20,826 bases of DNA, taken from contig CAZVZC010000037.1 of assembly GCA_964631415.1 (NCBI GenBank), forward strand, positions 1 through 20,826, given 5' to 3'. The first letter of the stretch is position 1. Each line of letters starts with the position of its first letter. Positions 1-20,826 of the stretch are shown here, piece after piece. Source of the stretch: an uncultured archaeon. Lineage in GTDB: Archaea > Asgardarchaeota > Thorarchaeia > Thorarchaeales > Thorarchaeaceae. Under the pieces are notes generated by a model that worked only from the letters and a program-made list of their open reading frames with translations, was not told where the DNA came from and made no database searches. The position numbers and the translations under genes were made by a program.

Positions 1-1
1 A

Positions 2-616
2 TGTGGCTACTCTGGCACCTATCACAGCACTGACGGTGGCCAAACGTGGGCAAAGATGTTCAATCTGGGTGGTTGGGCCATGTCCTTCGTGAGCAATACT
101 GAGGCTTGGCTTGTGGATGATGACTGGCTTGCTCACATGACGAATGGAGAGAATTGGACCGAACTGACAGTGCCCGGGGGCTTCCCGTGGTTCCGTCTGA
201 TGGGCCCCTACCTGACAGACATCCAGTTCGTCGACAAGAGCCACGGGTGGATCGTTGGTATCGAAACACCAGTCATGTATACTCCTGATGGAGGAGCGAA
301 CTGGTACAGGCAGAGCGTGCCCCCGATTGTGGATGACACAGACCCACGCATTATGGCGATAGACTGCATCAACCGGACTCACGGCTGGGTCGTGGGGTCG
401 CACGGGGTCATAATGAGGACTACTAGTGCAGACAGCCTTGGAGTGCGTCTCTGGGGCGGGTCTGCAGACCCGCTGTTCCTGTCGGTCATCGGGGCTGTGG
501 CAGTAGTCATCGTAGGAGGAGTCTTCGCCTTTTGTCGCCGTAGAAAGAGGGCTGCCACAAGGGCGGGGTTTCGAGAAGGGCCTGATGAGAGAACCAGCCC
601 ACCAGCACTGGTATGA
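2..616 (+). CDS. Asp-box (BNR)/YCF48-like beta-propeller surface protein with C-terminal membrane anchor, 5'-partial
   Basis: Frame is open from position 2 (CGYSGTYHSTDGGQTWAKM...). Asp-box-like motifs STDGGQTW and TPDGGANW, blade motifs DIQFVDKSHGWIVG and AIDCINRTHGWVVG, C-terminal hydrophobic helix followed by RRRKR. Confidence 0.8.
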   Translation, partial: CGYSGTYHSTDGGQTWAKMFNLGGWAMSFVSNTEAWLVDDDWLAHMTNGENWTELTVPGGFPWFRLMGPYLTDIQFVDKSHGWIVGIETPVMYTPDGGANWYRQSVPPIVDDTDPRIMAIDCINRTHGWVVGSHGVIMRTTSADSLGVRLWGGSADPLFLSVIGAVAVVIVGGVFAFCRRRKRAATRAGFREGPDERTSPPALV

Positions 617-826
617 ATGCAGAAACAGCAATGGAGCCTTTGCATCGAGTGACTGGCGAATGTATGATTGCAGACTTTCTACACAAGAGCTGCAGAGTTC
701 TCACTTGTGGAGGAAAGAGAGTCTGCCCTCCATTCAGTGCGCTCTTCGACCGCGTGTCTGGAGCCTGTATCGAACACGAATTCCAGAGCGAAACAGAGAA
801 CCCTTGAGAGCTTGGTCCGAGTCCTG

Positions 827-840
827 CGAAAGGATTAAAT
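827..840 (+). promoter_or_regulatory. Putative BRE/TATA promoter for the tRNA gene
   Basis: CGAAAG-GATTAAAT about 60 nt upstream of the tRNA 5' end. Confidence 0.5.
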
Positions 841-899
841 CAGCAACCAACGCCTCGCACGCAGCGGTCCCTCGGACCCAACCAAATGGAACTAGAAAT

Positions 900-1071
900 G
901 GGGACGTGGCCTAGGCCGGTAAGGCGACGGGCGAGGTCCACGCATCGCCGTGGATTTACGCACTCCAGATCCGGTGAACATACGGGGTCATCAGGAAAAG
1001 CAACTCGTCGATCCAGGGTTCAAAGCATCCTCACAACCCGTGAGCCTGTGAAAGTCCCTGCGTCCCCACCA
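900..1071 (+). tRNA. tRNA-Trp(CCA) with three introns (32/33: 933-963; 37/38: 969-1002; 59/60: 1025-1054) and encoded CCA
   Basis: Acceptor stem GGGGACG (900-906)/CGTCCCC (1061-1067) plus ACCA; D-stem GCCT/AGGC; anticodon stem ACGGG/CTCGT; variable loop CGATC; T-stem CAGGG/CCCTG. Removing the three inserts gives a 77-nt cloverleaf with anticodon loop CTCCAGA and T-loop TTCAAAT. The T-loop intron has a perfect BHB; the two anticodon-arm boundaries are less certain. Confidence 0.88.
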
Positions 1072-1122
1072 GTTCCATCCCCTGTCGTGACGTAGTTCTT
1101 CTGAGTATCCATTGCTCGCATA

Positions 1123-1140
1123 GAAAGCGCCTTTTAATAT
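1123..1140 (+). promoter_or_regulatory. Putative BRE/TATA promoter
   Basis: GAAAGCGC-CTTTTAATAT upstream of GGTGA (1171-1175) and TTG at 1181. Confidence 0.55.
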
Positions 1141-1180
1141 TCATACGAGATTGACAGTACATTCCATTCAGGTGATTTGG

Positions 1181-2065
1181 TTGACTTGGCCCACGCGTGT
1201 CATCTTGGTGATTTTCTTAGCTGTCATAGTCACGATGGGAGCAAGTGCTCCGAACTTCACTGCAGCAGTTGCTGACACAGGTCAGTCGCCTTCGCCTGCT
1301 GTCGAAACGTTTGAGATTGATGTCTTTACTTACCGCGTGTCAATCAGACTACCTGACGGTACAGAGGGACTTCTGGTGCGTGGTAAGTTCACTGTGATCT
1401 ACCTGTATGAACATCACCAACCGACCGTGACAGAGCATTATATGTCAGTCTCTGTGGGCTTCTACTACGGCGAAACAGTGCTGGGTCGTGCTGTGCTTCA
1501 GAACGTCACATGCAATAGTATCGCGTTTTATCCCAAGTGGCATGACAGCACAGGACGTCTTCATGACTTGTATATGACTACCCACTTGTTCATGTTCAAC
1601 GATTCCATCAGAAATGGCCAATTTGTGGGCGAAATGCTCCTCATGGATCCCGAGTCAGCATCCCGTTACATTTCGGATTTCGGCGGAACCCTAGTCATCA
1701 ATGGTCTGACGTTTGTGCTTAGTGATGGAACTGAGGTTGTTGTCACTGAAGGCACGATTGAGATTGTGCTTGAAAAGTTCTACAATGACTATGCCCCAGC
1801 TCCAGCCATACTTGGAGGAAGTAGCAACCTGACGTACTCCGCTGACTCATCCATGATGATTGTGGCGGCCAGTGGCAGTGCATCTGTCCCATTCATAGTA
1901 CTTCTGGACTCGTTGATTGTAGTCGCAATAGTAGGAACTGCCGGCACACTATTGATTCTCATAACGCTGCACTTGACAGGACATGTTAGACTGCCATTCG
2001 GCAGAGTCAGAAGTCGCATCCTGCGGCAAATCAGTCTGCGAAAGGATGAACGATTCCCGCGTTAG
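1181..2065 (+). CDS. Hypothetical membrane-anchored exported protein
   Basis: Long ORF with N-terminal hydrophobic segment (VILVIFLAVIVTMGA) and C-terminal TM helix with basic tail. Start moved from 1151 to TTG 1181 because of the GGTGA Shine-Dalgarno and TATA position. Confidence 0.7.
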   Translation: MTWPTRVILVIFLAVIVTMGASAPNFTAAVADTGQSPSPAVETFEIDVFTYRVSIRLPDGTEGLLVRGKFTVIYLYEHHQPTVTEHYMSVSVGFYYGETVLGRAVLQNVTCNSIAFYPKWHDSTGRLHDLYMTTHLFMFNDSIRNGQFVGEMLLMDPESASRYISDFGGTLVINGLTFVLSDGTEVVVTEGTIEIVLEKFYNDYAPAPAILGGSSNLTYSADSSMMIVAASGSASVPFIVLLDSLIVVAIVGTAGTLLILITLHLTGHVRLPFGRVRSRILRQISLRKDERFPR

Positions 2066-2164
2066 ACTGGAGTGTCAGCGTAGCACCCGTGCGTTGCGTG
2101 ACACGGGCTTGGACGCTGTTCCGCTAAGATGACACCGGATTGGCTGTTGAAGCCAGAGAGCAAT

Positions 2165-2172
2165 CTTTAAAA
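2165..2172 (+). promoter_or_regulatory. TATA box for 5S rRNA
   Basis: CTTTAAAA about 25-30 nt upstream of the 5S 5' end. Confidence 0.6.
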
Positions 2173-2196
2173 CTCAATTGGCTGAGTCGATGACTT

Positions 2197-2315
2197 GATG
2201 GCGGCCATAGGCGCCGGGGTCCACCGGAACTCGTTCCGATCTCCGAAGTTAAGGCCGGTGCCGTTGCAGCAAGTGTGCGGTGCGCGAGCCCGTGACAAGG
2301 CTGCAAGCTGCCACA
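2197..2315 (+). rRNA. rrf: 5S rRNA, stand-alone
   Basis: Helix I TGGCGGC (2199-2205)/GCTGCCA (2307-2313); GGCCATAG start and CCGATCTCCGAAGTTAAG loop C region typical of 5S; about 119 nt followed by a pyrimidine-rich tract. Ends approximate. Confidence 0.93.
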
Positions 2316-2428
2316 CTCTCCTTCTCTCACTCTTGAGATTCCATTCTCGTAAGTTATTTCTGATGCTACACAGCTTCTCCTACATAGAAACCATTAAAGC
2401 ATAACCTGAGGACCTCTCTTTGATGTAA

Positions 2429-3547
2429 ATGTCCAGTACACAGCCCAGTGAGTTCAGTTGGATAATCAACTTGTTGTTCTTCGGTTTCATCATGCTGTTC
2501 AGCCTCTACGGTGCAAAGATACAGATGTGGCAGTGGCTCAACCAGATTAAGATGGGGCTGGGAGAACTCAGGCGTATGTCTGATGATTCAAAACAGAAGG
2601 CCATCGACACTTTCAAGGAGTTCGGCAAGAGCCAAGACGAAGTCACCAAGGGAATTGAGCGCTGGCTGGACTACTTCACAATCATGCCAGTGGACCTGGA
2701 TCCAGCAGGAGTACTGAAACGCCTCGACCACCTGCTCGATGAGCGCAGGGACCGTTTCCAAGAGTATGTCAGAGAGCTGGCCCCGAATGCGACCTCGTCT
2801 GTGGACCAGAACTTGGAGAACACCCTTGAGGTCACACAGGTCTTATCACTGATATTTCGAGTTGTCAGGCACTTCTACCTCCTAGGCAAAAAGACAGGCA
2901 GCCAGCTCATAATAATGCAGGTTCAGATGCAGATGCCAGAACTCTTGCGAATGGCCAAGGCATACTACGATGCCATTGGAGCCTTCTCTGACGGAAAGCC
3001 CATCGGCGACGGTCTAGGACCACTGGTCATCAGTAAATTCGCTAGGCGATATGGCGTCAGCTCAGAGGCCTATGTTCAAGAGATTGGCCGGGAAGTGGGA
3101 TACTATCCGGTGGAGGCCGAAGGAAGGACCATCTATGCTCTGAGAGCGACTGGTCCCGGAGGAACTGTGGGCAAACCTGGTTTCGCTGTGAAGACGATAG
3201 TCGACCAGAACGAGGGACGGATTGCACGAATAATCACTGTCGATGCGGCCCTGAAGCTGGAGGGAGAGGAAACCGGACGCGTTTCTGAAGGCACAGGAGC
3301 AGCAATAGGTGACCCAGGACCAGAGAAGCATGCTATTGAGGAGACCGCGACAGAGAATGGCATTGGAATCGAAGCCATAGTAGTCAAAGAAGATGAGGCC
3401 GGAGCAGTCGGCGTGATGCAGAAAAAGGTCCTTGATGCAGTCCCTGAGGTGATTGAGCGAATCAGAGAGGTAATACTGAAACGCACAAAGCCGGGTGACA
3501 AAATCATTCTGGCAGGCATCGGCAACACGATGGGTATAGGTATCTGA
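2429..3547 (+). CDS. DUF1512 family protein (N-terminal TM, C-terminal YyaC/GPR-like peptidase-fold domain)
   Basis: Motifs PIGDGLGPLV, GPGGTVGKPG, IITVDAALKLEGE, GAAIGDPGPEK and terminal GIGNTMGIG. Confidence 0.85.
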   Translation: MSSTQPSEFSWIINLLFFGFIMLFSLYGAKIQMWQWLNQIKMGLGELRRMSDDSKQKAIDTFKEFGKSQDEVTKGIERWLDYFTIMPVDLDPAGVLKRLDHLLDERRDRFQEYVRELAPNATSSVDQNLENTLEVTQVLSLIFRVVRHFYLLGKKTGSQLIIMQVQMQMPELLRMAKAYYDAIGAFSDGKPIGDGLGPLVISKFARRYGVSSEAYVQEIGREVGYYPVEAEGRTIYALRATGPGGTVGKPGFAVKTIVDQNEGRIARIITVDAALKLEGEETGRVSEGTGAAIGDPGPEKHAIEETATENGIGIEAIVVKEDEAGAVGVMQKKVLDAVPEVIERIREVILKRTKPGDKIILAGIGNTMGIGI

Positions 3548-3548
3548 G

Positions 3549-3926
3549 GTGCCAAGATTGGGATTACTTTCCAAAGTCATTGGGGCAATCATATCAGGAG
3601 CCGGAGCGTTGATACTGTTCTATGGTATGAGCGACGCCAACATGTCATGGGTGTGGTTCTTCATCGGACTCCTAGTCATATCAATCGGATTCCAAATGCT
3701 GACATCTGGCAGAGAGCCAAAGGCGCCAAAGCCACCTCCTCCCACAATCACCGAAGTGAGATGCAACAACCCAAATTGTGACTTCAAGGATATCAGGGAC
3801 TTTCAGAAAGGTGACTATGTCCTCAAACCTCTTGATGCAAAGTGCCCCAAATGCGGGTCGATGATGACCATAGAAGGGGTCTATATCGTGAAGGAAGAAG
3901 AGGACAAAGAGAAGAGCAATGTCTAG
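3549..3926 (+). CDS. Small membrane protein with C-terminal zinc ribbon
   Basis: Two TM helices, Pro-rich linker, CNNPNC...CPKC; starts 1 nt after the DUF1512 stop. Confidence 0.8.
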   Translation: MPRLGLLSKVIGAIISGAGALILFYGMSDANMSWVWFFIGLLVISIGFQMLTSGREPKAPKPPPPTITEVRCNNPNCDFKDIRDFQKGDYVLKPLDAKCPKCGSMMTIEGVYIVKEEEDKEKSNV

Positions 3927-4819
3927 TCGGGCCGAGTCAGCACGACCGCACGTTCTTCCGAAACAAACACCGTGTGCTCAGTCTGAGCCACAGGACGCCC
4001 GCTCCGCTCCGACAGGACTGGAAATCCTCTGATCACCTTAGACTTGAGAAGCTCCTTGAACACTGCTAGTACGTCGAGATCCTTTTCAGACGTGCCCACC
4101 CATCTTGAGGTGAATGGGAGTGTGCCGTATCGCTCCCGCAGGTGCACCCGCAGCTTCTCAGCCATGCCATCCAAGGTCTTCTCGAGTCCAGTGTTGGCAA
4201 AGATGTAGACGTTCTTTGTGTCTGTCACGCCAGTGCCACTTGTGGCGAATGGCTCAATCGCGTAATACTCGCCCTCGACAATCAGGCCTGCGTCGTGAGT
4301 CTTGTGGTTGGGCACCGCCTTCCCTGCATGTAGCTTGTATCTTTCAAGACTGTGTCCTGCCAGTTCCTTCACGGGCCTAAGACCATAGGCTTTAATCACT
4401 CTCTCGATTTCGCGCCCCACATCGCTGAGATGCAGCCCTGGCCTGATCATTGATACGGCCTCTTCAATAGCATCATCAGTGGCCGATGTGAAACCTTCGA
4501 GTGTGCCGTCAAGGTCGACTGTCTTTGCAGTGTCAGCGATGTACCCATCAACATGAACGCCAACATCTATCTTCACGAGCCCGAAGCTTGGTATCGTTGA
4601 ACGATCGTCGCGAGGAGACGTATAGTGTGCAGCCACGTCGTTGATACAGATGTTACATGGAAAAGCGGGCATGCCACCGTAATCGATTGTCTTCTTCTCG
4701 GCAAGCCTGCAGAGAGTGAGGACTCTGGCACCTGGCTTGACCTCTTCAGCAATCTCTCTCAGGACGCGAGATGCGATCTTGCCTGATTGCAGATGAGCAG
4801 GATGAGGAGAAACACCCAT
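3923..4819 (-). CDS. map: Methionine aminopeptidase type II (copy 1)
   Basis: AFPCN...AAHYT, KIDVG..DGYIADTA, GHSL, LHAG, AIEPF, AQTEHT; metal ligands intact. Confidence 0.95.
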   Translation of the reverse strand: MGVSPHPAHLQSGKIASRVLREIAEEVKPGARVLTLCRLAEKKTIDYGGMPAFPCNICINDVAAHYTSPRDDRSTIPSFGLVKIDVGVHVDGYIADTAKTVDLDGTLEGFTSATDDAIEEAVSMIRPGLHLSDVGREIERVIKAYGLRPVKELAGHSLERYKLHAGKAVPNHKTHDAGLIVEGEYYAIEPFATSGTGVTDTKNVYIFANTGLEKTLDGMAEKLRVHLRERYGTLPFTSRWVGTSEKDLDVLAVFKELLKSKVIRGFPVLSERSGRPVAQTEHTVFVSEERAVVLTRPD

Positions 4820-4878
4820 TCAGATTCCTCTAGTAAATTCATTGACTCGGTCCTTAAGAGATTTCATCAACGCACTGG

Positions 4879-5790
4879 TCATTTGTTGTCACGAAGGGTT
4901 GTAACTACTGCTCCGTCCTCGGTCACGAACAGACTGTGTTCAGATTGAGCAACCATACCACCCTTGCCCTCAATGAGTACTGGGTATCCTCTGATAGCAC
5001 CTGTCCGGACAAGCGTCGGAATGGCGAGTACAGGGTCAATTCCGTCTTCGTAAAGCCATCTGGAGGCCCATGGCAGTGTACCGAACCTCCTTCGTGCGAT
5101 GTCACGAACACCGCCAATGAATGGGTCGAGAGTCTGTTTGCCAGACATCACGTTCGCGTAAATGAAGGCCTTGTCGCTGTTTCTCACGGTGCCATTGCCA
5201 TCTGTTGAAAAGGGCTCGACAGCGTAGGTCTCTCCTGACTTCATCACCTCGCTTCCTCTGACGCCGACATTAGGCACATTCTTGCCTGCATGGAGTGTCC
5301 AAGGTGCAAGTTGATGACCTGACAACTGATGCACGGGAATGAGCCCTTCTCGTCTAATTGCCCGTTCTATCACCCTGCCAACCTCGCCCAGTCTGACACC
5401 GGCACGAATTACGTCGATGGCCGCTTCTAACGCTGTTTCAGCGGCACCAACGTACCTCTCAAAGGAGCCATCGAGATCCACAGTCACAGCTGTGTCAGAG
5501 ATGTGGCCATTCACATGGGCTCCAAGATCGACCTTGACCAAGCCTCTATCTGGCAACACTCTGGTGTCAGCATGTGGGCTAGTGTAGTGCGCAGCCTCCT
5601 CATTCACAGAAACGTTACAAGGAAATGCAATGCCTGCTCGACCACCACCGTACTCTAGGATCCTCTTCTCTGCAAGAGTGCATATTGTCAGAACCTTTGC
5701 TCCAGGCTTGACCTCCTTTGTGACTTCAGACAATACGCGTGCTGCAATACGTCCAGCCTCCACGAAGTCGGGATGTGGTCGAATGCTCAT
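4879..5790 (-). CDS. map: Methionine aminopeptidase type II (copy 2)
   Basis: AFPCN...AAHYT, KVDLG..NGHISDTA, GHQL, LHAG, AVEPF, AQSEHS. Start set at ATG 5790 (MSIRPHP) by similarity to copy 1 (MGVSPHP). Confidence 0.93.
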   Translation of the reverse strand: MSIRPHPDFVEAGRIAARVLSEVTKEVKPGAKVLTICTLAEKRILEYGGGRAGIAFPCNVSVNEEAAHYTSPHADTRVLPDRGLVKVDLGAHVNGHISDTAVTVDLDGSFERYVGAAETALEAAIDVIRAGVRLGEVGRVIERAIRREGLIPVHQLSGHQLAPWTLHAGKNVPNVGVRGSEVMKSGETYAVEPFSTDGNGTVRNSDKAFIYANVMSGKQTLDPFIGGVRDIARRRFGTLPWASRWLYEDGIDPVLAIPTLVRTGAIRGYPVLIEGKGGMVAQSEHSLFVTEDGAVVTTLRDNK

Positions 5791-5798
5791 TTCGTGAA

Positions 5799-5820
5799 CT
5801 CCAAGAGTGCTCCAAGAGTG
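5799..5820. repeat. Perfect 11-bp tandem duplication
   Basis: CTCCAAGAGTG at 5799-5809 and 5810-5820. Confidence 0.9.
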
Positions 5821-5825
5821 TGGTG

Positions 5826-5839
5826 TCTTAAAGCGTTCG
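5826..5839 (-). promoter_or_regulatory. Putative BRE/TATA promoter of map copy 2
   Basis: Minus strand reads CGAACGC-TTTAAG about 38 nt upstream of ATG 5790. Confidence 0.5.
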
Positions 5840-6597
5840 TGTTGAGAAGCCGTGAAAGCGAACAAGCGAATCCGGTACCACCTTGAGATCGCAGCACAAT
5901 TCAACAAGAAGCAGGAGTGGCCGATGCCTGTGCCCCAGACACAAACCCCCAGAATCATGGCATCAGACATCATGTCTGGCTCAGCTGAGCTGCCTCGTGC
6001 CGGGTTCCTTTGGCATCGACCGACCTGCCAATGTACGAAACCGGGGTGACCCGAACTCATCTTGGGATATACATCCACGTCATCCGGGTCCGTTGTGGCT
6101 CGTCCAAACGGTGCTTGGCAGGTCAATGTTCAGACAGTGATTTGACCACTGAGGGCAGAATGACCTGTCCGGCCACAATGTCTTCAGTGATCAAGAACTC
6201 TGCTGAACAGGACAACATTGCCCAAGTATGCTATTAGGCTTGTCGACTGGTGGAACTGGGACGATGCGGAGGCTATGCATTAACGACACGTTCAAATACA
6301 ACGTTCCCAAGATGCTCCTACAGTGCTGAGTAATTCTCAGCCCAAGATTGCATATCATAAGATAATCACATCACATGCGCCTCAGGCCCCTCAGTACTGA
6401 AATGAGCCCAGGCTGGTGATAGAACACCACACTGGTCACAGGACCATTATCAATCACAGAATCATCATCCATTCACATCAAACTCACAGGATAATTGGCA
6501 GGACTCGGAGTCAAAGGCAAAGAAAGTCACACGTCCTAGAACGTGGAAGACGTCTAACCCAGATGAGAGTAGTCAATGGAGCGCTGGACTCGGCGGG

Positions 6598-7950
6598 ATG
6601 AGGGGACTAGGCAGTAGGTTACAGGAGAAGTGCATTTGTATAGGGACTGATTTTGATCAGAGCAGCGCCAAGTACGTGATCAGGGCAAAGATTGAGATTG
6701 ACGGAGTCGTTGACAAGCCAGACGTTGTAGGGGCCATATTTGGGCAGACAGAGGGACTCTTGGGAGAGGAATTGGACCTTCGTGAGCTTCAGCGCACGGG
6801 ACGTATAGGAAGGATTCAGATAGCAGTCAAGTCTGAGGCAGGAAGTAGCAAGGGAGAGATAGTGATCCCTGTTTCTCTCAACAAGACTGCCACAGCAATA
6901 CTAGCCGCCGCGCTTGAAACCGTGGACAGAGTGGGGCCGTGTACAGCAAAGGTCACACTCGAGAAGCTGGAAGACATACGTGGCGCAAAGCGTCGCAGAG
7001 TCGTCAGCAGGGCCATAAGTATCCTGAAGGGCTGGGAGGAGGAGATTGCTCCAGGTTCAGAGGAAATCACTGGTGAAGTCACAAGGGCCAAGAAGAAGGC
7101 TGTTGAGAAGTTTGGCCCGGACAATCTTCCCGCAGGTCCTGAGCTGGAGAACAGCGATGAGATAATCATTGTCGAAGGACGAGCTGATGTCATCAACCTC
7201 ATGAAGAGTGGCATTGAGAACACTGTTGCTGTAGAGGGCACGCATGTCCCGAAGTCGGTAGCGGAACTCACGAGGCGGAAAGGGAAGACTATCGTGGCCT
7301 TCCTTGACGGAGACCGTGGTGGTGACCTTATCCTGAGAGAACTGATGCAGGTGGCCAAGATAGACTATATCGCACGTGCACCAGAAGGAAAGGAAGTAGA
7401 GAACCTAGCACGTCCGGAGATTGTGAAGGCTCTTCAGACTAGGATACCTGCAGAGAAAGCGCTCGCGCTCGTGACCGAGGGAAAATCCGCTCAGGCCCCT
7501 AGACGGGGACCACCGCGGAGAATCACCCGACCAAGCAGAGAGGAAATGCCGAGAACTGGCGAAGACCGTCATGTGGAAGCGGGAGTCGGAGTGCCACTCA
7601 CAAGCTCAGTGAGAGCACCAGCTAGGCCTGTTAGGACCATCCATAAGACAGTACCTCAGGTCGATGAAACATACCTGGCAAAGATACCCGAGATCAGGGA
7701 GTCCTTCAAAGCTGTGCTCTTTGGCAAGGACAAGCAGGTCCTAGTGGAGTGCGGCGTTGCAGAGCTTGCAAAGACTCTTGAAACTCAGCAGACCGTTGAC
7801 ACGATAGTCTTTGATGGGGTCATCACTCAGCGCCTTGTCGACATGGCCGCTACGAAGCAGACCCGGCTCATAGTCGGAGCTGCTGTTGCAGACATCGAGA
7901 CCAAGCCAGCAAGCCTGCAGATTGTCACGTTTGATGATCTTGGACGCTGA
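6598..7950 (+). CDS. dnaG: Archaeal DnaG (TOPRIM protein, exosome-associated)
   Basis: GVVDKPDVVGAIFGQTEGLLG, LRELQRTGRIGRI, TOPRIM IVEGRADV and FLDGDRGG, C-terminal FDGVITQRLVD. Start codon uncertain. Confidence 0.95.
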   Translation: MRGLGSRLQEKCICIGTDFDQSSAKYVIRAKIEIDGVVDKPDVVGAIFGQTEGLLGEELDLRELQRTGRIGRIQIAVKSEAGSSKGEIVIPVSLNKTATAILAAALETVDRVGPCTAKVTLEKLEDIRGAKRRRVVSRAISILKGWEEEIAPGSEEITGEVTRAKKKAVEKFGPDNLPAGPELENSDEIIIVEGRADVINLMKSGIENTVAVEGTHVPKSVAELTRRKGKTIVAFLDGDRGGDLILRELMQVAKIDYIARAPEGKEVENLARPEIVKALQTRIPAEKALALVTEGKSAQAPRRGPPRRITRPSREEMPRTGEDRHVEAGVGVPLTSSVRAPARPVRTIHKTVPQVDETYLAKIPEIRESFKAVLFGKDKQVLVECGVAELAKTLETQQTVDTIVFDGVITQRLVDMAATKQTRLIVGAAVADIETKPASLQIVTFDDLGR

Positions 7951-7970
7951 AGATATATCTCTGCCATCCA

Positions 7971-9509
7971 ATGGCCAAACAACAAGGAAACCGGAAGCCG
8001 TCAGTATTACACGGTGTTATCTCGTTCGAGCAGGAAGGCACCACAGCGAGAGGTGCGAGGCCGTCTGGCGTGACTTCTGTCTTAGACTCCATCGAAACGA
8101 CAGCGGAGATACCCATCCCCAGAGATCCATTTGAACGCATAATCGGCCAAGAACATGCTGTTTCCCTCATTCGTTCCGCTGTCACTCAGAGGAGACACAT
8201 TCTCCTGTGTGGAGTGCCAGGCGTGGGAAAGTCAATGCTTGCACAGGCAGCCTACACGCTTCTCTCAGCTCCCAGAGAGGAGATACGGCTCAGGCCCAAT
8301 CCCCTGCAGCCTGACAGACCATGTGTCGTCGTAATCAAGGCTGACTGTGCCAGTATGGGTTCTGCAGAGCCAAGCCAGTCTGCCGACACCCGGTACGTTC
8401 GCCCGGAGGAGATGCCCTTTGAAACTGCAGTGAAGATGGGATACAGATGCCCAAGATGTGGGAGCTTCTCGACACCAAGCCAAAGTGTGTGTATGGACTG
8501 TGGTAGCCCCAAACGATGCGAGTGGCCGGCCGAGAACTCGTATCATGGGCTGTTTCGGATTCTGGATGTCGTGGGTGAACGCGCTCTCACGTCCGTGAAG
8601 TGCAGTGAAAACATTGGTGACACCGTATGCCAAGTAGAATACCGAAGAACCAACAGGGACTCTATAATGGTTCTCAGGGAGAGAGATGGGGGCAATCCAT
8701 CAGTAGTGGCAACTGATGACAAGAGAGACTACGTCCTAGTCGGACGAAACTCATCTCGCTTTGTCAGAGCGAGCGGGACAAGTCCGGTGGAACTGTTGGG
8801 GGATGTCAAGCATGACCCTTACGGTAGCGCAGAGTCTTTGGGTGTGCCTGCACATATGAGAGTTGTACCTGGAGCCATTCATGAAGCGCATGAGGGTATC
8901 CTCTACCTTGACGAGATTGCGTCTCTTGGACCATATCAGAAGCACCTACTCACGGCCATGCAGGAGAAGAAGTACTCCATATCAGGACATAACCCACAGA
9001 GCTCCGGTGCGGCAGTGCGAGTTGACGATGTGCCCTGTGACTTCCTCCTCTTTGCCTCATGCAACCCGGAGGACCTCCCTCAGATCCTCCCAGCGCTTCG
9101 TTCACGGATTAGGGGCTATGGTTACGAAGTGATGCTCTCCTCATGTACCCCCAAGACCGCAGAAAACGTCGACAGGATGGTTCGCTTCATTGCGCAGACT
9201 GTACAGGAAGACGGTCGGATACCGCACCTGACCACCGAGTCAGTACAATCGGTCCTGAAGGTCTCTGAAGACATGGCCTACAGACTAGACGGGCAGAAGG
9301 AGGCCCTGACACTGAGGCTGCGAGAACTGGGAGGACTGGTAAGGGTGGCCGGAGACCTTGCAGTCCGGGACAGAGCCGAACTCATCATGCCTGCGCACGT
9401 TCATGAGGCAGAAGGCCTGCTTGCAGGGGTCGACACCAGCGGTACAGGGACCACTAGGCCGGGGAGCCCCACAATGCCCACCAGTGAATACACAAGCTAT
9501 TTCTTCTGA
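7971..9509 (+). CDS. LonB-type AAA+ ATPase (COG1067-like) lacking the protease domain, with a Cys4 insertion
   Basis: IIGQEHA, Walker A GVPGVGKS, LLGDVKHDPY, PGAIHEAHEG, Walker B LYLDE, ALRSRIRGYG, LRLRELGGLVR. ORF ends shortly afterwards with no Ser-Lys peptidase domain. Alternative start GTG 8070. Confidence 0.88.
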   Translation: MAKQQGNRKPSVLHGVISFEQEGTTARGARPSGVTSVLDSIETTAEIPIPRDPFERIIGQEHAVSLIRSAVTQRRHILLCGVPGVGKSMLAQAAYTLLSAPREEIRLRPNPLQPDRPCVVVIKADCASMGSAEPSQSADTRYVRPEEMPFETAVKMGYRCPRCGSFSTPSQSVCMDCGSPKRCEWPAENSYHGLFRILDVVGERALTSVKCSENIGDTVCQVEYRRTNRDSIMVLRERDGGNPSVVATDDKRDYVLVGRNSSRFVRASGTSPVELLGDVKHDPYGSAESLGVPAHMRVVPGAIHEAHEGILYLDEIASLGPYQKHLLTAMQEKKYSISGHNPQSSGAAVRVDDVPCDFLLFASCNPEDLPQILPALRSRIRGYGYEVMLSSCTPKTAENVDRMVRFIAQTVQEDGRIPHLTTESVQSVLKVSEDMAYRLDGQKEALTLRLRELGGLVRVAGDLAVRDRAELIMPAHVHEAEGLLAGVDTSGTGTTRPGSPTMPTSEYTSYFF

Positions 9510-9524
9510 AACAAGACCCTGACG

Positions 9525-10628
9525 TTGGATGCCAAGTTGAAGGTACTGAAGAGGATCTTGAAGGAGGGCAAGATCGAGTTAAAGGTCGAGTCACTGGATG
9601 ACCTCTGGCATCTCTACAACATAGTAGGTCCAAACGATGTCATCATCTCGCGGACTATCAGACGCGTGAAAGTCGGCGATGAAGACGACAGGAAGCAGGA
9701 GAGCATCCGGAAACCCATGACGCTGGTCCTAAGGGTGGAGGACGCTGCATTTCACACTTTTACGAACAGGGTCAGAATAAAGGGGACAATCCTTGATGGC
9801 CCCGGTGATCTTGTGAGCATAGGTTCGCATCACACGTTCAACATCGAGATGGGTGACACTCTGACCATCATAAAGGAGCATTGGCCCGACTATCTACTGA
9901 AACGAATTGATGAGGCAGAGAAGAAACAGGCCAATCCGGTCTGCCTTATCGTGAGCATCGAGGACGGTGCAGCCGACCTCATACTCGTTGCAGACTATGG
10001 GATCCGAGAAGCGGTGAGTGTCCATACCAGCATATCACGCAAACGCGGCGACCAGAAGTCCTATGATGCTACCATGAAAGAATTCTTCTCCGAGGTTGCC
10101 ACTGCTCTTCAGTCCCAACTTGAACAGAACCAAATTGGTCTTGTGATTGTTGCAGGCCCAGGGTTTGTCAAGGACCATTTCAAGGAGCACATCTCCACAG
10201 TCCGTATGAAGGACCTTCCACCATTAGTGTTGGAGGCTACGAACTCGATTGGTATACCAGCGGCAAAGGAGATCCTGTACAAGGGAGTCATCTCCACGGT
10301 GATGGCAGAGCTGAAGATTGAAACCGAAACAAGGCTGGTTGAGGACTTGATTGCCCACTTGGCAAAGGGTGATGGGCTAGCAGCCTATGGCGAAGCAGAA
10401 GTTGCACGAGCAGCACAGTATGGTGCCATTGAGAGTCTTCTCATAACCGACAAGAGACTAAGAGAGGGAACGGAACAGCAGCGTCGCTGGACAGACGATC
10501 TAATACATGACTCCGAGAAGACTCGTGCAGTATTCCACATTGTTTCGACAGATCACCCGGCTGGTGACCAGCTGCAGCACCTAGGAGGAATAGCGGCGAT
10601 TCTGCGATTCGCGATTGAGCGGTCATAG
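9525..10628 (+). CDS. pelA: Pelota/Dom34 ribosome rescue and mRNA surveillance factor
   Basis: ESLDDLWHLYNIV, GSHHTFNI, AGPGF, AAYGEAEV, GDQLQHLGGIAAILRF. Start TTG 9525 or 9537. Confidence 0.95.
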   Translation: MDAKLKVLKRILKEGKIELKVESLDDLWHLYNIVGPNDVIISRTIRRVKVGDEDDRKQESIRKPMTLVLRVEDAAFHTFTNRVRIKGTILDGPGDLVSIGSHHTFNIEMGDTLTIIKEHWPDYLLKRIDEAEKKQANPVCLIVSIEDGAADLILVADYGIREAVSVHTSISRKRGDQKSYDATMKEFFSEVATALQSQLEQNQIGLVIVAGPGFVKDHFKEHISTVRMKDLPPLVLEATNSIGIPAAKEILYKGVISTVMAELKIETETRLVEDLIAHLAKGDGLAAYGEAEVARAAQYGAIESLLITDKRLREGTEQQRRWTDDLIHDSEKTRAVFHIVSTDHPAGDQLQHLGGIAAILRFAIERS

Positions 10629-11738
10629 TGGTTCGAAGAGTGTCTGCAGTCTGTCCCATGATGGGTACTCGGAGGCAATTCCCATCTCGACCTTGTAGAT
10701 GCCCCTGAGCTTCCGACCGAGGCTGTGCGCAATCTCCTGTAGAATCCACGGAGCAAGCTCAATCCGCATCCTAGACTTGTCTATGTTCATCAGCCTCGGT
10801 GGCACATCGAACTCTGATCTCAGAGTCTGTCCGATGGACTCAAGCGCAGGGACGTCTAAGCGATGGCCGTGGGGCCCTCTTATGATACCCAAGATAAGCA
10901 GGGGGTCTGTATCATCTTCCTCCTCGAAGGGGCGTCGGGTGCGCTTCAACCTTCTGTGAAGACGATTGCGTAACTGCACTCCGTCCTTGAAACTTGCAGT
11001 GCAGTAGTGGACTGATAGATGGTCTAGATTCTTTGTAGCCCACACCATCACTTCCCGTGCTGTGTCTTCGCTGCCCATGACACTCGATCCAGCCATGTTT
11101 GTCAGTCGCATGCCCAGAGCCACCAACCGCTGGAAGTTGGTTTCACTGGCCTCCAGCTCATTGAGATTGAGAAAACGCACACCAGCATGTTCGGCACGTT
11201 CTGCCAACGCCTTCAGCTGCTCTGAGGAGCCTGGAATGACAGGGACCTCTATGCCCACATGTATCTCGCTCCGTACCGCCCGCTCAATACCCGTCCAGTC
11301 CTGTGTCTGAGGATGAAACCTGATCTCATCCAAGCCGGCCTCTTTCAGCCGCCGCAAGACTCTGGCGCTCAGATCTGTCCTGCTCGTGTACAGATGGATG
11401 TGGAAGTCGTTTCCACGTGCAGACTTGAGTAGCGAGATGTAGTGGAGTGTTCGCTCAAGCTGACAGAGCGGGTCGCCCCCGCTGAAACCAGACCCTTCTG
11501 CACGAATGGCTTCGACTTCACGGAGGACATCCTCATCACTGGTCACAGGCACCTCGTCAGCGAATGTCACGTCCTTACCCGTCTTCTCCTGAGATATTGG
11601 ACAGTAGTAACATGAGCTGTCGCACAGGCCAGTGACGAAGAGAACCATCTTCGAACCTCTTCCGCACAACCTGCACCCCAGAGGCAGTTCTCCTATGCAA
11701 GAGGATCCTGCTTGACCCTCCCTTATCTGTCGGACCAT
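10623..11738 (-). CDS. Radical SAM protein (COG2108-like, uncharacterised archaeal family)
   Basis: GCRLC..GSKMVLFVTGLCDSSCYYCP (CX3CX2C), SGGDP, FHIHLYT, LDEIRFHP, NLNELE. Start ATG 11738 or GTG 11759. Confidence 0.88.
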   Translation of the reverse strand: MVRQIREGQAGSSCIGELPLGCRLCGRGSKMVLFVTGLCDSSCYYCPISQEKTGKDVTFADEVPVTSDEDVLREVEAIRAEGSGFSGGDPLCQLERTLHYISLLKSARGNDFHIHLYTSRTDLSARVLRRLKEAGLDEIRFHPQTQDWTGIERAVRSEIHVGIEVPVIPGSSEQLKALAERAEHAGVRFLNLNELEASETNFQRLVALGMRLTNMAGSSVMGSEDTAREVMVWATKNLDHLSVHYCTASFKDGVQLRNRLHRRLKRTRRPFEEEDDTDPLLILGIIRGPHGHRLDVPALESIGQTLRSEFDVPPRLMNIDKSRMRIELAPWILQEIAHSLGRKLRGIYKVEMGIASEYPSWDRLQTLFEPL

Positions 11739-11748
11739 GGCCAGTCCC

Positions 11749-12450
11749 CTATTTCTCACGCCTTAGGACGGTCCTGCGAAGGGCCGGGTCCGTGTCACGT
11801 AGCGTTTTTGCCACCTCTTCGAAGCTCTCTGTCTGGCTGAGGACATGTGTCCGATATATGCCAGTGCGTCCAATGCTGTCCCTCCTCATCAAGACACGGA
11901 CACGTTCTTGGGCAATGCCGATGCCCACTCCGAGTCTCTTGGCCACCTCGCTCTCATGACCGACCACACCGCTCTCGATGTGACCAGCGGCAGTTGGCTC
12001 AATCAGGAGGAGCCGCTTGTCGACGCCGTGGACTCTCACGCCATTCTGAATCTCCTCAACGCCGACCTGACCGCCCCACTTGTAGAACTCGAGTTCTCGT
12101 GGTCTCATCTTGAAGAGGGGGAAGCTGACGCAGGTGTCGTTCTCAAGGTAGATGTGAGCCTTTAGTACCATCGATGGTGTGGCTTGAGCGAGTTCCCTTC
12201 TAACCACTCCCGTCAAGGCCACTTCGACCTTGTAGCTTGATATTGTGTATGGCACAACTATGTCCACGTCTGAGTTTCTGGTCACATCGCCACGAGCCAC
12301 AGATCCATATACAAACGACCGCACTCCCGCAGACTCCAGCGCTTCCATTATCAGTAGTGCTCGTGACCTAAGCCCTTCAAGCAGAGTCCAATGGTCTTTG
12401 TCATACTCTACAGACCTCTGTTCGTGAAGAATCTCGGGCTTCTTGGCCAC
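11749..12450 (-). CDS. Pol-beta superfamily nucleotidyltransferase (COG2413-like)
   Basis: YGSVARGDV..SDVDI catalytic motif, ELEFYKWGG, GVDKRLLLIEPT, GRTGIY. Confidence 0.85.
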   Translation of the reverse strand: MAKKPEILHEQRSVEYDKDHWTLLEGLRSRALLIMEALESAGVRSFVYGSVARGDVTRNSDVDIVVPYTISSYKVEVALTGVVRRELAQATPSMVLKAHIYLENDTCVSFPLFKMRPRELEFYKWGGQVGVEEIQNGVRVHGVDKRLLLIEPTAAGHIESGVVGHESEVAKRLGVGIGIAQERVRVLMRRDSIGRTGIYRTHVLSQTESFEEVAKTLRDTDPALRRTVLRREK

Positions 12451-12453
12451 TGT

Positions 12454-13386
12454 CTACCACGCCCCAATCTCCTCAAGTAGAGCACAGACCTTGCACAGAC
12501 GAGAGGAGGTTGGCTCGCCACACTTCTCACACGCCCGGACCTCTTTCGTGACACTACCTCTATCTAGTATCTCTGCTATTGTCTCTCCAGATCGAAGTAT
12601 CGCTAGCAGCGTTCCCGGCCGCTTGTACTCCATCTCGTTCAGGAAAGTCCTGAGATCGTTGCGTAGAGCCTCACCTGCGTATGGACATGGAATGTCATGG
12701 TATGGCAGTCCCATGTGATAGGCATAGGCAACGGTGTCTCTTGTAGTGAGCTCACTGAGCGGCTTTACACGAGGAACCAGCCCCTTGATAGGAGGGTCTC
12801 TTGGACGATTCGTACGGGTCATCCTGTGGCTGTCGCCGCGGATCATATTCATGAGTATTGTCTGAGCCTCGTCATCCATGTTGTGCCCCGTGGCTACCAC
12901 ATCTGCGCCCAATTCCAGTGCGGCCGTGTTGAGAGCACGTCGTCTTAGCACACCGCAGAACGAACACGCCCCAATCGAGCCTGCAGGCCGAGCCCTTACA
13001 ATATCGTCCAGAGTCCGACCGAACAACTCCTTGAAAGACCGGACTTGGAGCTCCAGTCCCAGTGACGAAGCGAGCTGACGTGCAGCAGTGAGTCCCTTGT
13101 CCCTGTAACCTTCTATACCCTCATCGATCGTCACCGGGACTATCTGAGCCTCTGGGAAGTCGGCTTCAATTCGGGCAAGCGTGTGTAGGAGGGTGGCGCT
13201 GTCCTTGCCACCAGAGATTCCAACAAGAATCCTGTCGTCATCTTGGAGCATCTTGTGCTTGTTGATCGTGCGACGCACCCGTTCCTCGGTGGTCTTGGCC
13301 AAGCATGACTTGCAGAGAGACTCGGAAGTGTGCCGGCGTAGATACGCCGCAGGCTGGCCACACTTCGAACACTCTGAATGCATCAT
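12454..13386 (-). CDS. ttuA: tRNA 2-thiolation protein TtuA/Ncs6 family
   Basis: PP-loop SGGKDS, CSFCGVLRR, ATGHNMDDEAQT, CPYA, N- and C-terminal Zn fingers. Confidence 0.9.
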   Translation of the reverse strand: MMHSECSKCGQPAAYLRRHTSESLCKSCLAKTTEERVRRTINKHKMLQDDDRILVGISGGKDSATLLHTLARIEADFPEAQIVPVTIDEGIEGYRDKGLTAARQLASSLGLELQVRSFKELFGRTLDDIVRARPAGSIGACSFCGVLRRRALNTAALELGADVVATGHNMDDEAQTILMNMIRGDSHRMTRTNRPRDPPIKGLVPRVKPLSELTTRDTVAYAYHMGLPYHDIPCPYAGEALRNDLRTFLNEMEYKRPGTLLAILRSGETIAEILDRGSVTKEVRACEKCGEPTSSRLCKVCALLEEIGAW

Positions 13387-13502
13387 GACCGTTTCGTGCG
13401 CCTCCAGAGTCGAAACCAGTTAAGATTACTTATCCAGCGTTATCATAAGACCAGAGCCAAAAGAGCGTGTTTGTCCTCTGACTTCGGTGCCCACGCATAG
13501 TC

Positions 13503-14678
13503 CTAGAACAGGCCCTTGCCGAACCATAGTGAGAGGACTATGCTTAGGACTATGATGGACAATGCCAGTATCCTCACAGGCCACATGATACGCCGGACTG
13601 TCTTCTCATTCTTGATCTTCAGGCTAAGAGCATTTGAGAGTAGCTTGTCACCGTCCAAGGCAGGTATTGGCAGCAGGTTGAACAATGCAAGAGAGAAGAG
13701 GATGATGAAAGACCACACGAGAATCTGTTGACTGTGGAACACATACATAGAGCCCCCCGGAATCCATTCCCAGCCAGGTCTGGGCTCCCAGTAGTCCGCC
13801 CCGTATATTCCTATGTACCCTTTTGATGCATTGGACTGACTCGCACCCAGAGTAATCGTGAAGTTGCCGCGGAGTGTTTCTATTGTGAGGTTAGAGCCAG
13901 CAAGAGTCTGATTCATGAATACGCTCACGTCTGCCCATCTGTCAATACTCGTTTCATTCAGCCCCACAATCACATCGCCTATCTGCAAAGCCCCTGCAGC
14001 AGGAGTCCCGGGTACAGTGTCATAGACATAGGCGCCGCTCGGGGGATTGAACCCTATGGACGTCAGCGAGGAGAAGTTCGCTAAGAGTATCATGACTATG
14101 AACGCGAATATCAGGTTCGAATAAGAGCCCGCCGCAAGAAGACGCATACGGTCTTTGGGGCTAGCCTGCTTCTCAAAGACCTCGTCGTCTGGTTCGACGA
14201 AACCGCCAAAGAGAACGAGGAGAAAGAGCAGACCTGAGCTCTTGATTGGGATGTTGTCCTTGGCGGACGCAAGACCGTGAGCAAACTCGTGAGTGATCAG
14301 GGCGAAAGCCAGTCCAATCATCAAATAGACCAGTGGAAGGCCCGTGACGGTCACACCCGGTATGATTGGGACAACGCCACCGGCACCCTGCGCATTTGGT
14401 GTTGTGAAGAACTTGAGCAGGTTGTCGCCAAACATCCAGAATCCAAACCCCATGCCTATGAACGCGACGATCACACCGAGATTGAAGAAGGCGCGAGGAA
14501 TCCGCTTGCCTAGTCGGGTCAATAATGCATTGAGCCGCTGTGTCTTGATCATTATGAGGAAGGGTGTTCCTGCCTCGATGCCCCTCGCTTTCAGTCTGTC
14601 CACACCCACGACCTGTGCGACAATGTAGACTAAGAGATAGATGGATGCGAGCAGGAGTATAACAGACAGAGTGTCCAT
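13503..14678 (-). CDS. Site-2 protease (M50 family) with PDZ domain
   Basis: HEFAH, GGFVEPD, AAGSYSN, PDZ-like TPAAGALQIGDVIVGLN, NLLPIPALDG; several TM helices. Confidence 0.93.
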   Translation of the reverse strand: MDTLSVILLLASIYLLVYIVAQVVGVDRLKARGIEAGTPFLIMIKTQRLNALLTRLGKRIPRAFFNLGVIVAFIGMGFGFWMFGDNLLKFFTTPNAQGAGGVVPIIPGVTVTGLPLVYLMIGLAFALITHEFAHGLASAKDNIPIKSSGLLFLLVLFGGFVEPDDEVFEKQASPKDRMRLLAAGSYSNLIFAFIVMILLANFSSLTSIGFNPPSGAYVYDTVPGTPAAGALQIGDVIVGLNETSIDRWADVSVFMNQTLAGSNLTIETLRGNFTITLGASQSNASKGYIGIYGADYWEPRPGWEWIPGGSMYVFHSQQILVWSFIILFSLALFNLLPIPALDGDKLLSNALSLKIKNEKTVRRIMWPVRILALSIIVLSIVLSLWFGKGLF

Positions 14679-14879
14679 AGAGAGTCACAGTCCGCCAGAA
14701 ACTACTGTGGCAGGCGGAGATTCGGTGCCCATTATAACGATTATGCAGCATCCCTTGGTACACAACCTGCAGGTTGCAGCTCGCAGGTGCTCAACCAGAC
14801 CAAAACCCTCATAAACTGCACAAGTTTGGCATGCGCTGGTGCCCGTCGATGGGGGCAGCCGCACAAGCCTAGGTAGGCG

Positions 14880-15272
14880 ATGATACGATTGCCGTTCAAG
14901 CTAGTGATTTCAGATCCCGAAACAGGGAAGGCAATCCAGTACGAACTGGATGAGGCAAAGACCAACTACCTCGTTGGCAAACACACAGGTGAGGTTGTAG
15001 AGGGCGATGCGCTCGGCCTGCCAGGCTACAAGCTGAAGATAACAGGTGGCAGTGATTCGTCCGGCTTTCCCATACGCCCTGATGTACATGGCAGCGGCAG
15101 GAAGAAGGTCCTAGTACATGGACCACCCGGATTCAGACCTACGAAACAGGCTCTATCCAGACGCAAGACGGTTCGGGGGAGAGACCTCAGTACTGCAATC
15201 TCTCAGGTGAACGTCCGAATCGAGCAGAAGGGTAGCAAGCCCTTGGAAGAGCTCGTGATGAAGACCGCATAG
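14880..15272 (+). CDS. rps6e: Ribosomal protein eS6
   Basis: FKLVISDP, YKLKITGGSDSSGFP, RRKTVRG, QVNV. Start ATG 14880 or TTG 14889. Confidence 0.95.
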   Translation: MIRLPFKLVISDPETGKAIQYELDEAKTNYLVGKHTGEVVEGDALGLPGYKLKITGGSDSSGFPIRPDVHGSGRKKVLVHGPPGFRPTKQALSRRKTVRGRDLSTAISQVNVRIEQKGSKPLEELVMKTA

Positions 15273-15407
15273 TCGCATCACATATGCACGCCCAGACGCA
15301 GTTTCAGTCCTTTGTCCACCAGCAGTTCGTATGCAGAACCATAGACTTCATATTCGGAGTGAATGCTGCTGGCGTAGCAAAAAGGCGCAGTCGGAAGTGA
15401 AGAGCAG

Positions 15408-16649
15408 GTGACCAGAAAATACGAAGGCCAGAGTGAGGTCAACATCGGCACGCTTGGCCACGTCGACCATGGTAAGACGACACTGGTAGAGTGTCTGACA
15501 GGAGAGTGGACGGACCGCCACTCCGACGAGATCAAGAGAGGAATATCGATCAAACTTGGATATGCGGCTACCATCACCATGAAGTGTACGAAGTGTCCTG
15601 CCCCTGACGCCTACACGACTGCTCATCTTGCGAAAGACGGCCGATGCCCCAAGTGTGGAGGAGAACTTGAGGTCCTTAGAGAGATATCATTCGTAGACAG
15701 CCCTGGCCACGAGTCATTGATGGCGACGTGCCTTAGCGGAGCCAGTCTCATGGATGGAGCCATACTTGTGATTGCAGCGAATGAGCCTTGCCCCATGCCG
15801 CAGACAGCCGAGCATCTCCATGCTCTTGAGATTGTGGGCGTGAAGAACATCATCATCGTACAGAACAAGATAGAACTCGTCACGCTCGAACAGGCCAGAA
15901 AGCACTACAAGCAGATCAAGGACTTCATCAAGGGTACTTCAGTTGAGAACGCACACATCATACCTGTCTCGGCGGTCTTTGGCGCAAACATGGACCTTCT
16001 GGTCCAGACCATCGAAGAGGTGATTCCGACACCAAACAGAGATGACTCAGTACCGCCCAAGATGCTTGTTGCAAGATCATTCGAGGTGAACCCGCCGGGA
16101 ACACTGCCCAAAGACCTCAAGGGAGGAGTAGTCGGGGGGTCAGTTGTCGAAGGAAAGCTGAGGGTGGGCGAGGAGATAGAGATTACACCAGGATACAAGA
16201 CGGAGAAGGGCTACAGCCCAATAAAGACACGGATCGTGAGCCTTCTCTCCGGTAGCGGGAACAGTCTCCAAGAAGCACGACCCGGAGGGCTCATAGGCGT
16301 GGGAACGTCATTAGACCCCGCATTCACGCGTGCAGACAGACTTGTAGGCAGTGTGTTGGGAAACGCCGGGAAGATACCGAAGACTCTGTCAAAGATGATG
16401 ATACAGCCCGTATTGATGGAGAGACTTGTAGGGACAGAGTCGAAGAAGGAGATCGAGAATCTCAAGTTGAATGAGCAACTCATGCTTGTCATAGGGACCG
16501 CCGCCACAGTTGGCGTCATCACCAGACTTCACGGGGAGCAGATAGAACTTGAACTGAAGAGACCCGTGTGTGCAGAGAAGGGTCAACGCATTGCCATCGG
16601 TCGCAGAGTTGACAACAAATGGCGGCTGATAGGCCATGCTGCCATATAG
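15408..16649 (+). CDS. eif2g: Translation initiation factor 2 gamma subunit (aIF2-gamma)
   Basis: [17 protein letters not shown], Zn knuckle, DSPGHE, QNKIE, RSFEVN, WRLIGH. Confidence 0.97.
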
Positions 16650-16673
16650 ACAAATGATTGGTCACGTGAGCTA

Positions 16674-17078
16674 ATGGTCGTTGCCGTAGTCGTGGACTCC
16701 AGTTTCCTGATGATTCCAGCACAGTTTGGAATAGACATATTCGCAGAGTCAGAGCGTACACTTCAGAAACATGTAGAATTCGTTGTGCTGAAGTCTGTGC
16801 TTCGTGAGATTGAAACAAAGGCCAGGCTGGAGAGCACATCGGGAGATGCCAAGTTCAGGGTGGCCGGCGATCTTGCGAAACGATGCCGACCAGCTGATGT
16901 CAGTCCGGTTGTAGCAGGTCTGCCTGTTGATGACCAACTGCTGGAGTATACAGTCAGCGTGAAGGGGGTCCTTGCAACTAACGACAGGAAACTCAGAGAA
17001 CGGGCGCGTGAGCGGGGAGTGCCTGTGCTGCTGATGCGAGGTAAGAAACGGCTTGCCCTTGAGGGCAGTGTGGATTGA
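16674..17078 (+). CDS. PIN-domain protein (Fcf1/Utp23-like, COG1412)
   Basis: VVDSSFL, VLREI, VDD, LATNDRKLR; usual position after aIF2-gamma. Confidence 0.9.
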   Translation: MVVAVVVDSSFLMIPAQFGIDIFAESERTLQKHVEFVVLKSVLREIETKARLESTSGDAKFRVAGDLAKRCRPADVSPVVAGLPVDDQLLEYTVSVKGVLATNDRKLRERARERGVPVLLMRGKKRLALEGSVD

Positions 17079-17087
17079 GACCTGTTC

Positions 17088-17101
17088 AAAACGTTTTTAT
17101 T
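17088..17101 (+). promoter_or_regulatory. Putative promoter for rpoE1-spt4
   Basis: AAAACG-TTTTTATT about 110 nt upstream of rpoE1. Confidence 0.45.
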
Positions 17102-17207
17102 GTGACCAAGAGGTTGCACCGCTGAGCCGTCAGGGTCAGACCATCAGTGTCTGGCCGTTGGACTGATTGTTCTGAGAGTTCTCCTGTCAGGCGAGGAGCG
17201 CCCACAA

Positions 17208-17822
17208 GTGTATAGTATTGTGACTGTTAGGGATATTGTAAGAATCCCTCCAAACCAGTTTGGGCAGCCGATAAACGAGGCAGCCCTGGTCCACCTTCGA
17301 AAGAATCACGAGAATGTGCTGGACAGGGATATAGGCCTCATAATAGCAGTCATCGAGATTGATGACATAGGCCAGGGCCGATTAATCCCAGGTGATGGTG
17401 CCACCTACCATTCCGTGACCTACAAGGTCCTCACGTTCAAGCCAATCCGCGGGGAGATCATCGAAGGCAATGTGGTTGAACTGATGGACTTCGGTGCATT
17501 CATCCGGATGGGACCCCTTGACGGTCTCTGCCATGTGAGTCAGATATGTGACGACTTCATAACCCAGGACTCAAAAGGGAACGCCCTGCTTGGGAAGGAG
17601 TCCGGCAGGATTCTGGCTGAAGGAAACCAAGTCCGTGCACGCATCACGTCCATCAGCTTCGAGTCTGGCAACAGGTCTGGCAAGCTCGGACTCACAATGA
17701 GACAACCCTTCCTTGGGAAGATAGGACCCGACCAGTCTTGGGTCGAAGACGATGTGAAAGCTGCACACGGTGAAACACCCAAGAAAGAGAAGAAGAAGCG
17801 TTCAGAGAGACAGACAGGGTGA
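17208..17822 (+). CDS. rpoE1: RNA polymerase subunit E' (Rpo7)
   Basis: VRIPP, GDGATYH, S1 domain FGAFIRMGPLDGLCHVSQI, GLTMRQPFLGK. Confidence 0.96.
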   Translation: MYSIVTVRDIVRIPPNQFGQPINEAALVHLRKNHENVLDRDIGLIIAVIEIDDIGQGRLIPGDGATYHSVTYKVLTFKPIRGEIIEGNVVELMDFGAFIRMGPLDGLCHVSQICDDFITQDSKGNALLGKESGRILAEGNQVRARITSISFESGNRSGKLGLTMRQPFLGKIGPDQSWVEDDVKAAHGETPKKEKKKRSERQTG

Positions 17823-18040
17823 TTCGATTGACAAAGATGAAAGCCTGCCGTCAGTGTCACTTTCTTACCACAGAGAATCAGTGTCCCAACTGCAAGAGCA
17901 CCAACCTGTCGACTTCCTACACGGGGATAGTCGTGATACTGCCTGCCAAAGATCCGCATGACGACCCCAGGAAGTCGTCCTACATTGCAGACAGATTGAG
18001 CATCGACAAGCCCGGCAAGTATGCCCTCAAGGTCCGTTAG
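17819..18040 (+). CDS. spt4: Transcription elongation factor Spt4 (RpoE'')
   Basis: KACRQC...CPNC, SYIADRLSI..PGKYALKVR. Start may be TTG 17828 or ATG 17837. Confidence 0.93.
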   Translation: MIRLTKMKACRQCHFLTTENQCPNCKSTNLSTSYTGIVVILPAKDPHDDPRKSSYIADRLSIDKPGKYALKVR

Positions 18041-18065
18041 TAAGGGCCTCATTGCCGTCTATGGT

Positions 18066-18078
18066 GAAAGATTTATTA
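18066..18078 (+). promoter_or_regulatory. Putative BRE/TATA promoter for rps24e-rps27ae
   Basis: GAAAG-ATTTATTA in the spt4-rps24e gap. Confidence 0.55.
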
Positions 18079-18126
18079 GACAACCCCAAGTCGAGTGCCT
18101 GACCCGCCATCCAAGCGGTCTGATTA

Positions 18127-18690
18127 TTGAGAGTGATGCCAGTGAAGATAGACATTCTTCGGCAGCGAGAGAACAAGGTCCTCAACAGGAGAGAGATTGA
18201 CTTCAGGATTGATCATGTGGGCGGCACCACTCCCAACAGGGCAGACATACGTGCGAAACTCGCCGCACAGCTTGACTCTGACCCTTCAGCAGTTGTGATA
18301 AGGCGCCTCAAGACTAAGTACGGAATCGGAATAACGGACGGCATAGCAAGAATCTACAAGGACGCGGACCAAGCTAAGTCCATCGAGATTGCGTACGTCC
18401 TAAAGCGACACGAGCCCAAGAAGAAGGAGGAGCCAGGGGAAGTAGCAGAGAAGCCAACAAAGGGAAAGGCCCCTGAGAAGGGAACTGAGAAGGCAGAGAA
18501 GAAGCCTGAGAAGGAAGCTGAAAAGGCCGAGAAGCGACCTGAGAAGGGAACTGAGAAGGCAGAGAAGAAGCCTGAGAAGGAAGCTGAAAAGGCCGAGAAG
18601 CGACCTGAGAAGGGAACTGAGAAAGCCGAGAAGAAGCCTGACAAGAAGAAGAAGGCCGAAGCAGCGGACGAGGACGAGGAGGAGAGCTAG
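18127..18690 (+). CDS. rps24e: Ribosomal protein eS24 with long Lys/Glu-rich repeat tail
   Basis: ENKVLNRREI, TPNRADIR, TKYG, ARIY, IEIAYVLKR. Start probably 18136 or 18142. Confidence 0.93.
   Translation: MRVMPVKIDILRQRENKVLNRREIDFRIDHVGGTTPNRADIRAKLAAQLDSDPSAVVIRRLKTKYGIGITDGIARIYKDADQAKSIEIAYVLKRHEPKKKEEPGEVAEKPTKGKAPEKGTEKAEKKPEKEAEKAEKRPEKGTEKAEKKPEKEAEKAEKRPEKGTEKAEKKPDKKKKAEAADEDEEES
18472..18641 (+). repeat. Coding tandem repeat, five 33-bp units organised as a 66-bp higher-order repeat
   Basis: 18472-18537 is identical to 18538-18603; encodes alternating PEKGTEKAEKK and PEKEAEKAEKR. Confidence 0.95.
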
Positions 18691-18693
18691 TAG

Positions 18694-18903
18694 ATGTCTA
18701 AGGAGAAGGACAAGGAGAAGCCTAAGGAAAAGTCCAAGAAGAAGAAGGCCGGTCGTTCGCTCTACAAGGTCGAGAAGTCAGGTACGGTCACATCGACTAG
18801 GAGACCCTGTCCTAGGTGCGAGAAGGGCACCTACATGGCTGAACACTTCAACCGTTTTGCATGCGGCCGCTGCGGATTTACAGAGTTCAAGCGGAAGAGC
18901 TAG
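18694..18903 (+). CDS. rps27ae: Ribosomal protein eS31 (S27ae), no ubiquitin fusion
   Basis: LYKV, CPRC..GTYMAEH..RFACGRCGFTEF. Confidence 0.95.
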   Translation: MSKEKDKEKPKEKSKKKKAGRSLYKVEKSGTVTSTRRPCPRCEKGTYMAEHFNRFACGRCGFTEFKRKS

Positions 18904-18930
18904 CATCTATTCCCGTGTGCTGGGAGGACT

Positions 18931-19251
18931 TCACTCTCCCACGATTGCCATTATCCATCTCACAGCGAGTAGAACACCGACCACGAGAGTGAGTAGGACG
19001 TCGATAGGGAGGACGCCAGGCATCAGTGGTTCTACTGAAGCGGCAAGAAGCAGTGCGACAGGAAAGGTCACTATGAAGGGGAGAGTGGCTACAGTCAGCG
19101 AAACCTCTTCGCTAGACACCATCACGTTCACCAAGCAGATGATCCAGACCGCATAGATCACTGCGAGGATGGACAGCTGTACAATCAATGTGGATGAACC
19201 CCAAAGTGGTCTTCTGCTTATGCGGCCCGGTCTGGGCAGGCAATGGTCCAT
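18931..19251 (-). CDS. Small hypothetical membrane protein (about 3 TM helices)
   Basis: Three hydrophobic segments; convergent with rps27ae; true start probably downstream of 19251. Confidence 0.6.
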   Translation of the reverse strand: MDHCLPRPGRISRRPLWGSSTLIVQLSILAVIYAVWIICLVNVMVSSEEVSLTVATLPFIVTFPVALLLAASVEPLMPGVLPIDVLLTLVVGVLLAVRWIMAIVGE

Positions 19252-19506
19252 TGTTGCCGCTTTTCAAGTCATACGGAATGTATCGACTATGCGAAAAGGC
19301 CGCAGCAGCGGCGGCCATAGCGGCGAATGTTTGCGGAAATCACCATTTGATTCGTAACGTTTCTTAAGAAGAGAACAAATGCAGAAAGTTGTTGGTGCGC
19401 GGAATGGAATTGGAGGACTGGATGTTCGCTTGTTGATGGCGCAGTGATTGCCATTCTTCTTCCCTCTTCCATTAGTTCTGGTGCCCAACTAGAGAGGGTA
19501 GTCAAG

Positions 19507-20826
19507 ATGGTAAGCGCTGCAAATCATCGAACGAACAATGCATTGGTGTTTCTGTCTGTGCTTGTGTTACTGACTTCGTTGTTTTCCGGAGGTGTACCAA
19601 GGGCCGGAACCGGTTCTGGGCTCTACTCAGAGAGATCCTCCATCTCCACCAATTACGGCGCCACGGTAGCAGGAACAGGCTCATACTCCGAGGACTTCCT
19701 CACAACCACATCTTGTGACTTCAGTGCAACCAACGCGAGCGGCTGGGGCGTTGGCTCAGTCAGTCTGCCCCGGAAGAGCCCTGTTCTCTTGGGGAACTGC
19801 GACACCCCCGGCGAGGCATATCGGGTGTGGGTCGACGGGGAAATTGCGTACGTGGCCGACCGCGAGTCGGGACTACAGATTTTCAACGTCACGGATCCCA
19901 GGAATCCTACCATCATAGGCAACTACAATACTCCCGGCTATGCGCATGATGTGTGGGTTGATGGAGGCATTGCGTACGTGGCCGACTATCAGTCGGGACT
20001 GCAAGTCCTCAACGTCACGGACCCGCGGAGTCCTACGTATGTCGGCTCGTACAACACTCCCGGCATCGCGCGTGATGTATGGCGGGCGGGTGACTATGCG
20101 TACGTTGCAGACTATGGTACTGGGCTGACGGTTTTGGAGGTGCAGCATAATAGATGTCGCCAGTTTGAGGGACGGGCCCAAGCGCAGTCGTTAGTAGTTT
20201 CTACGGCATCCGGTTCGGCGTTTCTCGTACGAGCCACGCTGACGTGCACGGCAACTCTGCCTATGGATACAGCGATTGCATATTACTTGTCGCCCGACAA
20301 TGGGACGCATTGGGACTCCGTGAGTCTAGGGGTTGAGCACGTCTTCACTAATGTCGGAAGTATATTGCGGTGGCGGGCTGTGCTGACCACGGGAGATGTG
20401 GTACGGACACCCAGCCTCACTAGCCTAGCCATCACTTACAGGACACGCCTGAACGCGCCCTCTCTCGTATTACCGACCGACGGTGCCGTCACTCTTGACA
20501 GCACTTCAACCATTGAATGGGGCTCGATGATGGACGCCGCTAACTACCTGGTCCAACTGGACACAGTGAGCACTTTCAACTCGACCAATCTTCGGAACGT
20601 CACGGTGCCCGGGAACACGACGAGCTACACTCCTCTCTTGCCGTTGGCATATAGTACTTGGTACTGGCGGGTGGCGGCGATTGATTCAGCAGATGATCTA
20701 GGATACTTCGCCTCACCGCGCAGTATCTTGGTCCAGACACAAACCACCACGACAACAACTACCACGACAACGACCAGACCGATTGGGGTGCCGACCATTC
20801 CTCCTGAGCTATTGTTGGGAATCGGC
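19507..20826 (+). CDS. LVIVD-repeat cell-surface protein with FN3-like domain and poly-Thr linker, 3'-partial (absent from the ORF track)
   Basis: Frame 1 is open from ATG 19507 to the window end: signal-like MVSAANHRTNNALVFLSVLVLLTSLF, repeats such as VWVDGEIAYVADRESGLQIFNVTDPRNP, YLVQLD...WYWRVAAID, Thr11 at 20743-20775. Confidence 0.85.
   Translation, partial: MVSAANHRTNNALVFLSVLVLLTSLFSGGVPRAGTGSGLYSERSSISTNYGATVAGTGSYSEDFLTTTSCDFSATNASGWGVGSVSLPRKSPVLLGNCDTPGEAYRVWVDGEIAYVADRESGLQIFNVTDPRNPTIIGNYNTPGYAHDVWVDGGIAYVADYQSGLQVLNVTDPRSPTYVGSYNTPGIARDVWRAGDYAYVADYGTGLTVLEVQHNRCRQFEGRAQAQSLVVSTASGSAFLVRATLTCTATLPMDTAIAYYLSPDNGTHWDSVSLGVEHVFTNVGSILRWRAVLTTGDVVRTPSLTSLAITYRTRLNAPSLVLPTDGAVTLDSTSTIEWGSMMDAANYLVQLDTVSTFNSTNLRNVTVPGNTTSYTPLLPLAYSTWYWRVAAIDSADDLGYFASPRSILVQTQTTTTTTTTTTTRPIGVPTIPPELLLGIG
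19801..20142 (+). repeat. Three LVIVD repeats with a 126-bp period
   Basis: Units start at 19801, 19927 and 20053 (third truncated); ATTGCGTACGTGGCCGAC is shared exactly by units 1 and 2. Confidence 0.88.

Follow-up and report, generated by a model that had tools for sequence, protein, structure and literature searches.

The window analysed here, 20,826 nucleotides long, is the whole of contig C37 in a Thorarchaeota (Asgard) assembly of 2.16 Mb, 81 contigs and 52.7% G+C that is 85% complete. When named genome records are scanned for the 15 bases that open the tRNA, many Thorarchaeota metagenome-assembled genomes are returned, in agreement with this placement. On the forward strand of the window, positions 900-1071 hold four exons interrupted by inserts of 31, 34 and 30 nt at Sprinzl positions 32/33, 37/38 and 59/60, with a hairpin in each insert. 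Exon 1 (900-932) contains the 5' strand of the acceptor stem, the D arm, the 5' strand of the anticodon stem and C32, and is the same in G002, a genome of the same genus. Exon 2 (964-968) is a 5-nt micro-exon, UCCAG, that carries U33, the anticodon C34-C35-A36 and G37. Exon 3 (1003-1024) begins with A38 and continues through the 3' strand of the anticodon stem, the variable loop and the 5' strand of the T stem into the T loop as far as A59; it has 0 differences from the corresponding exon of G002. Exon 4 (1055-1071) supplies U60, the 3' strands of the T and acceptor stems, the discriminator A73 and an encoded CCA (1069-1071). CCA occurs at or near the 3' end in all 25 of the tRNAs that ARAGORN calls in this genome. 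Since the four exons are colinear, on one strand and within 172 nt, a split or permuted tRNA gene is ruled out. Transcription across the locus would yield one precursor, about 172 nt long and extended by a leader and a trailer.

Removal of the inserts restores a 77-nt cloverleaf, which ARAGORN calls tRNA-Trp(CCA), with or without 40-nt flanks, with stems of 7 bp (acceptor), 4 bp (D), 5 bp (anticodon) and 5 bp (T). By direct reading, the joined sequence has the universal tRNA bases U8, A14, G18-G19, A21, U33, G37, G53-U54-U55-C56, A58 and C61, and it ends in A73 and CCA. It also combines the anticodon CCA, the discriminator A73 and a G1-C72 pair, the identity elements of archaeal/eukaryal-type tRNA-Trp. 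Acceptor stem and A73 are the same as in a halobacterial tRNA-Trp with a classical box C/D intron, retrieved by pattern scan (L072), and the exons are near-identical to the tRNA-Trp genes of about two dozen Thorarchaeota metagenome-assembled genomes (MAGs). Together with the match to G002, this puts the likeness to tRNA-Trp beyond chance. An earlier note on this DNA had described the same four exons, letter for letter, as a 77-nt tRNA-Trp with its anticodon on a 5-nt micro-exon and a hairpin inside each of the three inserts; the letters, the ARAGORN verdict, the spliced product and the unbroken anticodon loop of two congeneric genomes (below) all agree with that description.

Two junctions can slide by one base with the spliced product unchanged: because C932 equals C963, intron 1 can be placed at 31/32 or 32/33, and because A969 equals A1003, intron 2 can be placed at 37/38 or 38/39. 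As modelled, the hairpin register favours 32/33 and 37/38. A different register, or a composite intron made of two of the inserts, would give a mature tRNA with another anticodon, and ARAGORN does return such readings from partly joined sequences: tRNA-Gly(CCC) i(37,34) with introns 1 and 3 removed, which displaces intron 2 by 2 nt at either cut, and tRNA-Ala(AGC) i(37,65) with intron 3 alone removed. We consider these readings extremely improbable. A 2-nt shift yields CCA, CCU or CCC according to species when the aligned orthologues are read, whereas the 37/38 register always gives CCA, and the shifted register breaks that of the inner hairpin h'. The single 65-nt intron of the tRNA-Ala reading is contradicted by G001 and G003, both of the same genus, in which UCCAG or UCCAA is contiguous with exon 1; the micro-exon is homologous to this unbroken CUCCAG/CUCCAA loop. 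The identity of acceptor stem and A73 with the halobacterial tRNA-Trp likewise speaks against another anticodon, and the genome already has a tRNA-Gly(CCC), with an intron of its own, at C5:64442-64547.

Upstream, about 60 nt from the mature 5' end, lies a candidate archaeal promoter with a BRE/TATA-like sequence, GAAAGGATTAAATC (828-841, forward strand). The element reads GAAAGGATTAAATC or AAGAATTAAATC within the genus and GAAAG[CG]TTCATATC or GAAAACTTCTTAAC in other genera; in other Thorarchaeota loci it stands 35-60 nt upstream of tRNA-Trp, and the remaining flank has diverged. The gene is also enclosed by a leader-trailer helix of 8 bp between ATGGAACT (886-893) and AGTTCCAT (1071-1078), both on the forward strand, the first base of the 3' strand being A76. 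Relatives have such helices in the equivalent place with different letters, and we infer that they form a precursor end structure. A fourth BHB motif at this helix was rejected: the internal loop is 6-nt/3-nt and does not consist of two 3-nt bulges across 4 bp.

Annotation and copy number

The unspliced gene is missed by ARAGORN with the intron option on or off and by the Rfam tRNA model at its gathering threshold; even with positions 800-1200 searched alone at E <= 10, the Rfam model gave no tRNA match. Scores among the orthologues follow the number of introns. Three genes with one intron (L011, L005, L007) score 51-55 bits and one gene with two (L004, from G001) scores 33 bits, and the model misses three further two-intron genes (L003, L008, L010) as well as both genes with three, L002 and the one at 900-1071. 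These scores are direct evidence that covariance-model annotation worsens as introns accumulate. The earlier expectation that standard annotation would miss this gene is borne out for ARAGORN and Infernal/Rfam.

The earlier note had also asked whether the genome has another tRNA-Trp. None was found in the 85%-complete genome by ARAGORN with introns, by the Rfam model down to E = 1, or by BLAST with the gene or its exons; 24 tRNA matches in the genome lie above the Rfam cut-off. We also ran a strict pattern scan for a G-initiated 7-bp acceptor stem closed by N73-CCA and holding a YUCCAR loop and a T-loop signature. It gave six matches in the genome, and only the 900-1071 locus and the tRNA-Gly(CCC) mentioned above are tRNA-like. 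A looser regular-expression scan for other Trp anticodon arms was non-specific (567 matches) and was discarded. Relatives, some of them more complete, have one tRNA-Trp copy each. On these sequence searches a second copy appears unlikely, and the gene is probably single-copy.

Introns and selection among relatives

We searched 40 relatives with positions 890-1080 and then read the loci. In G002 (PRDI01000014.1, Candidatus Thorarchaeota archaeon isolate OWC3) none of the three introns is missing, and identity is 96%. G003 (a Thorarchaeota MAG of the MFD series) and G001 have the 37/38 and 59/60 introns and lack the 31-nt insert base for base, so that CUCCAA or CUCCAG runs on directly from exon 1. 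Outside the genus, G022, G007, G006, G016 and several named MAGs have the 37/38 intron alone, and in single-intron orthologues intron 3 is missing at exactly the predicted junction. Other genera also have T-loop introns: L071 (SOKL01000121.1) has one at 59/60 too, and G013 and G018 have theirs at nearby positions; L006 and L010 have one at 58/59 and 56/57, respectively. A D-loop intron is found instead in L008, L028, L044 and L075, again from other genera. Across 22 distinct full-length aligned genes, plus those of G001 and G006, the anticodon-loop intron is present in all, a T-loop intron in seven and a D-loop intron in four, and the 32/33 intron is confined to the present genome and G002.

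By parsimony, the 37/38 intron would be ancestral in the family, and the 32/33 intron would have been gained once and recently, in the shared ancestor of the two species that carry it. The T-loop intron would either predate the genus or have arisen repeatedly. The hairpin of intron 2 (970-977/988-996) covaries across genera, and the intron holds a GGGGUCA element that is conserved family-wide and complementary to G30-C35.

As to where the introns came from, blastn-short against the genome returned for each of the three only the intron itself, and a pattern search of 61 family genomes for the core of intron 1, allowing up to three mismatches, matched only this genome and G002. With no donor copy in these searches, transposition within the genome was rejected. 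A derivation from decayed tRNA copies was also rejected, local alignment to the mature sequence on both strands being no better than that of shuffles (p = 0.34-0.99).

Selection was assessed by aligning positions 820-1700 with the G002 locus. The two species differ at 0 of 77 exon sites and 5 of 95 intron sites, compared with 36 of 159 sites in the two intergenic flanks and 71 of 550 in a neighbouring open reading frame (Fisher's test against the flanks: exons p = 2.8e-7, introns p = 1.7e-4). The intron differences fall as follows: in intron 1, C939:G952 is U:A in G002, a compensatory change of both partners of one hairpin pair; in intron 2, the one difference is at position 983 in the hairpin loop; and in intron 3, the two differences are at 1025 and 1054, its first and last bases, both of which lie in bulges. 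One compensatory event between two species is suggestive for the hairpin of intron 1, and the comparison as a whole indicates strong constraint on the locus.

These counts bear on a quite different reading, in which the insertion at 32/33 killed the gene in the lineage of the two species and a working tRNA-Trp resides in unassembled DNA. The incompleteness of both genomes (85% and, for G002, 83%) leaves some room for this, as does the weak motif of intron 1, with two of four central pairs, an outer helix of 1 bp and a BHB conformer 8 kcal/mol above the minimum. We nevertheless judge a pseudogene very unlikely: exons are invariant between species whose flanks differ at 36 of 159 sites, the inserts are conserved as well, with one compensatory pair among their changes, the locus retains both its promoter element and its leader-trailer helix, and neither genome has yielded a second copy, while more complete relatives are single-copy. 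The pattern of differences fits an expressed gene whose introns are bound by structure, and not a dead gene.

Splicing motifs, enzymes and order of removal

The BHB layout that we scored has a 4-bp central helix H and, on each strand, a 3-nt bulge 3' of H that is cut after its second base, together with an outer helix h and an inner helix h'. Intron 3 (1025-1054, forward strand; 30 nt, at 59/60 in the T loop) has a strict hBHBh' motif: H is UUCA/UGAA with all four pairs formed, the bulges are AAG and AGU, h is the 5-bp T stem and h' has 2 + 5 bp. Both anticodon-arm introns have relaxed motifs of correct spacing and register with two of the four H pairs. In intron 1 (933-963, forward strand; 31 nt, at 32/33), H is ACGG/ACGC, its two inner Watson-Crick pairs lying between A.C and G.A; the bulges are GCG and ACU, h' is a 9-bp hairpin (934-942/949-957) and h is 1 bp. 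In intron 2 (969-1002, forward strand; 34 nt, at the canonical 37/38), H is CUCC/AAAG, the bulges are AGA and CAA, and the covarying hairpin 970-977/988-996 is h'. Its outer helix, written position by position, is broken (xx|||x:) while intron 1 is in place and reaches 7 bp (|:|||||) once intron 1 is gone. The strict motif at 59/60 and the half-paired central helices of the other two introns, with their correct spacing, had all been described in the earlier note, and scoring gave the same result. A mirrored layout and the 31/32 register were worked through by hand for intron 1 and rejected, as no helices form.

Each of the three inner hairpins closes exactly at +2 from the 5' cut and -7 from the 3' cut, a register found specifically in BHB introns. 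This gene is not alone in having weak central helices. Among the eleven canonical introns that ARAGORN finds in the genome, H has four of four pairs in three, three in four, two in two and none in two, the last pair being suspected of mis-registration; in other genera, the alignment of the tRNA-Trp 37/38 intron shows mostly two to three of the four pairs. In constrained folding at 37 C, the BHB conformer of intron 1 costs about 8 kcal/mol relative to the minimum-energy structure of the precursor. For the motif of intron 2 the cost is about 5 kcal/mol, whether intron 1 is still present or already gone. Such costs could plausibly be covered by protein binding, and the folding energies decide nothing either way. 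A pseudoknot between GGGG (984-987) and CUCC (positions 32-35 of the tRNA) was also considered and set aside: with no linker left before the hairpin strand, we judge it sterically unlikely.

The tRNA-intron endonuclease catalytic domain occurs in two proteins of the genome. The first, EndA alpha (188 aa; L016:1474-2040, reverse strand), has as its best match the catalytic subunit of the Aeropyrum pernix enzyme (3P1Z_B, E = 8e-49) and also matches S. tokodaii 2CV8 and P. aerophilum 2ZYZ_B, catalytic subunits of crenarchaeal (alpha-beta)2 enzymes. The catalytic His, replaced by Ala in the 3AJV chain, is retained in EndA alpha, and K43 of EndA alpha stands, in an ungapped alignment, opposite A. 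pernix K44, a residue of the Crenarchaea-specific loop that is required for broad substrate specificity (PMC3241643). The second, a beta-like paralogue of 240 aa (L017:1090-1812, forward strand), has weak matches to NCBIfam beta-subunit models. When it is aligned to M. jannaschii EndA, it has Thr at the position that we take to be the catalytic His. RtcB is encoded as well (592 bits). Two-subunit EndA architecture has been linked to relaxed and non-canonical introns (PMC4090602, PMC5829648), (alpha-beta)2 enzymes cleave relaxed motifs (PMC4090602, PMC3241643), and a preprint counts two-subunit EndA in 44 of 60 Asgard genomes (10.64898/2026.10.13.758758). The typing of EndA that the earlier note had proposed thus gives a crenarchaeal-type alpha subunit with the specificity-loop lysine and a His-less beta-like partner, and the genome is predicted to encode a splicing endonuclease of the broad-specificity type along with the RtcB ligase. 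A heteromeric EndA of these two subunits would cut each intron at its two 3-nt bulges, and RtcB would ligate the exons.

The gene model is supported by the spliced product, by the presence and absence of introns in relatives, by selection on exons and introns, by the splicing enzymes and by the inability of ARAGORN and Rfam to detect the gene unspliced. On this sequence evidence we hold that 900-1071 is probably a functional three-intron tRNA-Trp gene of a Thorarchaeota archaeon, at a probability of about 0.88.

The two introns in the anticodon arm raise the question of order. Positions 927-930 are claimed twice: by helix H of intron 1 and, as they lie in the anticodon stem (5' strand), by outer helix h of intron 2. 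Removing intron 2 leaves the motif of intron 1 unchanged, and removing intron 1 completes the motif of intron 2. The two motifs had been described as mutually exclusive, which is correct for the full motifs, with their shared 927-930, but not for a relaxed HBh' form of intron 2 that is possible in the primary transcript. There C963, the last base of intron 1, replaces C32: C963-G1000 and U964-A999 recreate the same half-paired central helix, and further pairing is possible between 958-960 and 1006-1008. Because this relaxed motif can form, the ordered splicing proposed from mutual exclusion is a reasonable view and not a necessity of folding.

A mechanical argument constrains the process further. 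The UCCAG exon has no stable pairing of its own and would have to remain covalently attached on one side throughout; a free pentamer, held by at most two base pairs, would be lost. We therefore infer that introns 1 and 2 are removed in turn, each by cutting and ligation before the next is cut. Removal of intron 3 would be independent of both. The balance leans slightly towards intron 1 leaving before intron 2, since the anticodon stem, the normal outer helix of intron 2, becomes available to it only in that order. Precedents exist for such dependence. PMC3728597 cites nested archaeal introns whose motif arises only once another intron is gone, and in pre-tRNAs of Cyanidioschyzon merolae ordered removal was followed by RT-PCR, with the anticodon-arm intron last (PMC3728597, PMC9602550).

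A functional three-intron gene could also be spliced in no fixed order, with intron 2 leaving first, or either one, by way of the relaxed HBh' motif. The 3' end of intron 1 (ACGCAC) would then substitute for the end of exon 1 (ACGGGC). The pairs C963-G1000 and U964-A999 and the possible 958-960/1006-1008 helix provide for this in the primary transcript; a fold that combines the anticodon stem, the hairpin of intron 1 and the relaxed motif is only 5.4 kcal/mol above the minimum, and (alpha-beta)2 enzymes cleave relaxed motifs, as cited above. Against it, intron 2 has its complete 7-bp outer helix only once intron 1 is gone, and in the sole system studied by RT-PCR the anticodon-arm intron leaves last (PMC3728597). 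We regard the lack of a fixed order as possible but rather doubtful.

Relation to known multi-intron tRNAs and significance

The earlier note had placed the gene in the context of Thermoproteales. Multi-intron tRNAs are indeed described there, but the host is an Asgard archaeon, a group in which such genes have also been published. Between 92 and 95% of Asgard tRNA genes are interrupted, more than half of these archaea's tRNA genes having several introns (PMC11291895). A preprint on Asgard archaea (Goswami et al. 2026; 10.64898/2026.10.13.758758) gives up to five introns per tRNA gene, reports that 30% are missed by tRNAscan-SE in three focal families, and describes many recent gains with no general donor route.

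Our gene and the Asgard tRNAs of these two studies (PMC11291895; 10.64898/2026.10.13.758758) share the phylum, several short BHB-type introns per gene, many of them non-canonical in position, under-calling by standard annotators, two EndA paralogues consistent with (alpha-beta)2, and repeated recent gains for which no donor copy was found and which often fall on terminal branches. The difference lies in their focus, on Atabeyarchaeia, Freyarchaeia and Jordiarchaeia: the text of the preprint makes no mention of Thorarchaeia, and in the available text of both studies the 900-1071 gene, its pair of introns at 32/33 and 37/38 and its 5-nt anticodon exon are not described. In every respect tested, including the absence of a donor copy, the gene matches the published Asgard picture. 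Its layout is unusual, of a kind already described for Asgard archaea, and reveals no new mechanism.

Three more distant systems resemble the gene in part. One is the set of multi-intron tRNA genes of Thermoproteales, with up to three introns per gene and relaxed BHB motifs (PMC4033280). As described by Sugahara et al. (2007, 2008; summarised in PMC4033280, PMC4090602 and PMC3728597), they too have up to three BHB introns, relaxed HBh'/hBH motifs, an (alpha-beta)2 EndA with the specificity loop, and motifs that form after another intron's removal. They belong to another phylum, however, and like introns recur there in many tRNA genes by transposition, whereas in our case the genome has no second copy of the three introns, and intron 1 has none in 60 family genomes. 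The euryarchaeal box C/D intron of pre-tRNA-Trp (Haloferax, Pyrococcus; PMC4090602) shares the tRNA and the canonical intron position. Direct reading of 969-1002 found no box C (RUGAUGA) and no box D (CUGA); without boxes, and at 34 nt too short for a guide RNP, intron 2 is ruled out as a box C/D guide, and it has the conserved GGGGUCA element instead. Pre-tRNAs of C. merolae (PMC3728597, PMC9602550) also have three introns per tRNA, those of the D and T arms leaving before that of the anticodon arm, but this is a eukaryote, its introns lie in three separate arms, and it has neither an intron pair in one anticodon loop nor a micro-exon.

One could speculate that the young 32/33 intron, present in two sister species beside intron-less alleles in the genus, is tolerated because its 3' end ACGCAC mimics the exon 1 end ACGGGC, so that presentation of the older 37/38 motif remains possible. 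In combination with GGGGUCA, intron sequences might then act as chaperones that set the splicing order, or might hide or mark the anticodon, and so replace the guide role of the euryarchaeal box C/D intron. We think this improbable.

For annotation, the consequence is concrete: in this genome one entire amino acid has a tRNA that neither ARAGORN nor Infernal/Rfam detects, and tools that score tRNA complements would falsely call tRNA-Trp absent. For enzymology, two relaxed motifs five bases apart flank the anticodon, which makes the precursor a demanding substrate on which to gauge the tolerance of an Asgard (alpha-beta)2 endonuclease for mismatched central helices. For intron gain, the locus offers a clean comparison, in which relatives within one genus differ by a single 31-nt intron with no donor found and with purifying selection already acting on the intron, and it fits the repeated recent gains published for Asgard archaea. 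The value of the gene thus lies in annotation and in a clean case of a young intron.

A conserved element in the 37/38 intron of tRNA-Trp

The second intron of the tRNA-Trp gene (window 969-1002, canonical 37/38 position) contains the heptamer GGGGTCA at 984-990. An alignment of 23 distinct Thorarchaeota-type tRNA-Trp 37/38 introns retains GGG(G)UCA in every one, whether the intron is short (30-34 nt) or long (57-63 nt), and the structural context of the element varies among them. Loci that share the element with the window are L002-L011, L019, L040, L043, L065, L071, L075, L076, L091, L109, L111 and L133. The element is complementary to G30-C35 of the tRNA, a pairing chosen by RNAalifold, and resembles the T-arm sequence GGGUUCA. 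None of the aligned introns contains box C/D motifs. Our pattern scan also recovered tRNA-Trp genes from Halobacteriales / Marine Group IV MAGs (L072 and L131), which have the same acceptor stem as the gene described here; their intron of ~104 nt, in which box C/D and C'/D' motifs can be recognised, is the classical euryarchaeal guide-bearing intron.

Flanks of the tRNA-Trp gene

Immediately around the tRNA, an 8-bp leader-trailer helix (ATGGAACT/AGTTCCAT, 886-893 and 1071-1078) incorporates A76 of the encoded CCA; considered as a bulge-helix-bulge, it does not form one. Since relatives carry helices of other sequence at the equivalent place (TGGAAC/GTTCCA, GCAGT/ACTGC, TGCATTG/CAATGCA and AGAGAT/ATCTCT), the comparison of sequences suggests a conserved precursor-end structure. 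Further upstream lies a BRE/TATA-like element (GAAAGGATTAAATC, 828-841) that is conserved across Thorarchaeota within a diverged flank. Downstream, a 5S rRNA gene (2197-2316; 63.8 bits) follows on the same strand, as it does in all nine loci scanned, at a distance of 145 nt to 1.2 kb. In the genus of this genome, the two RNA genes are separated by an ORF that matches no Pfam family; in the window it spans 1151-2065 (304 aa).

Other tRNA genes of the genome

Among the remaining tRNA genes, ARAGORN calls two tRNA-SeC(TCA) on other contigs (C8:26846-26952 and C16:14846-14936). It does not detect a tRNA-Gly(CCC) at C5:64442-64547 (Rfam, 34.4 bits), which has a non-canonical insert 3' of the anticodon arm, in the variable region/T arm. 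The whole genome (85% complete) yields no more than 24 tRNA matches above the Rfam cut-off, and an intron interrupts most of the tRNA genes called by ARAGORN. Numerous tRNA genes of this genome must be concealed by multiple or non-canonical introns.

Follow-up and report, generated by a model that had tools for sequence, protein, structure and literature searches.

To our knowledge, archaeal 20S proteasomes are served only by the classical AAA ATPases PAN, Cdc48 and AMA. HslU-HslV and Mpa/ARC with the bacterial 20S (GQYL tail) also pair separate AAA+ unfoldases with a peptidase, with C-terminal tails that insert between the proteasome-type peptidase subunits. PAN/Rpt, Cdc48 (VAT) and AMA carry a conserved flexible tail that ends in [small/hydrophobic]-[Y/F]-x, with variants such as M-F-x, G-Y-x and L-Y-x (PMC3493965). 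The operational form of the HbYX pattern is [LVIMGAPFYW][FY]x, the background rate of HbYX-type ends is about 4%, and a natural penultimate Phe is functional in PAN-A of M. mazei (PMC3493965). For the Y-Phi motif of eukaryotic activators (Rpt5, PA200/Blm10), work on the human 20S found that the third-last Tyr is required, that a penultimate Phe equals or beats Tyr, and that Ser is the best fourth-last residue (PMC8907193). On the proteasome side, Val24 lines the hydrophobic pocket for HbYX, and occupancy of the Hb pocket opens the archaeal 20S gate (PMC12352868).

Archaeal LonB (T. onnurineus, PDB 3k1j/4zpx; T. acidophilum Ta1081) is built differently, with its own S16 Ser-Lys peptidase and a transmembrane anchor. 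Here we describe a Thorarchaeota ATPase from the window, by which we mean the whole stretch of 20,826 nt that was analysed. The ATPase has the AAA+ module, pore-loop, Arg-finger and lid motifs of LonB; a Zn-ribbon insert and an HbYX-like tail take the places of the LonB anchor and peptidase. The main reading that we discuss sees in it a Lon-derived proteasomal unfoldase of a new class with a link to DnaG, and we regard the case for this reading as evenly balanced. PAN, Cdc48 and AMA have a classical AAA motor and the ATPase a Lon-type AAA+ motor (HCLR clade). HslU and Mpa/ARC belong to other AAA+ families with other tail motifs, and their homology to the ATPase is limited to the AAA+ fold.

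A Lon-type motor without a peptidase domain

The features of the locus are collected in Table 1. The open reading frame is real and gives 512 aa when counted from the ATG at 7971. The first 33 residues are uncertain because both gene callers and homologue N-termini favour the GTG start (479 aa).

Table 1. Features of the ATPase gene and its two neighbours (positions in the window)
Feature	Position	Strand	Basis or remark
LonB-type AAA+ ATPase, protease-less, soluble ('ZL' family)	7971..9509	+	GTG 8070 is the probable start of the conserved protein
Walker A GVPGVGKS	8211..8234	+	G-P-G-G-K-S columns invariant in alignments A2 and A3
132-aa insert between Walker A and Walker B, at the place of the LonB transmembrane anchor	8343..8738	+	No hydrophobic segment
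Zn ribbon CPRC-x10-CMDC inside the insert	8448..8501	+	Pfam Zn_ribbon_3, weak match
Pore-loop HDPY (counterpart: HDPF of T. onnurineus LonB)	8811..8822	+	Alignment to 4zpx
Walker B ILYLDE	8898..8915	+	D and E invariant in A2, at least 90% in A3
RSR, Arg-finger region (ALRSRIRGYGYE)	9099..9107	+	Aligns with the same motif of LonB
Disordered tail, 26 aa, tip S-Y-F-F at 9495-9506	9429..9506	+	AF2 pLDDT <50
dnaG (archaeal Toprim DnaG), directly upstream of the ATPase	6598..7950	+	Pfam Toprim_4/Toprim/Toprim_2
pelota (Dom34 homologue), starts 15 nt past the ATPase stop codon	9525..10628	+	Pfam eRF1_1/2/3

The structures of T. onnurineus LonB (PDB 4zpx/3k1j) match the ATPase with E-values of 1e-82 to 6e-82 over residues 41-124 and 257-478, and the identity to proteolytic LonB is about 48% over the core. 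Foldseek with an AF2 model of the ATPase ranks the same two structures first (E 1e-30). The match to PF00004 is restricted to a 26-residue Walker A stretch (22.7 bits), and the ATPase module is best classed as Lon, Mg-chelatase-like AAA+, not classical AAA. The motor is intact: from near to remote relatives, Walker A and B, HDPY, the Arg-finger and sensor-2 show little or no variation. In the pore loop H, D and P are invariant, with Y nearly so, and the three residues R, S and R of the Arg-finger region likewise vary little or not at all (alignments A2 and A3). The sensor-2 region LRLRELGG is present and conserved.

The first-pass annotation had described a complete LonB AAA+ module lacking the Ser-Lys peptidase domain, and our searches agree. 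The motor motifs are there, Pfam gives no Lon_C match in the ATPase, and the NCBIfam LonB profile (TIGR00764) is matched only to about position 388 of 608, with 336.6 bits against a cut-off of 516.6.

There is also no transmembrane segment in the ATPase. The maximum hydropathy over 19 residues (KD19) is 1.15 for the whole protein and 0.71 for the insert, whereas three Asgard LonB proteins reach 2.5-2.7 at the corresponding position. The first-pass annotation made no mention of this insert. The four Cys of its Zn ribbon are invariant among close and distant family members, and the ribbon (CxxC-x10-CxxC) occurs in 77 of the 78 complete family members from species genomes. Unlike the classical proteasomal AAA ATPases, the ATPase has neither a coiled-coil/OB nor a double-psi-barrel N-domain and carries this internal insert instead. 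When the insert was modelled alone (pLDDT 73) and compared with 48,161 PDB representatives, the best Z was 4.2 and the weak, PAS-like rows contained none that was outstanding.

An old archaeal family

The ATPase is a member of an old, single-clade archaeal family, with members in Asgard archaea, Thermoplasmata, Methanobacteriaceae, Altiarchaeota and DPANN. It shows all the family traits: the insert holds a Zn ribbon, the peptidase domain is absent and the length falls within about 470-520 aa. Swiss-Prot calls members 'Putative lon protease homolog', as in T. acidophilum (Q9HLX6/Ta0098) and T. volcanium (P58275). These two entries resemble the ATPase in having a Zn ribbon, in lacking a peptidase domain, and in carrying dnaG upstream and a Tyr in the tail (Ta0098 ends in S-Y-E). 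They differ from it in sequence (about 43% identity), in having the Tyr at the penultimate position where Thorarchaeota have it third-last, and in having no pelota neighbour.

A FastTree phylogeny built on 306 AAA-core columns groups 21 family members in a single clade (support 0.88) that contains no LonB. LonB forms a separate clade, and canonical LonB coexists with the family in several lineages, including Thermoplasma and Methanothermobacter. The age of the single clade together with this coexistence led us to reject a recent loss of the protease in situ in Thorarchaeota. The earlier idea that the motor exchanged its own peptidase for the proteasome has to be read accordingly: any such exchange was not recent in the Thorarchaeota lineage, and the protein is a member of an ancient paralogous clade.

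We considered whether the ATPase might be a decaying remnant of LonB, truncated or pseudogenised and functionless, since two of the three LonB modules are missing and the NCBIfam score is under the LonB cut-off. The conservation across homologues contradicts this: thousands of homologues have the same length and keep all catalytic motifs, the members form one clade across several phyla, the Zn-binding Cys and the C-terminal tip are conserved, and the ATPase is present in 32 of 32 genomes of the source organism's family. We give the remnant explanation almost no credence.

The C-terminal tail

The protein ends in ...EYTSYFF, followed by the stop codon TGA at 9507-9509, and its last 26 residues are predicted by the AF2 model to be disordered. 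In the alignments the tail departs from the AAA lid exactly at the point where the peptidase attaches in LonB. The first-pass annotation was right about the flexible tail and slightly off in its start coordinate, as the 27-residue tail that it quoted begins at 9426 and not 9427.

The tip is strongly constrained among close homologues. The third-last residue is Tyr in 119/119, the penultimate is Phe in 110 and Tyr in nine, the last is Phe in 110 and Leu in nine, and the fourth-last is Asp in 103, Ser in 15 and Asn in one. The linker in front of it is variable (2.6-3.7 bits of entropy at positions -7 to -22), and among family members it differs in length as well as in sequence. A conserved tip on a varying linker is what the first-pass annotation had proposed to look for in homologues, and the third-last Tyr and the linker entropy both agree with it.

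The S-Y-F-F tip has the third-last Tyr and the penultimate Phe of Y-Phi, with the stop directly after, and its fourth-last Ser is the preferred residue. More generally, Thorarchaeota tips read S/D-Y-F/Y-x, so the obligatory Tyr is followed by an aromatic residue at the penultimate position. They differ from Y-Phi in ending with F/L where Thr is preferred, and since that motif was defined with peptides on the human 20S, its use for an Asgard 20S is an extrapolation (PMC8907193). Y-F-F had earlier been proposed as a variant of HbYX, and this reading holds up, as the end fits both the operational pattern (PMC3493965) and the Y-Phi variant (PMC8907193). As a gauge of the chance level, 2.8% of the source-genome open reading frames of at least 200 aa fit the broad pattern and 0.25% fit Y-[FY]-x, and this ATPase alone ends in [DSN]Y[FY][FL].

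We then have the wider family, surveyed as 78 complete proteins from 78 species genomes and at least five phyla. Here [small/hydrophobic]-[Y/F]-x fits 73 of the 78 proteins, and the penultimate residue is Tyr or Phe in 74 (G-Y-x, S-Y-x, M-F-x, L-Y-G). In a Thermoplasmata subclade the penultimate residue is Tyr in 104/121 and the third-last is Gly in 101/121, with the last residue free (2.4 bits); this is the HbYX signature, because X in HbYX is any residue. Members from one Asgard family (f18) end in L-Y-G, a canonical HbYX. Outside Thorarchaeota the last residue is free and can be Q, G, R, E, H, M, N or S.

These tails are of the same types as those of PAN, AMA and Cdc48. In the source genome the PAN tail is I-Y-C and the Cdc48 tail is G-Y-I. 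Methanomassiliicoccales members of the ATPase family end in M-F-H/N/S, and PAN of the same or related genomes ends in V-M-F-A or Y-M-F-G. In Methanobacteriaceae, the tails of PAN and AMA are M-F-G and M-F-A, and the ATPase-family members end in S-Y-M. We rejected a lineage-specific co-variation with PAN tails: both proteins end in M-F-x in 3/5 Methanomassiliicoccales genomes, yet M-F-x is general in methanogen PAN/AMA. What the comparison gives is a shared vocabulary and not strict co-evolution.

Hydrophobic or aromatic C-termini of the Y-x-F type are classic PDZ ligands. The ATPase could be a stand-alone soluble unfoldase or chaperone. Its tip would then either work in cis, by plugging and autoinhibiting the protein, by touching a neighbouring subunit or as a degron that sets the protein's own level, or bind a domain for C-terminal peptides such as PDZ. 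The constrained last F/L of Thorarchaeota would suit recognition of a hydrophobic C-terminus, and Thorarchaeota loci have an M50 site-2 protease with a PDZ domain four genes downstream. That neighbour is confined to Thorarchaeota synteny, however, and the free last residue elsewhere is unlike PDZ ligands and like HbYX. Moreover, tails that dock in trans are typically built in this way, with a conserved free tip at the end of a linker that is long, disordered and variable. We think that a stand-alone or PDZ-bound protein is improbable.

Candidate peptidase partners

The source genome (85% complete) encodes one alpha and two beta subunits of the 20S, and the alpha subunit has the equivalents of Pro17, Gly19, Glu25, Tyr26 and Lys66. 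We found neither Lon_C nor ClpP in this 85% complete genome, nor any chambered peptidase other than the 20S. The first-pass annotation had advised checking for a separate full-length Lon, and the result favours its reading: no LonB or Lon peptidase was found in the source genome, and canonical LonB was found in 0/32 genomes of the family, some of them 98-99% complete. Its interpretation is partly supported, and each of its suggested checks that is computational turned out in its favour. A separately encoded Lon peptidase as the general partner was rejected, as weak Lon_C matches (E about 1e-9, in open reading frames of about 800 aa) occur in only 6/32 genomes, which is too rare.

In Thorarchaeota the 20S alpha has an invariant F-A-A-E-Y-A, compared with F-Q-V-E-Y-A in T. 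acidophilum and other Asgard families. This change in the pocket is a hint that the pocket may have co-adapted with the tail, and it is a single lineage event with little statistical weight. A complex prediction that combined three alpha copies with the 45 C-terminal residues of the ATPase, each entered as an alignment, scored 0.00, which favours neither side. Four members have no tail motif (three from Micrarchaeota and one from Heimdall), and their genomes keep the 20S. The presence or absence of the 20S cannot discriminate here because archaea generally encode it.

Gene neighbourhood

The gene immediately 5' of the ATPase is dnaG, co-oriented with it, in 66 of 71 informative loci from Asgard archaea, Thermoplasmata, Methanobacteriaceae, Altiarchaeota and DPANN. 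The two genes frequently overlap, by 4 nt in A. boonei, by 19 nt in T. acidophilum (Ta0097/Ta0098, the former named dnaG in PMC7325993) and also in Diapherotrites. In 10 Asgard loci of canonical LonB, dnaG is not the neighbour. The first-pass annotation had overlooked dnaG, the strongest genomic link of the family.

Such a near-universal neighbour allows a rival partner for the tail. The aromatic tip may dock on DnaG or on the DnaG-containing exosome cap, and the ring might remodel or unfold proteins bound to DnaG or the exosome, or thread nucleic acid for the Toprim protein like a primase-helicase or exosome-helicase pair. Besides the gene order, this would fit two further observations: members from Micrarchaeota and Anstonellales whose tails lack the motif also have no dnaG neighbour, and the Zn ribbon is a common nucleic-acid- or protein-binding module. 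Other Lon-like AAA+ proteins such as BrxL are reported to bind DNA (PMC10164562). The HDPY pore loop and an AAA+ core very near that of proteolytic LonB argue instead for a polypeptide substrate. A DnaG partner also leaves unexplained why the tips are of the PAN/AMA/Cdc48 type in the same organisms, and adjacency speaks for a shared pathway and says nothing about the surface that the tail binds. We regard DnaG as the docking partner in place of the proteasome as rather unlikely; it is compatible with docking on the 20S, and both could hold.

On the other side of the ATPase gene, pelota adjoins it downstream and co-oriented in all examined Thorarchaeota loci, and not in other lineages. A promoter/terminator scan, which was at shuffle level and not archaea-tuned, found no terminator-like sites on the + strand between dnaG, the ATPase and pelota. 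In the literature search, no paper was found that links the ATPase family to the proteasome, DnaG or Pelota.

Proposed docking on the 20S

Our proposal for docking on the 20S is as follows. The ATPase would descend from the LonB motor and work as a soluble AAA+ ring that translocates proteins. By analogy with the position of the LonB anchor, the Zn-ribbon insert would sit at the substrate-entry face and may serve as the receptor for substrates or adaptors. The Lon peptidase domain is replaced by the flexible tail of about 26 residues, with a tip [D/S]-Y-[F/Y]-[F/L]-COOH of the proteasome-activator type (HbYX, Y-Phi variant). The tails would enter the inter-alpha pockets of the 20S, where their carboxylate would meet the Lys66 equivalent and their aromatic residues would fill the hydrophobic pocket, and open the gate. 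Substrates unfolded by the Lon-type motor could then pass to the 20S for degradation, with no need for a built-in Lon peptidase. The gene probably shares a transcript with dnaG, joined in Thorarchaeota by pelota, and therefore the clients are probably tied to DnaG and the exosome or to stalled-ribosome surveillance, as the gene order suggests.

Several points count against docking. We know of no precedent for a Lon-clade (HCLR) motor on the 20S, and the known archaeal ATPases that dock there are all classical AAA. In most lineages the third-last residue is Gly or Ser, which is small and not hydrophobic; since the gate needs the Hb pocket to be occupied, many members might bind without gating, or might have another target. 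In Thorarchaeota the last residue is limited to F/L, which plain HbYX does not require. The register is also uneven, with the conserved Tyr third-last in Thorarchaeota and penultimate elsewhere. The strongest genomic association is with dnaG and not with proteasome genes, and the four members without the motif come from genomes that encode the 20S.

If a Lon-clade motor does dock on the 20S, the same docking solution would have arisen in an AAA+ protein of unrelated scaffold, and proteasomes would have more regulators than the network known so far contains. It would also give a function to the widespread 'putative Lon protease homolog' family. The near-universal operon with dnaG offers a new handle on archaeal DnaG, which is poorly understood. 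The link to pelota and the eukaryote-like Y-Phi tail in Thorarchaeota are relevant to the question of how the surveillance of RNA, of ribosomes and of proteins was connected before eukaryotes arose.

One can go further and read the Thorarchaeota operon of dnaG, the Lon-type ATPase and pelota as the archaeal equivalent of ribosome-associated quality control in eukaryotes. Stalled ribosomes would be split by Pelota and the faulty RNA cleared by the DnaG-capped exosome; the Lon-derived unfoldase would pull out the nascent or stalled protein and feed it to the 20S through its eukaryote-like Y-Phi tail. This is a long shot; if true, proteasomal ATPases would gain a fourth class that evolved independently of the others and occurs in the archaea most closely related to eukaryotes.

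The ATPase family includes Ta0098 of T. acidophilum, the most-studied organism for the proteasome, as well as genes of cultivable methanogens.

A LonB-type motor without a peptidase domain

The first-pass annotation had described the ATPase as a complete LonB AAA+ module lacking a peptidase domain and followed by a tail, and we were able to confirm this. Pfam gave only split AAA+ matches (Mg_chelatase, Sigma54_activat, AAA_5) and a weak zinc ribbon, with no Lon_C in the protein. The NCBIfam LonB profile TIGR00764 scored 336.6 bits, under its cut-off of 516.6, and was matched only up to position ~388 of 608. Among solved structures, T. onnurineus LonB (4zpx, 3k1j; E 6e-82) is the closest and aligns to residues 41–124 and 257–478, i.e. 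the AAA+ module flanking an insert. This 132-aa insert, which the annotation had missed, carries CPRC-x10-CMDC and lies between Walker A and Walker B. The AF2 model (pLDDT 78) adopts the LonB fold, with 3k1j/4zpx as the first Foldseek matches (E 1e-30) and LonC next, and is disordered over its last 26 residues. The ATPase lacks the clear TM helix that Asgard LonB proteins carry at the corresponding place, and it has no other hydrophobic segment. The C-terminus reads EYTSYFF, then TGA. Because gene callers (P0002) and homologue N-termini (MTSxLDxIETT...) both point to the later GTG start, the first 33 residues are doubtful.

Coordinates of the features discussed (window positions unless a genome and contig are given; G000 is the window's own assembly)
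Feature	Position	Strand	Remark
Methionine-aminopeptidase-like (M24) ORF	4879-6126	-	divergent from dnaG
dnaG	6598-7950	+
ATPase ORF	7971-9509	+	512 aa from ATG 7971
ATPase, alternative start	GTG 8070	+	479 aa
pelota	9525-10628	+
Radical-SAM gene	10623-11759	-	convergent to pelota
PAN, own genome	G000:C5:24175-25374	+	ends E-I-Y-C
Cdc48, own genome	G000:C1:136441-138633	-	ends P-G-Y-I
Weak Lon_C match, own-family genome	G114:C16:29726-30295		one of six
L033, best proteasome alpha match, Asgard f7 genome	G006:C1:986742-987467	-	one in-frame TAG
Frame with two AAA domains, Methanomassiliicoccales	G158:C1:3151462-3152694	+	1385 aa

An ancient paralogue of LonB

Word-indexed searches returned thousands of similar proteins of the same length, so the ATPase is not a one-off truncation. 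An exhaustive search of 50%-identity representatives separated its relatives into two groups, one aligned end to end with the insert included, and one of canonical LonB (600–700 aa) aligned over the AAA core only. The family shares four invariant Cys, Walker A and B, the RSR Arg-finger stretch and the lid motifs; its pore loop is HDPY, compared with HDPF in T. onnurineus LonB. In a tree of 306 AAA-core columns, all 21 sampled Zn-ribbon protease-less sequences formed one LonB-free clade (support 0.88).

In a scan with one genome for each species, the family turned up in Thorarchaeota, Jordarchaeum, Heimdallarchaeota, Altiarchaeota, Micrarchaeota, Thermoplasma and other Thermoplasmata, Methanomassiliicoccales, Methanomethylophilaceae and Methanobacteriaceae including Methanothermobacter, and further searches extended it to Aciduliprofundum boonei, Korarchaeota, Diapherotrites and Anstonellales. 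The T. acidophilum member is Q9HLX6 (Ta0098), named 'Putative lon protease homolog', and its neighbour Ta0097 is named as dnaG in PMC7325993. We found no functional study of the family in the literature searched. One contig labelled 'Eggerthellaceae bacterium' (L090, CAVGRR010000025.1) has an archaeal dnaG and a protease-less Lon ATPase ending MYQ; the tail is identical on L095, a contig labelled 'methanogenic archaeon'. L090 is probably Methanomethylophilaceae-like DNA that was mis-binned into a gut MAG.

Within 151 Asgard genomes, the protease-less form and canonical LonB are almost complementary. The window's own family has the former in 32/32 genomes and the latter in 0/32. Families f18 and f7 have the protease-less form in 6/6 and 3/4 genomes, with canonical LonB not found, while f5, f14, f16, f21 and others have canonical LonB (~650 aa) and no protease-less form was found in them. 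Both are present in a single genome (G107, family f25). Outside Asgard, the two occur together in 5/5 genomes checked (Thermoplasma, Methanothermobacter, Methanomassiliicoccales, Altiarchaeales, Methanobacteriaceae), and therefore the ATPase is an ancient paralogue of LonB with its own role. Thorarchaeota have it as their sole Lon-type motor. The annotation had called for a check for a separate full-length Lon, and neither Lon_C nor ClpP was found in the window's own genome (85% complete). Six own-family genomes lacking canonical LonB have weak, partial Lon_C matches (E ~1e-9 to 1e-10, mostly profile positions 108–200) in ~800-aa ORFs, which may be BrxL-like or other Lon-domain proteins.

A conserved aromatic tail tip and the 20S proteasome

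The expectation that the tip would be conserved while the linker varied held at every depth of homologues. Among 119 close homologues (≥55% identity), the third-last residue is Tyr in 119/119, the penultimate F110/Y9, the last F110/L9 and the fourth-last D103/S15/N1, with 2.6–3.7 bits of entropy at linker positions -7 to -22. In a Thermoplasmata subclade (121 sequences), the penultimate residue is Tyr in 104 and the third-last Gly in 101, and the last is free (2.4 bits). Tails in other Asgard families are L-Y-G or R-Y-G. Across 78 species genomes, 74 of the 78 complete family proteins have a penultimate Tyr/Phe (G-Y-x, S-Y-x, M-Y-Q, M-F-x, Y-F-F and others); only three Micrarchaeota and one Heimdall protein deviate. 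As background, the broad pattern occurs in 2.8% of long ORFs of the own genome, and [DSN]Y[FY][FL] ends only the ATPase among these ORFs. Forouzan et al. give ~4% for two archaeal proteomes (PMC3493965).

These tails share their vocabulary with the established proteasomal ATPases PAN, AMA and Cdc48. In the own genome, PAN ends in a canonical HbYX and Cdc48 has Gly at the Hb position; the Lon-type ATPase would bring the cell's ATPases with activator-type tails to three. Methanomassiliicoccales PAN tails are V-M-F-A or Y-M-F-G, Methanobacteriaceae PAN and AMA end in M-F-G and M-F-A, and Methanomassiliicoccales members of our family end in M-F-H, M-F-N or M-F-S. Forouzan's operational HbYX pattern, [LVIMGAPFYW][FY]x, accommodates Y-F-F, and M. 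mazei PAN-A functions with a Phe that occurs naturally at the penultimate position (PMC3493965). Y-F-F also fits the Y-Phi motif defined on human 20S, where the third-last Tyr is strictly required, Phe in the penultimate place does no worse than Tyr and a fourth-last Ser is favoured (PMC8907193).

The own genome (85% complete) has one 20S alpha and two beta subunits, and 20S is the only chambered peptidase found in it. The alpha subunit keeps the equivalents of Pro17, Gly19, Glu25, Tyr26 and Lys66. Thorarchaeota alpha subunits have an invariant F-A-A-E-Y-A, compared with F-Q-V-E-Y-A in T. acidophilum and other Asgard families; Val24 forms part of the wall of the hydrophobic HbYX pocket (PMC12352868). 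A smaller pocket residue in the one lineage that has a bulky tail Tyr in the Hb place suggests co-adaptation, but only as a hint because it is a single evolutionary event. The in-frame TAG in the f7 alpha match (the family including Jordarchaeum) could be a sequencing error, pseudogene or recoding.

The anatomy matches that expected of a detachable unfoldase. The core is an intact Lon-type motor with pore loops still like those of the proteolytic enzyme, the Zn ribbon is a new, receptor-like domain at the former site of the membrane anchor, and the flexible tail presents a conserved free aromatic tip exactly where the peptidase was attached. Docking on 20S is in our judgment the best single explanation, at roughly an even chance, because 20S is the only chambered peptidase found and the tip is of the sequence type with which PAN, AMA and Cdc48 dock. 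Several points weaken it: Gly/Ser stands at the 'Hb' position in most lineages, which may mean binding without gate opening; the last residue is constrained in Thorarchaeota; the conserved Tyr does not keep the same register from one lineage to another; and we know of no precedent for a Lon-clade motor on 20S. The annotation's proposal that this motor exchanged its peptidase for the proteasome is partly supported, every prediction that could be computed having come out as proposed, and the ATPase is a candidate HbYX-type proteasome partner built on a Lon motor.

Gene context

The ATPase starts 21 nt (ATG) or 120 nt (GTG) after dnaG, and pelota starts 15 nt past its stop codon. Pelota adjoins the ATPase gene at all Thorarchaeota loci examined and in no other lineage. 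The association with dnaG goes much deeper: of the 71 family loci with enough upstream sequence, 66 have dnaG immediately before the ATPase gene and in the same orientation (Asgard, Thermoplasmata, Methanobacteriaceae, Altiarchaeota and DPANN), often overlapping the ATPase gene (4 nt in A. boonei, 19 nt in T. acidophilum, also in Diapherotrites). None of the ten canonical Asgard LonB genes examined has dnaG as a neighbour. We found no description of the pair in the literature searched, which covered an analysis of archaeal DnaG gene context (PMC2643942) and a survey of the neighbourhoods of release factors and Pelota (PMC6514570).

The main rival reading, to which this operon points, is that DnaG or the exosome is what the tail, or the machine as a whole, works for; we regard it as rather unlikely, and it is compatible with 20S docking. 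An operon with dnaG that is conserved so widely, and undescribed in the literature searched, adds to the interest of the family and also opens it to more than one reading.

In other Thorarchaeota loci and one Anstonellales locus, too, the cluster has an M24 gene at its flank. Radical-SAM homologues lie 2–5 kb from canonical LonB in 4/10 Asgard genomes (loci L023, L027, L028, L031), which hints that the protease-less gene and LonB sit in related chromosomal neighbourhoods in Asgard archaea. The Methanomassiliicoccales frame with two AAA domains precedes the protease-less Lon ATPase gene of that chromosome by ~2.7 kb.
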